Positions 1-64,000 of a stretch of DNA of 64,000 bases are shown in pieces (the stretch's first letter is position 1; each line of letters begins with the position of its first letter). This DNA comes from Candidatus Undinarchaeales archaeon. Lineage in GTDB: Archaea; SpSt-1190; JASMDC01. The stretch spans positions 63,107 through 127,106 of the forward strand of contig JASMDC010000007.1 in the NCBI GenBank assembly GCA_030753015.1, given 5' to 3'. Below the pieces are notes generated by a model. The model was not told the origin of the DNA. It did no database searches and saw only the letters and a list, made by a program, of their open reading frames with translations. The position numbers were made by a program, and so were the translations under genes.

Positions 1-959
1 GGGACCTCCAGGCAGGGCTGGCGGTGGAGTGGGACGGGATAGTGGATGCCGCAGGAGATGCCGCGCCCCTCGAGGTGTGCCCGCAGGGCGTCACGGTCGG
101 GATGCCTGATAACATATAGGTGGTAAACGTGAGTGCCCCAGTGCACCCGGGGTGTCACCACTGCATCGCCGAGCAGCTTGTCGTAGAGCGCGGCGTTCTT
201 CCGGCGGGCATCGTTGAAACCGTCCAGCATCCGTAGCTGGACGCGGGCTATGGCGGCGTACATCTCGCACAGCTTGGCGTTGTATCCCAGGACCTCAGCG
301 GTCCCCGTACCCGCGTTGGCACCGTACGCACGGAGCAGGCGCACCTTCTCGGCGAGCCCATCGTCGTCGGTGACGAACATGCCGCCCTCGCCGGCGACCG
401 TCATGTTCTTGGAGGGATAGAACGAGAAGCAGCCCGCGTCAGCGAGCGAGCCGGTGCGAGCGCCCTTGTAGGTGGCGCCGTGCGACTGGCAGGCGTCCTC
501 GAGCAGGAACAGCCCGTGCCGCTCGGCGACCTCGCGGACGGGGTTCATGTCGCAGGTGTGGCCGTAGAGGTGGACCGGGATGATCGCCTGGGTCCGGGGA
601 GTGATGGCCGCCTCCAACTTGGAGGGATCCATGGTATAGCTCCTGTCCACGTCCACGAGACGGATCGACGCACCACAGTACGAGATGGCCAGGGCCGTGG
701 AGATGAATGTGTTGGGGACGGTGATGACCTCGTCACCCGGGCCGATACCCGCGGCCTTGAGGGCCAGGTGGAGCGCGTCGGTGCCCGAGGAGATGCCGAC
801 GGCGTTATCGACGCCCATGTAGGCGGCGAACTCCTTCTCGAGCGCGGCGAGCTCGTCACCCAGCACGAACCGTCCACTGTCCAGCACGCGGCATACCGCG
901 TCCTTCATCTCCTGGGTGATGACCGGGCGCGAGAGCGGGATGGGGGCGGGCGACGCCAT
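1..959 (-). CDS. DegT/DnrJ/EryC1/StrS family PLP-dependent sugar aminotransferase (3' end outside window)
   Basis: Not in ORF track; manual translation from ATG 959 gives MASPAPIPLSRPVITQEMKDAV...SSGTDALHLAL...GDEVIT...PVHLYG...EDACQSHGA...FSFYPSKNM, the family motifs. Confidence 0.9.
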   Translation of the reverse strand, partial: MASPAPIPLSRPVITQEMKDAVCRVLDSGRFVLGDELAALEKEFAAYMGVDNAVGISSGTDALHLALKAAGIGPGDEVITVPNTFISTALAISYCGASIRLVDVDRSYTMDPSKLEAAITPRTQAIIPVHLYGHTCDMNPVREVAERHGLFLLEDACQSHGATYKGARTGSLADAGCFSFYPSKNMTVAGEGGMFVTDDDGLAEKVRLLRAYGANAGTGTAEVLGYNAKLCEMYAAIARVQLRMLDGFNDARRKNAALYDKLLGDAVVTPRVHWGTHVYHLYVIRHPDRDALRAHLEGRGISCGIHYPVPLHRQPCLEV

Positions 960-981
960 GTGGCGGAACTGCACCGGGGAA

Positions 982-990
982 CATTTAAAT
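982..990. promoter_or_regulatory. TATA box (TTTAAAT) between divergent genes
   Basis: Only AT-rich box in the short intergenic gap, ~25-30 nt from ATG 959 (-) and ATG 1015 (+). Confidence 0.6.
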
Positions 991-1014
991 CCTTGGGACA
1001 GGATGGTTGGTCTG

Positions 1015-2130
1015 ATGCCCCCTTCCGAGGTCGCCGTGGTCCGGTGCAAGGACTACGCTGACGCCGATGCCGCGGTGCGCAAGGCACTTTCCCTCCTGGG
1101 CGGGCTCGATATCGCTAAGGACGACAAGGTGCTCATCAAGCCCAACCTACTCATCGGCCGACGGCCCGACGATGCCGTCACCACCCATCCTGCCGTGGTA
1201 GAGCCGGTGGTGGGGGAGGTCAAGCGCCTGGGCGGGCAGCTCACTGTGGGCGACTCCCCCGGTACCTGGGCCAACAAGCGGCTCAAGGACTTCCTCAAGG
1301 TCACGGGATTCAAGGAGATCAGCGAGCGGCAGGACTTCCACCTCATGCGGTTCGGAGAAGAGCCGCCGGTCCCCTTTGTCATGGAGTTCGGCGGGAAGGA
1401 GCGAACGGTGTTCCTGGAGAAGACGGCCGTGGACGCCGACTACATCATCAACATGCCCAAGGCCAAGACCCACATGGTCACCATCCTCACCGGGGCCCTC
1501 AAGAACATGTACGGCCTCATCCCTGGCAACGAGAAGCAGCTCATCCATAAGTGGGCCAACACCATCCAACCCTTCGCCGAGGCGGTGGCAGCGATCAACA
1601 AGGCGTGTCCTGCGGACATGGTGGTGGCCGATGCCGTGGTCGGGCTGGAGGGGAACGGGCCCAACTACCTTGGCAAGAGCATCCGTCTGGGCTACATCGT
1701 GGCCGGCCGAGACCCGGTGGCCGTGGACACGGTGCTGGCTCGTATCATGGGCATCCCCCTGGACAAGCTCGTGACCGTGCAGGTGGCCAAGGAGCTGGGG
1801 CTGGGCACTACCGATTACACTCTCCTCGGCGATGAGCCCGAGACCACCAAGGTCCGGCTGCCCTCACAGTTCATCTACCGGCTCTGGCCCGTGTTCCAGG
1901 CCGGGTTCCTCATCCCGTTCACCGTGCCCAAGCCCATGTGCGACGACGCCGCGTGCGTGCGGTGCGGTACGTGCGAGACCAACTGTCCTGTAAAGGCCAT
2001 CACGGTCAGTGACCGGGTGCGGTTCGATTACGACAAGTGCATCCGGTGCCTGTGCTGTGTGGAGCTGTGCCCCAATGCGTGCATCAGCCCGCGGTTCCCG
2101 TGGTTGTTGACCCAGTGGCTGAAACATTAG
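1015..2130 (+). CDS. DUF362 domain protein with C-terminal 2x[4Fe-4S] ferredoxin
   Basis: VLIKPN, TTHP, INMPKAKTH, GALKNMYG, EGNGP motifs; two CxxCxxCxxxCP clusters; start chosen by TATA spacing (ATG 1003 is an alternative). Confidence 0.85.
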   Translation: MPPSEVAVVRCKDYADADAAVRKALSLLGGLDIAKDDKVLIKPNLLIGRRPDDAVTTHPAVVEPVVGEVKRLGGQLTVGDSPGTWANKRLKDFLKVTGFKEISERQDFHLMRFGEEPPVPFVMEFGGKERTVFLEKTAVDADYIINMPKAKTHMVTILTGALKNMYGLIPGNEKQLIHKWANTIQPFAEAVAAINKACPADMVVADAVVGLEGNGPNYLGKSIRLGYIVAGRDPVAVDTVLARIMGIPLDKLVTVQVAKELGLGTTDYTLLGDEPETTKVRLPSQFIYRLWPVFQAGFLIPFTVPKPMCDDAACVRCGTCETNCPVKAITVSDRVRFDYDKCIRCLCCVELCPNACISPRFPWLLTQWLKH

Positions 2131-2151
2131 AGACGTGAAAGTGAGACTACC

Positions 2152-3810
2152 ATGCGCATCCTGGCCATAAACGACTGCAGCGACTCGAGCGCGGCCCTCG
2201 TGGAGGACGGTCGCATCATCGCCGCGGTCGAGGAGGAGCGGTTCACCTACCGCCGCCACATCGACATATTCCCATTCAACGCCATCGAGCACGTCACTGG
2301 CGGCGACTTCTCGGACATCGACCGCGTCGTGTACACCATGGAGTACAACGACTTCCGGGTGCCCCGGTTCGACCGGTACCAGGTGTTCCCCGCCACCATG
2401 CTCCACCCGCCAGCTGCCTGGCTCAGCGCCGTTGACCGGCTTCCTCAGCCGCTCATCAAGGCGGTCGGGAACGCCGCGTACTGGACCACGTTCAACGCCC
2501 TCATAAACCGCCGGAAGCTCGAACGCAAGTACATGCAAAAGCGCATGGGGCTCGATTTCGAGATCGTGCGACATCACCTGGCGCATGCGTCCTCCGCCTA
2601 CCGCGCGTCCGGGTTCGGGAAGGCGAACATCCTGGTCATGGACGGCTCCGGGGAGAAGTACTCCACCTCACTGTTCGTAGGCGACGGGGAGATCGAGCCC
2701 GTCAAGGACATCGCCGAGAGCAACTCCATGGGCATCCTCTACACGTTCATATCCCTCATCCTCGGGCTGGGACGGTTCGGTCAGGGAAAGACCATGGGGC
2801 TGGCGCCCTACGGGACGCCGAGGCCCGAGTACGTCAAGATGGTCGAGGTGCTGCACCACGACTATAATATCCGCATGGACCGTGTGCGCGAGCTGGCCCG
2901 GCACATCCGGTACGGGGGCGAGCCCACCAAGGAGCATCAGGACATCGCTGCAAGCCTCCAGGAGGCATTGGAGCGCGTGGCCATCGAGATGGTCGACTGT
3001 CTGCACGAGACCAGCGGATACAAGGACCTCTGCTTGGCCGGTGGAGTGGTCCTTAATTGCTCCATGAACGGTGTGCTCCTGCGCACGCCCATGGTGGACC
3101 GTATGTTCGTCCAGCCCGCCGCCAGCGACGCTGGCACGGCACTGGGCGCCGCCTTCCAGCTCTGCTATGAGGAGGGTGTCCAGGCCGAGACCATGATCTC
3201 CGCGGCCCTGGGCCCGTCCTACGACGACGTCGCCATCGCCCGGGCGCTGGCCGACGAGGGGCTCACCGGAGAACCCGTCGACGATCCCGCCAGCACCGCA
3301 GCGGTGCTCATCGCCGAGGGCAAGGTCATCGGATGGTTCCAGGGGCGGCTGGAGTTCGGGCCCCGGGCCCTTGGCCAGAGATCGATCATCGCGGATCCCA
3401 CGGACCCGGAGATGCACGACCGCGTCAACCGTATCAAGAACCGGGAGATGTGGCGACCGCTGGCACCGTCGGTGCTCATCGAGCACCTGCCCGAGTACTT
3501 CGAGGGCGGCCATCCATCGCCGTTCATGATCCTTACCTATCCTGTACGGGAGGAGAAGCGGGACGAGATCCCGGCCGTGACCCACGTGGACGGCTCGGCA
3601 CGGCTCCAGACCGTGGACGGGCGGGCGACGCCCCTCTACCACAAGCTCATCTCGCGGTTCGCCAAGGAGGGCAAACCGCCCGTGGTGCTCAATACATCGT
3701 TCAACTCCCGTGGCCAACCCATCGTGCGCACACCGTACGATGCCATCCGCACGTTCAAGCGCATCGGGCTGGATGCCATGGTGATCGGCGGGTACCTGGT
3801 CACGGCCTGA
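2152..3810 (+). CDS. Carbamoyltransferase (NodU/CmcH family)
   Basis: EEERF, HHLAHASSA, DGSGE, GKTMGLAPYG, LAGGVVLNC, EFGPRALGQRSI, NTSFN motifs. Confidence 0.92.
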   Translation: MRILAINDCSDSSAALVEDGRIIAAVEEERFTYRRHIDIFPFNAIEHVTGGDFSDIDRVVYTMEYNDFRVPRFDRYQVFPATMLHPPAAWLSAVDRLPQPLIKAVGNAAYWTTFNALINRRKLERKYMQKRMGLDFEIVRHHLAHASSAYRASGFGKANILVMDGSGEKYSTSLFVGDGEIEPVKDIAESNSMGILYTFISLILGLGRFGQGKTMGLAPYGTPRPEYVKMVEVLHHDYNIRMDRVRELARHIRYGGEPTKEHQDIAASLQEALERVAIEMVDCLHETSGYKDLCLAGGVVLNCSMNGVLLRTPMVDRMFVQPAASDAGTALGAAFQLCYEEGVQAETMISAALGPSYDDVAIARALADEGLTGEPVDDPASTAAVLIAEGKVIGWFQGRLEFGPRALGQRSIIADPTDPEMHDRVNRIKNREMWRPLAPSVLIEHLPEYFEGGHPSPFMILTYPVREEKRDEIPAVTHVDGSARLQTVDGRATPLYHKLISRFAKEGKPPVVLNTSFNSRGQPIVRTPYDAIRTFKRIGLDAMVIGGYLVTA

Positions 3811-3868
3811 GGCCGCGCGGGCCCTGAGAGGCAGGCATATAAAGCTGTAGCCCGACGGTGCCCCTCCC

Positions 3869-5047
3869 GTGACCCTCACGACCCTCCTTGTAGTCGCTGG
3901 CACCTATTACGCCATCCTGCTAATCTCGGAGGTGGTCTCCCACCTGTCGGGCGGACCAAAGCAGCAGCCGGAACCGGAGACATGGCCTTCGGTCACCGTC
4001 GTGCTACCCGTGTGCGACGAGGAGGCGGTGATCGCCGAGACACTGGAGGCGCTCGCACGGCTCGACTACCCTGGCGAACACGACGTGCTTGTGATCGTCG
4101 GGGACGGCAAGGACCGCACCATGGAGATCGCCCGGTCGTTCGCCGAGGAACACGACCATATCACGACGGTGCCCGAGGCCGAGGACGGGTCGTGTAAAGC
4201 GCACGCCCTCAACCAGGCCATGGAGGACGCGACCGGGGACGTGCTCGTGGTCTACGACGCTGACAACGTGCCCGAGCGCGGTGCCATGCGCTCGCTGGTG
4301 GCACCCCTCGCCCGGGGCGAATCGGCCGTGGCCGTGGGGTGCATCCTCTCGGCGAAGCACACCGATACCTGGGTCACCCGGCTGGTGTCCCTCGAGTACG
4401 CCTGGTACTACGGCGGGCTCTACGCCCACCGGGCCCGTCATAAGCTCTTCGTGCCCGTGCCCGGACGCAACTTCGCCATCCAACGGGAGCTGTTGAAGGA
4501 GCTGGGCGGATTCGACGAGACGGTGCTCGCCGAGGACCTCTACATCACGCGCCGGCTCTACGAGGAACCGGGGCGTCGTGTGGCGTACGTCCGCAGCGCC
4601 ATCGCCACCGAGGAGGTGCCCGACGACCTCGACACCCTTCTTCGCCAACGCAAGCGATGGGGCGGCGGTGCGATCAAGGAGTACCTCAGCGCGTTCAGCG
4701 AGGCGCGCGGGAACCCCTATTACCTGGGACGCATCGTCGATGTGGTGCTCATGGGACTGGACATAGTCATGCCCCTGGTGGCTCTGTTGGCGCTCGTGGC
4801 CATGCTCCTGGGACAGGGGCAACCCTATCCGGCCCTCCTGCTCGTGACCGTGCTCCTATACCTGGTCTACATGCGGATCTATGGGTACAAGCAGGGCCTG
4901 ATACTCTACCTCCCGCTCACTGCGCTCCTGGACTTCTACATGTCCATCCTCGTCCCTATTGGATTCATCGCCAACCGCCTTGCGGGCGGCGAGGATCCTG
5001 CATGGGAGCGGACGGTGAAGAAGGGGCGGCCCCGGGGTGACGGCTGA
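3869..5047 (+). CDS. GT2 family processive glycosyltransferase (cellulose synthase-like)
   Basis: KAHALN, DAD, AED, RQRKRW (QxxRW) motifs; N- and C-terminal TM segments. Confidence 0.88.
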   Translation: MTLTTLLVVAGTYYAILLISEVVSHLSGGPKQQPEPETWPSVTVVLPVCDEEAVIAETLEALARLDYPGEHDVLVIVGDGKDRTMEIARSFAEEHDHITTVPEAEDGSCKAHALNQAMEDATGDVLVVYDADNVPERGAMRSLVAPLARGESAVAVGCILSAKHTDTWVTRLVSLEYAWYYGGLYAHRARHKLFVPVPGRNFAIQRELLKELGGFDETVLAEDLYITRRLYEEPGRRVAYVRSAIATEEVPDDLDTLLRQRKRWGGGAIKEYLSAFSEARGNPYYLGRIVDVVLMGLDIVMPLVALLALVAMLLGQGQPYPALLLVTVLLYLVYMRIYGYKQGLILYLPLTALLDFYMSILVPIGFIANRLAGGEDPAWERTVKKGRPRGDG

Positions 5048-5110
5048 GGCCGCTGACACCTATGCTTATATGGATGAGCCCCCTTACTAGTAATCCGGGG
5101 TGAACGCACC

Positions 5111-5440
5111 GTGGTTTCGGGAATCTGGAAGGAGTTGCCGGTTGCGACCCGGTTCCTCCTCGCTGTGGTTATCGATATCCTCAACACGTTCAACCTCGAG
5201 TTCATACCATTTCTATACATTCTGGACCCGTTTCTGGCACTGGTCCAGTTCGATCTCGTGACCGACCTTGCTCCTACGAGGGCCCAGAAGGTCCTGCTGG
5301 GGCTCGGGTGCGGCGAAGCCCTGCTCGGTCACCCGAGAGACATCCTCCCCCTGTGCAGCCTCGTCGTGCTGGTCACCGGCGGGGACGAGGTCCCTGACGA
5401 CCTGGATGACACGGGACGACCGACCCCCTTCGGCATGTGA
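5111..5440 (+). CDS. Small hypothetical membrane protein
   Basis: Hydrophobic ORF preceded by TATA-like CTTATAT and GGTGA SD. Confidence 0.55.
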   Translation: MVSGIWKELPVATRFLLAVVIDILNTFNLEFIPFLYILDPFLALVQFDLVTDLAPTRAQKVLLGLGCGEALLGHPRDILPLCSLVVLVTGGDEVPDDLDDTGRPTPFGM

Positions 5441-5506
5441 GGTCTGACCCGGAGGATGCGCAAGTACATTCATAACTGTCCTTAGTGGCCAGCTGGAAAG
5501 TCACAC

Positions 5507-5547
5507 GTTTACGAAATGTATATATACTTGTAAACATATAGTAAACA
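5507..5547. promoter_or_regulatory. vapBC promoter/operator (GTTTAC...GTAAAC inverted repeat around TATATA, plus a second GTAAAC)
   Basis: Inverted repeat overlapping TATA upstream of the antitoxin; TA autoregulation inferred. Confidence 0.5.
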
Positions 5548-5559
5548 TAGGATTTCACG

Positions 5560-5775
5560 ATGAGCGTCACTATCTCGGTCCGGGTCGAGGATCATATCAA
5601 GCGCGAGATCGAGGACCTGGGATATGCCCCTGGCGAGTACCTCAAGCTCGTGCTTGAGAGGGAACTTAGGCGGGAACGGTCTCGCAAGGCACTCGTATGG
5701 ATCAAGAAGCATCGCGTACCGTCGAAGGGGGAACTCGCTGAGCAGCTCGTCCGGAAGGCCCGTGATATGCGATGA
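5560..5775 (+). CDS. vapB: VapB-type antitoxin (RHH-like)
   Basis: Short basic ORF MSVTISVRV, ends VRKARD, overlaps the PIN gene (ATGA). Confidence 0.75.
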   Translation: MSVTISVRVEDHIKREIEDLGYAPGEYLKLVLERELRRERSRKALVWIKKHRVPSKGELAEQLVRKARDMR

Positions 5776-6209
5776 AGCTGGTGCTGGACTCGTCGGTACT
5801 AGCGAAGCTCTTCATCGAGGAGAGCGGTACGGAGGATGCGCTCGCCCTCATCGGGCTCGCCCACATGCTCGACCTTGAGCTCTTAGCGGCGCAGCTAGCG
5901 GTGAGCGAGGTGGGGAACGTCCTCTGGAAGCACCTGCGTGACACCGACGACGATGGGAGCGAGCACATGAGGCAGCTCTTCCTCCTCGACATCACGTTCG
6001 TACCGCTGGACAGTGTCCGTTCTAGCAGGGCGAGCAGTCTTGCAACCGGACACGACATCTCCTTTTATGATGCAGTCCATGTCGCACTTGCGGAGGAGCA
6101 TCTGTGCGATCTCGTGACCGAGGACAATGAGCTCCAGAAGAAGGTGGATCAAGCCATAGGTCTCAGGAAAGCGCGTGAACTCGTGGAATCCCCGGCTTTC
6201 GCTCCCTAG
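5772..6209 (+). CDS. vapC: VapC PIN-domain toxin
   Basis: VLDSSVLAK, EVGN, FYDAVHVALA, LVTED acidic PIN motifs. Confidence 0.9.
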   Translation: MKLVLDSSVLAKLFIEESGTEDALALIGLAHMLDLELLAAQLAVSEVGNVLWKHLRDTDDDGSEHMRQLFLLDITFVPLDSVRSSRASSLATGHDISFYDAVHVALAEEHLCDLVTEDNELQKKVDQAIGLRKARELVESPAFAP

Positions 6210-6541
6210 ACCTCGCGCTCGATGCCGTGAAAGGAGTACCAGTTGTCATTGAAGTGCTCGGGCAGTGCCGCGACGACGCTGGTGTCGTAGACGGCGTACG
6301 GCGACACACCGAGGTCGTTCAGTGCGCGCTCGTGAGCCGTATCGTAGTCCATCCCCTGCTCGTCCATGTAGCATCGCTCAACAAGCTCGTGGTCGAGGAA
6401 GTTCTGGTCGTACTCGGTGCGGACACCCTGGTCGGCCAGCCGCTCGAGCATCATCTCGTTCTCGGGGAAGCTGCCGAACCTATCGAGATGGTCGCGCACG
6501 TACCCCAGATTCTCCGGCGTGGGGAGATATTGCCCGTCCAT
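6206..6541 (-). CDS. Acidic stand-alone protein resembling a polymorphic-toxin C-terminal domain (HExxE...YxxAH)
   Basis: NEMMLERL..DQNFLDHELVE..YDTAHERAL..GVSPYAVY..FNDNWYSFHGI; ATG 6541 lies ~28 nt from a TATA (ATG 6559 is an alternative). Confidence 0.6.
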   Translation of the reverse strand: MDGQYLPTPENLGYVRDHLDRFGSFPENEMMLERLADQGVRTEYDQNFLDHELVERCYMDEQGMDYDTAHERALNDLGVSPYAVYDTSVVAALPEHFNDNWYSFHGIEREV

Positions 6542-6646
6542 CTTGGCAAAAACTGTCATGGTAACCCCGTTAAATAGCCTCCCTTGGTGTGCCGACGGCT
6601 TTATCAAGGTGAACCGTTATAGTGTGTCAGGAACGGACGTGGTACC

Positions 6647-6886
6647 ATGGCCATCATCGTGAAGGAGAAGGAGACAGGAGCGCGGTTCGTGCTTTTAGGC
6701 ACGGGGTTCGGCGCCTTCAAGGCCGCGCGGCCGGGGATGTTGCTGGGGAACCTTTCTCCCACCGAGGACAAGGGTGAGTTCACAGTGCTCGCCGTGAGCG
6801 ATGAGAAGGGCGAGGTGCACTGGATCGACTCGGACGCCGTCGTCGTGGTAGAGGTCGACGGGAAGCACCCGTCCCAGTACCTGTAG
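6647..6886 (+). CDS. Small hypothetical protein
   Basis: Host-like codon usage; TTATA box upstream. Confidence 0.65.
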   Translation: MAIIVKEKETGARFVLLGTGFGAFKAARPGMLLGNLSPTEDKGEFTVLAVSDEKGEVHWIDSDAVVVVEVDGKHPSQYL

Positions 6887-6921
6887 GGAGCTGATCGGCC
6901 CTGACCGCTCACGAGCATAAA

Positions 6922-7152
6922 GTGTACATCCTCGAGTGCGCTGACGGTACCTACTACACGGGCTACACCACCGACCTGGAACGCCGGGTGAGCGTCCACA
7001 ACAAGGGGAAGGGAGCCCGATACACCCGTGGTCGGCTCCCGGTCGCCATCGTGTTCTCCGAGGCGTACGCCACCAAGAGCGAGGCCCTGCGCAGGGAGGC
7101 CGAGATCAAGCGCATGACCCGGCGGGAGAAGCGCGAGCTGGTGGAGCTCTAG
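6922..7152 (+). CDS. GIY-YIG nuclease (UPF0213/YazA-like)
   Basis: [18 protein letters not shown]-like [21 protein letters not shown]; may start at in-frame CTG 6901. Confidence 0.88.
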
Positions 7153-7412
7153 CCGTCCCGGACGCCCGTGACGGGCTCCTCAGGCACCTGATCACCCTTT
7201 TCCTCGCCGTCGTCCTTGGACCTCGGCATCGATATATCTATAGGACGTGCGTGGTTATACTCTTCGACGTTGTACGGGATCGGTCCGTCCGTCGGATCGC
7301 CATCCGTCAAACAGGCTCCTGACCTAAATGCACCCTCCTTACTGCCTTTGTTGTCACTGCGAGTGCCCTCCAAGAGGTCATCGGGATATGCAGACTGCCA
7401 GAGTACTGGCAC
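7149..7412 (-). CDS. Hypothetical protein (possibly the severed C-terminus of the alpha-2-macroglobulin gene)
   Basis: Open frame with GTG start after TATATA; the frame stays open upstream into the IS left flank. Confidence 0.35.
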
Positions 7413-7455
7413 GCCGCCCCCTATGACTATATACCAATAAATCACCTTCAGTCTA

Positions 7456-8700
7456 TTAAGACGGGGGACTGGAAACGCACAATCCGAGCGTTTGTTAGTA
7501 CGTCTCTTAAAGAGAGTGAACGAGGATGAGAAGGGCATACAAGTTCAGGCTGTATCCGAACAGGGAGCAGACTGGCCGTCTGGAGCGGACGCTGGAAACG
7601 TGCCGTATCCTCTACAACGAACTCCTTGCAGAGAGAAAGGTGACTTACGAGGTGACGGGGGGTGGGATTAGTTACTTCGAGCAAAAACGCAATCTAGTCA
7701 AGATGAAGAAGGTGAACGATCATCTGGCACAGGTTAACGCACAGGTGTTGCAGGACGTCACCCGTCGTATCAAGAGATCGTTCGACGCATTCTTCCGCAG
7801 GATCAGGGACGGGAAAAAACCGGGGTATCCGAGGTTCAAAGGGAGGGGGCGGTACAAGTCCTTCACCTACCCCCAGCATGTGAAGAGTTTCAAGATCAAG
7901 AGCGGGCGGCTTTCCCTCTCGAAGATAGGCGAGGTGCGTATGTTCCAGCATCGTCCCATCGAGGGAGTCATCAAGATGTGCACGCTTAAGCGGGACGACA
8001 TCGGCGACTGGTCAGTCATCATCGTATCAGAGCTGAAGGACACTCCGAAGATAGCCATCGAAGAGACGATCGGCGTTGACGTCGGGCTGAAGAACCTGGC
8101 TGTCGCTTCTGACGGATTGATCCTCGAGCCTCCCACATGCCTCCGTGGCTCGGAGAAGAAGCTCGCGAAGCTCCAACGGCGGCTGAGCCGGAAGACGAAG
8201 GGAAGCAAGAACCGAGAGAAGGCACGGGCCAAAGTGGCTAGACACCATCGGAAGATCGCAAGACAGAGACGAGACCATCTGCACAAGGCCTCACGCTGCC
8301 TTGTCGATTCTGCTGATCGCATTGTCTTTGAGAACCTTAATATCAACGGGATGCTCACAAACCATCATCTTTCCAAGTCGATAGCAGACGCGTCCTGGGG
8401 GACGCTCATCCAGTTTACGATGTGCAAGGCTGAGAGTGCCGGCAAGTCGGTCGAACTGGTACCCCCCAGGAACACGTCACAGCTATGTTCACAATGCGGC
8501 GCGTTCGTAAGGAAGTCCCTGTCCATGAGGACGCACAGATGTCCCGAGTGCGGGCTCGTGATGGACAGGGATCTGAATGCCGCCATCAATATACGGGACA
8601 AGTTCACCCTCGGGCAGAGGGGTAGGGCCTGTGGAGCCGTCTCCGTTGGGAGGGGCGATGAAGCAGGAAGCTCACCGAATTATCGGTGAGAGGATGTCAC
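7456..8700 (+). mobile_element. IS200/IS605-family (IS1341-like, tnpB-only) insertion sequence
   Basis: tnpB plus right end GAAG-CTCACCGA(ATTA)TCGGTGAG-...TCAC ending at 8700; left boundary approximate. Confidence 0.8.
7526..8689 (+). CDS. tnpB: TnpB RNA-guided endonuclease
   Basis: AYKFRLYP HTH, GYPRFK, RuvC residues GVDVG / VFENL / DRDLNAAINI intact, CxxC...CxxC zinc finger. Confidence 0.95.
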   Translation: MRRAYKFRLYPNREQTGRLERTLETCRILYNELLAERKVTYEVTGGGISYFEQKRNLVKMKKVNDHLAQVNAQVLQDVTRRIKRSFDAFFRRIRDGKKPGYPRFKGRGRYKSFTYPQHVKSFKIKSGRLSLSKIGEVRMFQHRPIEGVIKMCTLKRDDIGDWSVIIVSELKDTPKIAIEETIGVDVGLKNLAVASDGLILEPPTCLRGSEKKLAKLQRRLSRKTKGSKNREKARAKVARHHRKIARQRRDHLHKASRCLVDSADRIVFENLNINGMLTNHHLSKSIADASWGTLIQFTMCKAESAGKSVELVPPRNTSQLCSQCGAFVRKSLSMRTHRCPECGLVMDRDLNAAINIRDKFTLGQRGRACGAVSVGRGDEAGSSPNYR

Positions 8701-8720
8701 GTAACGACCCGCAACGAGTA
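8560..8720 (+). ncRNA. Predicted omega-RNA (reRNA) of TnpB; guide is the flank from 8701
   Basis: Typical GCCTGTGGAG...GAAGCAGGAAGC-hairpin-TCAC end; 5' boundary uncertain. Confidence 0.6.
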
Positions 8721-11700
8721 GGTGATGGGGCTGGTGGCCGTCATGTCGAAGGTGATGACACCGCTCTCCTCCTCGCGGTCGGCATTCCAGAGGCCGTTCT
8801 GCCACTCGACGGTCAGGCCATGGACCTCCACATGGGCCCTGTAGCGTCGCGCCGGAGCGATGGCCCGCTTGAGCTCGTCAGGCGTGGTCTCCAGGGTTGC
8901 CTGGCCGTACCCGAGGGACGCGGTCTTCTCACGGGCTTCGATGGTGATGGTGTCCTTGTACCCCAGGGGCGTTGCGAGCACCGCTTCGCCGTTGTCGAAG
9001 GACACGCCGCTCGTAGCGATCGTGGTCCTCGAGCCCAGGTCGAAGGGCAGCCGCTCCACGGACTTCCGACCGATGTTCTGGTAGGTGATCGTCCAGGTGC
9101 GGGTCCGCTTCAGGTCGCGCTTCAGGATGTCCTTGATGGCGACGTCCGTGATGGTGACCGGCCTCGCCCGCAGGGTGGCGGTGATGCCTACCATGTCGCT
9201 AAAGCACTGGTCGTCGTTGAGCGTCTCCTCACCCTCGCCGTACGCGCAGGTCTCGCTCCACTGGGCCCAGTCAGGGTTCCACTCGTTCTCCCGTGTACTT
9301 GCGGTGGCGAAGCTCGTCCGGTTGAGGGACATGCCGTTGGCCAGGGTGAGCTGGACGTTGTAGGAGCGGAAGAACTCCGGTGTGGAGAAGCCCGTCTTGA
9401 TGGTCGTCTCGAGATCGGTTAGCTGGGTCTCGCCCTTCAGCTCGACGTACACGGAACGCTCCTCGCCGATGAACACCGGTGTCTTGAACGACACGGTGAT
9501 GATGGAGCCACCGTTGGGGGCTGAATAGGTGCTCTCGGTGTAGTCCTCACGATTCTGGGGGATGAGGGTCAGCCCGGACTGGTCGATGACAAAGGACATG
9601 GCCTCCACGGGTGTCTCCTGACGGTTGACCATGGACAGGTCCATGGTGTACGTCAGGGCGACGGTCTCGTCCTCGGGCGCGCCCACATTGATGGAGAGGC
9701 TGGGCCTGACGAAGAGCTCACGCTCCGTGATGTCCACATGCGTCATCGCGGTGGCGGGCGCGTCGGGTAGAACGGCCGCGAGCACCAGGCCCGCGACAAG
9801 GCACACCAGTATCATGGCGTTCAGTCCGGCACCGCCGCCGCCCTTGCCGCTGCGGAACATCGACATGGCGAAGAGGGCAGCGATGACGAATGCGACGGCC
9901 AGCAGTGTCTTGAGCTGGGGTATGCCGTCCGGGCCCGGCGGGACGCCGGACGCCTCGTCGAGCATGCCGTTGATCTCCTGGATGAGCGACTTCGCCTTGT
10001 CGTGGTCGCCGGCCTTCACAGCAGCATCGAGCATCCTGCTCAGGTCCGAGATACGGGAGCGGACCTCGGAATCCTCGATGCTCGCGGCCTCGCTGTCGAT
10101 GGTGGCCATGGCGTTCCGGTAGTAGGCCTCCCGGGCAGCGGGGTTCTCGGGGATGTCCACTGTCGGCCGCGGTGTGGCGGCAGCGGTGGGCTTCGGTGTG
10201 GCATCGGTCGTCGGACCGGGCGTGGTCACGGGCCTGGCCGTCGGCTGCGGATCCTCGACGACGACGCCTTCTGCGTAGGGCAGCTCCACAACGTGCACAG
10301 GTTCCGGCTCGGGGGCATCCTGGCCGATGGATAGCACGACCTCGTCAGCGAAGCCCTCGTTCTCGGGCGTGAACTGCGGATAGGCACGTGTTCCGGCGGC
10401 CTGTACACGGCCCTCGGAAGTGGCGGCCAGCTCGTACCACAGGCCCACGTCGCTGGTGTGGTCGAGGAACCATACGATCTTGTCGGCCTTGACTATGACC
10501 TTGCGCACCGACCCGCCCTCGTCGGCGTACCCGGTCACGGTGAAACCGGGCGGGATTGGCTCCTCCACTACAACGAAGTGCTGGTGGACGCCCGAGGTGA
10601 CGGTGATGGATACATTGACGTTGTCCCCGGGATCAGGGACGGTGGTGTCGTAGGTGCGGAGCACGACGATGTCCTCGCCGCGGACCAGCACGACACCCAC
10701 CGGTTCGGACGACACCATACCATCATCAGTGAACGCGACGGCGGCGTCGAGCTTGTACTTCCCGGGCTCGCCGTAGAGCTCGTAGGTGACCGAGGTGCTG
10801 CCCCGGGCAGCGAGGTCCACGGGCCAGTGCAGCGCGAGGTCGGGATCCTTGTCCTCTGATCCGGCCGCGGTCAGTCCTGCGGGCACGAAGTCGTAGAGGT
10901 CGCCTGTCACGGGATCGTTCCCGGTATTGTGGACCACGAGGGTCACGTGCACCCGGTCCCTGCCGGCGGTGGCGAAGGAGGCGCTCTTGGATACGGTGAG
11001 CGCCGGGCCCGTACCGGCTGGCTGGGTGTCGGTGAGCACCGGGAGCTCCCAACTCTCGAACTGTTTTCCGCCGACCTTGGTACCGCGGGCCAGGCCGTAC
11101 TCGGCCTTGGCCGTCCCCAGCTCCAGCCGGTCGACGGCGCGGTCGGTGACGTAGTAGAGCTCGAAGGTCCGCGGCTCGGGAAGGCTGTCAACGTAGAGCC
11201 GGCGCGTGGGCCGCACCTCGACGCCGTCGGGCACGGGCAGCTCGATGCTGATGCGCGCGGGCACCGCCACGTCGGCGTGGGGGGTGAGGGTCATCTTAAC
11301 AGGGTACACACCCGGTGAGGCGGGCTCGCCCACCTCGAACGCAGCGGTCACGTTTCCGCCCAGAGTGGCCGTGGACCACACGTCGTAGAACAGCTTACCC
11401 TTCCCGCGACGCACGATACGGATGGTGTTCTCGCCATGGCGCAGGTAGTCAGTGAGGCGCAGCTCGCCCGACATGCCCCAGATACCCTCGAGATGGACCG
11501 AGTCGATCCGCTCGCCGTTCACGTACAGCTCGACGTTCATATCGGGGATGACCGGGGGTTCGATCTCCAGCAGCCGCAGGTGAGCGGCCAGGGAGGCGAT
11601 CTGGTCGGCAGTGGTGGTGAACTCCCAGGGATTGCGCTCGCGCAGCCACTTCAGCGCGGCCTTCGCGGTGTCGCGGTAGGCGGGCTGCTCCAGAAGCGCC

Positions 11701-14700
11701 ATCGCTGCCTGCGCTGTGGTCTCGTCGGGCCCGCCCAGCGAATACCCGCGGCTCCAAAAGATATAGGGATCGTCCTCCTTGAGCAGGGAGAGCAGCTTGT
11801 TCACAACAGCCCGCTCGTCGCCCTGGGCGTCGCGTGTGTGCGAGAGCAGTCGGGCGTACAGAGCGATTGTGTAGGGATCTGTGATCTCGCCAGCGATCCA
11901 CTTCTGGTGCAGGAAGTTCATACCCTCGCCGGGGACGGACTGGCCCGCCTCGGCCAGGGAGATGAGCACATAGGCCGTCATCCCGGCATCGTTGCCGGTG
12001 AGCCACTGGGTGCCATTGTAGGAGCCGTCGCCGTTGGCGTGGTTGGTCAGCCAGTTCACGGCGCCGTAGACCATCGAATCGTCCACGAGCACGTGGCGCT
12101 TGGCAGTGGAGAGCGCCCGGAGGGCGTAGGCGGTCATGTACGTGGTCGAAGGGCCCTTCTTCCACCAGCCCCAGCCGCCGTCGGCGTGGCGCATGAACAC
12201 AAGCTCAAGGGCAAGGCCACGGACCCGCTCCTTGAACCAGCGGTCGCTGGTGATGAGCTTGAGCTTGGCGCGGTACTCGTGGGAGAGTACCGTGGGGATG
12301 ATCTTGGATGCGGTGACCTCGGTGGTCGGATAGGAGTACCCGTCCACCCGGGCCGAGCCGGTATAGATGGACAGCGACTCGGAGCCGAACCGGGCGTACC
12401 CGCGCACGGAGATGTCGTAGGCCTCCTTGGGCACGTTGATGGTGAACGTCACCTCCTTCTTGTCGGTGTCACCGGACACGGTCTCCTCCCAGGGCACACC
12501 GTTGGGTCGGACCCAGATGCGGTTCTGGACACCATCGGTGAGCTCGGTCCCGTCGGAAGTGGAGGCAGTGGCGAAGAAGGTGAGGTTCTGGTAGAAGGGC
12601 GTGCGGGCCCGCAGGCGCCAGGAGACGGACTGCGGGATGTCCTTGTGGAGGGTGAATGTGGCGGCGTTGGGAGTGAACAGGTCGAACCACTCCTCCTCCT
12701 TGAGACCGGCGAGCGCGTCGAGGTCGCCATCCAGGTAGCTGTGCACGGTCATCTGCATGGTCGTATTGTCGCCCTGTGTGAGCGAGGCGGGGAAGTAGGG
12801 CTTGATGAAGAACTCCTTTTGCGAGACGAAATCAGTGGCGTTCTCCGCGTACCGCGCGTCCATGGTGGACGCGTACACGGCCGCCTTCCAGGTGGTGAGC
12901 GAGTCGGGGACCATCACGGTGGTGGTGAATGTGCCGTCCTCACCGGTGAGGGCGAACGGCTCCCACAGGAATGTCTCGGGGAACATGGTGCGCATCTGCA
13001 CCGTCGCCAGCACATCCGCGGTCTCGCCGGCGCTCAGGGACATGGCCTTGGACTCCTTTGCCATCATCATGCCCTCGTCCGCCATGTCGGCGCTGGCGAA
13101 GCCCGCCTCCATCTCCATGGCGGGGGCGGCCCTCGGTGCCCCGGGCAGGGCCATACTGCCGCCTGCCAGCGCGCGTCCCTTGTTGCGCTGCATGTAATCG
13201 CCGCGGTCCCAGTTGACGCGGGCGGGATTGGCGCTGCTCGACTCCAGCTTTGTGGGGTCGTTGACGGGTGTACCGTACATCCGTCGCATGTTCATGTTGC
13301 TCTGGAAGTTGGCGTTCGAGGTGATGGACCAGGAGCGGGAGAGTGGCCGCGACACGACGTCACCGCGCTCGGACGCATCGATGACCGACTGGTCGACGAC
13401 CTTCACGCCCACGGCAGCGTTCGGTACGGGCCGGCCCTCCTTGTCGGTGACCGTTACTGTGAGGGTGAGCTCGTCGCGGGGCTCGTACACCTCGCGGTCG
13501 ACGCTGATGGTGGTCCTCAGCCCCTTGAGCTTGAGTCGGGCCTGGCCACCTAACGGGTACGTGATCCCGTTGGTGCCGACAGCGAACACGGCCAGTCCCA
13601 CTCCACCGAGGTCGTCCTCGGTCGTTGGGATGCTCACCGTGAAGTTACCGCCGTCGCCCACATTGCGAACCACGGTCCGCAGGGGGATATTGCGCATGTA
13701 GTGGCGCTCTATGATGACGGCATCGGGAGCGAATCCCTCGAACTGATGGACGAACCGCGCCTCGTCACCCGGCTCCACCTCTTGGGTGAGGGTCCACAGC
13801 CGTGCGGTACGGATGGTGCCGAGCACTACCGGGCGCTGGACGGTCAGGGTGAGCCCCCGGTCGTACCCTGTCTCCTCGTTGAAGCCGATGGTGGCCGTGG
13901 CGGATATCGCGTAGAGGCCCTCGGGATGATGGGGGACGGGGACGCCGATGGTCTCGGTCCCGTCGGAGGACGTTTGTATATGGATGCCGACCGACTGCCC
14001 TGCCATGGGGCCGTTGAACGACCAGCGCATGTCATCGTCCTTGACCGGCTCACCGGTGAGGGCGTCGGTGAGCGTGAGCTCGGCAACGACCTTCTCCCCC
14101 TCAAGCCGTGGTGTAAGGGTGAGCTCGTACTTGCCCGAGACGGCCTGGCCGAACGCGCCCCAGGCGCGCCCGTACCGGTCCACGACTCCCAGCTCGCCCT
14201 CAAGGTACATGTACTTCAGGGCGACATCACGGGACACTGTGAAGTCCTGCTCGACCTTCGAACCGGTGGTGGGATCGAGTGTGAGGTCGGTGATCTCCTC
14301 GGGCTTACCGTCAGGGGGGACGCCCGTGAGATCCATCGTCATTGATCGGAGGTTCGACGCGTCAGTGCCCTTGCTCGTAGCCGTCAGATGGAGCGTCTCG
14401 TTCCCCGGGTAGTAGGTCATGGCGACGCTCACGGTCACCTCGGGAGCGAGCTTGGCGCTCTTGGAGAGGTCCACGGTACGGCCCGCGGGATCGGTGATAT
14501 GGGCCTCGACCACGATGTGGGTGCCTTTCAGCTCCTCCAGCGGTACCTCGAAGGAGCCCACGCCGTCGGTGTCGGTGGTGAGGTTGATGCGCTTGTAGAC
14601 CTGGAGCTTGACAAGGTCCGGGCCGCCGCCCCGGGGCGACACCATCCCGGGGTAGGCCATCTCCTTGGCCATCATGGGCTCGTAGTAGTCCATCTCCCCC

Positions 14701-16199
14701 CCGTAGTACATGGGCTCGTCGTAGTACACGCGCCCTCCGTAGTAGCCGCTTCCCGGCTCGCGAGCGGCCCACCATACGGTGAGCTCCACGTCGCTGTTGG
14801 AGGCCGGTTTGCCGAAGTAGTAGCGCAGGGAGACATTGCCCTTGACCACGTCGCCATGATCGTAGCCCTCGTTCTCCTTGTCCAGCTCCATCTCGCTGAT
14901 CAGCTGCTTCTTCTCGAAGAACTTCACCTCGATCTGCTGTCCTCTGCCCCCGTCCACATTGAACCAGTAGGTCTCCTCGTCGATGTTCATGGGGAGGGTG
15001 ACCTGGCCGTCGTAGATGCCGTACTCGTTGCTGGTCAGGGTCTCTTCGAGGATGGTGAACCCCCGGTTGCTGCGGAGCGTGACCTTGATCTTCTGGGAGA
15101 CGGGGAGCACGCGCTCGCCCGTCCACTTCCAGGAGTAGCCCCGGAAGAACACTGTCTGGCCCGGATTGTAGATGGGCCGGTCGGTGGCGAAAGCGATGTC
15201 GGTCCAGGACGAGGATGAACAGGATGAGTAGGTGCCCAACTTGTAGCTCCCGTTCCTACCGTCGGGAAGCGTATAGATGATGGTGGTCTGGTCGGAGGAG
15301 ACCGAGCCCTTGGGGAAGAGCACGTGTCCGGCCGTGTTGGTCGTGAGCGTGACGCCGTTGACGGTGACAGAGGCGCCCTGGACCGGTTTCATGGTGGCCG
15401 GGTCAAGTAGCACCACAACGAACACATTGCACCGGTCGGGTGTGGGGACGAGCACGATCGCGGGAGCAACGGTGAGGCTCGTGGCCTGGGTGCGCCTGCC
15501 CTCGCCAGGGAATATGTCAGCGACGACGTGATAAGAGCCGGGGGAGAGGTTCACTGACGGTACGTAGGTCCCTTCCTCCACCCAGGTGAACTCCTCGAAC
15601 ACCTTTTCGGTGTCGGTGTACACGCGCACGATCATCACACCACGGTAGGCGCCGAAACGGTGGACGGCGGTGACCGGGAGCGGTGTGTCGATGCCGGACG
15701 GGAGCACGGACGAGCGGGGAGAGATGATGATGGCCGCATCGTTGGCGTAGGGATGCTGGGATATGTACGCTTCCTTCTCGTACAGACCGCGGTTGTATCG
15801 GCGGCCGACCTGGCGTCGCACATCAAAGGAGACCGCCTTCATATAATCGCCCATCAGGGCCGTCATGGTCCAGCTGCCGAACCACGGGTCCTCGTAGTTG
15901 GGCGGGGTTCCCATGGGTATCTCGTAGGTGTAGGAAGCAGTGGGTCCCGAGGGCGTGATGGTCCGCTTGTCCATCACCTGGCCTCGCGGGTCAGTGAGCT
16001 GGATGATGGTTGACTCACCGGTCACGAGCCCGGAATCATCGAAGTAGGCGAGCTTGACCTCCATGGTCTCGCCAGGCTCATAATAGCGCTGGACAACCAG
16101 GGGCAGCACCTTGGTGCCGGCGCCCTGGGCCAGAGCGAGCGCGATGATGGCGGTTACGAGCAGTACGATCGATAGTCTTCCTCGAACTCCCATACTCAA
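8697..16199 (-). CDS. Large secreted/membrane-anchored alpha-2-macroglobulin family protein lacking the thioester Cys
   Basis: Signal peptide; MG2 motif TDRPIYNPGQTVFFR; MRTMFPETFLW and PDSLTTW (A2M domain); DGGWGWW...TAYAL (TED); VVVEEPIPPGF (receptor-binding-like). Confidence 0.88.
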   Translation of the reverse strand: MSMGVRGRLSIVLLVTAIIALALAQGAGTKVLPLVVQRYYEPGETMEVKLAYFDDSGLVTGESTIIQLTDPRGQVMDKRTITPSGPTASYTYEIPMGTPPNYEDPWFGSWTMTALMGDYMKAVSFDVRRQVGRRYNRGLYEKEAYISQHPYANDAAIIISPRSSVLPSGIDTPLPVTAVHRFGAYRGVMIVRVYTDTEKVFEEFTWVEEGTYVPSVNLSPGSYHVVADIFPGEGRRTQATSLTVAPAIVLVPTPDRCNVFVVVLLDPATMKPVQGASVTVNGVTLTTNTAGHVLFPKGSVSSDQTTIIYTLPDGRNGSYKLGTYSSCSSSSWTDIAFATDRPIYNPGQTVFFRGYSWKWTGERVLPVSQKIKVTLRSNRGFTILEETLTSNEYGIYDGQVTLPMNIDEETYWFNVDGGRGQQIEVKFFEKKQLISEMELDKENEGYDHGDVVKGNVSLRYYFGKPASNSDVELTVWWAAREPGSGYYGGRVYYDEPMYYGGEMDYYEPMMAKEMAYPGMVSPRGGGPDLVKLQVYKRINLTTDTDGVGSFEVPLEELKGTHIVVEAHITDPAGRTVDLSKSAKLAPEVTVSVAMTYYPGNETLHLTATSKGTDASNLRSMTMDLTGVPPDGKPEEITDLTLDPTTGSKVEQDFTVSRDVALKYMYLEGELGVVDRYGRAWGAFGQAVSGKYELTLTPRLEGEKVVAELTLTDALTGEPVKDDDMRWSFNGPMAGQSVGIHIQTSSDGTETIGVPVPHHPEGLYAISATATIGFNEETGYDRGLTLTVQRPVVLGTIRTARLWTLTQEVEPGDEARFVHQFEGFAPDAVIIERHYMRNIPLRTVVRNVGDGGNFTVSIPTTEDDLGGVGLAVFAVGTNGITYPLGGQARLKLKGLRTTISVDREVYEPRDELTLTVTVTDKEGRPVPNAAVGVKVVDQSVIDASERGDVVSRPLSRSWSITSNANFQSNMNMRRMYGTPVNDPTKLESSSANPARVNWDRGDYMQRNKGRALAGGSMALPGAPRAAPAMEMEAGFASADMADEGMMMAKESKAMSLSAGETADVLATVQMRTMFPETFLWEPFALTGEDGTFTTTVMVPDSLTTWKAAVYASTMDARYAENATDFVSQKEFFIKPYFPASLTQGDNTTMQMTVHSYLDGDLDALAGLKEEEWFDLFTPNAATFTLHKDIPQSVSWRLRARTPFYQNLTFFATASTSDGTELTDGVQNRIWVRPNGVPWEETVSGDTDKKEVTFTINVPKEAYDISVRGYARFGSESLSIYTGSARVDGYSYPTTEVTASKIIPTVLSHEYRAKLKLITSDRWFKERVRGLALELVFMRHADGGWGWWKKGPSTTYMTAYALRALSTAKRHVLVDDSMVYGAVNWLTNHANGDGSYNGTQWLTGNDAGMTAYVLISLAEAGQSVPGEGMNFLHQKWIAGEITDPYTIALYARLLSHTRDAQGDERAVVNKLLSLLKEDDPYIFWSRGYSLGGPDETTAQAAMALLEQPAYRDTAKAALKWLRERNPWEFTTTADQIASLAAHLRLLEIEPPVIPDMNVELYVNGERIDSVHLEGIWGMSGELRLTDYLRHGENTIRIVRRGKGKLFYDVWSTATLGGNVTAAFEVGEPASPGVYPVKMTLTPHADVAVPARISIELPVPDGVEVRPTRRLYVDSLPEPRTFELYYVTDRAVDRLELGTAKAEYGLARGTKVGGKQFESWELPVLTDTQPAGTGPALTVSKSASFATAGRDRVHVTLVVHNTGNDPVTGDLYDFVPAGLTAAGSEDKDPDLALHWPVDLAARGSTSVTYELYGEPGKYKLDAAVAFTDDGMVSSEPVGVVLVRGEDIVVLRTYDTTVPDPGDNVNVSITVTSGVHQHFVVVEEPIPPGFTVTGYADEGGSVRKVIVKADKIVWFLDHTSDVGLWYELAATSEGRVQAAGTRAYPQFTPENEGFADEVVLSIGQDAPEPEPVHVVELPYAEGVVVEDPQPTARPVTTPGPTTDATPKPTAAATPRPTVDIPENPAAREAYYRNAMATIDSEAASIEDSEVRSRISDLSRMLDAAVKAGDHDKAKSLIQEINGMLDEASGVPPGPDGIPQLKTLLAVAFVIAALFAMSMFRSGKGGGGAGLNAMILVCLVAGLVLAAVLPDAPATAMTHVDITERELFVRPSLSINVGAPEDETVALTYTMDLSMVNRQETPVEAMSFVIDQSGLTLIPQNREDYTESTYSAPNGGSIITVSFKTPVFIGEERSVYVELKGETQLTDLETTIKTGFSTPEFFRSYNVQLTLANGMSLNRTSFATASTRENEWNPDWAQWSETCAYGEGEETLNDDQCFSDMVGITATLRARPVTITDVAIKDILKRDLKRTRTWTITYQNIGRKSVERLPFDLGSRTTIATSGVSFDNGEAVLATPLGYKDTITIEAREKTASLGYGQATLETTPDELKRAIAPARRYRAHVEVHGLTVEWQNGLWNADREEESGVITFDMTATSPITYSLRVVT

Positions 16200-16315
16200 G
16201 GATGAGTCAAGCAGTTATTAAATATCTCGACGTTTTTTTAGGGTGTTTTCCCAACGGTCCCGCGGGCGTGGTGCCACGGTTATTCTTTTATTAGTACGGC
16301 ATCTATTCCCGTCCC

Positions 16316-17545
16316 ATGAGAGGCAAGGTCGCTGTCATCGGTGCAGGACAGGGCGGCATCACGTTCTCCCTCCTCTGGATCCTCAACAAGGTCGTACCGA
16401 CCAAGAATCTCACACTCTTCGAGTCCCCTGCCGGTGGGCTCAAGAAGCGCCTCGATGTATTGCAGCAGGCAGAATCGTGGACATTCAAGATCGCGAACCC
16501 GAAGGACGCTGCCAAGATCAAGAGCACCCATGAGATCACAACGCTGCCCAAGGTCACCAACGACATCGCTGAGGCGGTCACCGATGCAGATTACATCCAC
16601 ATACTCACGCCCGCCCATCACCACCGGAGTCTGGTCAGTAGCCTTGCGCCCCACATCGATCGGGAAGGGGCTTACCTCATCATCCACTCGGACGGCGTGG
16701 GCGGCACACTCTGCGCACGGAAGATCCTGCACGAGGACACCGGCTCGAAGCGCCAGCAGAAGGTCCGCAGGTCAGTGCAGATCCTGGGCACTGAGACGCT
16801 GGGTATCACTTGCAAAGCATTCGTGAACATCGAGGAGGGAACGGTCACCTCCCTGCTCAAACGCCAGAAGAACAACCTGCTCGCGACCGGGGTCCCAATT
16901 AGGCCCATGGAGAAGAACATGGCGAAAGTGCAGCCGTTCTTCCTGCCGACGAAGCTGCAGCCCTGCAACGATCCTCTGGAGGAGGGTGTTCACGACTCGC
17001 CCGCTTTCCATGCTCTGGGCATGCTCGGCAACGTGAGCAAGATCATGGCCGTCGCCAGGGGCGATCGGAACCCATTCAACTTCTACCTCAGTTTCACCAA
17101 GAAGATGACGGAACGGATGGAGCGCTTCGACAAGGAAAGGGCCCGGATCTCGGTCAACCTGGGCATGGAGCCTGCAAAGTCGTGCCGCACCTTCCTTAAC
17201 GGGGCGTACGACATCGCCCTCACCGACAAGAAGGGCAGACGCCGTTCGCTCCACGAGATGCTCAATGATCGTAAGACCCCGTACTACGGGGGTCCCGAGG
17301 TGTCGCCTGCGCCCAGTATCCTGACCCACCGGTACCTCACCGAGGAGCTCCCCACCAGGGTCGTTCCCATGTGGTCGCTGGGCAAGGCGCTTGATATGGA
17401 CGTGCCCGTCCACCAGAGCGTCATCGACGAGGTGATCGCCCTCGGTATGGAGCGCATCGTCAAGGAAGGCAGGACGCTCGCTGCCATGGGGATATCGCGA
17501 TCCGGGGTGCGGAAGTGGAAGGAAACGGTCAAGCAGTTCTACTAG
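16316..17545 (+). CDS. NAD/NADP opine (octopine/nopaline) dehydrogenase family protein
   Basis: VAVIGAGQGG Rossmann fold; DKER and HRYLTEELP C-terminal family motifs. Confidence 0.75.
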   Translation: MRGKVAVIGAGQGGITFSLLWILNKVVPTKNLTLFESPAGGLKKRLDVLQQAESWTFKIANPKDAAKIKSTHEITTLPKVTNDIAEAVTDADYIHILTPAHHHRSLVSSLAPHIDREGAYLIIHSDGVGGTLCARKILHEDTGSKRQQKVRRSVQILGTETLGITCKAFVNIEEGTVTSLLKRQKNNLLATGVPIRPMEKNMAKVQPFFLPTKLQPCNDPLEEGVHDSPAFHALGMLGNVSKIMAVARGDRNPFNFYLSFTKKMTERMERFDKERARISVNLGMEPAKSCRTFLNGAYDIALTDKKGRRRSLHEMLNDRKTPYYGGPEVSPAPSILTHRYLTEELPTRVVPMWSLGKALDMDVPVHQSVIDEVIALGMERIVKEGRTLAAMGISRSGVRKWKETVKQFY

Positions 17546-18951
17546 AGAGCGAGGGTCCCGGTCCACGTGTCTGGACGCTGAACAATGTCCTCCTTCTTGA
17601 CGGTACGGGGGAGAATCCTCCGAGAGCCTCGAGCATCACGTTCGCTCCCGACGGGACCATCACCTCGATAACACCAGGGGCAGAAGGTGAGTGCGAGCTC
17701 ATGGCCGAGCCCGCTGTAGTCAACATCCACGCCCACGGGATCATCCCCGGCACGCCGCTCTTCTCCAGCGCTTCGGAGCCCCCGGTGCCCGAGCAGACCC
17801 TGGAGAACCTCCGGATACACCTCCGGCAGGGGACCGGGACGATCATATCGGCGGACAACTTCTGTGATCCCGTCGCAGTGCGTACTGTACGCCGGGCCTT
17901 CCCCTATCTCTCCATCTACACACTCTCCAACGTGAATCCCCACGCCCTGGCCGCGGCGAGGTGCGTGGACGGACGCGGGCTCTCCGAGGCTAGGTTCCTG
18001 GACACAGAGACCCAGATCAGGCGCCATCCCGACGTTGTGATCGGTGTGGGAGAGGTAGGCTCGGGCGCCACATTCCTCGGTGGTGTTGCCGCCTACCGTA
18101 TCATCCCCGACATCGTCCGCGCGCGGTGCGGCGTCGTATTGGGGGAGCGTGGCGGGGAGCGACTGAAGAAAGCACTGTACGATCTGCGTACGCTCATACC
18201 CCGGGAAAGCCCTGAGGAGCTCAAGAAGTACCGGGAGGCGGCAGCCGACCTTGGCATACCGGTCGGGTCAATGGATGGTATTCGGCGCGACATCGTCGAA
18301 CGGCTGGGACCTGCGGTCAAGGAGGAGATGGAGAGCACGCGCTATGCTGCTCAGGTGGCTAAGATGACCGGCGCTCCCATGCTCGTCCACACGGGGCTAC
18401 CCTCCCTGGGTGTCATCGAAAGGATCGCCGACCTGCCCCGAGTGCTCGTGCTGGGCCATACCAACCACCCCGCCATCCCGCCCGACGAGGCGATGGCCTG
18501 GGTCCGTTCGATCAAGGAGCGGCGTAAGTACCCCACGTACGCCGGCGCCTCGACGTTCAACTCGGCCCGGGAGGGCTTCACTGACGAGCTGGAGACCTTC
18601 GTCAGGTTCATCGATGAGGGCGCTGCCGACATAATATCCACCGACTACGGCGCCGGTCACCACGACCCCATCAGGGGCCGCGTACTGGCCGCCTGCAAGG
18701 AGACCGGTAAGGAGTACTGGCGGGTGCTGCCGGCCTTCACAAGCACGCCAGCGGACGTCTTCGGGTTCGACTCAGGGGTGCTCGCTGAGGGCCGGCCAGC
18801 TGACGTGGTGCTCGCCAACATCGATGACCCGCGAACACCGCTCGCGGTCGTCCACCGGGGACGGCTCGCGTACCGGGCCGAAGGTGCCGAGGATGCTCTG
18901 TCAGGGTGTCTCGAGCTCGAGGGACCGTCAACTGTCAAGGGAGATGAGTAG
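17515..18951 (+). CDS. Amidohydrolase superfamily metallohydrolase
   Basis: VNIHAH, LVHTG, GHTNH, ISTDYG, TPADVFG, GVLAEGRPADVVL. Confidence 0.8.
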   Translation: MEGNGQAVLLESEGPGPRVWTLNNVLLLDGTGENPPRASSITFAPDGTITSITPGAEGECELMAEPAVVNIHAHGIIPGTPLFSSASEPPVPEQTLENLRIHLRQGTGTIISADNFCDPVAVRTVRRAFPYLSIYTLSNVNPHALAAARCVDGRGLSEARFLDTETQIRRHPDVVIGVGEVGSGATFLGGVAAYRIIPDIVRARCGVVLGERGGERLKKALYDLRTLIPRESPEELKKYREAAADLGIPVGSMDGIRRDIVERLGPAVKEEMESTRYAAQVAKMTGAPMLVHTGLPSLGVIERIADLPRVLVLGHTNHPAIPPDEAMAWVRSIKERRKYPTYAGASTFNSAREGFTDELETFVRFIDEGAADIISTDYGAGHHDPIRGRVLAACKETGKEYWRVLPAFTSTPADVFGFDSGVLAEGRPADVVLANIDDPRTPLAVVHRGRLAYRAEGAEDALSGCLELEGPSTVKGDE

Positions 18952-20215
18952 CGTAATGCCGGACGACGGCCCTGCAGCGCAGGTGACCGGGAACCAGAAC
19001 CTCGTCAACCTGCTAATCATCGGCGTTATCGTGGTGGTTCTGTGGTTCGCGCTCGTGAACATCATCCCGCCCCTGCCCTCAACGGACGGGCTCGTCGACC
19101 TGCTAGAGGAAGGACAAGGGGGAAACGGCGCGCTCCGGTGCGCGTTCACCTTCGGCGGCAGCTGGAACATCTATGAGGATCCCAAGTACTGCGTTCCGCC
19201 CGACCATGCGGACACGGACGATCCCGCTGACGCCACCGAGTGCATCTGGTACGTCCAGAACGGGTGCACGCCCGGGAGCGACCCCGGGTGCACGGCCCCG
19301 CCCAGGGACCGCATCCCACGCCAGGATCTGTGCGCGCTCCATCCGTGTCGGGCACGGGACATGTTCGTTGCTGCCAGTGACGCCAAGTACGGCTGGCCCT
19401 ACTTCGAGGTGTGCATCCCCGCCGCTCTGCTGGAGGACGATGCCGTAGAAGCGATCCCGATAAAACGCCGCGGTGCCAGCAAGGCCCCACCGACACCGCT
19501 TCCCCGGGAGCTGCTCGAGCCGTACACCGACATCTGGACGGCCCTCGATCCCGTGTGCTCCGGACGTCCCGCCCCGCAGGGGGAGTGTCCCGAGGGGATG
19601 GTGTTCATCGGCTCGTGCGGCGGTTTCTGCATCGACCTGTACGAAGCGTCGCGCGGTCCCCGCGGAGGGGCCCAGTCGAAGCCTAGACGGAGGCCGTGGA
19701 CCGATATCACCTGGAACGGCGCCCAGCGTGCCTGCATGATGGCCGGCAAGCGCCTGTGCAAGGACTTCGAGTGGGTGGCGGCATGCAACCTGGACGGCGA
19801 TCGCTACGGCCTCACCGAGGAGGAGGACGATGAGCAGTACGGGTGCGCCACGCGACCGGTCGCGAACGACACCGGCCTCCTCACCGGCAGCCGATCCAAA
19901 TGTCGGAGCGATGCGGGCGTCCACGACATGATCGGTAACGTCTGGGAGTGGACGGACGCACGGGTGCCGGACGACTCGTGGACCGGGAAGGGCGGATCCA
20001 TAGGGGAGCTCATGGGCACGAATCCCACCAGGTACGGCCACGATGCGCTCTATAGGAATTCTGTCGCCAGGGGGAACACCTTCCTTCGGGGCGGCGGCCG
20101 GTACGGGGGCACCGGCGAGTCGGAGGAACGCGGATGTTTCAACCTTGCCCTGGGCGCCGAGCCCGGGTACAGCCTTCCGGGTATCGGGTTCAGGTGCTGC
20201 GCGGACCCGGAGTGA
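18944..20215 (+). CDS. Membrane-anchored FGE-sulfatase (SUMF1) domain protein with Cys-rich linker
   Basis: N-terminal TM; CPEGMV, FCIDLYE, GKRLC..EW..AC, DMIGNVWEW, RGG, IGFRCC. Confidence 0.82.
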   Translation: MSSVMPDDGPAAQVTGNQNLVNLLIIGVIVVVLWFALVNIIPPLPSTDGLVDLLEEGQGGNGALRCAFTFGGSWNIYEDPKYCVPPDHADTDDPADATECIWYVQNGCTPGSDPGCTAPPRDRIPRQDLCALHPCRARDMFVAASDAKYGWPYFEVCIPAALLEDDAVEAIPIKRRGASKAPPTPLPRELLEPYTDIWTALDPVCSGRPAPQGECPEGMVFIGSCGGFCIDLYEASRGPRGGAQSKPRRRPWTDITWNGAQRACMMAGKRLCKDFEWVAACNLDGDRYGLTEEEDDEQYGCATRPVANDTGLLTGSRSKCRSDAGVHDMIGNVWEWTDARVPDDSWTGKGGSIGELMGTNPTRYGHDALYRNSVARGNTFLRGGGRYGGTGESEERGCFNLALGAEPGYSLPGIGFRCCADPE

Positions 20216-20222
20216 GGGGCGC

Positions 20223-20846
20223 TCAGGGTAGCCATACCTCTCTGACGTTGTACCTGACGCCCTCACCGTTCAGGAAACCAGTCATCCCTCCTAAGGAACG
20301 CAGGGGGACGAGGAGCACGCCCCGTCCAAGCCTCGTGCCGCCCAGCATCTCTACCTTGCCCTTTGACGTGTATGTCTTCTCACCCACCTTCTGCGAGTAA
20401 CCGTAGAGGGCACGCCATAGCTTCACCTTCCTTGCACGTTCCAAATCGGCGAGGTCGAGCTCGAACAATCCTTGCCCCTCCATGTTCTTCGGGACGACAC
20501 TGGACGGTCCATAGAGGGTGACTGCCGACTCCGCGAGGGCCGACTGCAGGGACTCCCAGGTCTCCAACCTACCCACTCGGAGCGAGATTGGATTCCTTAT
20601 ACCCTCGAGATGGTGCTTCCTTGCATCCTCTGACGCCTCGAAGAGGTCGAGCCGGCCACGTATCCTCTTCTCGTATCCATCGTCCTCGATATCGATGAAC
20701 ACGTCGATGTCGCTCTCCTCGTCGAAGTCGCCGCGTGCCACAGAACCGAACACGAGCACTCGCTGGACGGCGGTGCCGATAGCCGGATCCTTGATGAGGA
20801 ACGACACAAAGCTCGATGCATAGGAAAGAAGGTCATACCTGTTCAT
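20223..20846 (-). CDS. Minimal nucleotidyltransferase (MNT) with extra C-terminal domain
   Basis: LVFGSVARGDFDEESDIDVFI motif; start MNRYDLLSYAS overlapping the upstream gene. Confidence 0.85.
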   Translation of the reverse strand: MNRYDLLSYASSFVSFLIKDPAIGTAVQRVLVFGSVARGDFDEESDIDVFIDIEDDGYEKRIRGRLDLFEASEDARKHHLEGIRNPISLRVGRLETWESLQSALAESAVTLYGPSSVVPKNMEGQGLFELDLADLERARKVKLWRALYGYSQKVGEKTYTSKGKVEMLGGTRLGRGVLLVPLRSLGGMTGFLNGEGVRYNVREVWLP

Positions 20847-21243
20847 CCGACCACCCTCCGTCAAGGCCAAGTATCCTGGACTCTATGTTAGTGAAGAGCT
20901 CGAGAACCCTCTCGATATCTCCTTGCTCCTTGGGAGCACCGTACGCGAGATTCTCGCTCTGATCCTCCAACTCCACCATGAGGTCCACGACAGCCTCCCT
21001 GTCGGGGAATGTCGGGAGCCGCTCAAGAACAGTCTTAGATTTGAACCAGCGATGGTTGATCTGGGCCCCTGAAGTGATCAGGTTCTTCAAGTGAAGGTCT
21101 GCTGAGAGCAGTTCGACGACGCTCCGTGAAGCATGCAGCCCGACGATCCTCTGGGCATTCACCAGTCCCCGGACCCTCAAAGCCCATTCGAAGATGGCCA
21201 GCCTGTGCTCCCGATAGGCATTAAGATGGTCCTCGTACCGCAT
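20833..21243 (-). CDS. Putative HEPN-like partner of the MNT
   Basis: All-helical ~136-aa ORF translationally coupled to the MNT gene; HEPN assignment rests on context. Confidence 0.55.
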   Translation of the reverse strand: MRYEDHLNAYREHRLAIFEWALRVRGLVNAQRIVGLHASRSVVELLSADLHLKNLITSGAQINHRWFKSKTVLERLPTFPDREAVVDLMVELEDQSENLAYGAPKEQGDIERVLELFTNIESRILGLDGGWSDEQV

Positions 21244-21252
21244 AGGTATATT

Positions 21253-21335
21253 ATATGTGACTTAGTATATAAAAATTATGTTACTAAGGCGCATATGTCA
21301 CCTAGTATATAAAATTTATGCGACTAAGTAACATA
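21253..21335. repeat. Two 36-bp direct repeats (40-bp period), each containing TATATAAAA; promoter/operator
   Basis: atatgtgacttagtatataaaaattatgttactaag vs atatgtcacctagtatataaaatttatgcgactaag. Confidence 0.75.
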
Positions 21336-21438
21336 AACCCTGACATGATGGCACCCCTTCATCGCCAGACACGGCCACACCACCATCCGCGAGAAGTCCT
21401 TCTCGATTCGCGTGCGGATTAGGCTGACTATGGACGGG

Positions 21439-22896
21439 CTATTTGTCCTTCAGGATGTCTTTAGCAGAGAATACTGCGACCATGTTCGTCTGTGAGGGAC
21501 GGTCCAGCATGTTTGCGGCGATGATGAGCGTTTCGTCATGTTCGATGAGGTCCTTCTCGAAACAGGCCTTGACGGACCTTCGAATCAGGGTCAGGCTATC
21601 CTCGGATCCCTCGAGTCCCGGTATCAGGAGTGGTTCGATACCCCATACAAGCCTCATCTCCCTCGCGGTCCGAGTATGGGACGTGATCCCGAGGATGGGC
21701 AACGAGGGCCTGTATTTCGATACCATCCGCCCGGTGTAGCCGTTATGGGTGAGGCAGATGATCATACCGTTCTTGCACTGCATGTCGCTCAGTTTCTTGC
21801 ATGCGGAGTACACCAAGTGACCGATCATCTCGGATGTGGTCTCGTGCTCCGAGTCGTAGTTGTCAGGATCCCTCTGGGGGATCAGTGCCTCGGACACACG
21901 TATCACCCGCTCCATCATTTCCACGGCCTCACCGGGGAATTCGCCCGATGCTGTCTCGGCGCTCAGCATGACCGCGTCGGCGCCGTCCTCGATCGCGTTG
22001 AACACGTCGGAGATCTCCGCTCTTGTGGGCATGGGGGACTTCACCATGGACTCGAGCATCTGGGTGGCCACGATGATCGGCTTTCCCGCGATGTTGCACT
22101 TCCTGATCATCTCCTTCTGGTAGGGGAGCACCTCTTCCGGGGGGATCTCGACGCCCAGGTCGCCTCGTGCCACCATGATGCCGTCGGAGACCTCAAGGAT
22201 GGTGTCGAACGTTGCTAGCGCGATGGGTCGGTCGATCTTCGTGATCAGCTTGATCCCGTCATTGCCGCGCTCGATCAGGATCTTCTTGACAGCGAGCACG
22301 TCGCTCTCGGTGTCCACGTAGGACACAGCCACGAACTCCGGATCGAGATCGGCGATGACCCAGAGGTCCTGTATGTCCTGCCCTGTCGGGACCGTGAACG
22401 GGAAGACGAGCGACGGCGTGTTCACGCCCATCCTGCTGGAGATGAACCCACCGGATAGGATCGTGCACTCCATCTCCTCCTCCGAGATGGTCTCTATCCT
22501 CAGGCACACGATACCGTCATTGATGTAGAACAGGTCGCCCTGCTTCAGATCCTCGTAGAGGTCCTTGTTTGTGATTGAGATCTTCTCGCTTGTACCGGTG
22601 ACGTCCTTGTTCGTGATTGTTATGCTGTTCCCCGCATGGAGGACTGCCCCGCCCTTCTGCATCTTGCCGATCCTGATCTTGGGTCCCTGGAGCTCGCAAA
22701 TGATCGGTATGCTATCGTCCGCCTTCCTGACGTTCTTGAACAATGAGAGCTTCTCGTTGATCGTCCCGCACGAGAAATCGATGCGTGCACAGTCCATCCC
22801 GAGCTCTGTCAGCTTCCGTATCTGCTCGGGTGTTGATGTCGCGGGTCCCAGGGTGCAGATGATCTTGGATTTCGTGAGCGACTTCTGGTTGTCCAT
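21439..22896 (-). CDS. pyk: Pyruvate kinase
   Basis: KIICTLGPAT, LQGPKIR, DGIMVARGDLGVE, ATQMLESM, PTRAE, DAVMLSAETA. Confidence 0.95.
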   Translation of the reverse strand: MDNQKSLTKSKIICTLGPATSTPEQIRKLTELGMDCARIDFSCGTINEKLSLFKNVRKADDSIPIICELQGPKIRIGKMQKGGAVLHAGNSITITNKDVTGTSEKISITNKDLYEDLKQGDLFYINDGIVCLRIETISEEEMECTILSGGFISSRMGVNTPSLVFPFTVPTGQDIQDLWVIADLDPEFVAVSYVDTESDVLAVKKILIERGNDGIKLITKIDRPIALATFDTILEVSDGIMVARGDLGVEIPPEEVLPYQKEMIRKCNIAGKPIIVATQMLESMVKSPMPTRAEISDVFNAIEDGADAVMLSAETASGEFPGEAVEMMERVIRVSEALIPQRDPDNYDSEHETTSEMIGHLVYSACKKLSDMQCKNGMIICLTHNGYTGRMVSKYRPSLPILGITSHTRTAREMRLVWGIEPLLIPGLEGSEDSLTLIRRSVKACFEKDLIEHDETLIIAANMLDRPSQTNMVAVFSAKDILKDK

Positions 22897-22976
22897 GGGC
22901 CAGCCCCCCTTCCAGGGCACATGTCCCTACATATCTATAAATCAATGGGAATCCGCAGGGGGCTGCGGTCCGCTAC

Positions 22977-24842
22977 CTATCCCACGATCCGGCTGAAGTC
23001 CTTTTCGATGCGGGTGCGGGTGAGGCCGACGATGGTGGGCCTGCCGTGGGGGCAGTTCCATGGATGCTCGCAGCGCAGGAGCTTGCGTAGCAGGTCCTCC
23101 GCCTGGCCGGGCGTGAGGCGCTCGCCCGCCTTGATGGAACCGCGACAGGCCATGATCTTGAGGATGGCGTCCACCTGCGACTCCCGATGCTTGGGTTTCC
23201 CGAGCCGGAGGATGTCGTCGATGAGCGCACGCACCTGATCGGGACCGGTGGTCCTGCCGAGCACCACGGGCACGCGGCTCACCTGGAAGCTGTTCTTGCC
23301 GAAGGGCTCGATGGCCAGGCCGAGCCCGGCAAGCTCGTCCAGTCGGTCCTGCAGCAGCACCGCCTCCCGCGGTCCCAGCTCGAGCACCTGGGGTGACACC
23401 AGCTCCTGACCTCCAACGTCGCCATCGGCGTGCGACCGGACGAGCTCCTCGTACTTGGTGCGCTCGGCGGCCGCGTGGAGGTCGACCATCAGCAGCTCGT
23501 CCCGTCCCTGAAAGAGCAGGTAGGTATCGAACAGCTCTCCGATGTAGATGAGGCCTGCGAACCGTCCATCGAACCGCTCCTGCTGGGGCAGGTCCTCCAC
23601 GGGCGTGTCGGTCCGGCCCGACGGAGCTGTCTCCCGAGGCTTTGCCAACACCGCCTGGACCTGGCCGGGCCGCGTCCCGATATCGGTACCGACCGGAGCG
23701 CTCCTCGCAGCGGGCCTTGCTACTGGACGTGAGATGCCACGGGCCGCCCTGTCAGCGCCTACTGTCCCCGGTAATGGCTCCTGCTGTGTCGAGGGGGCCA
23801 GGGGGATCCCCGCTCCGGCAGCACGGAACACCGGCGCCCGCGCTGCGAGCGCGTCGGCCACGACGGCGGCTACGGCGTCGGACACCCTGGACGGATGGAC
23901 GAACCGCACCTCCCGCTTGGAAGGATGGACGTTCACGTCCACCTCGGCGGGGTCCACCTCGATGAAGAGCACGCCGGGCGGTACGTTCCTGCCCGGCGGA
24001 AGGGTGCCCCTGTATCCCTCGGACAGCGCACGGCGCAGGAGGGGCATGCGCACCGGCCGGCCGTTGACGAAAACGAAGGGGGGACGTGCGGGTGGTGCGG
24101 GGGCATCGGGGGGCACGATGAGGCCGTACGCACGCACCCCGTCCCGCTCATCGTCAACGGTCACCATGTGCCGGGCGACGTCCTTGCCCAGGACCGCCAT
24201 GGCGGCGGCCTCGAGCTCGCCGGACCCCGGCGTGAGCAGGAGGGTATGCCCTCCGTGCTCCAGGCTGAAGGATACGTCGGCGTTGGCCAGGGCGGCGGCG
24301 TTCACCACCTCGGTCACGTGACCCAGCTCGGTCGCCGTTGCGCGAAGGTGCTTTCGCCGGGCGGGCGTGTTGAAGAACAGTTCCCGCACCTCGACCTCGG
24401 TGCCCGTGGGGGCGGCTGTGGGCTGGACCGATACCGTCCGGCCCCCCTCCACACGTACCTCTGTCGCTCCCGCCAGCGGATCGCGGCAGGTGACCAGCCG
24501 CACGAGGGCGACCGAGGCGATGGAGGGCAGCGCCTCGCCCCTGAATCCCAGGGTGCCCAGTCCGCGCAGGTCGTCGATGGCGACGAGCTTGGACGTAGCG
24601 TGGCGTTCGAAGCACAGCTCGGCGTCCTCGGCGGTCATGGCGCGGCCGTCGTCGCGTACGGCCACCAGCTCCTTACCTCCGTCGGAGACGCGCACCTCGA
24701 TCCGGGTCGACCCGGCGTCCAGGGCGTTCTCCACCAGCTCCTTCACCACCGACGCTGGCCGCTCGACCACCTCGCCCGCAGCGATCTGGTTCGCCACGAC
24801 GTCAGAGAGCACTTGGATCTCAGTCATCGCCGCCACCACCAT
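22977..24842 (-). CDS. mutL: DNA mismatch repair endonuclease MutL
   Basis: IAAGEVVERPASVVKELVEN, GFRGEAL, DVNVHPSKREV, DLHAAAER, ACR, CPHGRP. Confidence 0.96.
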   Translation of the reverse strand: MVVAAMTEIQVLSDVVANQIAAGEVVERPASVVKELVENALDAGSTRIEVRVSDGGKELVAVRDDGRAMTAEDAELCFERHATSKLVAIDDLRGLGTLGFRGEALPSIASVALVRLVTCRDPLAGATEVRVEGGRTVSVQPTAAPTGTEVEVRELFFNTPARRKHLRATATELGHVTEVVNAAALANADVSFSLEHGGHTLLLTPGSGELEAAAMAVLGKDVARHMVTVDDERDGVRAYGLIVPPDAPAPPARPPFVFVNGRPVRMPLLRRALSEGYRGTLPPGRNVPPGVLFIEVDPAEVDVNVHPSKREVRFVHPSRVSDAVAAVVADALAARAPVFRAAGAGIPLAPSTQQEPLPGTVGADRAARGISRPVARPAARSAPVGTDIGTRPGQVQAVLAKPRETAPSGRTDTPVEDLPQQERFDGRFAGLIYIGELFDTYLLFQGRDELLMVDLHAAAERTKYEELVRSHADGDVGGQELVSPQVLELGPREAVLLQDRLDELAGLGLAIEPFGKNSFQVSRVPVVLGRTTGPDQVRALIDDILRLGKPKHRESQVDAILKIMACRGSIKAGERLTPGQAEDLLRKLLRCEHPWNCPHGRPTIVGLTRTRIEKDFSRIVG

Positions 24843-27507
24843 GTGCCCGACGCTTGAGCTCCTCGAGCTTGTTAAGCGCCTGGACGGGCGTTATCTCGTT
24901 GAGGTTGAGGTCGGACAGCTCGTCCAGGACCGTGGCGCCCCCGGTGAACTCAACAAGGGACGCCTGCTTGGGCCTGGGCTCCGGTTCCCCTACCGGCTCC
25001 GGCGGTGCACGGGGCGGGGGTCGCGCCAGCGGTCCGATGGCCAGGGCCTGACTTCCGGGGTGGTCCGGATCCTCCAGCGTTCCCAGCACCTCCCGGGCGC
25101 GGTCCAGCACATCGTCGGGGAACCCGGCCAGCTGGGCCACCTCGATACCGTAGGAGCGGTCCGCCGGTCCGTCGACGACCTTGCGCAGGAACACAAGCCG
25201 GCCCCCGTCGTCCTTGATGGCGATCGAGAGGTTGCGCAGCCCCGCCAGCTCGTCCTCGAGCACGGTCAGTTGGTGGTAGTGAGTGGCGAACAGGGTCTTG
25301 CACCCCTTCTCCGGGTGGGAGTGGAGGTACTCGGTCACCGCCCACGCGATGGCCAGGCCGTCGAACGTGCTCGTCCCGCGGCCGATCTCGTCCAAGAGCA
25401 CCAGGCTGCGCGACGAGGCGTTGTGAAGGATGTTGCTCGTCTCGTTCATCTCCACCATGAAAGTCGATTGGCCCGAGGCGAGGTCGTCGTGGGCCCCCAC
25501 GCGCGTGAAGATGCGGTCCACTACGCCGATGACGGCCTCCAGTGCCGGGACGAACGAACCCATCTGGGCCATGAGCACGACGAGCGCCACCTGACGAAGG
25601 TAGGTGGACTTACCGGCCATGTTGGGGCCGGTGATGAGCAGGAACCGGTTCTCGCCGCAGTCAAGGAGGGTGTCGTTGGGGATGAACCCGCCCCGACCGA
25701 TGGTGCGCTCCACCACCGGGTGTCTACCTGCGAGGACGCGGACACGGTCGCCGTCGTTCACCTGCGGTCGCTTGTAGCCGCGGTCGTGGGCGACCTGGGC
25801 GAGGCATGCAAGCACGTCGATACGGGCCAGCACCTGGGCGGCGTCCTGGATGTCGGCCGCTCGCTCAGCGACCTGTGAGCGTACCCGACAGAACAGCTCG
25901 TACTCCAGGGCCACGGACCGCTCTTCAGCGGTGAGCACCTTGGCCTCGTACTCCTTGAGCTCTTCCGTGATGAACCGCTCGGCGTTGGCCAGCGTCTGTT
26001 TGCGGATGTAGTTGTCGGGGACGAGCTCGAGGTTCGGACGGGTGACCTCTATGTAATAGCCGAACACCTTGTTGAATCCCACACGCATCGATCTGATGCC
26101 CGTGCGCTTGCGCTCCGTCTCCTGCATGGTGGCGATCCAGTCCTTGCCCGAGCGTGACAGCGACCGCAGTTCGTCCAGGTCGGAGTCGAACCCCTCGCGG
26201 ATGATACCCCCGTCCCTCACGGCGTTGGGAGGCGCGTCCACGATAGCGCGTGCGACAAGGTCTGCTATGTCGTCCAGATCGGGCAGTGCCTCTCCTGCCT
26301 CGACGAGGAGGGCGGCGTTCCTTCCGGCCAGCTGCTCCCTGATACTCGGGAGCGTCAGCAGCGAATCGCGCAGCGAGACGAGGTCCCGTGCGTTGGCGGT
26401 GCCGGACACGATGCGGGTGGCCAGACGCTCCAGGTCCGCCACTCCGCGGAACAGGTCGCGCAGGTCGTCGCGGACCAGCTGCTGCTCCACTAGCTCGCCC
26501 ACGGCGTCAAGACGACCTCCGATGGTGGCCACGTCGGTGAGCGGCCGCAGGAGCCACCGGCGCAGGAGCCGGCCGCCCATGGGCGTGGTGGTGTGGTCCA
26601 GCACCTCGAGGAGGGTGTTGGTGGTGTCGTTGGTGCGGATGCTGCGTACCAGTTCCAGGTTGCGGGAGGAGACGGCGTCGATGACCAGCACGTCGTCGGT
26701 CGAGTAGGGGTGGAGTGTGCGGATGTGCTCGCCGGTGCCCTTGAACGTCTCGCGGATGTACACCAGCGCAGCACCTGCCGAGGACACGGCCAGGCGCCTG
26801 TCCTCCAGCCCGAACCCGTCGAGGGTGAGCGTGCCGAAGTGATCGCGCACGATATCGTACGCTCGCTCGAACGCGAAGTGAGCGTCAGGGAACTCCGAGA
26901 GGCGCATCACCGACTGCACCCGGACCAGTCGGACGAACGCCTCGTCCTGCCGCAGCCACTCGGGGACCAGCACTTCGGCGGGCCCCAGGCGGACGAGCTC
27001 GGCGTTGAGCTCTACTGCCGCGTCGTCGCCATCGAACTGGGTGGCCATAAACTCGCCGGTGGAGATGTCGATGACCGCAAGACCGTAGGAACCGCCACCG
27101 GCGGACACGGAGGCCAGGAAGTTGTTCTCCTTCTCGTCGAGGAGGAAGCCCTCCATCAGCGTGCCGGGGGTGTAGACGCGGATAACACCGCGCTTGACCA
27201 GGCCCTTGGCCTTCTTGGGATCCTCCAGCTGCTCGCACACCGCCACCTTGTGCCCGGCCTTGAGCATCCGGCCGATGTAGTTGTCCAGCGCATGGTGGGG
27301 GAACCCGGCGAGCTTGGTCTCCTGTGGAGAGCCGCGGTTGCGGGAGGTGAGCACGATGTCGAGCGCCTTGCTGGTCTTGACGGCGTCCTCGCCGAAGGTC
27401 TCGAAGAAGTCACCCATCCGGAAGAAGAGCACGGCGTCAGGGTACTGCCGCTTCATTTCCCGGTACTGCCGGGTCATGGGCGTCTCCTTCTGCTTCGGTT
27501 TAGCCAG
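24820..27507 (-). CDS. mutS: DNA mismatch repair protein MutS (MutS1)
   Basis: FFRMGDFFETF, ITGPNMAGKSTYLRQ, STFMVEM, DEIGRGTS, FATHY, SYGIEVA; start probably CTG 27507 (ATG 27477 is an alternative). Confidence 0.96.
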   Translation of the reverse strand: MAKPKQKETPMTRQYREMKRQYPDAVLFFRMGDFFETFGEDAVKTSKALDIVLTSRNRGSPQETKLAGFPHHALDNYIGRMLKAGHKVAVCEQLEDPKKAKGLVKRGVIRVYTPGTLMEGFLLDEKENNFLASVSAGGGSYGLAVIDISTGEFMATQFDGDDAAVELNAELVRLGPAEVLVPEWLRQDEAFVRLVRVQSVMRLSEFPDAHFAFERAYDIVRDHFGTLTLDGFGLEDRRLAVSSAGAALVYIRETFKGTGEHIRTLHPYSTDDVLVIDAVSSRNLELVRSIRTNDTTNTLLEVLDHTTTPMGGRLLRRWLLRPLTDVATIGGRLDAVGELVEQQLVRDDLRDLFRGVADLERLATRIVSGTANARDLVSLRDSLLTLPSIREQLAGRNAALLVEAGEALPDLDDIADLVARAIVDAPPNAVRDGGIIREGFDSDLDELRSLSRSGKDWIATMQETERKRTGIRSMRVGFNKVFGYYIEVTRPNLELVPDNYIRKQTLANAERFITEELKEYEAKVLTAEERSVALEYELFCRVRSQVAERAADIQDAAQVLARIDVLACLAQVAHDRGYKRPQVNDGDRVRVLAGRHPVVERTIGRGGFIPNDTLLDCGENRFLLITGPNMAGKSTYLRQVALVVLMAQMGSFVPALEAVIGVVDRIFTRVGAHDDLASGQSTFMVEMNETSNILHNASSRSLVLLDEIGRGTSTFDGLAIAWAVTEYLHSHPEKGCKTLFATHYHQLTVLEDELAGLRNLSIAIKDDGGRLVFLRKVVDGPADRSYGIEVAQLAGFPDDVLDRAREVLGTLEDPDHPGSQALAIGPLARPPPRAPPEPVGEPEPRPKQASLVEFTGGATVLDELSDLNLNEITPVQALNKLEELKRRAHGGGGDD

Positions 27508-27567
27508 CCGTCACCCTCCTCCCGTCAGGAAGGAAGGTAGACTTTTATGTGCTGTGGATGGGGGCGG

Positions 27568-29541
27568 TCAGGCAGCGGCGGAGAGGTCGCAGCCCTCTGG
27601 CGGCACCACCCACAGCTCGGCGGTCATGGCATCGTAGTCGACACGGGTGTCGTTCCGGGCGATGAAGGTCACCCCGCCGATCTCCTTGCGAACCTCCATG
27701 GTGCCATTGGCGACCGACTCGTAGTCCACGCGGAAGAGGTGGGCGATGCCGTCGTTCGTCGTCGCCCGGAAGAAGGGGCAGCAGGGGTGGAAGGGCTCCG
27801 AGTCCCAGAGAAGGGTGAGGTTGCAGATGTTGAGTTTGGAGTCGAATGGGACAGCGATCTTTATAGCAGAGTCGGGTAGTGGTGAAGTGATGTTCTGTGG
27901 AATGTCGCAATCAGGTGGGATGATGATACGAAATCTATTTCTTTCTCCAGTGGATGCCGTGAAGTTGTCTGTGAAGACCCCTATTTCACCGACCTTTCTA
28001 CCCGAGAAAAGCCAAGAGGGCACGTATGGATATATTCTTTCTTCATACGGCTGCGCTTGAGCCAATCGTTTATCAGGATGGAATATGTGAATGTAATCAC
28101 TCATTGAAGCAGGTCCTCGGCTGATGAAATAATCGCACACATCGATTCCTTTGTCTTCATCGAGCATAAGTTCACTTATGTATGTTCCTGTCATCCTCCT
28201 GTCTAGGTCTTTTGATACTATGAAGAAGCACAAGTCTTTCTGCAGCCTGTCAGAGAGTTCGCTGCATCTCGTTCTGATATCGCGGATTTTCTGTGGGCCG
28301 GAGGAGGTATTCAGAAATTGAATAAGTTTATCGTTGATAAGGTCCAGACAATAATCCTGTTTTGTGAACTTCTTATCACAAAAAAGAACATCCTCTTTTT
28401 CTAGGGCAAACTCGATATAGCAGGATTCCCGTTTTGAATTATCAGAAAAGTGGATACAGAACTCATGCCCGTCAATCTTTGAAATAAATTCTATACAATC
28501 ATCAAATGATTTATTAGGCCTGATATACGAGGCCCTTGAGCAGTGCTCATATCCTGGAATAGAGCTGATGGCCTTCGTATAACACTCATGTTTTCTGATC
28601 AAGTCTACAACGGACTTACAGTTAGTGTAATCGTAGGTATTAATAGAATTCTTAATTATGCAAGAGTCCCTGTAACTGTCCATCCCATATAAATCATGGA
28701 CATATTCCAATGATTGGATATTGAGACAGATCGAAGGATCATCGAAAAAATGTTCATTAGAGATCGAAAAAATGCATTTATTACGAACATATATATCATT
28801 AATATCCATACAGTCATTCCAATCAAGTCTTCTTGTCACATAGAAGAAAAGGCACCAGTCTCGAATGCCTGAATCAGCTATTTCATTGCATGTTTGCAGC
28901 ACTGTGAATCCTTCGTTTGCAGCCAAGGAGAACGTTCTTTGATCATCACTATACTCAATCCAATTCTTACGTTTTTCAATGGAAGCTCGACTATCCATTA
29001 AATAAATATCAATTAATGCATGATAACAGAGCCGTCTAGCAAAGACATCTTGGGCAGAACGGCAGAGAGATGGATCGGGCCTGTTACGGAGGGCACAGAA
29101 AATGCAGGGGTATCCTCTGTGAAGGTCCCATTTATTCCTGATACCCAATCGGCATTGATCGATATCCCTTGTCTTCATGATGCGCATCCATGTTTCATCG
29201 TCATGTGGCCGCATCTGTTTTAATTCAATACATGGCCAAAAGTTAGTGTTGTTTTCCCGTTTCTCAAGAGCTTCACGACAATAATTACTCAGTTCTTTGA
29301 GACAACCCATTTGTGCACCCTTGAGTGACATGTCTCCAGTTGTGGTCTTATTATTATGACGATCGGTGGTATCATTCTGAATAATAGTGATTGTCTCATT
29401 CTCTACTGTGTTGTTCCCTTTCGATTCATTTTGATCTGGCGTGGTACAATTCAAGAAGAGAAACAGAAGTAATAGAACAGATAATCTTTTTACTTTTGAA
29501 TTACTGCTGCTATTTCCTACAGACACTTTTTGAGTTACCAT
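27568..29541 (-). CDS. Cys-rich secreted or lipoprotein-like hypothetical protein, mostly low-GC
   Basis: Long ORF; signal-like LSVLLLLFLFLNC; repeated C-x(2-3)-I...RDxC units. Confidence 0.7.
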   Translation of the reverse strand: MVTQKVSVGNSSSNSKVKRLSVLLLLFLFLNCTTPDQNESKGNNTVENETITIIQNDTTDRHNNKTTTGDMSLKGAQMGCLKELSNYCREALEKRENNTNFWPCIELKQMRPHDDETWMRIMKTRDIDQCRLGIRNKWDLHRGYPCIFCALRNRPDPSLCRSAQDVFARRLCYHALIDIYLMDSRASIEKRKNWIEYSDDQRTFSLAANEGFTVLQTCNEIADSGIRDWCLFFYVTRRLDWNDCMDINDIYVRNKCIFSISNEHFFDDPSICLNIQSLEYVHDLYGMDSYRDSCIIKNSINTYDYTNCKSVVDLIRKHECYTKAISSIPGYEHCSRASYIRPNKSFDDCIEFISKIDGHEFCIHFSDNSKRESCYIEFALEKEDVLFCDKKFTKQDYCLDLINDKLIQFLNTSSGPQKIRDIRTRCSELSDRLQKDLCFFIVSKDLDRRMTGTYISELMLDEDKGIDVCDYFISRGPASMSDYIHIFHPDKRLAQAQPYEERIYPYVPSWLFSGRKVGEIGVFTDNFTASTGERNRFRIIIPPDCDIPQNITSPLPDSAIKIAVPFDSKLNICNLTLLWDSEPFHPCCPFFRATTNDGIAHLFRVDYESVANGTMEVRKEIGGVTFIARNDTRVDYDAMTAELWVVPPEGCDLSAAA

Positions 29542-29579
29542 TTTCCTCTATGATTATTCTATTGGAGCTTGAACGTAAT

Positions 29580-31079
29580 CTATGTTACGGAAATCGTCTC
29601 GTTATCCATCGCCGCCTTCCTCCCTGCATCGTCCAGCAGCAGGTGCAGGTCGAGGTTGTACCCGCTGACCTGCGTGCAGTTAGGCAACTCGACGAAGAAC
29701 TCGAACGTACCGTTGTCCACCTCGGTGAGCTTGTCCTCCACTGTGCAGTTCCACGATTCGTTGGTCTCGTTGTTGGTGACGCATGTGCGATCGCCATAGA
29801 GCCACTTGTTGCAGGTTTCGTTGTCGTCGTCGCGCCGCAGTAGGAGCCGGACGAAGGTGGAGCTTGTAGCATTTGTGAGCGTGCCGTTTACGGTGTAGTT
29901 GAAGGGCACTGTGACGTTCATGGTGGAGTTGGGGATAGTGCTGTCGGTGATGTTCAGTTCCGCCGTGGTGTTCAGAGCGTCCGTCACGTTGAATTGGACA
30001 TCGGTCTGGTAGCTGGTCGAGCTGTAGCTGGCGTTCACCCTGAGGAGGTAGGTCTTCGACTCGTTCATCGGTGTTGTGAAGTTCTCCTCGTCGCGGAAGA
30101 ACCGGTCGTCGAAGTAGTGTAGGTCGTAGCCAGCAGTGGTGTTGTACCTCGTACCCGTAGTCGTGAAGTTGTAGTTTATGGAGCAGTCGGTGCCGTTCGA
30201 GTTGTTGCACTCGTAGACGCGCACATGGTCGACAGTGGTCTGGTTCCAGTAGATGTAGCCTCCCTGACTGTCCGCGAAGTAGAACGACCATGCCAGAGTG
30301 TCGTTGGCATCGGCAGAGTAGAGACCCCCCGAGATCGGATAGACGTGGCTGAATGTGTCATTGACACCGTACCCGAAGTGATCGATGTAGATGCCGGGCT
30401 TGAGGACCAGCGTCATGCTGAAGGTGTTCGTGGCGAGTTCAGTCACGTCCAGGAGCAGCTGGATCGTCACGTTGTACGTTCCTGTAGAGAAGTCTGTGGT
30501 GTCCCACTCGATGGATGAGTTGTAGGTCTGGTTCGCGTGTACGGTGACGTCAGTGGCGTTCAGGACGGTGCTGTTGTCATCCCCCGTGATGGTGACGTTG
30601 TGGACCAGGTTGGCGTAGGAGAAGTAGCCGTTCAGGCTCATCGTCGTGACGTTTATCACCGCATTGTGGTTCGCGTACTGCGGCGGATCGTATGTGGCCG
30701 ACACGTTGAGCTGTGTGAGGGACATGCGACGCTCGAATCCGAGCTCCGAGGTCCCGTTCGCGGTCAGGTTCACCCATATAGTCCCGGAGCCATAGGATGT
30801 CGCGGTGACGTTCCACGTCTGATTATAGGACGTGGTTGTCGGATCCAATGTGAAATTCAGGTCCGTTGCGTCCGTCGTGTTCAGGTCGTCGGAAAGCGTG
30901 AGGTTGCCGAGGAATGTGAGAGTCGTGTTCGCGGTGTTGTTGATGAAGAACGTCACGTTGAACGGATCGTTGACAACTCCTAAGGAGGGTGCCGTCAGGT
31001 TCACATCCACCGGGATGATGCTGAGCTGTACACTCTCTTTCAGCGTCGGATCGTTCTCCGAGTATGCCGTGATGTCGAT
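29580..31079 (-). pseudogene. 5'-truncated cell-surface glycoprotein (S-layer/Ig-like) fragment
   Basis: Very dense N-x-S/T sequons, beta-rich; frame open upstream of GTG 31010 to a TAG at ~31080 with no signal peptide. Confidence 0.6.
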
Positions 31080-31156
31080 CTACCATGTTCAGATATCGTG
31101 AAGATGTGTCGGAGAACGCATGACTGAACTCCATAAACCTTATATACTATTATTGC

Positions 31157-31181
31157 GTAAATAATCTAATCGGTTATTTAC
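31157..31181. promoter_or_regulatory. AbiEi operator-like inverted repeat GTAAATAA-N9-TTATTTAC downstream of TTATATA
   Basis: Perfect 8-bp inverted repeat directly before the TTG start; AbiEi autoregulation via IRs is established. Confidence 0.65.
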
Positions 31182-31970
31182 TTGAAACAAAATATTTCGC
31201 TTGGATCGAAGGAGGTCGAGCTCCTCTCGACACTGGAGCGTGAGCGACGGGACGTCTTCACTGTCGACGACGCGCGGTCGGTCCTCGCGGACACCTCGCA
31301 CCAGGTTGTCAGGAACCTGCTGTCGGGGCTCGCTGCCAAGGGCCGCGTCCAGAGGATCAAGCGGGGTGTCTACCTGCTCGTTCCCTTCAGGCATCGTGAC
31401 TGGGCCGTGCACGAGCTCTCGCTCGTACCGGTCCTCGCCCGTGACGCGTACGTCTCGTTCGGTTCAGCGCTGCGCTTCTGGGGGATGACCGCCCGCATCG
31501 GCACTGTCGTCACCGCGGCCGTCAGGAGACCTGTCCGGGAACGCGCGTTCCAGGGGACCTGGTACCGGTTCGTGGCACTGGCGGACAGGTTCTTCTTCGG
31601 GCACCGTGCCGTCATGCTCTCGGGAAGGTCCGTACGAGTGGCGACGAGGGAGAAGGCCGTGCTCGACTCACTGCTCCACCCCGAGCACTGCGGGGGCATC
31701 GGCGAGGTAGCACGTGTGGTGAGGGACCATGCAGGTGAGCTGGACTGGGCGCGGGTGGGGCGACACCTGCACAGGATGGACAGCAGCGCCGTAGAGAGGC
31801 GGCTCGCGTACATCCTCCACCACCTCGGACTGGGAGAGTTACTACCCGGAGTAGTCAAGAAAGGATATGATGGATACCGTCCACTCGATCCCCGGGGCCC
31901 GGCCGAAGGGCCGTACGACGGGAAGTTCGGTCTTCGGATCAACGTCGGGCTGGACGAGGTCATGTCATGA
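31182..31970 (+). CDS. abiEi: Type IV TA antitoxin AbiEi family
   Basis: wHTH with L..KG...RIKRGVY, YVSFGSAL..WG, FFGH, TREKAVLD. Confidence 0.88.
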   Translation: MKQNISLGSKEVELLSTLERERRDVFTVDDARSVLADTSHQVVRNLLSGLAAKGRVQRIKRGVYLLVPFRHRDWAVHELSLVPVLARDAYVSFGSALRFWGMTARIGTVVTAAVRRPVRERAFQGTWYRFVALADRFFFGHRAVMLSGRSVRVATREKAVLDSLLHPEHCGGIGEVARVVRDHAGELDWARVGRHLHRMDSSAVERRLAYILHHLGLGELLPGVVKKGYDGYRPLDPRGPAEGPYDGKFGLRINVGLDEVMS

Positions 31971-32761
31971 GCATCGGGAGCAGGGAGTCGCTTGTCGAGG
32001 CGGCGCGGCGGTATGGGATGAACCTCGGGAACGCCGAGAAGGATTACGTCCTGTCGGTCGCGCTCATCGGGCTCTCACGACTCCGTGAGGCCCGCGCCCT
32101 CGTCTTCAAGGGGGGTACATGCCTGAGGAAGGCGTACTTCGACGGCTACCGCTTCTCGTCGGACCTTGACTTTTCAGGAGAGATCGGTGACATCGAGGGG
32201 CTGAGGGGTGCGATCCATCGCGCGTTCGACGGCATAACACTGGAAAAGGTGCGGTTCACGAAGGTCAAGGACATGACCATGACGGGAAAGCAGGGGATGA
32301 CGCTGTCCCTCAAGTACCGGAGCCTCATCACTGACAGACCGCACACTAACAGCATACGGCTTGACATGAGCTTCGACAATCCACCGCTGATGCCGCCGGT
32401 CCGGAAATGGCTCACGCCCCCCGTCGAGTACGGCCTCGAGCTGTTGATGACCCGTGTCATGCCCCTCGCAGAGATACTCGCGGAGAAGGTCCATGCCATC
32501 TTCAAACGCTCGAAACCGAGAGACCTCTACGATATGTGGTTCCTGCTCTCGGGCGGGACCGGATTCGATCGGGAGCTGGTGGATAGGAAGCTCTTGGCAC
32601 TGGGAATCGTCTTCGAGAGGGGGGCGTTCGAGGATAGGCTAGTACTGCTTGGGACGGGGTGGGAGCGAGATATGCGGGATCTCATGGCGTCCTACCCTTC
32701 CTTCGAGGAAGTCAGGAACCAGACGCTCCGGATGCTGGCGGGGGAGGGATATTCCTCCTGA
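31967..32761 (+). CDS. abiEii: Type IV TA toxin AbiEii nucleotidyltransferase
   Basis: EKDY, VFKGGTCL, RFSSDLDF, EILAEK, RDLYD. Confidence 0.92.
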   Translation: MSIGSRESLVEAARRYGMNLGNAEKDYVLSVALIGLSRLREARALVFKGGTCLRKAYFDGYRFSSDLDFSGEIGDIEGLRGAIHRAFDGITLEKVRFTKVKDMTMTGKQGMTLSLKYRSLITDRPHTNSIRLDMSFDNPPLMPPVRKWLTPPVEYGLELLMTRVMPLAEILAEKVHAIFKRSKPRDLYDMWFLLSGGTGFDRELVDRKLLALGIVFERGAFEDRLVLLGTGWERDMRDLMASYPSFEEVRNQTLRMLAGEGYSS

Positions 32762-32843
32762 TGGCGTCCAGCAAGACCTGTACGTGCGCCCCCCCCGCCG
32801 ATACATCCTCGATAGAACCATGCAGTGAGGCCGCGCACTTAAT

Positions 32844-32858
32844 CCAGAAGGTTTAAAA
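32844..32858 (+). promoter_or_regulatory. BRE-TATA promoter (CCAGAAGG TTTAAAA) for the repeat RNA
   Basis: Canonical archaeal BRE+TATA with no credible protein start downstream. Confidence 0.7.
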
Positions 32859-32871
32859 TTCAATCCACTAT

Positions 32872-33980
32872 AGCGGTGAGTCCGGCCTTTCGCTAGGCGC
32901 CCTTCGGGGCGAACCGGCGAGGAGTCGCGGGTCGTCCGGCGTGTGTTTCGATGTGTGCTGGGCGGCGCGGCAGAGGGGCCCTGATGCGCAAGCTGACGGG
33001 CGCTGATGTCGCTGCAAGGGATGCCTGAAAGGGTGCCGGCAACGGCGCTTGGGATGGTATGTCTGGCACCGACCCCGGGCCGCTTGGCGGCGCTTCGGCG
33101 CTGGCGGGTGGTGCGGCCGACAACCGCTGTGGCGCAAGCCGCGGAGGTGCGACGGTCGCGGCGAGGGGTGCTTGAATGGGTGCCGGTGACGGTGCCCGTG
33201 AAGGCGGTCCTGGTCCCGCGGGCCGCCCGGTGGCGCTTCGGCGCTGGTGGGCGGGTTGGCCTGAAAAGAACCGGGGCGCAAGTCTCGGGGAACGGATGGC
33301 CGCGGCAGTGGACGCCCGTGTGGCGCTGGCAACGGCGTTGCGTACGGTGGTGCTGCTCTCGGGATCCGACGGGTCGTCCGGTGGCGCTTCGGCGCTGTGG
33401 GGCGGCGTGATCGGCGGTGAACCGCGGCGCGAGCCGTGGGGAACGGTCGGTCGCTGCGAGGGATGCCCGCAAGGGCGGCTGGCAACGGTCGTTCGGAGGA
33501 CGTTTCTGGTACCGGCTCCGGTCCGGCCGGTCGGCGCTTCGGCGTCGGTTGGGAGGTGCGGCCCGTTGCTCCGTGGCGCAAGTCGCGGGGAAGGGTGGGC
33601 CGTGGCGGGGCGTGTCCGAAGGGGTGCCGGCAACGGTGCTCGGGAGGACGTGTCGCGTATCGGGGACCCGGTGGGTTGTTGGATCAGCGTGGAAGCGAAG
33701 GTACAGCGACGCGGCCTGAAAAGAACCGGGGCGTACGTTCCGGGGAACGGGAGGTCGCGGCGAGGATGCCCGAAGGGTGCCGGAAACGGTGTCTGGGTGT
33801 GCATCCCCGCTCCCGAGGCCCGGCAGGGCTGTCCGGCGGCGTTTCGGCGTCGCGGGGCGGAGCGGTCAAGAACCGAACGCGGCTCCGGTCGCGGACGGGG
33901 AAGGGCCGTTGCAGGGACGCCTGAAGAGGTGCCGGCAACGGTGCCACAGAAGGCGCCCCTGTGTCCCAACCTTTCTTTCC
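32872..33980 (+). ncRNA. Candidate long structured ncRNA of seven diverged ~149-nt tandem multi-hairpin units
   Basis: UUCG loops at 32903, 32947, 33094, 33237, 33388, 33538, 33843; GNRA hairpins at 33039, 33186, 33329, 33482, 33630, 33783, 33935; compensatory and G-U pairs on the + strand; own promoter and U-rich end. Confidence 0.75.
33970..33980 (+). terminator. U-rich archaeal terminator-like tract
   Basis: CCTTTCTTTCC directly after the last hairpin CACAG..CTGTG. Confidence 0.45.
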
Positions 33981-34055
33981 GATGCTACTTACGACTGAGG
34001 GGGCTGTAATTCGCTGCCGAAACCCTCATAAACCTCTCTTGTCCATACATCGACG

Positions 34056-34391
34056 ATGCCCTTCCGCCCCAAGCTCCTGAAGGCCGGCATCTGCCCTGAC
34101 TGCGGCGGCGACCTGCTGCTCGTGGGATTCGGCGACGTCAGGAAATTGCGCTGCGAGAAGTGCGGGAAGGATGTGGAAGAGCGCACGGTCCCCGACGACC
34201 GGGATAAGGAGATCGCCGTCATCGACGTGGAGGAGATGGCAAAGAAGATGGGCACGCTCAAGATACGCTGCCGCAACTGCGGTCGTGTCGGTGTGATGAC
34301 CTGGCAGCTCCAGACCCGGCGCCCCGACGAGCCGCCGACACAGTTCTACAAGTGCCTGCGTTGCGGACGTGCATGGAAAGAGTCGCGTTAG
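34056..34391 (+). CDS. Transcription factor S / RpoM-like double zinc-ribbon protein
   Basis: CPDCG..CEKCG; CRNCG..QTRRPDEPPTQFYKCLRCG with acidic DE hairpin. Confidence 0.88.
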   Translation: MPFRPKLLKAGICPDCGGDLLLVGFGDVRKLRCEKCGKDVEERTVPDDRDKEIAVIDVEEMAKKMGTLKIRCRNCGRVGVMTWQLQTRRPDEPPTQFYKCLRCGRAWKESR

Positions 34392-34414
34392 CTTCCAGCG
34401 GCCTTCATCATGCC

Positions 34415-35005
34415 TTAGGGATGGAATTTATGCTTCTTCCAATGCCCGTGGCGGAACTTGTGCTTCTTCCAATGCCTGTGATGCCGCCGGCGCTTTCTGC
34501 CACAGGGATTTCGCCCCTTGAAAGTGGGCTTGGCGGACGGAGCGGCATCGATCCCTGCTTTGGGCGGGCTCACGATGACCGTGCGCTTCACACCGTCCAC
34601 GCCCAAGAGCTCATAGATCGTGGACGGGCCCATCCTGGATGACGAAAGGACGATACCGGGTAGCCCTGGATTTACCGGTGCCGGAGCGTCGAAGACGTGA
34701 TCGGTCTCCGGTCCATCGTCGGAATCCGTGTCAGCGGACTGCACCGGTGGGGGGTCATCGGTGATGACCATCGCGGCGGGCTCGCCCGCATTCTCCTCCT
34801 TAGGCTTCTCGACGAGCACCAGCAGTGGTCTATCGGTGACGGCCTCTTCCTCTACGGCAGTCTCCTCCACGATGAAGAGACTCAGACCGTTGCCCTGGCC
34901 CGAACCCCAGTCCTCCGTCCAGAATGCCTGGCCGGACGCAAGGACGACCCCCAAGACCGTTAGTAAGACTGTAGCTAATATGATATAACTTGACCTCAAT
35001 CTCAC
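34415..35005 (-). CDS. Hypothetical secreted/membrane protein with acidic linker and His/Lys-rich tail
   Basis: Signal-like N-terminus; tail RHHRHWKKHKFRHGHWKKHKFHP. Confidence 0.6.
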   Translation of the reverse strand: MRLRSSYIILATVLLTVLGVVLASGQAFWTEDWGSGQGNGLSLFIVEETAVEEEAVTDRPLLVLVEKPKEENAGEPAAMVITDDPPPVQSADTDSDDGPETDHVFDAPAPVNPGLPGIVLSSSRMGPSTIYELLGVDGVKRTVIVSPPKAGIDAAPSAKPTFKGRNPCGRKRRRHHRHWKKHKFRHGHWKKHKFHP

Positions 35006-35135
35006 GCACCTCGTTACTCTCGCTCCTACTAGAATACTAGGCGTCCCAGGTATATAACGATTGTTATCACAATCGTTATGGGACCCGGATAGGATCAACT
35101 CTCGCGTACGCTCGTCGGTGGACCCGCGACCGTGC

Positions 35136-35471
35136 TCACAGCATAGCAAGGGCTATGAAAATGACTAGCAGCGGCAGCCAGAGCGGCAGGAGGGCGAGCC
35201 CTAGAACGACCGAGGACTCCAGAAAGAGGAAGGGGAACACCAGCTTCGTCCCGCTGAACATCCGCGTGGGCTTGTGGAGCTGCATCCCCAAGAAGTAGAC
35301 GATGATGTAGTAGTTGAGCACGAACCCGGGCACGGTGAACGAGTCGGAGGCCGGCAGCCCCGGCATCTGGGTGTACTCCTCAACGGAGCGGAACCCGTCG
35401 TACTCGGGCTGGTGGAGCTCGTACGTCCCGCCCTGCTCGCCCTGTGTGTACAGCACCATGTCCTTGTTCAC
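35136..35471 (-). CDS. Small membrane protein, last gene of the AIM24 operon
   Basis: Coupled by GTGA overlap; two hydrophobic segments. Confidence 0.65.
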   Translation of the reverse strand: MNKDMVLYTQGEQGGTYELHQPEYDGFRSVEEYTQMPGLPASDSFTVPGFVLNYYIIVYFLGMQLHKPTRMFSGTKLVFPFLFLESSVVLGLALLPLWLPLLVIFIALAML

Positions 35472-36100
35472 CCCTTCATCGACTGGATGCCCACGTACCC
35501 CGGCCCCGTGACCTGGAGCAGGAAGAGCCCCTCGCCACCGATGATGATGTTCTCGAGGCCGTGGACTCTGACCAGCTCCAGCTCGACGCTGTGGTCCTTG
35601 AACACCAGGTACCCCTGGTCGATCATCATGGTCTGGCCCTGCTCGAGGCGCGTGATGACGTAGTCACCGTGGACGTGCATGAACACCTTCCCCGGTCCCG
35701 TGAGGTTCTGGAAGATGAGGTTGTCGCGGGCGAAGCTGGCCATGCCGATGAGCCTGATAAGGCTGTGGGACGCCAGGGAGATGGAGAACTGCACTGTAGG
35801 TTCCATGGCCAGGAAGCCCGAGTGGGCGATGTCGATGGCCTGGCCGGGCTGGAGGTCGAGCTCCTTGATCATCCCTGGCTTGCCGGCGGCGATGGCGACG
35901 GTGCCCGGACCTTCGTACTTGTCCAGTGCCGCTGACTCGCCGGTGAACAGACGTGAGAAGAACCCCATCCCCAGAACGGCGTCGGAGTGGATGTCGGGCG
36001 TTTCGTACAGCATGGCTCCGCGCTCGCACACGATGGTCTCGCCCTGGTAGAGGTCGACCTCCATGACGGGTGCGAAATGGCCTATGATACGTGTCTCCAT
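35468..36100 (-). CDS. AIM24 (DUF124/TIGR00266-like) family protein
   Basis: ERGAML, TGES, GPG, GGEGLF motifs. Confidence 0.85.
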   Translation of the reverse strand: METRIIGHFAPVMEVDLYQGETIVCERGAMLYETPDIHSDAVLGMGFFSRLFTGESAALDKYEGPGTVAIAAGKPGMIKELDLQPGQAIDIAHSGFLAMEPTVQFSISLASHSLIRLIGMASFARDNLIFQNLTGPGKVFMHVHGDYVITRLEQGQTMMIDQGYLVFKDHSVELELVRVHGLENIIIGGEGLFLLQVTGPGYVGIQSMKG

Positions 36101-36104
36101 CCCA

Positions 36105-36737
36105 TCACCACCCCGTGCTCTGGACGCCCACCTTGCCGGGGCCCGTGGCGGTGAGGAGGAAGAGCCCCTCGCCCCCGATGAACACCTTGCGCAGCCCCTT
36201 GATCCTGGTGAGGTCCACATCGACCGATGGGTCCTTGTAGGCCATGTAGCCCTGGTCGAGGTCCATCTTCTGTCCTTGTGCCAGGGTGACCTCGACAAGG
36301 TCCCCCTTCACCACGACGAACACCCTTCCGGGTCCGGTGAGCTTCTGATAGAAGAATCCCTGGCCACCGAAGAGGAACCTCCAGGGGAGGATGCCCTTCC
36401 ACACCCGCTCGATGCCGTACGAGAGGGTGATGTCGCCGGCCATGAACGCGCCTTTGCACACGTCGACGGACTGCCCCGGGCCCAGGTCGAGCTCCCTTAT
36501 CATCCCGGGAGAGGAGGCCGAGAGGCCGATGACGCCCGGACCGGTGTACTTGTTCACGGCGATGGTCTCGCCCGTCAGCCACTTCTTGATAGCGGCGAAC
36601 AGGCCGCCCACCATGCTCTCCATATGTGTGGAGGAGGATGCGTAGATCATGGCCCCTGCCTCGCACATGATGGTCTCGCCCTCGTTGAGCTGGACCTCGA
36701 GGATGGGCGTGTATCCGCCGATCTTGCGGATGTTCAA
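36105..36737 (-). CDS. AIM24 family protein
   Basis: EAGAMIY, TGE, GGQGFF, GGEGLF..GPGKV. Confidence 0.85.
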   Translation of the reverse strand: MNIRKIGGYTPILEVQLNEGETIMCEAGAMIYASSSTHMESMVGGLFAAIKKWLTGETIAVNKYTGPGVIGLSASSPGMIRELDLGPGQSVDVCKGAFMAGDITLSYGIERVWKGILPWRFLFGGQGFFYQKLTGPGRVFVVVKGDLVEVTLAQGQKMDLDQGYMAYKDPSVDVDLTRIKGLRKVFIGGEGLFLLTATGPGKVGVQSTGW

Positions 36738-37444
36738 ATCAGCCTCAACCTCCTGGCCCGTGAATAGGGGATGGACCGTCCCATGATGAACATGCTCTTG
36801 ATGGAGTGGATGCCCACGTAGCCGGGCCCCTCCAGCTCGAAGAGGAAGAATCCCTCACCGCCGAGCAGGCCCTTCTTCAGGGTGTCGAATATCCCCTCAC
36901 CCACCTTGCGCAGGGTGACGGCAACGGTGCTGTCCTTGAACAGGAAATGCTTCTCGTCCATCACGAGCTTCTCACCGGGCTGGAGGTACTTGATAACGCA
37001 GTCGCCGGGGACGTGGATGAACACCGTTCCAGGGCCCTGGATCTTCTCCAGCACCAGTCCGACACCCGACAGTCCGACCAGGATCTTGTTGACGATCCCG
37101 CCGCCCAGGAGCTCAGTGACCCATTCGATCGAGAGGTTGACGGTGTTCTCCGCCGCGAGGAACGCGGCTTTGCTCACGTCCAGTTTCTGGCCGCCCTCGA
37201 GCGTGACGTAACGCACATCGCCGGGCGAGGACTTGGACATGCCCAGGGTACCGGGTCCCGTGTAGAGGTTGAGGGCCACGGTCTCGCCCGAGGCGGCGCG
37301 GCCGAACAGGCCCTTCACGCTGGCCTCGAACTCCATGTCGTGGTCCTTGTAGATCATGGCCCCGCCCTCGCAGTAGACGGATTCCCCTACTTCGAGCGTT
37401 GCCTCAAGTATGGGGATGAACCCTCCCATGACCTTGAAGTTCAC
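36734..37444 (-). CDS. AIM24 family protein
   Basis: EGGAMIY, SGE, GGEGFF..GPG; GTG start at 37444. Confidence 0.85.
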   Translation of the reverse strand: MNFKVMGGFIPILEATLEVGESVYCEGGAMIYKDHDMEFEASVKGLFGRAASGETVALNLYTGPGTLGMSKSSPGDVRYVTLEGGQKLDVSKAAFLAAENTVNLSIEWVTELLGGGIVNKILVGLSGVGLVLEKIQGPGTVFIHVPGDCVIKYLQPGEKLVMDEKHFLFKDSTVAVTLRKVGEGIFDTLKKGLLGGEGFFLFELEGPGYVGIHSIKSMFIMGRSIPYSRARRLRLI

Positions 37445-37513
37445 TGAAACCCTCCCCGTTGTGCTCTCTAATGGCTGGCAATTGATATAAAGGAAACGCT
37501 CAAGGATGGTGCC

Positions 37514-38950
37514 ATGCGCGTGCGGGTCATCGCGGCCTACCTGGGGGCCGTGCTGCGCATCGTCGGTGCCACGCTCCTCGTCCCCGCCCTGATGGGGGCG
37601 GCGGCGGGCGAGCCATGGTACACCGTCTCGGCACATATCGTAGCTGCGGTCCTGGCCCTGCTGTGCTGGACCGTGTCCCGGCACCTCGTGATCGAGGCCC
37701 CCACGGTCCAGGAGGCTATGGCCGTGTGCACCCTCTCGTGGGTGGTGGTCTCGGGCGTGGGGGCCATCCCGTTCTACCTGGTCGGGCACATGACCCCTCT
37801 AGACGCGTACTTCGAGGCCGTCTCGGGATTCACGACCACGGGCATAACCATGGTGGCCGATCCCGCCGCCCTTCCTGCAAGCCTCCTGCTGTGGCGTGCG
37901 CTCACCCAGTGGCTGGGGGGGCTTGGGATCCTCACCTTCTTCCTGGCGGTGGTGGTCCCCGGCTCGTCGGCGGCGTTCCAGCTCTTTGCCGCAGAGACAC
38001 ACAAGGTGGATGCCGGGCGCCTGCGCCCCGGGCTGATCTCGTCGATCCAGGGGCTGTGGTGGGTGTACGTGGGGCTCACCGTGGCCGCGGCGGTCACGTT
38101 CGCTGCGCTCGGGATGGATCCCTTCGACGCACTGGCCCACGCGCTGACATGCCTCTCCACAGGCGGCTACTCGACCCGGGCAGCAAGCATCGCCGCGTAC
38201 CCCGCCGCCGTGGTGCCGGCCATCATCCTCTTCATGGCCCTAGGCGGAGTGAACTTCGCCATAATTCACCTGGCGCTCACCAAGGACCTGCGCCGGGCCC
38301 TGGGCAACTACGAGCTGAAGGCCTACGTCCTCATCATCGTGCTCACCACGCTCCTGGTGTGGAGCGACCTGCGCTGGCATACCGCACCCACCGGCACCGA
38401 GGGCTCGGAGGCCGCCTTCCAGGTGGTGTCCGTACTCACGTCAACGGGCTTCGCCACCCGGGACATCGGGACGTTCCCGGCGGTGTCGCGCGTGGTGTTC
38501 CTCGTGCTCATGGTCATTGGCGGGTGCGTGGGCTCCACTGGCGGCGGGCTCAAGGTGGCCCGGTTCGTGCTCCTGCTCAAGCTCGCCCGACGCGAGCTGT
38601 ACCGCCTGCGCATCCCCCGACGGGCGGTGGCGCCCGTGGTGGTAGCAGAGAAACCCGTGCCCGAGTCCGCACTCACCCGCATCGCCGGTATGTTCGTGCT
38701 CTACCTGGCACTGCTGCTGGTCGGTACCCTGGTAACCCTGGCGTTCCACGGGGACATGGGGCCCTTCGAGGCGGCCAGCGGGATGTTCTCGGCGCTGGGC
38801 AACATCGGGCCCTGGTACGTGCCTGCGGGCACGCAGCTCCACGCCGCCGTCAAGCTAACCTATATATTTGGTATGCTCGCAGGTAGGCTTGAGATCCTGC
38901 CGCTCCTGGTCCTGGCCGATCCCAAGACCTGGAAAGGCTTCCCAAGGTGA
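37514..38950 (+). CDS. trkH: TrkH potassium uptake membrane subunit
   Basis: FEAVSGFTTTG, QWLGGLG, STGG, GSTGGGLK, GNIGP, GRLEI. Confidence 0.95.
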   Translation: MRVRVIAAYLGAVLRIVGATLLVPALMGAAAGEPWYTVSAHIVAAVLALLCWTVSRHLVIEAPTVQEAMAVCTLSWVVVSGVGAIPFYLVGHMTPLDAYFEAVSGFTTTGITMVADPAALPASLLLWRALTQWLGGLGILTFFLAVVVPGSSAAFQLFAAETHKVDAGRLRPGLISSIQGLWWVYVGLTVAAAVTFAALGMDPFDALAHALTCLSTGGYSTRAASIAAYPAAVVPAIILFMALGGVNFAIIHLALTKDLRRALGNYELKAYVLIIVLTTLLVWSDLRWHTAPTGTEGSEAAFQVVSVLTSTGFATRDIGTFPAVSRVVFLVLMVIGGCVGSTGGGLKVARFVLLLKLARRELYRLRIPRRAVAPVVVAEKPVPESALTRIAGMFVLYLALLLVGTLVTLAFHGDMGPFEAASGMFSALGNIGPWYVPAGTQLHAAVKLTYIFGMLAGRLEILPLLVLADPKTWKGFPR

Positions 38951-38958
38951 ACTGAACC

Positions 38959-39621
38959 ATGCACGTCATCATCGTCGGGGCGGGGCTGCTGGGCCGTAAG
39001 CTGGCCAAAGGGCTCGCCGAGAACGGCCACGACGTCGTCGTGGTCGAGGAGGATCACCAGCAGTGCGAGGACGTGCGCGCCGAGTCGGGCGCCCTGGTCA
39101 TCAACGGCTCGCCCGAGCGGCCTGCCGTGCTGGAGGAAGCGGGTATCGACCGTGCCGATACCCTCGTTGCCGTCCTGCCCAAGGACCTGGAGAACGTGGC
39201 CGTGTGCGTCATCGGCAAACGCTACAAGGTCCCCAAGATAGTCGCCAAGATCGTGGATCCCGATTATGACGAGGTGTTCCGGCTGGCGGGCGCCCACCAC
39301 GTCGAGGGATGGGCCGACATCCTCTACAACGAGATGATGCTTGAGATCGAGGAGCCCACCGTCCGCAGGGTGGCGAGCCTGGCCAGAGGTGAGGCCGAGC
39401 TCCTGATAGTCAAGGTGCCCGAGGGCTCGTCCATCACTGGGAAGAGCGTGTCCGAGCTGGCCGCCCAGGACGACTTCCCCGAGGGCTTCCTGTTCGTAGC
39501 GGTCATCCGCGAGGGGAAGGTCATCATCACACACGGCAAGACGAAGATCCAGGCAGGCGACGACGTTGTCGTGGTCGCCACGGCGGAGGACGTACCGCGG
39601 ATCGGGAAGCTGGTGGGGTAG
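38959..39621 (+). CDS. trkA: TrkA NAD-binding regulatory subunit
   Basis: IIVGAGLLG RCK_N plus RCK_C domain. Confidence 0.92.
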   Translation: MHVIIVGAGLLGRKLAKGLAENGHDVVVVEEDHQQCEDVRAESGALVINGSPERPAVLEEAGIDRADTLVAVLPKDLENVAVCVIGKRYKVPKIVAKIVDPDYDEVFRLAGAHHVEGWADILYNEMMLEIEEPTVRRVASLARGEAELLIVKVPEGSSITGKSVSELAAQDDFPEGFLFVAVIREGKVIITHGKTKIQAGDDVVVVATAEDVPRIGKLVG

Positions 39622-39693
39622 AGGGTCGGCGAAGAAATACTCCCACTCCTATGAGTTCTCGGAGTGGCGTTCGGCGTGCGGTTTTTTGTTCAG

Positions 39694-39957
39694 TTACTTG
39701 TTCGCTTCAGCGTTCCAGACACGTGAGAGTATCTCCAACAGCTCCTCCCTGAGCTCGTCGGGGATAAAGACACGGTCCTCGGGTCGCCATCTGCCGCCTT
39801 CCCGGGTATAGTAGATGAGCTGGACTCCGGTCTTGAGCCGCTTGATCACGTACTCGGACTCACCGCTCTGGGTCTGGATCCGTTCGCTCACCTGCTTCCG
39901 GTAGGTTCTCTCCAATGCTTTCTGCTTTTCCCACTGGTTCAGGCCCTCATAGACCAT
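39694..39957 (-). CDS. Hypothetical protein
   Basis: ORF with BRE/TATA (GAGGGAAGGTTCTTATAT) ~22 nt upstream. Confidence 0.6.
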   Translation of the reverse strand: MVYEGLNQWEKQKALERTYRKQVSERIQTQSGESEYVIKRLKTGVQLIYYTREGGRWRPEDRVFIPDELREELLEILSRVWNAEANK

Positions 39958-40151
39958 TAAGGAAGGGGGGAACCATAGATATAAGAACCTTCCCTCGGGG
40001 GCGACGAAGGTTTAAATCGCCGTAGATATCGATCTTAATTGTGGCGCAGGTGCACGAATTCGTATCGAAGAAACTGAGGCTCGACGCAGCGGCCAATGGT
40101 CCGGTGGCCGCACGACCGTACGCCCTCGATCGACCTCTTGATGCTTTGCGA

Positions 40152-40553
40152 TCACTTGTCTATTATCCACGTCAAACCCGGGTAGAGGGCGCCGATAAAG
40201 CCCACGGCCATCCCGATCCCAAGTTCGAGCTCATGCTCAGCCCGCAGGTTGTCGGCGACCTTGTGGACCACATCATCAGGTAGGTGAACGTACTCGCCGC
40301 CCTCGTTCTTGTTGAAGTAGTCCGTGCCCGATAGTCCCTTGTCATCGGTGTACACACGGTTACCCCGATCGTCCTCCCAGTGCGACTCCGCGTCGAGATA
40401 CCCAGCAAGGCATGCGGCACCGAACATACTGTAGCCTATCGCCGTGAGCCCGGCCTTGTCTACCCTGCTCAGATCCTCCGTCTGGGAATAGGCTCTAGTG
40501 TCCAGTGGACCCGTGGCCGCGTATCTGTCCGATTCAAGGTCGATCCCGTACAT
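40152..40553 (-). CDS. Acidic hypothetical protein with hydrophobic segments
   Basis: AGGAGG SD; host-like codon usage. Confidence 0.65.
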   Translation of the reverse strand: MYGIDLESDRYAATGPLDTRAYSQTEDLSRVDKAGLTAIGYSMFGAACLAGYLDAESHWEDDRGNRVYTDDKGLSGTDYFNKNEGGEYVHLPDDVVHKVADNLRAEHELELGIGMAVGFIGALYPGLTWIIDK

Positions 40554-40633
40554 CTTGGTGAGCCTCCTTTTCGGTCGTTACTACCGGCGGTCGTAATAGA
40601 AGCGGTTATACTATGTCGTACACTACATTTTCA

Positions 40634-40927
40634 ATGGTCACCGGAAAGCTGGTGATATACGAGCTCAACCACCTCCCACTAAAGGAACGCAACCGGTTCT
40701 GTCGGAGGTTCTACGGGTGGAACGACCGGGCCAACGGTGGCAAGTACACCTACAGCCGGGCGGGATTCCTCGAGGACGTTCCTTTCGTCAGGCCCGAGAA
40801 GTCAGTCCTCATCATCCGAAACGAGGACGTGGGCCGGGTGCTCGCCTTCCTTCACGAGTACGACGCACAGAGCCATATCCGCGATGTAACCCTCACCGAG
40901 GATGATCTGCAGGAGCTCGGGATGTGA
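40634..40927 (+). CDS. Small protein similar to the C-terminal domain of the MNT at 20223
   Basis: RFCRRFYG..GGKYTY..GFL..SVLII pattern; TTATA upstream. Confidence 0.65.
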   Translation: MVTGKLVIYELNHLPLKERNRFCRRFYGWNDRANGGKYTYSRAGFLEDVPFVRPEKSVLIIRNEDVGRVLAFLHEYDAQSHIRDVTLTEDDLQELGM

Positions 40928-40942
40928 ATCTCGGCGACATAC

Positions 40943-41743
40943 CTACGCGCCGATCTCGAGCTCGTAGATGTGCAGCTGGCCGCGGACCTCCACCGGCTCG
41001 ACCCGGTGGGTGGTGAGGAGACCGTCGTCATCGGGAGCATAGCGGTAGACCTGCACCATGGGCACGTACCCATCGCAGAGGACAGCATACCCGCCCTCGC
41101 GCACCGCCAGTGCCTGGTCATGGATTGTAATGCCACTGGAGACCACGAGCTGGAGGTCGAGGCCCTCGTCATCGACCTCGGCCTGAAGGCACCCAGGATT
41201 GCGGACCGCGCCCCATGCATGCTCCTGGTAGTGGTCGGCGCATATCTCCACGCCCATATCGAGGCCCTTGTAGGTGAACGCACCGTCCTCGCTCCCGCTC
41301 GCAAACTCCCTGCCGTAAGCAAGAGCTATGTCGGCCTCACCACCGTCGAACATCTTCCCGTAGTCGCGGACGACCTTCCCGTCATGAATGATAGGCAGCG
41401 TGTTATGGACGTGCTCCTTGTCCTGCCAGACATAGGTACCGGGGAGGAGCAGGAGGTCCTTGCCCTTGGTCCGTGCGGCCATCCCGCTCACCAGCTCGTC
41501 CTTCTCCTTGGGGGAGAGGGGCCGGCCCGGAAGGAAGAAGTACTCCGGCGCCACCAGGACGTCGACGTCGGCGTCGAGAGCACGCTCGATGATGCCCTCG
41601 TAAACGGACACACCGTGGGTGTCGTAGGGCCCCTTCTCCGGGAGCCCGAAATCCTTGCTCGATGTCTCTTTTTGGATGAGGCCGACGCGGATCGTGCGTG
41701 GCCGCTCCTCGGGACCACCTATGTCAAGGTCGTACGCGGACAT
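40943..41743 (-). CDS. Carbon-nitrogen hydrolase (nitrilase superfamily)
   Basis: E-K-C triad: VAPEY, YGK, VEICADH. Confidence 0.82.
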   Translation of the reverse strand: MSAYDLDIGGPEERPRTIRVGLIQKETSSKDFGLPEKGPYDTHGVSVYEGIIERALDADVDVLVAPEYFFLPGRPLSPKEKDELVSGMAARTKGKDLLLLPGTYVWQDKEHVHNTLPIIHDGKVVRDYGKMFDGGEADIALAYGREFASGSEDGAFTYKGLDMGVEICADHYQEHAWGAVRNPGCLQAEVDDEGLDLQLVVSSGITIHDQALAVREGGYAVLCDGYVPMVQVYRYAPDDDGLLTTHRVEPVEVRGQLHIYELEIGA

Positions 41744-41827
41744 GGATGAGACGCCGTGCCTTGCGGTCGGCTTATAAAGATTCTGTTCCCCCTGGCAGGG
41801 TTGCGCACGCTCGATAATGGGTACGGC

Positions 41828-42628
41828 TCACTTGTTGAGTGACAGCTCATAGATGTGCAGGTCGTCGTGGACCTCTGTGGGATCGATAAGCTGCGTATGG
41901 TGCTCGCCGTCCGTATCGGGCATCCGCATCACAACCTCCACGGACGGCCATGAACGCCCCCATTCCTTCCCGTCACAGATGAGCGCGTACCCGTTCTCCC
42001 GCACAGCAAGCGACCGTTCATGAATCGACATCCCGCAGGAGACGATGAGCTGGAGGTCCAGGGAGTCGGGGCCCGCCTCGGTGAGAAGTTGGCCGGGATT
42101 CGACACCCCCCCGCGCCCGTTGCTCTTGAAATGGTCGGCGCAGACCTCGACGCCCAGCTCCAGGTCCTTGTAGGGGATCACGCCGCTCTCCGTCCCAGGC
42201 ACGAAATCCCGCCAGTAACGGTCGGCGATCTTCTGGTCGCCACCGTCCACTTTCTTGTCGTACGCCCGGATGACCTCGCCGCCGTATATGACCGGCAGCG
42301 TGTTGTGGAGGCCCTGGTCGTCGCACCAGACGTAGGAGCCCGGCAGGAGCAACAGGTCCCGGTCCTTGGTACGCTCGGCCATGGACGATATCAGCTCGTC
42401 CTTCTCCTCGACGGTGAGGGGGCGACCGGCGAAGAACGTGTACTCCGGGGCCACCAGGACGTCGATGTCCTCGTCGAGGTACTTGTCGATGAGCGAGATG
42501 TAGTGCTCCACCCGCCCCTGGTCGTAGGGTTCGGTCGCAAGCATGAAGTACTGATCGGACGAGGTCTCGGTCCGGATGAGGCCCACACGGATAGTGGCCG
42601 GTCGCTCCTCGTCGATGAGGTCGTACAT
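41828..42628 (-). CDS. Carbon-nitrogen hydrolase (tandem paralog)
   Basis: VAPEY, YDK, VEVCADH; colinear with the neighbour. Confidence 0.82.
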   Translation of the reverse strand: MYDLIDEERPATIRVGLIRTETSSDQYFMLATEPYDQGRVEHYISLIDKYLDEDIDVLVAPEYTFFAGRPLTVEEKDELISSMAERTKDRDLLLLPGSYVWCDDQGLHNTLPVIYGGEVIRAYDKKVDGGDQKIADRYWRDFVPGTESGVIPYKDLELGVEVCADHFKSNGRGGVSNPGQLLTEAGPDSLDLQLIVSCGMSIHERSLAVRENGYALICDGKEWGRSWPSVEVVMRMPDTDGEHHTQLIDPTEVHDDLHIYELSLNK

Positions 42629-42708
42629 GGATGCACCGCACTGACTCTTGGCCGCATAATAAACTTTACCTTGGGTTCAGTGTAGGTGAACCTAAAACAG
42701 ATGGTGGG

Positions 42709-43083
42709 TCACTCGGTAGGTATCCCGTACTGCCAGCGCTGTATCTTCTTGACGATGCCCGTCCCGGCCAGGATGGGAGCGCCCACCACGCACAGGGGGC
42801 AGGCCACGCCGATGAGGGCGAACTCGCCCACCGCCAGCACTCCCAAACCCGCGCCCATCCTCAGATCGCCCGAACCGTCGTCGGGGAACAGCTCCCCCAC
42901 GACCTCCGCGACGTCCTCCCCGGTCCAGGACTCCTCACCTTGCTGGTCTCCTGTCGCAGTCACCTCGGGCACGGTATCGCCGGTCTGGGGTTCCTCGTAC
43001 TCCCGGGCCGCGTCCGCCGCTCCGGCGTGATCTTCCTCCGCCTCGGCCTCCCGCGCTTCGTCCACGGGCTCCTCGTCGTGCAT
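42709..43083 (-). CDS. Very acidic protein with C-terminal hydrophobic hairpin (CPLC)
   Basis: Composition; host-like codons. Confidence 0.6.
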   Translation of the reverse strand: MHDEEPVDEAREAEAEEDHAGAADAAREYEEPQTGDTVPEVTATGDQQGEESWTGEDVAEVVGELFPDDGSGDLRMGAGLGVLAVGEFALIGVACPLCVVGAPILAGTGIVKKIQRWQYGIPTE

Positions 43084-43147
43084 CCTAGTAATTGATAAGG
43101 CTGAAGACCCTTAACTGCCTTTCGGAGGTGTGCACTGAGAGCGGTGT

Positions 43148-44035
43148 TCAGCGCACGTCCGTGACGAGCCCCTCGACCGTGCCCAGCACGATATCCAGGG
43201 TGCGGTCCAGGTATGCGGCGTTCAGGGACGTACCAATGTCCTTACGTGAGTGTACGACGCTCGCGAAGTCGGGATCGACCTCATCCTCGTCGAGCATCAC
43301 GGCTGATCCGATCGTGGCAGCCGCCAGCCCCTCCTCGCAGAAGGGGCCGTGGTCGGCGTAGAACGTCGAGAACCGGGCCGTGACCGGCTCATACCCGCCT
43401 TTCTGGGCTGCATCGACCAGGCGGGCGTGGAGATCAGCGTCCACATCGACGGAGCCCTCACCGCGGACGATGTCGTAGGTGGCCCGGGGGATGACAAGGT
43501 CGGGTCCCGCGCCCACGCAGTCCAGGTTGATGACAGCGAGCACATCCTCCCGCTCCTCCCGTGACAGCGTCCGCGCGTAGTGCCGCGAGCCGCCAGCGTC
43601 CACCTCCTCACAGTCGAAAACGGCGAGCTTTACGGTGAAGGGCAGGTCGCGACCGCGCAGCCGGTCGACGGCGGCCAGTGCAACGGCGATGCCGGAGGCG
43701 TTGTCCTCGGCACCCGTGCCGGCGATGTAGTCCGAGTGGGCGTTGATGTAGACCGTTCCCGCGTCCCCGCCAGGGAGCGTGGCAACGATGTTTGACGCGG
43801 GCCCGCACGTGGCGTGGTAGAACTGCTCCACATCGTACGTGAGCCCATGGGCGTCGAGCATGTCCTTTACGGCCTCCTGCCGCTGATTGCGCACGTGCTC
43901 GTAGGCTCCAAGCGCATCGGCCTGACCTTCCCGGACGTCCCCGGTGATGGCATCGCCCAGGTCCGTGGCACCGTCGAGGAGCGGAGTGAGGTAGGAGTCC
44001 CAGTCCGTACGCTCCAGATCGAGATAGGACATCAT
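43148..44035 (-). CDS. M28 family metallopeptidase
   Basis: AHSD, GAEDNASG, FDCEE, NLDCVG, ADH, HSRKD. Confidence 0.88.
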   Translation of the reverse strand: MMSYLDLERTDWDSYLTPLLDGATDLGDAITGDVREGQADALGAYEHVRNQRQEAVKDMLDAHGLTYDVEQFYHATCGPASNIVATLPGGDAGTVYINAHSDYIAGTGAEDNASGIAVALAAVDRLRGRDLPFTVKLAVFDCEEVDAGGSRHYARTLSREEREDVLAVINLDCVGAGPDLVIPRATYDIVRGEGSVDVDADLHARLVDAAQKGGYEPVTARFSTFYADHGPFCEEGLAAATIGSAVMLDEDEVDPDFASVVHSRKDIGTSLNAAYLDRTLDIVLGTVEGLVTDVR

Positions 44036-44988
44036 GGCAGTATCCCCAGTGTGCGCAGGATCCCGCGCTCAGTCTTGATGTTGTCCTTGAAGAACTCGCG
44101 GTCGTGCGGACCGTCGGTGACCTCATTGACGATGGCCGCGATGGAGTAGTAGGTGTGGCAGCAGGATTCCTCAAGGCTCCGGTCGGTACCGGTGATGTCG
44201 ATGCCCAGCACCTGCTTCTCCTCGCGGATGAGCTTGATGGCGTCCAGCAGCTCGTCAAGCGACATCTTGCCGTTGGACCAGTCGGTGGACGCGTACTCGG
44301 GGCTGAGGACGTCGAGATCGACGGTGATGTACACAGCATCCGTCTCGGTCCGGTCGAGGGCGCGGTTGACGATGGTGTCGATGCCCTCCTTTTCCACCGT
44401 GTGCCACTTCACGTCCACCCAGTGCTTGTCCGCGTCGTACTGCTTCGAGACGCAGTCCACGTCGGGCTCGTGGTCCATCTTGGTGAATCGGGCCTCCGCT
44501 GCCGAGTAGGGGTAGATACCAGCGCCCTTGTCGAGCACCTCGGTGTCCATCCACTTGCCGTTGTCGACCATGGAGTCGGCGCCGATGACCACCTGCTTGG
44601 TGGCGTATGGGGAGTCCTTGGTGAGCTTGGAAAGATAATTCCCGCAGTCGATCGATCCTGCGCTTGGGCGCGAGTCACCATGCTTGTCGAAGTGGAACAT
44701 GGTGTACGGCACCTCATGCTTATCGATGGCCCCACGGCACATTCCGTAGGTGAGGTGGTGGTAGGTGCCTGAGCCGTTGAGCATGATCACCGGTCCATCG
44801 TTGAAGACGACGTCGTCATATAGGGCCATGAGGTCCTCGGGATCAGTGGCAGTGAGCTCGTTCGCTTCCGCGGTCGAGGGATTGATGGTATGGACGGAGT
44901 CCTGGTCGGTCACCAGCTCGAGCTTGTGCAGCAGCTCCATGTACTGGGGGACGGTGTGATCGATGTTGGAGACAACGTATTCCGTCAC
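44032..44988 (-). CDS. Arginase/ureohydrolase family protein
   Basis: GSGTYHH, FDKHGD, YITVDLDVL; GTG start ~24 nt after TTTATGAA. Confidence 0.82.
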   Translation of the reverse strand: MTEYVVSNIDHTVPQYMELLHKLELVTDQDSVHTINPSTAEANELTATDPEDLMALYDDVVFNDGPVIMLNGSGTYHHLTYGMCRGAIDKHEVPYTMFHFDKHGDSRPSAGSIDCGNYLSKLTKDSPYATKQVVIGADSMVDNGKWMDTEVLDKGAGIYPYSAAEARFTKMDHEPDVDCVSKQYDADKHWVDVKWHTVEKEGIDTIVNRALDRTETDAVYITVDLDVLSPEYASTDWSNGKMSLDELLDAIKLIREEKQVLGIDITGTDRSLEESCCHTYYSIAAIVNEVTDGPHDREFFKDNIKTERGILRTLGILP

Positions 44989-45123
44989 GGTGGGCGCACG
45001 GCCCCCAGCCCGGTTCATAAACCTTCCCTTTACCTGTCCCTGCGGAGTGGTGACACCTTGGATCGAAGCGTACACATTTAACCAAGCCCCCCTGCCCGAT
45101 GCCCTCATCCAGGTGAACCCCCC

Positions 45124-45762
45124 ATGGAGATCGAGATTTACGACGGTGAAGATCTGTACGATTCACGGTCACTTTCAAGCGACGAGTGCGCTGCAATATC
45201 CTACAAGACCCATCCATTGGTCTCCTTCGGCCCGGTCACTTCGATCCCTCTGGGCGGGGATGGCGTCGGCGAGCCTGTCGAGCACGAGGTGGAGGAGCCG
45301 GCGTACAGCACCCTCACGATGCCCTTGGGCGATCTGGGCGGGATGCTCGGCGAGGGCACCACCACCCACCGGATCTACGGCGCCGACCTTTTGGAGGACG
45401 GCGACGGGTATGTCATGGACGCGCCGGTGTGCATCGAGAGCGAATTCCAGAAGGGCTGGAACATCCCGAACTGGACCGGCTACACGTTCAAGGACATGGA
45501 CGGCGACGACACCATCACCGTGGAGCTCAAGTTCGAGAGCGAAGACGTGTCCGCTGTCTACGTCCCCCTCATCGAGGAGGCCCTGAAGTCAAGGGACGAC
45601 GCAGGGATGGAGGCCATCATGGAGTCGCTCGTCCTGGACCCGGACGCCTACGTGGAGTCGGCGAGGATGACGATGTATGTCAACAGCGACGACGTGGTCG
45701 ATGACCGCGTCGAGGTGTCCTTCCGGCGAATCGAGGAGTTCGAGATCGGCGCTCAGGTCTGA
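45124..45762 (+). CDS. Acidic hypothetical protein
   Basis: AGGTGA SD; host-like codon usage. Confidence 0.7.
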   Translation: MEIEIYDGEDLYDSRSLSSDECAAISYKTHPLVSFGPVTSIPLGGDGVGEPVEHEVEEPAYSTLTMPLGDLGGMLGEGTTTHRIYGADLLEDGDGYVMDAPVCIESEFQKGWNIPNWTGYTFKDMDGDDTITVELKFESEDVSAVYVPLIEEALKSRDDAGMEAIMESLVLDPDAYVESARMTMYVNSDDVVDDRVEVSFRRIEEFEIGAQV

Positions 45763-45781
45763 CAGTAGGGATCACGTACTA

Positions 45782-46243
45782 CTATCCCTTCATCCTCTTG
45801 CACTTGGGGGCGACGCCGGTGCGGCAGTACTCCTTGAAGTTCTGGACCCACCTCGGCTCCTCGGGCAGGCACTCCATGAACCGTACGAAGTTGCGGAACT
45901 GCTCGACCGTGGCAGGGTCGAGGTTATGCTCGATCTCGCAGGCGTCCTTGCGTGCGATCTCGTCCGGGACGAGGAGGATGCGGAGCATCTTGGCGATGGT
46001 GTCATGGCGTGTCTTCATATCACGGGCGATCTTCTCGCCCCGGGGGGTGAGCGTGACCATTCCGTAGCGCTCGTAGACGGCCAGCCCCTCATCGGTCAGG
46101 CGCTTGACCATGTCCGTCACGCTGGGGGAGGTGACGCTGAGGTGTGCAGCGATGTCCTTGGGCCGCGCGTACCCCTTCTCCTGGATGAGTAGGTAGATCG
46201 CCTCGAGGTAGTCCTCGCTGCTCCGCGTCAGCCGCATTGTCAT
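45782..46243 (-). CDS. DtxR/MntR family metal-dependent regulator
   Basis: EDYLEAIY, SPSVTDMVKRL, LTPRG, RH, DACEIEH. Confidence 0.92.
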   Translation of the reverse strand: MTMRLTRSSEDYLEAIYLLIQEKGYARPKDIAAHLSVTSPSVTDMVKRLTDEGLAVYERYGMVTLTPRGEKIARDMKTRHDTIAKMLRILLVPDEIARKDACEIEHNLDPATVEQFRNFVRFMECLPEEPRWVQNFKEYCRTGVAPKCKRMKG

Positions 46244-46391
46244 ACACATAAGCCATGAGCTTTTTTATGTGCGACGGTCGGCGACCGTGAATTCTCTGGT
46301 CTGGCCCCGACTCTGTGTCCCGGCGTTCGCCATCTCGCAGGAGCGCCCCGGGGAAAGGTATAAATAGCGCCCCCCGGGCCCATCGCCGTCA

Positions 46392-46802
46392 ATGGAGCCA
46401 TACGCGCTCGACGCCCCCGGCGTTCATGTTTATACACTCGCTGAACTGCAGCCCATGTCCTTCATCGAGCTGCAGGACGTCTACCGCGACCTGCCGGTAC
46501 GTGACGAGGGGCCCCATGCTCCCACCAGCGACTTTTCCAACGGGGATCTTATCTACTCGATCGTCCGGTTGGAGGCCGATGCCTTCGCCCAGGGCTTCTA
46601 CGACGACGTGCCCGGTGTGGAGCGGTACACTCGTGAGGACCTCACGGGGATGGAGCGCACCGAACAGGCCAAGCTCTTCGACGAGCTGGGATGCGTCTCC
46701 GGACCGAGCGCGGATCCCGACCTGCTGCCCGAGTACATCCTCATGGGACAGCGGACGGCTTTCCAGCGCAAGCTGCTCACCGAGGACAGCATCGGCGTAT
46801 GA
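46392..46802 (+). CDS. Acidic hypothetical protein (paralog 1)
   Basis: Own BRE/TATA; colinear with 46888 (YALDAP, YTLA.L, LVRLE, YILMGQ). Confidence 0.75.
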   Translation: MEPYALDAPGVHVYTLAELQPMSFIELQDVYRDLPVRDEGPHAPTSDFSNGDLIYSIVRLEADAFAQGFYDDVPGVERYTREDLTGMERTEQAKLFDELGCVSGPSADPDLLPEYILMGQRTAFQRKLLTEDSIGV

Positions 46803-46887
46803 AGTAGGATCCCTGCGATCCCCCTGGAAAAAGGGCGCTATCCCCCAAGTCAAGGTTTAATAACCGTCGGCAGGCCGCACGTTATCC

Positions 46888-47310
46888 ATGGACGCGTACG
46901 CCCTCGACGCACCGGCAACGATCTACACCCTCGCACAGCTGGAGGACATGTCCCCCGGCGAGCTCCAGCAGGTATATCGTGAGTTCCCCATGTCCCTCAA
47001 GATGGAGGGGCAGATACCCACTCACCGGATGGAGGACTGGGTCCTTCCCGCCACCCTCGTACGGCTCGAGGGCAGCGCCTACGCCGAAGGGCTCTACGAC
47101 GACATCCCCGGGGTCGAGCGATACACCAGCTCCGAGCTCACCTCCATGGACCGGTCAGAGCAGGAGCGCATCTTTGCGGAGCTCGAGCACCTTACCGCCC
47201 CCATGGAGGATCCAGATTACATCGTCGGGTACATCCTCATGGGCCAGACCGCGGACTTCATGCAAAAGGTCCGCACCGAGGACGAGTTCCAGCCCATGAA
47301 GCGGCGCTAG
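46888..47310 (+). CDS. Acidic hypothetical protein (paralog 2)
   Basis: Own BRE/TATA; tandem duplicate. Confidence 0.75.
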   Translation: MDAYALDAPATIYTLAQLEDMSPGELQQVYREFPMSLKMEGQIPTHRMEDWVLPATLVRLEGSAYAEGLYDDIPGVERYTSSELTSMDRSEQERIFAELEHLTAPMEDPDYIVGYILMGQTADFMQKVRTEDEFQPMKRR

Positions 47311-47325
47311 GGCCGCGCCCTTTGC

Positions 47326-48222
47326 TCAGGCTTCTTCCTCGGGCGGGTTCAGGGCCTCATCGAGCTCCTTTGCTGTCGGCGAACCACGGGTCTCGGCCCG
47401 GGACGCATTGATGGCCCCGGCGAGGTTGGCCCGGGCAAGGGACTCATTGACATCGAGACCACTGGCAATAGATGCCGCGAAAGCTCCCAGGAACGCGTCG
47501 CCGCACCCCACGGTGTTCACCACCTCCAGCTCGAGTGCGGCCAGGTCGACACCCGGGGCCTCGATGGTTCCCTCTGAGCCTGTGAAGCGACAGCCTGCCT
47601 TTCCCAGCTTCTCGATTATGGCGGTCTGCTGGACGACCTCGGGGCTCAGGCCCTTCGCCTCGACCTCGTTGAGCACGAGATAGTCCATCCGCTTCAGGAG
47701 CGAGGATCCTGCCTCGGCCACCCTGACGCCTGGGTCCCACACGAGGACAGCGTCACCTGCTAGCTCGACGATGGTCGGTATCGACTCCAAGGGTGGATCG
47801 GTGATGACCACGACCTTTGCCTCCCACAGGAGCCGTTCAATGGCAGGTATGTGCAGGTTCTCGGGGGTGACAAGCGCATTGGCCCCCATGACGGTGACGA
47901 TGGTGTTCTCGCCCTTCGCATCGATGGTGATGTGGGCCTGCCCTGACTCCGCGTCGAGGGTGAGGATGCCTTCGGTGTCGATGCCCTCCGTTGCCATGAG
48001 GGTCCGCTGGCTTTGTGCGATATCGTCACGGCCCAGGCCGCCGAGCATGGCGACCTCGCCCGTTGCCATCAGCCGGGCAGCGGCGGTGGCGACATTGGCC
48101 CCGGTGCCGCCGGGGCATGTGTCCTTCCGTTCCACGAGCACTTCCTCGCCCGGTGCGGGCAGGTGGTCCACGAAGTAGTTGATATCCCAGTTGATCGCGC
48201 CGATGACACATACCTTGACCAT
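47326..48222 (-). CDS. PfkB family carbohydrate kinase (ribokinase-like)
   Basis: PGGTGANVA, NEVEA, NTVGCGDAF. Confidence 0.9.
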   Translation of the reverse strand: MVKVCVIGAINWDINYFVDHLPAPGEEVLVERKDTCPGGTGANVATAAARLMATGEVAMLGGLGRDDIAQSQRTLMATEGIDTEGILTLDAESGQAHITIDAKGENTIVTVMGANALVTPENLHIPAIERLLWEAKVVVITDPPLESIPTIVELAGDAVLVWDPGVRVAEAGSSLLKRMDYLVLNEVEAKGLSPEVVQQTAIIEKLGKAGCRFTGSEGTIEAPGVDLAALELEVVNTVGCGDAFLGAFAASIASGLDVNESLARANLAGAINASRAETRGSPTAKELDEALNPPEEEA

Positions 48223-48307
48223 TGTGCTCAGCGGAGTGTAGGATAACGAGCAGACTTTTAAACCGAGCGGAGAGGCGCTTGAGAGATCGCACAACCACTG
48301 AGGTGCG

Positions 48308-50035
48308 TCATATACTTTCCTTGCTTTGAACCTTTTTTAGCGCGTCCTCGGCCGTGACCCGGACCCTCTCGTCCTCGTCACTCGATGCCTCTTCCAGGGC
48401 ATCAACGGCACGAGCGTCCTGGATGTTACCGAGCACCAAGGCCGAGAGCATCCGTACCTTTGGATCCTCATCTCGCAGGGAAGAGATCAAGGGTTCTACA
48501 GCCGGAGGCCCGATCTTCTCGACTACCTTTGTCATGCCAGCCTTTATCAGTGGTAGTGTAGCCCTTGGATCCTTGATCACACCAAGCGCCGAGGCCACAT
48601 TATTCGGGCAGGACGATCGTCCTTCCTCCAATGAGGCTATCAAGGGTTCCACGGCCCGGGTATCATTGAATGCGCCCAGCACATCGGCGGCCGTACATCG
48701 TACATCGTAATGCCTGTCCTTCAGAGCCTTAATGGCGGGTTCGATTGCGCGTGAGTCTCCAATGCTACTTAATGCATCCAATGCAGTTACCTTGAAACTT
48801 TCGCCTCTATCCAAATATAGAGTAAGGTTGCCGTTCTCATGTCTATAGTCCAGCAACCGGTTTCCTCCGTTCGGAAACTCTAGGATCGCAGTACCGTGCT
48901 CCTTACGAATCGAGATCTGTATCCTTTTATCCCCAGAGATGATAACTAGGACCTCGTTGTTCTCGTTCTTCTCAATATGAGCGGTCTCCACCCATCCGAT
49001 ATCTAGAGTCTCATTCACTGTTCTTCTGATCCGCTGCTCACCGAGCCCTGGGACTTCGTCCCAATGAAACAAATAGACACCCTTAAGCGCAGAGATCAAT
49101 GGCTCAACCGCTCTAGTATCCTCGCTTATTCCTAATGCATATGCCGCGATCCTTTGGACATCCTTATCCCTATCGCCCAGTGCTATGATGAAGGGTTCGA
49201 CGGCACGAGTATCGTTCATACGAGTGAGCGCCTTTGCCGATTCCCGACGGGTTGTTGCTGTTGTAGAATTCAATGCCAATATCAAGGCATCGACGGCAGG
49301 GGGACCGATGCTTTCTAGGGCCTTGATAATGCCATCCTCGACAAGACCGTCCACTTTAGGCAATGCTGCGCTCAATGGTTCAATGGCACGGAAATCTTTG
49401 AGTATGCCTAGGGAATTTATCACCACTTCTTGGACCACTGGCTCCTTGTCCATTATCGCACCTATCAATGGTTCAACGGCCCGGGTATCATTGATCTTAC
49501 CCAGTGCCCGTGCGATATCCCTCCGGACAATGTAATCCTCATCCCCTATCGAGGAAATCAAAGGTTCGAATGCACGGGTGTCGTTTATCTCATTCAAGAT
49601 GGATACTGCTGACCGCCTAACGTATGGACTGTCGTGGTTTAATGCACCTATCAAGGCTTCGACCGCTGGTGTCCCTATCTTGAGCAATGCTGACTCGCGT
49701 TCAATTCTGACGAACACATTATCGTCGTTCAATCCATCGATTAATGGTTCGATGGCACGGGGGTCACCAATCACTCCAAGCGACCTCGCTGCTCCCTCTC
49801 TAACAGAATAATCCTGATCATGCAGGGCTCGTATCAACGGTTCGACCGCACGCACGTCACCTCTGTCGCCCAGCTTCTGTGCGGCAATCCTTCGCGCCTC
49901 GGTCTCTTCACTGTCCAGGTAGGGGATAAGGGTCTTTACGTCTGCTGAAAAGAGAGAGGCCAGATGGAGGATATAGAGAACTATGATCACGAGGGCGATC
50001 ACAAGTTCAATTACAGCGATCTTTCCATACGTCAA
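48308..50035 (-). CDS. Membrane-anchored HEAT/PBS-lyase repeat protein (lower GC)
   Basis: Many ALGxIxDxRAVEPLIxAL repeats; N-terminal TM; TTG start inferred. Confidence 0.85.
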   Translation of the reverse strand: MTYGKIAVIELVIALVIIVLYILHLASLFSADVKTLIPYLDSEETEARRIAAQKLGDRGDVRAVEPLIRALHDQDYSVREGAARSLGVIGDPRAIEPLIDGLNDDNVFVRIERESALLKIGTPAVEALIGALNHDSPYVRRSAVSILNEINDTRAFEPLISSIGDEDYIVRRDIARALGKINDTRAVEPLIGAIMDKEPVVQEVVINSLGILKDFRAIEPLSAALPKVDGLVEDGIIKALESIGPPAVDALILALNSTTATTRRESAKALTRMNDTRAVEPFIIALGDRDKDVQRIAAYALGISEDTRAVEPLISALKGVYLFHWDEVPGLGEQRIRRTVNETLDIGWVETAHIEKNENNEVLVIISGDKRIQISIRKEHGTAILEFPNGGNRLLDYRHENGNLTLYLDRGESFKVTALDALSSIGDSRAIEPAIKALKDRHYDVRCTAADVLGAFNDTRAVEPLIASLEEGRSSCPNNVASALGVIKDPRATLPLIKAGMTKVVEKIGPPAVEPLISSLRDEDPKVRMLSALVLGNIQDARAVDALEEASSDEDERVRVTAEDALKKVQSKESI

Positions 50036-50144
50036 GACGGATTGACGTTTCACATGATCACGTCCAATCGACCAAGCCACCCTTCCCCGCATGGGTTGGA
50101 CCACACCAATCCTTAAATGTCCGGCGTCCTTCCACTCCTCCGCC

Positions 50145-50477
50145 ATGATCGACCTCCTCGTCCGCGGCATCATCGGTGGTGGCTTCGTGGTGGTGATCAC
50201 CCTCCTCGCCCGGACCGAGCACTACTACCTTGCCGGCCTCCTCCCCCTATTCCCCACGTTCGGCCTCATGAGCCACTACATCGTGGGCACCTCGAACACT
50301 CCCGACGAGTTCCGCGACGTCATCGTGTTCGGGATGTGGTCGCTGGCACCCTACTTCGCCTACCTTGCCACAGTATACCATCTGCACACACGGACCACCA
50401 TCAACCAGACGCTGGCCGGTGGTGTGGCGGTGTGGGCAGCGGTCGCGTCGATACTGGTTTACATCTGGAAAAGGTAG
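50145..50477 (+). CDS. GlpM family membrane protein
   Basis: YYLAGLLPLFPTFGL..HYIVG, FGMWSL.PYF.YL. Confidence 0.85.
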   Translation: MIDLLVRGIIGGGFVVVITLLARTEHYYLAGLLPLFPTFGLMSHYIVGTSNTPDEFRDVIVFGMWSLAPYFAYLATVYHLHTRTTINQTLAGGVAVWAAVASILVYIWKR

Positions 50478-50483
50478 GTGCCC

Positions 50484-51443
50484 TTACTCCTTCCCGAGGT
50501 AGTGCTCGAACAGCGCGTCCAGGAACAGCAGCTGCTGCTCCACCCTCTCTGCCATGGACCTGTGCCGCGTACCGTCGAAGGGCGAGCCCTCGGTGGTGTA
50601 GGCGTCGATTTCCAGTGTGTTGCAGAATCCGGTGAACGTGCAATCGTCGTCGTGGAGGAGGGAGGCCTGTGTCGGGTACTTCTCGCCCACGCGCTTGGCC
50701 GCGTCCTCGGCCACCAGCACCAGCTCAGGCTCGTACACGATGGTGGTGTAGGTGAAGTCCTCTCGGGGCGTCTCGTGGAGGTCGGCGGCGAAGAGCACGT
50801 TCTCGCGAGTGGCCTTCTTCTCCTCGACCAGCCGCGCCACAGCGAAGGCCTCTCTGGTCATGAGGGGGAACGTCCTGCGCCAGGCCATCCCGTTCGGGTC
50901 GAGCTCGGGATCCTCGAATAGCTGCTCGTAGTAGTTGAGCTCGCACTGGTACGTCGGGGTCGCAGGATCGAACCGGTAGGTGTCATGACAGTCGTTCCGG
51001 TCGGCGTCGAACTGGGCGAAGTCCTCCTTGTCGAGGTAGACTCCGGTTTCCGGTATGTACATGGCCGGCCGCTGCTCCGGCTGGAGCCCGTACGCGTCCA
51101 CGTGGACGGCGGGTACGATGGTGATCTCGCCGTGCTCGAGGTATTCGCGCATCCCGGGCGACGCGAGCACCTTATCGATGAGCTCGACTGCCGCCTCAGC
51201 GCCACCGTACTCGGGCGAGTGGCGGCCTGCGGTGATGATGATGGTGCTATCGGGATCGTCGGTGAGCGAGAGGTCCACGAAGGCGATGGGGGAGCCCCAA
51301 CCGCTCACAAGCGCAGGATCCTTTAGATACCCGTCCATGGTGCGGACGTGGACCGCTGCGTCCGTGTACCCGTGGAGCCGTTCCAGCATCTGGCCGTAGG
51401 TGTGGTGCTCGAGCATCGGGTCGACGGACGTTTCGATGACCAT
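50484..51443 (-). CDS. M14-like zinc carboxypeptidase/deacylase (paralog 1)
   Basis: AGRHSPE (HxxE), DRN, DLHE, TTEG. Confidence 0.8.
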   Translation of the reverse strand: MVIETSVDPMLEHHTYGQMLERLHGYTDAAVHVRTMDGYLKDPALVSGWGSPIAFVDLSLTDDPDSTIIITAGRHSPEYGGAEAAVELIDKVLASPGMREYLEHGEITIVPAVHVDAYGLQPEQRPAMYIPETGVYLDKEDFAQFDADRNDCHDTYRFDPATPTYQCELNYYEQLFEDPELDPNGMAWRRTFPLMTREAFAVARLVEEKKATRENVLFAADLHETPREDFTYTTIVYEPELVLVAEDAAKRVGEKYPTQASLLHDDDCTFTGFCNTLEIDAYTTEGSPFDGTRHRSMAERVEQQLLFLDALFEHYLGKE

Positions 51444-51446
51444 GTA

Positions 51447-52406
51447 TCACGACGCCTCCGTTCCCGTGTCGATGTAGTGGTCTAGCAGGGCGTCCAGGGC
51501 CAATAACTGCTGCTCCACGCGCTCGCTCAGCGGTCGCGGCCCGTCGCCGTCGAAGGATGAGCCCTCGAGGGTGTAGGTGTCGATACCGTGAGCTGTACAG
51601 AACGCGGAGAACGTGCCCTTGCTGCCCTCCATCAGCGCTGTCTCCTTTACCGGGTAGGTCTCGCCCACCCGTGCCGTCGCGGCCTCACCGGTCTTCTGCA
51701 GTCCCTCGTCGAACACCAGAGTGGCGTAGCTGAAACCGGGCTTGCAGGTCTCGTGGAGGTCGGCTGTGAAGAGCACCTTTCCGTTCGCGACCTTCTCCTC
51801 GAGTAACCTGGCCACCGCATAGGTCTCCCGTGTGATGAACTTCGATGGCAGCTCCCGGAGACATCCCGGCTCGCTCATGGCCACCACGGCGCTCTGGTCG
51901 AAGTAGTCCAGCTGCCCCTCGTAGGAGGGGGCCTTGCCATCGGCCAGGTAGGTGTCATGGCCGGTGTTCCGGTCGGCGTCGCACTTCCACCGCCGGATGA
52001 TCCCGTTGCCCTGGGGATCCCAAACGGGTTTGCGCTCGTCCACCGGTACCGTGTACTGGTCCACGTTGACGGCTGGCACGATGGTGACCTCGCCGTGTTT
52101 GAGGTACTCCTGCATCCCGGGTGATGCGAGGATATGGCCGACGAGCTCGACTGCTGCCTCTGCACCTCCGTACTCGGGCGAGTGGCGTCCGGCAGTGATG
52201 ACTATCGTGCTGTCAGGATTCTCTGCATAGGTGAGGTCGACGTACGAGATGGACCCGTCGAGGTCGCTCACCAGGGTGTCGTCACCGAGGTGGCCGTCGA
52301 TTGTACGGACGTGGACGGCAGGGTCATCGTAGCCGTTGAGCCGGTCGAGCATGTCGGCATAGGTGCCGTGCTCCAGGTCCCGGTCGACGGCGGTCTCTAT
52401 GACCAT
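51447..52406 (-). CDS. M14-like zinc carboxypeptidase/deacylase (paralog 2)
   Basis: AGRHSPE, DRN, DLHE, TLEG. Confidence 0.8.
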   Translation of the reverse strand: MVIETAVDRDLEHGTYADMLDRLNGYDDPAVHVRTIDGHLGDDTLVSDLDGSISYVDLTYAENPDSTIVITAGRHSPEYGGAEAAVELVGHILASPGMQEYLKHGEVTIVPAVNVDQYTVPVDERKPVWDPQGNGIIRRWKCDADRNTGHDTYLADGKAPSYEGQLDYFDQSAVVAMSEPGCLRELPSKFITRETYAVARLLEEKVANGKVLFTADLHETCKPGFSYATLVFDEGLQKTGEAATARVGETYPVKETALMEGSKGTFSAFCTAHGIDTYTLEGSSFDGDGPRPLSERVEQQLLALDALLDHYIDTGTEAS

Positions 52407-52540
52407 GGTGGTCCGCGGCCGGCCCGGCCGTATATAGGTCTTTCCCTTGCCTCAACGGTCCTGGGAGCTGGATCGGAGATAATCCATGAGGCCGGCTGCA
52501 AACCAAGGGCTTCTTTAAGGTTATTTTTTACTCGACAGAT

Positions 52541-53062
52541 ATGAAGAGAAAGATCATCCTTTACATTGCCATAAGCCTCGATGGGTTTATAGCACGAAAG
52601 GATGGGTCCGTTGATTGGCTTTCGCCGTATGAGAACACGGAGGAGGATTACGGCTACAAGGAGTTCTATGATTCAGTTGGAACGGTCGTGATGGGAAACA
52701 CCACGTACAAGGGATTCGGGGAATATTATCGCGATAAACCCTGTTTCGTCTTTTCCAGAGTCAGAAAGGGCAACGATGGGAACGCAACGTTCGTCAATGG
52801 GGACATGGAAGAGAGTATGAAAAAGATCAACTCGACCGGGACCAAGAACATATGGCTCGTTGGCGGGGGAGAAGTCATTGATGCTTTCTTGAGACATGAC
52901 TTGATCGACGAGCTCATCATCTCGATCATACCGACAATACTTGGAGAAGGGATCCCTTTGTTCAAGGGGGGTAGCGATGAGAACCAGCTGGACCTTCGAT
53001 CAGTAAAAAGGTACGATTCCGGTCTGGTGCAAGCTCACTACGAGATCAAGCATCAGAAATAG
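52541..53062 (+). CDS. Dihydrofolate reductase/RibD C-terminal family protein (low GC)
   Basis: AISLDGFIA, VMGNTTY, IWLVGGG, IDE, PTILGEGIPLF. Confidence 0.9.
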   Translation: MKRKIILYIAISLDGFIARKDGSVDWLSPYENTEEDYGYKEFYDSVGTVVMGNTTYKGFGEYYRDKPCFVFSRVRKGNDGNATFVNGDMEESMKKINSTGTKNIWLVGGGEVIDAFLRHDLIDELIISIIPTILGEGIPLFKGGSDENQLDLRSVKRYDSGLVQAHYEIKHQK

Positions 53063-53258
53063 GACCTTTCCCCGATCCCAATCCCTTTGACGAGATGCCT
53101 GCAGGTGCTCGTCCGGATATAGGTCAGTCGGTATCGTATCAGTGGGTTATGCGGCGTCGCTCTTTCCTCCAGATGACAGTAAGAGGCACATAACAGTTAT
53201 CGCTCCTACTGCCTGAGATGACCTCCCTTTCTCGATCCGAATTAACCTGATCGGCCCA

Positions 53259-53286
53259 CACCGCAATAATGCATATTATGCGGCGT
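53259..53286. other. dif-like (Xer) recombination site
   Basis: CACCGCAATAA-TGCATA-TTATGCGGCGT, an 11-6-11 layout with ATAA/TTAT inner motifs; right arm repeated at ~53147. Confidence 0.45.
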
Positions 53287-53436
53287 CATTTCGGCTATCG
53301 AGGTTGTTGAGTAATTCAAAATGATAAAGTAATCAGTTAAAATTCTGCAAAAAATGCTCCTAACTGATTACCGTATCATAATCGGACACAAGCTAATAAC
53401 TCCGGAAACAATTATCGACTCCCCGGAGTAGAATGA

Positions 53437-54387
53437 TCAGCAATAGTGGTCGAACAGAGCGTCCAGTGCCAGCAGCTGCTGCTCGACGCGTTCGGCCAGC
53501 GGTCGTTGCCGCCACTCGTCCCGGGGTGAGCCCTCAGTGGTGTAGGCATCGATCCCGTACGCGTTGCAGAGGCCGGAGAACGTGTTGAGACCGCTCTTGA
53601 CCTGGGTGCCTTGTGTGGGATAGCCCTCCTTCACGCGGGCATCCATGGCGTCAGCGGTCCCCTTCAGTTCCTCGTCGAACACGAGGGTGCAGTACTCGAA
53701 TCCGTCGGCGTCGGTCTCGTGGAGGTCGGCGGCGAAGAGCACCTTCCCCTGCTCCTTCTTCTCCTCGAGGAGTCGTGCTACGGCGTACGTCTCCTTGGGG
53801 ATGGCGGTGTGCTCGCGGTACGGTGGTCCGCCCCAACCGCCCTTGTCGGCCTCAGCGTCGAAGATCTGGTCATAGTGGGTGAACTCGCCTTCGTACGAGG
53901 GAGGTTTCGGATCAATAAAGTGCCCCTCATGGCCCGAGTTATGGCACGCGTCGTACCGCTTGTACGAATCGGGGGACGGTATGTGGTATCCCACCATCTT
54001 GAAGCCGGGCATCCGCTCATCGGCGGGCTTGCTGTACTCATCGACATGGACCACGGGCACGATGGTGACCTCGCCGTGCTGCAAATAGGCCTGCATCTCG
54101 GGAGAGGCGAGGACACGGTCCACCAGCTCCATGGCGGCCTCGGCACCGCCGTACTCGGGCGAGTGGCGTCCTGCGGTGATGACGATCGTGCTGTCGGGCG
54201 AGTCCGTGTACGAGAGGTTCACAAAGGAGATGGGCTTCCCCTGGTCGCTGACCAGAGAGGGATCGTCGAGGTAGCCGTCGATGGTCTGGACGTGGACGGC
54301 GGGGTCGTCGTATCCATGAAGGCGGTCGAGCATGTCGGCGTAGGTCGTATGCGCAAGCTCGCCGTCCATCCCCGTCTCGATGGCCAC
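53437..54387 (-). CDS. M14-like zinc carboxypeptidase/deacylase (paralog 3)
   Basis: AGRHSPE, DLHE, TTEG. Confidence 0.8.
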   Translation of the reverse strand: MAIETGMDGELAHTTYADMLDRLHGYDDPAVHVQTIDGYLDDPSLVSDQGKPISFVNLSYTDSPDSTIVITAGRHSPEYGGAEAAMELVDRVLASPEMQAYLQHGEVTIVPVVHVDEYSKPADERMPGFKMVGYHIPSPDSYKRYDACHNSGHEGHFIDPKPPSYEGEFTHYDQIFDAEADKGGWGGPPYREHTAIPKETYAVARLLEEKKEQGKVLFAADLHETDADGFEYCTLVFDEELKGTADAMDARVKEGYPTQGTQVKSGLNTFSGLCNAYGIDAYTTEGSPRDEWRQRPLAERVEQQLLALDALFDHYC

Positions 54388-54595
54388 GGTGCTGGGTGGC
54401 GGGGTGGTCGGTTAATATGGTTTGCCCTTGGGGGATGGAAGAGCACCACTGTGGTGGTGCTATTTTCCTTTATACTTGGAACACCATATTACTACTGCAT
54501 GGTGGTGAAAAAGTCGAAGATACTCGTTCTCGATCACCACGGGCACCCATATCCCCTATACCCCACCCATACTTAACCGACCAAACACCTACACC

Positions 54596-54640
54596 TGAGG
54601 AGGGAGGCGTCCGGCAGCCCTCCTCACTAATTCCTTTTTC
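54596..54640. terminator. Stem-loop followed by T-tract
   Basis: TGAGGAGGG..CCCTCCTCA then TTCCTTTTT in an intergenic region. Confidence 0.3.
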
Positions 54641-54713
54641 ATGGATCAATGAGGGTGAACGGATAACCTTGAACCGACATCTGATAGCGGCCATCCGATT
54701 CGGTAGAATAGCC

Positions 54714-55679
54714 TCATTCCTTAAGGACGTAGTTCTCGAAGAGTTCGTCCAGGGCGATGAGCTGCTGCTCGACGCGCTCGGCCATCGAGTGGCGTCGATG
54801 GAACTTGAACGGTGCTCCTTCGGTCGTGTAGGCGTCGATGCCAAGAGCATGGGCGAAACCTGAGAACGTGCCTGCATCGTCTTTGAGCACGTCATCATGG
54901 GTCCAGTGGAATCGCTTCTTAACTCGCTCGTTGATGGTGCGGACGACATCAGCGTTCTCCTCATCGAAGTAGATGGTGCAGAAGTTGAAGTTCTTCCGGT
55001 CCGTCTCATGGAGATCGGCGGTGAACAGGATCTCGTCCCGAGAGGCCTTCTTCTCCTCCAAGAGGCGCGAGACAGCGTAGGCCTCCTTCGAGATCATTTC
55101 GTCATCAAGTCGAACGTACCCATGTTCGGCCTCGTCATCGAGGACGAAGCGCTGGTCGAAGGTGGAGAACTTGCCCTCGTAGTCGGGCAACACACCCTTC
55201 TCGCGATAGGAATCATGACCGGTGTTACGGCACCCGTCGCAACCCCTTAGGCTCAAGGGGGGGATCGGTACCGCGTAGGCACCGAAAAGATCGAGCTTGT
55301 ACGTGCGGTCCTTCGCCGGCCTGGCGTACTCGTCCACGTGGACGGCGGGGACGATGGTTATCTCGCCATGTCTAAGGTACTCCTGCATCCCGGGGGATGC
55401 GAGGATGCGCCCCACGAGCTCGACTGCGGCCTCGGGGCCACCGTGCTCGTCCGAGTGACGACCAGCGGTTATGACGATGCTACTGTCAGGATCCTCTGCA
55501 TAGGTGAGGTCGACGAACGAGATGGGATTCCCGGCGCTGCTCACCAGGGAGCGGTCATCGATGTACCCGTCGATGGTGCGTACGTGGACTGCTGCGTCGT
55601 CGTACCCGTCGATACGGTCGAGCATGTCCTGATAGGTGCCATGCTCAAGGCCCGGGTCCACAGCAGTCTCGATGACCAC
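54714..55679 (-). CDS. M14-like zinc carboxypeptidase/deacylase (paralog 4)
   Basis: AGRHSDE, CRN, DLHE, TTEG; GTG start VIETAVD matches paralogs. Confidence 0.8.
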   Translation of the reverse strand: MVIETAVDPGLEHGTYQDMLDRIDGYDDAAVHVRTIDGYIDDRSLVSSAGNPISFVDLTYAEDPDSSIVITAGRHSDEHGGPEAAVELVGRILASPGMQEYLRHGEITIVPAVHVDEYARPAKDRTYKLDLFGAYAVPIPPLSLRGCDGCRNTGHDSYREKGVLPDYEGKFSTFDQRFVLDDEAEHGYVRLDDEMISKEAYAVSRLLEEKKASRDEILFTADLHETDRKNFNFCTIYFDEENADVVRTINERVKKRFHWTHDDVLKDDAGTFSGFAHALGIDAYTTEGAPFKFHRRHSMAERVEQQLIALDELFENYVLKE

Positions 55680-55792
55680 GGTCCTCCGGGCCGAGGTCCG
55701 GCGTATATAGGCTTTTCCCTTGGGGAAAGGGATCCCCGCACCCCGACATGTCCGCTTGGGACGTATCTTTTTATAGACCGGCAGGCATCCAG

Positions 55793-56740
55793 ATGGTGCC
55801 GATGAGGATAGAGAGGGAGCACCTGTCACCGGAGTTCGTCAGAAGGTACGGCCTGTTCTTCACCGAGCCCCGCTATGTCCATGACAACAGCCTGAACGAG
55901 TTCATCGCGGTCACCCACGGGCTCAAGCCCTGCGCACGCGTCCAGGGGCCCTTCAGGTTGCTCGGACAGATACAGGAGCTTGCTGGCACGATGGGCTGTG
56001 TGGTCCATCATTCGAGGTTCGCCCGGGTCCGCAATCCCGACAATCCATTCGACTACGCGGTCAGCCCCCTTCGAAGGCATCCCCAGGAAGAGGTATACTT
56101 CTACGTTTCCCGGGACGAGGATATCGCCAGGAGGACCCGGGACATCGATCACGAGGTCCATGCACCCATGATGAACAGGTTCGGGGGAGGATTGGATAAA
56201 GAGCGGTGTGTCGACTTCGGCAGGGCACTGGGGTACCCGTCGTGCTGCATCGAATCGTTCCAGAAGGCGCGCAGGGACGCTCAATGCGATTATGCTCGTG
56301 TCGCATATGGCAACACACCGGGCAAGCCCTCCTTCCTAACCCACTACCTGGACCTATCGATGCCGGTCCCCTTCGCCTTGATCTCTCACTATCCCTGCTC
56401 GTTCAGCTGCGCCCGGTCCGTGGCGTTCGCCGACAGGCTTCTTGCCATCATCAGGGAAGAGGAGGAGGGATACGCACGTGCCATCGAGGAGAACCTCCGG
56501 GTCCCGGTGCTGTACTTCGGCGTCGGGAAGGGGATACGTCTTCACGGCAACGTGCAGGGGGGTGAGGTCCTCTACGAGCGGTGCGAGGTGCTCTCTCCCC
56601 AGAAGGAGCACAAGCTCTTCACCCGGGGCAACAGGGTCACCGTGGACGACCGTCGGGTCCGGGTGTTCGATCGTGACCAGCTTTTAGGAACCCTGACCAA
56701 GGCCGATCGGTACAACGGCGTGATCATCGATTTCACCTAG
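55793..56740 (+). CDS. DUF483-like protein
   Basis: GRALGYPSCC and HYPCSFSC motifs; TTTTATA upstream. Confidence 0.7.
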   Translation: MVPMRIEREHLSPEFVRRYGLFFTEPRYVHDNSLNEFIAVTHGLKPCARVQGPFRLLGQIQELAGTMGCVVHHSRFARVRNPDNPFDYAVSPLRRHPQEEVYFYVSRDEDIARRTRDIDHEVHAPMMNRFGGGLDKERCVDFGRALGYPSCCIESFQKARRDAQCDYARVAYGNTPGKPSFLTHYLDLSMPVPFALISHYPCSFSCARSVAFADRLLAIIREEEEGYARAIEENLRVPVLYFGVGKGIRLHGNVQGGEVLYERCEVLSPQKEHKLFTRGNRVTVDDRRVRVFDRDQLLGTLTKADRYNGVIIDFT

Positions 56741-56825
56741 CACGGATACCCCGACCGTCCATTGGCCACGATATTCACTACCCCCCAATGACAACATTAA
56801 TAAGTGACCGGGGGGGCCGATAGGC

Positions 56826-57596
56826 ATGATGGACGGGTATGATGTGTTCCTGAACTTCAGGGAGGACCTCCCTGAGGGACAAGAGCGTGCAGCCCTTACC
56901 ACGGCCTACGACCAGGCCTGGACCCTGGCAGAGGAAGCTCTCGGATACAAGGGCGAGCAGGTCGACCTGTCCCTCGACACACAGACCGATCACACGGTAT
57001 ACCAGAAGTCCCATTACGAGGACGGCGAGGACTGCTCGCACCTCAACATCGCGCGCACCGACCTTGCGCTCTACAAGGCGGATTCTCGGTTCCGCGGCCG
57101 GCAGTACTGCATCATGGACTCGCCCGGTCACCTGCGGGCCGACGAGCTAATCATCCACGAGTCCATCCACGCGCTCCATGACCAACTGCACTCCGACCTC
57201 TCATCCGCGAACGAGGCGATGGTCGAGGGAGTGGCGGAAGTGGGGGCCTACCAAGCGCTCCTCAAAGCCCAGCCCGACCAGGAGACGTTCGAATACGTCA
57301 GCAACTGGGTGTCCCACCATCTTGTGGCCGCCAACCTCACTGGCAAGCTCTCCACCTACTCACTGGACGAGATCTCGCTCCCCTTCGACCTCCCTGACCA
57401 CAACCGGGAGTTCATCCAAAGCCAGCTCGACTGGGCACAGCAGTTCAAGTCGGTGATCGGCGAGCGCAACCGCGAAGTGCTCTCCAAGCAGGGCTACTAC
57501 TCCGAGGGCTTCGTGGACGTCTGCCGCGAGCTCGCTGACAAGGGCCGAACCCTTCGCGACGTGGCCGAGAACGGTCTCGGGGGTGAGGCCCAGTGA
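56826..57596 (+). CDS. Acidic zincin-like metallopeptidase
   Basis: IHESIHALH followed by EGVAE (gluzincin-type). Confidence 0.65.
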   Translation: MMDGYDVFLNFREDLPEGQERAALTTAYDQAWTLAEEALGYKGEQVDLSLDTQTDHTVYQKSHYEDGEDCSHLNIARTDLALYKADSRFRGRQYCIMDSPGHLRADELIIHESIHALHDQLHSDLSSANEAMVEGVAEVGAYQALLKAQPDQETFEYVSNWVSHHLVAANLTGKLSTYSLDEISLPFDLPDHNREFIQSQLDWAQQFKSVIGERNREVLSKQGYYSEGFVDVCRELADKGRTLRDVAENGLGGEAQ

Positions 57597-58666
57597 CATA
57601 CACGATCGACCTTCCCGTGGACGGCATCCTCACCGAGGGCAGCTACACCGGGCTGACCCGCGAGCTCAAGCTCGCTTACGGGTCCGAACCGCAGGCGTTC
57701 ACCGAGACGCCCTCAGGGCTCATCCTCCCCACCGGGTACGAGACCGACCTCGATACCCTCGCCCAGAAGGCCAAGGAGCGCGCCTCCACGGGCTACCTCC
57801 TCGACCTGCCTGAACAGTCCGCCGGGGACCCGAAGACCGGGACCACCGACGGGGGCATCCTCACCTATGACGGCGACCTCGACGCCTACCTCAAGGACAT
57901 CGTGAAGGAGAGCGGGGTGAGCACGAACCTCCAGGACTACGGCGACATCAATCCGCTCCTCGCCGACCAGTGGACCAAGGAGGGCAACGGCGACTACGTC
58001 CAGGAGCGCAGGGAGGCCGCCAGGTCCCGGATGCTCGCTGCCGCCATGGAGAAGGTCGACCGCAAGGCGACCGCCGCCACCGAGGTGAACATCTGGGCGA
58101 GCGCTCCCACCTACACCGGGTGGCGTGGCGATGACCTGGAGGGAAATACCGCCGGGACGACCTACGGGCCTGCCGCGGGGACGACCTCCGAAGGCGGAAT
58201 CTACCTCCCCAAGGACGGTTACGACGACGTCGAGTCCCTTCTCGCAGCAGAGCTCGAGGCCCAGGGCATCACCGTCGATCCTGCTGATTACAACACGCTC
58301 GATCCCATGGCCGCGGCCATCCTCGCCGCAGGGGGGCACTCCGACATCGTCGAGCAGAAGGCCACGGCCGCCAAGATGTCAGCCTACAGCGACGGGTTCG
58401 TGAAGGCCGAGCAGCACGCGAAGGAGACACGGGTGGCTGAAGCGTCAGCCCTCGAGCTCGATATCAGCCAGAGCTACCTCCTCGACGCCCAGGGCCGGAT
58501 GGCCAGCCTCACAATGGGCTTTTCGACCGACAGCTGGGAAGCGGGCGTGTCCGTCAAGAACGGCACCATGAGCATCACAGTCGACGGGCTCGACGACACG
58601 GAAGCGGCCGAGGTCGCCCGGAACGTCCACCAGCTCTACCAGGATGCTATCGGCGTCCGGTCTTAA
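57593..58666 (+). CDS. Acidic hypothetical protein with internal duplication
   Basis: Coupled (GTGA) to the zincin gene; two TxxGGI...DY..INP/LDP...V.E repeats. Confidence 0.7.
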   Translation: MTYTIDLPVDGILTEGSYTGLTRELKLAYGSEPQAFTETPSGLILPTGYETDLDTLAQKAKERASTGYLLDLPEQSAGDPKTGTTDGGILTYDGDLDAYLKDIVKESGVSTNLQDYGDINPLLADQWTKEGNGDYVQERREAARSRMLAAAMEKVDRKATAATEVNIWASAPTYTGWRGDDLEGNTAGTTYGPAAGTTSEGGIYLPKDGYDDVESLLAAELEAQGITVDPADYNTLDPMAAAILAAGGHSDIVEQKATAAKMSAYSDGFVKAEQHAKETRVAEASALELDISQSYLLDAQGRMASLTMGFSTDSWEAGVSVKNGTMSITVDGLDDTEAAEVARNVHQLYQDAIGVRS

Positions 58667-58678
58667 CGGTGCCGTCAC

Positions 58679-59359
58679 ATGGCCTTGCTCCTGCCCGACA
58701 ATCCTCTGGCCCTTCTCCCGGGACCTCTCGTCCTCCTGCTCCTCTACAACGTCCTTTGTGACGAGCGCGAGATGCGGACGGCCGCCTGGCTGCTACTGTG
58801 CGGTGCCGCCATGATGCTAGCCTACCCCCTGGTGGGCGGCCTGTCGGCCGGCTACGGCACGGCTGGCTACGTCCTGGGAAAGACGCTGGTCTTCGTGCTC
58901 CTTCCCGCCGGGGCGCTGTACATCATCGAGGGCTGCAGTGTGCGTGAGCTCGCAGAGACGACCGGCGTCCGACGCGCAGGATTACCAGAGAGCCTCGTGT
59001 TCGGGTGCGTTGCTGCACTGGTCACGCTCGTGCTGGTGTACGTGACGTCGACACCCCGTCCCGCGCCCGACGCTCTGTGGCATATGCTCATGTTCCTCGA
59101 GGCGTTCACCGAGGAATTCTACTTCCGGGGTGTGCTGATGGTGTGGCTGGCCGGAAGAACCTCGTGGCGCCGTGCGTTCCTCGTGTCCACGACCTCCTTC
59201 ATATTGGCCCACCCGCAGCACTTCGGCCAGCCGTTCCTTCTGGTCACCGCTGTACAGGGTGTGCTCCTTGCGCTCATCGCCCATCGGACCGGTAACCTCT
59301 CCGGACCCTGGGTCTCCCATGGACTGAACCGGATCGTACCGGCCCTGATGGCCGGGTGA
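58679..59359 (+). CDS. CPBP/Abi (CAAX-like) intramembrane glutamic protease
   Basis: EEFYFRG, FILAH, HGLN motifs; multi-TM. Confidence 0.88.
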   Translation: MALLLPDNPLALLPGPLVLLLLYNVLCDEREMRTAAWLLLCGAAMMLAYPLVGGLSAGYGTAGYVLGKTLVFVLLPAGALYIIEGCSVRELAETTGVRRAGLPESLVFGCVAALVTLVLVYVTSTPRPAPDALWHMLMFLEAFTEEFYFRGVLMVWLAGRTSWRRAFLVSTTSFILAHPQHFGQPFLLVTAVQGVLLALIAHRTGNLSGPWVSHGLNRIVPALMAG

Positions 59360-59467
59360 TATGTAGGGTCCGTGACCGCCTAATCTACTGGTATCATATC
59401 CTCCCGATATCAGGTCGCCGTAGCCCCACTGATACATTTTTATACAACGGCCGTAGAAGGTGCGACG

Positions 59468-60223
59468 ATGGTGGTCCCTCCACGTGTGACATCGGACCGT
59501 GTCGCCTACGTGGACATATCCTCGGGCGCCAGCGGGAACATGCTCCTGGGCGCACTTACCGATGCCGGGCTCGACCTCGTCGGCTGGAACGAGGGCATGG
59601 CCACCCTCGGTGTGGGTGGCTGGGGGATCACTGTAGAGCGACGGGATAGCCATGGTGTCGAGGGCACCTTCCTGGACGTGGTGGTCGAGGGACATGACCG
59701 CCCCCACCGGGACCTTACCGACATCGAGGACATCATCACAGCGAGCGATCTACCGGTCAAGGTCAAGGCACGGAGCATCGCGGTCTTCCGGAGGCTGGCG
59801 CGTGCCGAGGCACGGGCACATGGCACGGACATCGCCGCGGTAAGGTTCCATGAGGTGGGGGCCGTCGACTCCATCGTGGACACCGTCGGGTTCGTGCTGG
59901 GGCTCGAGCTCCTCGGGGTGGAACGTCTCCATGCCTCCCAGCTCGTTGTTGGTTCCGGGACCGTCCGCTGCGCTCACGGTGTGCTTCCCGTGCCCGCTCC
60001 CGCCACCAGGAACATACTGGACGAGGCCGGAGTGCCGTACCGACGTCGTCCTGACGCCGGCACCGAGCTTCTCACACCGACTGGTGCCGCACTGCTAGCC
60101 GAGCTGGCGACCTTCTCCCGCCCGGAGCTGGCGGTAGAATCGTCGGGTGTCGGCATCGGCTCACGTGAGCTTCCCTGGCCCAACGTGGTGCGTCTCGAGC
60201 TGGGACGTCCCGCCTCCCGATAG
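59468..60223 (+). CDS. larC: LarC-family nickel insertion protein, N-terminal part only
   Basis: SGASGNMLLGAL, AEARAHG, FHEVGAVDSIVD, HGVLPVPAPAT, TPTGAA. Confidence 0.85.
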   Translation: MVVPPRVTSDRVAYVDISSGASGNMLLGALTDAGLDLVGWNEGMATLGVGGWGITVERRDSHGVEGTFLDVVVEGHDRPHRDLTDIEDIITASDLPVKVKARSIAVFRRLARAEARAHGTDIAAVRFHEVGAVDSIVDTVGFVLGLELLGVERLHASQLVVGSGTVRCAHGVLPVPAPATRNILDEAGVPYRRRPDAGTELLTPTGAALLAELATFSRPELAVESSGVGIGSRELPWPNVVRLELGRPASR

Positions 60224-60254
60224 CCTTATACGGATTGCCGGCCATCACCCGCTC

Positions 60255-60641
60255 ATGACAGACACGCCCAACGACAATCCTGCGACAGGGATCTCGCTGG
60301 CCATGTCGACAGTTTCCTCCCGGGCACGCCCCGACCTGATCGGGTTGGTCATAGCACCACCAGGGCCTGCTGCCATCAGAGTGGAACTGGACCGGGATCT
60401 GGCGTGCGATCTGGTGACCAAGGTGCGAGCGTTCCTGGACACAGGCACCATCCAGGCCTCAATGCACACACGACCCGTGCTGGAGCTGTTCGACGATCCC
60501 GAGCGGGGCGGACCAGTGCTGAGCTTCCACGGGGATAGGATCAAGACGTCGCTGGTGGTGGACAGGCCGTTCCTCGAGCGTCTGGCCGATTTCATCGCTG
60601 CCCGCATCGAGGAGAAGAGCTGGGACGAGTGCTCCTTCTAA
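60255..60641 (+). CDS. Hypothetical protein
   Basis: ATG ~25 nt after CTTATA. Confidence 0.55.
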   Translation: MTDTPNDNPATGISLAMSTVSSRARPDLIGLVIAPPGPAAIRVELDRDLACDLVTKVRAFLDTGTIQASMHTRPVLELFDDPERGGPVLSFHGDRIKTSLVVDRPFLERLADFIAARIEEKSWDECSF

Positions 60642-60644
60642 GTG

Positions 60645-61784
60645 CTATCCGAGGCGTCCCAGGGCGTTGCTCATCCGTTCCTCGTCGTCGTGTCCGATAG
60701 CGAAAACGTCCCCCTTGACCATGCTGAAGGCGGCCTTCGCTGCTGGCGCGAGCAGGCGCAGCGGGAGACGACGAACGGCTTTATTCAGGCGCATGGAGAA
60801 GGAGTACCGGCCGCCGTGCGCCTTGCGCCAGACACGGTCGTACTCCTCCAGCAGCCCGAGGTCCTCCGCCGACACGGCGTTCACGATGGTCCCTGCCGCC
60901 ATGCGTCCGGCGTCCACGGCCTGAAGTATCCCTCCGGCGCTCACAGGATCGTTCTGGCGCGCAGCGTCGCCCACGAGCACCGTGTTCCCGCCCGTGAGAC
61001 GTGGGACGAGCCCGCCGCAGGGCACGGGGAGGAAGCGTAGCTCGTCCTTGGTGCACGCTGAAAGGTCGTCCTGCGAACCGAGGAACGCGTCGAGATAGCC
61101 CCTGAGGTCGCGGGCGTTCTCAGTATCGACTCCCACGCCAACGTTGGCACAGCGGGGGCCGCGGGCGAACGACCAGGCGTACCCGCCGGGGGCGAAGTCG
61201 CCGAGCACGATGCGCGAGTGGCCTTCGTCGACCGGTCCGTGCACCACCGTCTGGACGCATATGGCAAGGTCGCTGGGCGGTAGCGGGCCGGCGAGGCCTG
61301 CGGTACGGCCGACACGAGAGGCCACGCCGTCGGCACCGACCACGATCTTCGGCCGGACCGTGCGCGTGCTCCCCGAGGAGCTGCGGAGCGCGATGCGGTT
61401 GATAACGCCGTCGGTGGCGGTGAATCCCCCGGCCGAGGTACCGAACTCGACCTTTGCGCCAGCAGCCTCTGCCTCGTGGGCCATATGGGCGTCGAACAGA
61501 GAGCGGTCCACCGTGTAGCCCAGGACGTCCGGGTACCTTCTATCGTACACGCAAGAGCCGTGCACGGTGACCGAGAACCGGTCAACTGCGCCCATGACGT
61601 AGGGCGCTCCCGGCTCGAATCCCTGGGACTTGAATGTCGTGGCCAGCACGCCCTCGCCGCAAGCCTTGTGGTGGCCGCGTTGGTGCTCCTCGACGACGGT
61701 TACACGCAGTCCCGCCTCCGCCAGCGCACGGCCGGTGGCGCATCCGCCGGGCCCTGCGCCCACCACGAGCACCTCGGGCTCCAT
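60645..61784 (-). CDS. Geranylgeranyl reductase family flavoprotein
   Basis: VVGAGPGG, KACGEG, DRSLFD, GADG, PGGYAWSF, LVGDAA..P..GGI. Confidence 0.88.
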   Translation of the reverse strand: MEPEVLVVGAGPGGCATGRALAEAGLRVTVVEEHQRGHHKACGEGVLATTFKSQGFEPGAPYVMGAVDRFSVTVHGSCVYDRRYPDVLGYTVDRSLFDAHMAHEAEAAGAKVEFGTSAGGFTATDGVINRIALRSSSGSTRTVRPKIVVGADGVASRVGRTAGLAGPLPPSDLAICVQTVVHGPVDEGHSRIVLGDFAPGGYAWSFARGPRCANVGVGVDTENARDLRGYLDAFLGSQDDLSACTKDELRFLPVPCGGLVPRLTGGNTVLVGDAARQNDPVSAGGILQAVDAGRMAAGTIVNAVSAEDLGLLEEYDRVWRKAHGGRYSFSMRLNKAVRRLPLRLLAPAAKAAFSMVKGDVFAIGHDDEERMSNALGRLG

Positions 61785-62671
61785 CAGGACCACCTTGATA
61801 ATGATGCCTGGGAGGGGGCGGCGGGTGGCTTCAGGCACGCGGCCACGTTGGAGAAGTGGTGCTTGCCCACCTTGCGCACGACCTGTCGCGGGACGTCCTT
61901 CGGGTTCGACCCGCGCAGGCTCACACCGTAGCGTTCTTCAAGCGAAGCGACCGAACGGTCGAAGGCGTCCTTTGCCAGGATGCTGGCGGCCGCTACCGCG
62001 GGCTCCCGTGACTCTGCTCCCTCGAGCTGCGAGAGCTCTACGCGGGACCGGTCGATCCAGGACAGGGCCTGCTCCGTCTTGCGCTCGTCGAAGCGGTCAA
62101 CGACGACACGCCAGCGCTCTTCGGGGGCCGTGGACAGCACTGCACGCAGCACTTTGGCATGAGACCAGGCGAGCAGGTGGTTGAGCGAACCGCCTTCGAT
62201 CCGGAGCGCTGCGTACCGGTTGTTATAGTCTGTCACATCGATGGCGAGCACTTCATGAGCTGACGCCATCTCTCGCACCCGGCCGGCCAGCACCTCCCTG
62301 CGCCGGGGGTCCAGGGTCTTTGAGTCGCGCACCCCTGCGAGCCGCATCTCCTGGGCGATGTCCGGTGTAACGGCCACTGCAGCGACGAACAGGCCACCGT
62401 ACCACTCGCCCTTACCGGCCTCATCGGAACCGGCCACTTTGCGCCGGTCATCGGTGTCGCGCTCGAGCACGCGGTCCAGGAGCTCGCGCGTAGCCTCGTT
62501 GTCGTTGAACACCACCTTCCCTGATGTGTAGAGGACAAGGAAGATGGCGCCGTCCTTCACCCGCAGCTCTTCGTACTGGGAGCATCCGCCCTGGGTGGCG
62601 ATACCCGCCTTCTCGAGGGCGGCCCTCAGTCGGACCACCTCCTCGGGTGCGAGCGCGACGGATGACGTCAT
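61784..62671 (-). CDS. rnhC: Ribonuclease HIII-like (TBP-like N-domain plus RNase H2 domain) with C-terminal PIP box
   Basis: LVLYTSGKVVF, GSDEAGKGEWYG, RDSK, VVDRF, AVAAASILA, KHHFSN, QASLSRW. Confidence 0.8.
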   Translation of the reverse strand: MTSSVALAPEEVVRLRAALEKAGIATQGGCSQYEELRVKDGAIFLVLYTSGKVVFNDNEATRELLDRVLERDTDDRRKVAGSDEAGKGEWYGGLFVAAVAVTPDIAQEMRLAGVRDSKTLDPRRREVLAGRVREMASAHEVLAIDVTDYNNRYAALRIEGGSLNHLLAWSHAKVLRAVLSTAPEERWRVVVDRFDERKTEQALSWIDRSRVELSQLEGAESREPAVAAASILAKDAFDRSVASLEERYGVSLRGSNPKDVPRQVVRKVGKHHFSNVAACLKPPAAPSQASLSRWS

Positions 62672-62694
62672 GGTCGGATGGAGCGGGTCAAGCC

Positions 62695-62779
62695 TTAACT
62701 CTTTTTTTGTTTCGGCGAGAATTCCCCTTCCGAGAGGGAGGGGATGAAGCCGAAAGGGAAATATGCATGGTTGTATATA
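62695..62779. repeat. 85-bp structured element, copy 1
   Basis: Near-identical to 63916-64000. Confidence 0.85.
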
Positions 62780-63019
62780 ATATTTAGAACATGTTCGAGC
62801 GAGAAATCCCACGTGTTTCCGACCGTTGGATGGATCGCATTCCACGGAACGTGGGTGAACACGCCGAAGAAGAACGGTCAATCCCAACATCAGTATCGGA
62901 ATCACTAGTAAGTGTATTATGCATATTGTATGTCTAATAATCTATTACCGGCATGCCACCCCCCTTTGGTATATAATGATGAACTGCCTATTACCTATAG
63001 GGGGTGTCAGCCAAGGACG

Positions 63020-63342
63020 ATCATTGAACAAGGGCGACAACAGTCGCGTCCTGTAGACCTGAATCCTGCCAACGATGAGCAAAGCTGAGAATGCTGGCTG
63101 ATCGGTCGGGCTCGTGGTCTTCCGGGGGCAAGGTGAGGGATGCTCATAACACGGAGCGTTCATAGAGAGGTACGCGTGCACGTGGATGTGCAGATGCCTC
63201 GACCCAGTCTGGTAACGGAAGGAGTTCTGAACGCTGCGATCAATATAAAGAATCGCTCAGGGTGGGGACCGCCCGATGTGCCCGTGGAGCTGGAAACAGC
63301 GTCGAAGCGGGAAGCCCCTCCGCTTGGAGAGGGGTAGTTCAC
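63020..63342 (+). pseudogene. tnpB: Decayed tnpB 3' fragment with retained IS200/IS605 right end
   Basis: KAENAG*SV..VLNAAINIK aligns to TnpB at 7526 (KAESAGKSV..DLNAAINIR); GCCCGTGGAG..GAAGCGGGAAG-hairpin-GTAGTTCAC. Confidence 0.8.
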
Positions 63343-63360
63343 GAATCTGTCCGCGACCGC

Positions 63361-63891
63361 TCAGCCCTCGTCGATCCGGTGCATGCTCTCCTTGTAGCGT
63401 GTGCACATGTCGATGTAGTGCGTCACACCGATGAGCACATTCTCGCGCTGGTGGGGCTTCACCTCGCCAACGACCTTGGCGGGAACTCCGGCTACGATGG
63501 AGTTCGCAGGGACCTCTAGGCGCGCCTTGACCACGGCCCCCTCCGCCACGATGGCTCCCGAGCCCACAACGGCACCGTCGGTGACGATGGCGCCCATGCC
63601 GACGATCGCCTTGTCCTCGATCGTGCAGGAGTGCAGGACCGCGCAGTGGCCGACCGTGACGTCGGAGCCGACGGTTAAACCCATCCCGTCACGGGTGTGT
63701 ATCACGCAGTTGTCCTGGATGCTGGTCCCGTCGCCGATGACGATCTGCTCGGTATCACCACGGATGCGGACCCCGGGACCGATCCAGCAGTTCTCGCCGA
63801 TGACCACGTCGCCAATGACGTCAGCATGGGAGTGTACGAAGGAGGAGTCGCCCACAGTCGGTGCGATGCCCTCGAACTCGTAGAGCGCCAT
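63361..63891 (-). CDS. Gamma-class carbonic anhydrase / hexapeptide repeat protein
   Basis: IGDV.IG, IRGD, IQDNCVIH, VTVGH.AVLH, GMGA, AGVPAK. Confidence 0.92.
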   Translation of the reverse strand: MALYEFEGIAPTVGDSSFVHSHADVIGDVVIGENCWIGPGVRIRGDTEQIVIGDGTSIQDNCVIHTRDGMGLTVGSDVTVGHCAVLHSCTIEDKAIVGMGAIVTDGAVVGSGAIVAEGAVVKARLEVPANSIVAGVPAKVVGEVKPHQRENVLIGVTHYIDMCTRYKESMHRIDEG

Positions 63892-63915
63892 GTTGCCCCG
63901 TGGGACCGGTCAGCT

Positions 63916-64000
63916 TTAACTCTTTTTTTGTTTCGACGGGAAGTCCCCTTACGAGAGGGAGGGGATGGAGTCGAAAGGGAAATCTGCATGGTTGTATATA
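63916..64000. repeat. 85-bp structured element, copy 2 (may extend past window end)
   Basis: Near-identical to 62695-62779. Confidence 0.85.

Follow-up and report, generated by a model that had tools for sequence, protein, structure and literature searches.

Several kinds of repetitive or exceptionally large structured RNAs are known in cellular organisms, and they provide the natural background for the locus described here. Protein-sponge RNAs of the CsrB/RsmZ type are, as generally described, bacterial transcripts with their own promoter and terminator, in which a short hairpin exposing GGA in the loop is repeated many times, in numbers that differ between species, so that a single molecule acts as a multivalent decoy for CsrA. 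The antitoxin RNAs of type III toxin-antitoxin systems (ToxI, CptI; PMC4627078) consist of tandem direct repeats located between a promoter and a terminator, with some read-through into the downstream open reading frame; these repeats appear to be 34-45 nt long, nearly identical and cut by the toxin. The large ornate bacterial RNAs, namely, OLE, GOLLD, ROOL and raiA, exceed 500 nt, are highly structured, and represent single complex multi-junction folds that multimerise between molecules (10.1101/2024.12.08.627333). Repeated structured domains are also found in tandem riboswitch aptamers and in ribozyme-bearing tandem repeats, whereas eukaryotic repeat-unit lncRNAs such as NORAD appear to contain diverged repeat units, each with a protein site plus a hairpin, that soak up an RNA-binding protein.

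Here, we analyzed a window of 64,000 nt (contig JASMDC010000007.1 of assembly GCA_030753015.1; all coordinates refer to this window) from an uncultured marine archaeon and characterized a locus of about 1.1 kb that consists of seven diverged copies of one three-hairpin module. As in the CsrB/RsmZ-type RNAs, many repeats of one module appear to be carried by a single independent transcript, and the number of repeats differs between species; however, the modules are about 149 nt long, their hairpins are capped by UUCG, GGAA, GNRA, UCCG or GUAC, and CsrA (PF02599) was found in neither of the two genomes carrying the locus (the control scored in 3 of 14 named genomes). The layout of promoter, tandem repeats, T-rich tract and downstream open reading frame resembles that of type III antitoxin loci, but only architecturally: the units are 141-155 nt long and 49-67% identical to one another within the genome, the downstream gene encodes a TFIIS-type zinc-ribbon protein, and no ToxN-family protein (PF13958) was found in either genome, although that search produced no hit in any control genome. 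In contrast to the OLE, GOLLD, ROOL and raiA RNAs, to none of which we detected an Rfam match, the supported base pairs form only local hairpins, repeated within one molecule. No aptamer or self-cleaving ribozyme model scored even at E = 10, the modules lack a multi-helix junction that could form a pocket, and seven copies appear to be far more than known tandem aptamers have. The resemblance to NORAD is an analogy only, without any sequence relation. Unlike in CRISPR arrays, the whole 149-nt period is homologous from unit to unit, with no alternation of conserved repeats and variable spacers.

Anatomy of the locus

The array of seven tandem units spans positions 32923-33962 (+). The aligned units start at 32926, 33071, 33214, 33365, 33515, 33668 and 33820, that is, with spacings of 145, 143, 151, 150, 153 and 152 nt, and show a mean column identity of 71%; repeat families fall at the same spacing, whereas Tandem Repeats Finder does not detect the array because it is too diverged. 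Our covariance model scores all seven at 107-121 bits, against 21 bits for the next best place in the 3.85-Mb genome: unit 1 at 32923-33068 (106.9 bits), unit 2 at 33069-33215 (119.6 bits), unit 3 at 33216-33356 (117.3 bits), unit 4 at 33357-33511 (120.6 bits), unit 5 at 33512-33658 (112.5 bits), unit 6 at 33659-33810 (120.5 bits) and unit 7 at 33811-33962 (111.9 bits). Among about 450 archaeal genomes, this model found the locus only in one congener (hereafter G001), which has five units. Unit 3 lies inside a 296-nt segment that G001 lacks, and the 5′ part of unit 4 is missing as well, so that the 3′ end of unit 4 is joined to unit 2, with the breakpoint in the conserved apical P3 hairpin.

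Each unit is predicted to fold into three hairpins. P1 is a stem of about 14 bp capped by UUCG (GGAA in unit 6), and P2 comprises 7 bp, a purine-rich internal loop and another 7 bp, mostly with a GNRA cap (UCCG in unit 7); the sequences quoted for these two parts in the preliminary description are exact, including every hairpin listed there. That description went on to posit two abutting short hairpins followed by a variable stem-loop, and this part requires revision. The small first hairpin is compatible with the sequences (95.8% of cells paired), but the same bases, together with most of the supposed variable stem-loop, also form one long hairpin, P3, with a basal stem, a roughly 4x4 GAAR/GNGA loop and an apical stem of 8-10 bp with a GNRA cap (GAAA in unit 6). 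P3 is the minimum-energy fold in 12 of 12 units of the two species and shows its own C-G to U-A swap; in unit 7, a C-G to U-A swap in the apical P3 is seen between the two species. What remains as linker is 7-18 nt, usually ending in GGG.

The array is preceded by a predicted archaeal promoter, a BRE-like purine stretch plus TATA box at 32844-32859 (TTTAAAAT; 32844-32858 reads ccagaaggtttaaaa). The block from about 32824 to 32859 is conserved in G001 although the DNA upstream of it is unrelated; promoter function is inferred from the consensus. A second AT-rich element at 32867-32875 (ACTATAGCG), identical in both species, could be an alternative TATA or part of the initially transcribed region. 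The 5′ leader (32880-32922) contains a CGCCC-UUCG-GGGCG hairpin (32898-32911), with a UCCG loop in G001, enclosed by a longer predicted outer stem in which, by inspection, a C-G to G-C swap distinguishes the two species. The 3′ tail (33963-33985) includes a T-rich tract, CCTTTCTTTCC (33970-33980), which is the likely terminator, and 33950-33987 is identical in both species. Downstream, at 34056-34391 (+), lies a second TFS-type (TFIIS zinc-ribbon) gene (PF01096, E = 4.8e-15), which occupies the same position in G001; a better-scoring TFS gene is located elsewhere in both genomes. By contrast, the AbiE pair upstream of the locus is absent from G001.

Strand, selection and transcription

The core of the preliminary description, that this is a new structured long ncRNA on the + strand whose units keep structure rather than sequence, is supported by several lines of evidence. 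The minimum free energy is -639.8 kcal/mol on the + strand and -424.8 kcal/mol on the - strand, with folding z-scores of -5.61 (0 of 20 shuffles fold as well) and +2.17 (20 of 20 shuffles fold as well), respectively. Of the 466 stem cells, 112 (24%) are G-U and 2 are A-C, confirming that mismatches resolve as G-U only on the + strand. Overall, 92.3% of cells are paired, against 38.6-52.4% when partners are slid by 1-3 columns, and 12 of 39 pairs show changes on both sides, compared to a shuffle mean of 7.0, with 1 of 500 shuffles reaching 12. All 12 units give the same three hairpins when each segment is folded alone. The 12 units are, however, paralogues plus close orthologues rather than independent samples, and the tested structure was derived from the same alignment, which inflates these covariation controls. 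Of 39 base pairs that differ between orthologous units of the two species, 30 keep a standard pair on the + strand, but only 3 would on the - strand.

Although the modules have drifted apart from one another, each is kept nearly unchanged between the two species (95% identity for units 5 and 6). In total, 736 of 807 aligned RNA positions are identical (91.2%), whereas at four-fold sites of the flanking genes, identity is 140 of 223 (62.8%) for mutS and 38 of 52 (73%) for the TFS paralogue. Sequence is most conserved in the apical P3 hairpin and the GNRA caps, beyond what pairing needs.

Contigs from RNA libraries cover the locus in 4 of 4 metatranscriptome runs examined, from four studies. A contig from one of these runs (X12) spans 32896-33971 (1,076 nt) without differences, and two contigs from another (X15) cover 32896-33970. 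In neither study is there a loose end at 32896, whereas the X12 contig carries a loose end at 33971, with 19 unexplained A/G-rich letters. Matching contig ends are only a weak hint, and the start at 32896, about 25 nt after the second AT-rich element, does not fit the start at about 32880 predicted from the main TATA. Furthermore, the contigs do not show the strand, which is assigned from folding and G-U asymmetry, and DNA carried over into RNA libraries cannot be formally excluded. No RNA contig lay on 30500-32895 in any of the four runs, and 34203-36500 had no cover except for low-depth pieces in run X19.

None of the 4,227 Rfam 15 families matched anywhere in the window at gathering thresholds; with permissive filters on 32700-34100, the only match was ybhL, at 20.8 bits against a cut-off of 50 (E = 1.2), which we regard as noise, whereas the archaeal SRP RNA model finds its gene in the same genome at 149 bits. 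No tRNA or tmRNA was found. Further pattern searches led nowhere: a non-exhaustive scan of genome contigs for the P3 motif in three successive units, which did not return the record of the window itself, gave none scoring above 21.8 bits among the loci tested with the model; a stricter P1+P2+P3 pattern, of a kind that finds only close relatives, gave a single chance match of 16 bits inside bacterial coding DNA among metagenome contigs and 0 hits among viral contigs. There was also no indication of rRNA or SRP mimicry: comparison with the rRNA operon of G001 (no rRNA genes were found in the genome studied here) and with the SRP RNA gave only chance matches of 14 nt or less, with E of 0.25 or more. 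Other 1-kb windows of the genome with strong G/C skew are coding and have no Rfam family, so that no second RNA of this kind was found that way.

Possible functions and rival explanations

Taken together, these observations indicate a gene for a structured non-coding RNA of about 1.08-1.09 kb (probability about 0.9). How this RNA acts is far less certain. We tentatively propose, with a probability of about 0.4, that it is a stable, trans-acting, multivalent platform, in which each module would offer the same binding surface, most plausibly the near-invariant apical P3 hairpin, to a protein that recognises a capped hairpin or its purine-rich loop, so that one molecule would sequester or organise 5-7 copies, as a sponge or scaffold, with valency changing by unequal recombination between modules. 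Indeed, there are no covarying long-range helices, and the congener works with five modules after losing two by a crossover inside P3, so that no fixed global fold needs all seven. However, no binding partner is identified, CsrA was not found in either genome (any partner would be of another kind), and, given that UUCG and GNRA caps and G-C-rich stems are generic stabilising elements, the high conservation may reflect stability or tertiary contacts rather than a protein site.

Alternatively, although this appears unlikely, the array could be a precursor cut at the linkers into active RNAs of about 150 nt or into single hairpins, a design known from CRISPR arrays and type III antitoxin RNAs (PMC4627078) and compatible with head-to-tail units separated by short variable linkers. 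However, a single contig runs through all six module junctions, internal contig ends (33049, 33110, 33135, 33147 and 33883) do not fall at module borders, the divergence of the units means that the products would be seven different RNAs, and no known self-cleaving ribozyme was detected; contigs drop rare forms, so that partial processing cannot be excluded. Still less probable is a cis-linked element of the downstream TFS paralogue, be it a giant structured leader whose terminator read-through sets expression of that gene or a type III toxin-antitoxin-like pair in which the repeat RNA neutralises the protein. The order of promoter, repeats, T-tract and gene is conserved in both species, the T-tract is short, one contig (run X18) runs from unit 2 to 34202, inside the TFS gene, and this gene is present beside a canonical one; a TFS paralogue of Sulfolobus probably inhibits RNA polymerase. 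By contrast, contigs from two studies end before the gene, a conserved TATA-like CATAAAC about 25 nt before the ATG suggests, by inspection, that the gene has its own leaderless promoter, the paralogue keeps the acidic D-E pair of active TFS, and both the size and the divergence of the repeats, as well as the failure to find ToxN in a search that had no positive control, argue against a type III system.

A comparably doubtful possibility is an architectural RNA, in which the modules dock on one another through GNRA loops and helical or purine-rich receptors to build a compact RNA-only body, a single-chain counterpart of the homo-oligomeric ROOL and GOLLD assemblies (10.1101/2024.12.08.627333). 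The 13 GNRA caps and 14 purine-rich internal loops in one 1.1-kb chain and its very high stability are in line with this scenario, but a closed symmetric body would not easily tolerate a module number of 7 in one species and 5 in the other, and neither long-range covarying pairs nor, by eye, an 11-nt receptor motif was seen. Least likely of all, the locus would not be an RNA gene but a protein-coding repeat on the antisense strand or a DNA-level array of binding sites. An antisense open reading frame of 358 aa spans the array, and one of 277 aa does so in G001, yet all three antisense frames are open for 237-358 aa, as expected at 69-72% G+C, 0 of 6 open reading frames tested have a Pfam family, and the unit spacings, as well as the 296-nt and 1-nt differences between the species, shift the frame. 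Furthermore, substitutions preserve RNA pairs that exist only on the + strand, and only one DNA-level inverted repeat is found at the tested settings, despite about 21 RNA hairpins. More speculatively, the RNA might represent a new class of large archaeal RNAs that work as covalently linked multimers of independent docking units, with valency (5-7) set by unequal recombination, the chain either folding on itself into an RNA-only body or titrating a component of the transcription machinery next to whose gene it is always found (the TFS paralogue or RNA polymerase); the latter case would be an archaeal functional analogue of 6S or CsrB-type global regulators, but we consider this reading as a whole improbable on the present evidence.

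Large structured RNAs of unknown function appear to be rare, and the few bacterial classes appear to have each opened new biology, whereas we are not aware of a comparable class in Archaea and found none in the literature searched. The locus described here, although known from one genus only, displays a design that, to our knowledge, has not been described before, namely, seven old, diverged copies of one module in one chain, each held by selection. Its 12 paralogous and orthologous units form a built-in comparative data set that already supports a secondary structure, and the presence of the corresponding contigs in marine, seawater and hydrothermal-vent metatranscriptomes means that the RNA can be studied without a culture. 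If it is a protein sponge or scaffold, it would be, as far as we know, the first CsrB-like regulator in Archaea; if it self-assembles, it would link tandem duplication to RNA quaternary structure.

Seven tandem units and their folding

Between positions 32923 and 33962, the + strand carries seven head-to-tail units, as proposed in the preliminary description. The unit starts initially used are spaced 145, 143, 151, 150, 153, and 152 nt apart, with a mean column identity of 71%, and gapless repeat families fall at the same spacing, whereas Tandem Repeats Finder misses the array because the copies are too diverged. A covariance model, denoted R1, which we built from the seven units together with the five units of a congener, scores the twelve units at 106-123 bits, whereas the next best place in either genome scores 21 bits (E = 0.38). 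The array is preceded by the BRE/TATA stretch noted in the preliminary description and by a CGCCC-UUCG-GGGCG hairpin, and is followed by CCTTTCTTTCC.

Several lines of evidence indicate that the array is an RNA read from the + strand. The + strand of 32870-33990 folds to -639.8 kcal/mol and the - strand to -424.8 kcal/mol. For 32896-33890, comparison with dinucleotide shuffles gives z = -5.61 for the + strand (0 of 20 shuffles fold as well) and z = +2.17 for the - strand (20 of 20 fold as well). In the consensus stems, 112 of 466 cells are G-U and 2 are A-C, and at the DNA level, only one inverted repeat is found at the tested settings. The region has a G+C content of 70-73%, with a G over C skew of +0.21 to +0.24, in a 60.3% G+C genome, and ranks sixth for G+C and third for skew among all 1-kb windows; the other strongly skewed windows are coding. 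The most G+C-rich kilobases of the genome (up to 75%) lie on the same contig at 45000-56000, 7-18 kb before the start of the window (contig C95 of G000, the genome containing the window). Long ORFs overlap the array, including an antisense one of 358 aa, but all three antisense frames are open for 237-358 aa, and 0 of 6 ORFs have a Pfam family. Furthermore, the unit spacings and the differences between the two species (296 nt and 1 nt) shift the frame. No tRNA or tmRNA is present.

RNAalifold analysis of the 12 units yields three local hairpins per unit. Counted on the MAFFT alignment, 92.3% of the cells pair, compared with a shuffle mean of 87.0 +/- 0.8, and 0 of 500 shuffles reach the observed value; when the partners are slid by 1-3 columns, 38.6-52.4% pair. 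Changes on both sides are observed in 12 of 39 pairs (shuffle mean, 7.0; 1 of 500 shuffles reaches 12). These figures should be considered with caution, given that the structure was derived from the same alignment and that the rows are paralogs plus close orthologs. Folding each segment of each unit alone gives the same hairpin in 12 of 12 cases for P1, P2, and P3. P1 is about 14 bp long and is capped by UUCG, or by GGAA in unit 6. P2 consists of a 7-bp stem, a purine-rich internal loop, and another 7-bp stem, with GCAA caps four times and GCGA, GUAC, and UCCG once each. P3 comprises a basal stem, a roughly 4x4 GAAR/GNGA loop, and an 8-10 bp apical stem, capped by GCAA five times and by GUGA and GAAA once each. 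The basal stem of P3 reaches into what the preliminary description had called a variable stem-loop, and the small first hairpin proposed there within a pair of abutting hairpins is also compatible with the sequences (95.8% paired). The long P3 uses the same bases, is the minimum-energy form everywhere, and shows its own C-G to U-A swap (alignment A2, columns 104/138). We favor the long P3, although a switch between the two forms cannot be excluded. The linkers are 7-18 nt long. The full-length minimum-energy fold also draws pairs between different units, but these are expected for any repeat and have no covariation support.

Conservation between two species and presence in RNA libraries

Among 41 relatives searched by BLAST, only one congener, G001, has the locus, sharing the promoter block, leader hairpin, tail, and downstream gene but carrying five units. 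The alignment shows that G001 lacks 296 nt: its second unit begins as unit 2 and ends as unit 4, with the junction in the conserved apical P3 hairpin. Units 3 and 4 are no closer to any other unit than 57-64%, so they are old. Thus, it can be inferred that two units were, most likely, lost in G001 by unequal crossover. Orthologous units are 87-95% identical, against 49-67% for the paralogous units of G000, and over 807 aligned positions, the RNA is 91.2% identical. By contrast, identity at four-fold degenerate sites is 140 of 223 (62.8%) in the first 1,203 nt of mutS and 38 of 52 (73%) in the TFS paralog. Among the five orthologous unit pairs, one of which is the hybrid, 39 base pairs changed; in 30 of these, both states are standard pairs on the + strand, whereas only 3 would be on the - strand. 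The outer stem of the leader shows a C-G to G-C swap.

The stretch is represented in 20 public runs from 10 studies, labeled as marine, seawater, or hydrothermal-vent metagenomes; 11 DNA rows may be the source of this assembly. Seven runs from four studies are metatranscriptomes containing 62-84% of the sampled words. Because all runs are kept as contigs, they do not show strand, level, or true ends. Contigs of four RNA runs were compared with 30500-36500. In run X12, one contig covers 32896-33971 without a difference; this 1,095-nt contig carries 19 A/G-rich letters after 33971 that do not match the genome and could be a non-templated tail, a chimera, or an adapter. In run X15, contigs cover 32896-33135 and 33110-33970; in run X19, a contig covers 33049-33883; and in run X18, a contig covers 33147-34202, running into the next gene. 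Two studies share the start at 32896, with no loose end there, and have ends one base apart, whereas DNA runs contain the flanks, which is a weak hint of real ends. The main TATA predicts a start near 32880. The observed 32896 may be a processed end, result from loss of coverage at the 5′ end, or reflect use of a second conserved AT-rich element (ACTATAGCG) at 32867-32875, which lies between the TATA box and the leader, about 25 nt before the shared contig start.

Distribution and genomic context

Rfam 15 gives nothing at gathering thresholds in the window and only noise at E up to 10, whereas the same library finds the SRP RNA of this genome. R1 detected the RNA only in G000 and G001 in searches of the 17 genomes of its phylum, 151 genomes sampling 109 archaeal genera, and 151 genomes of each of two other phyla; given that the larger searches used stricter filters and are samples, the RNA can only be said not to have been found in those searched. 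Pattern scans of public genomes, metagenomes, and viral contigs gave only chance matches or nothing, and literature searches and a term search within one 2026 preprint on intergenic arrays turned up nothing similar. Notably, the genus has genomes of 3.6-3.8 Mb at 60% G+C, yet is placed in a 17-species phylum whose other members have 0.6-1.2 Mb. G000 has 5% estimated contamination and no rRNA genes, and the placement looks odd.

In G001, the RNA gene lies directly beside mutS, in divergent orientation. By contrast, in the window, mutS (24820-27477) is separated from the RNA promoter by a stretch of about 5.3 kb (27568-32761), absent from the congener, which is partly low in G+C (37-41% at 28000-29500) and holds two ORFs of 657 and 476 aa with no Pfam or PADLOC family, together with an AbiEi/AbiEii pair. 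Thus, the defense genes are probably a later insertion rather than partners of the RNA. Each of the two genomes has two TFIIS-ribbon (TFS-type) genes (in G000, 34056-34391 in the window and 2905-3021 of contig C30). In both species, the lower-scoring paralog follows the RNA gene and keeps the acidic, catalytic D-E pair, whereas a canonical TFS lies elsewhere. Further along the window, a 30-nt tandem repeat (1.9 copies, 89% matches) at 34423-34480 lies inside a 244-aa minus-strand ORF (34415-35149) that has no Pfam or PADLOC family, and two neighboring AIM24-family genes on the minus strand (35468-36298 and 36734-37789) are followed by a TrkH/TrkA potassium-uptake pair (37514-39621).

Possible modes of action

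The conserved, structured, + strand-type RNA gene is found in RNA libraries, but how the RNA acts can only be inferred. Given that all supported helices are local, that five modules suffice in a sister species, and that the apical P3 hairpin is nearly invariant, we tentatively favor a trans-acting multivalent platform that binds several copies of one partner (probability of about 0.4). A precursor that is processed into smaller RNAs is possible but unlikely, a cis-linked element of the TFS paralog or a self-docking architectural RNA appears more doubtful still, and it is very improbable that the array is not an RNA gene; these alternatives do not exhaust the possibilities. CsrA was not found in either genome, and there is no sequence mimicry of rRNA or SRP RNA.

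As interpreted here, the RNA would work most like the bacterial CsrB/RsmZ sponges, and it is laid out like type III antitoxin repeats. By the defining criteria tested, however, it qualifies as neither of these, nor as one of the ornate large RNAs. Although its known range is narrow, comprising a single genus, and any function remains hypothetical, we consider it to be a new RNA class with an architecture not described before.
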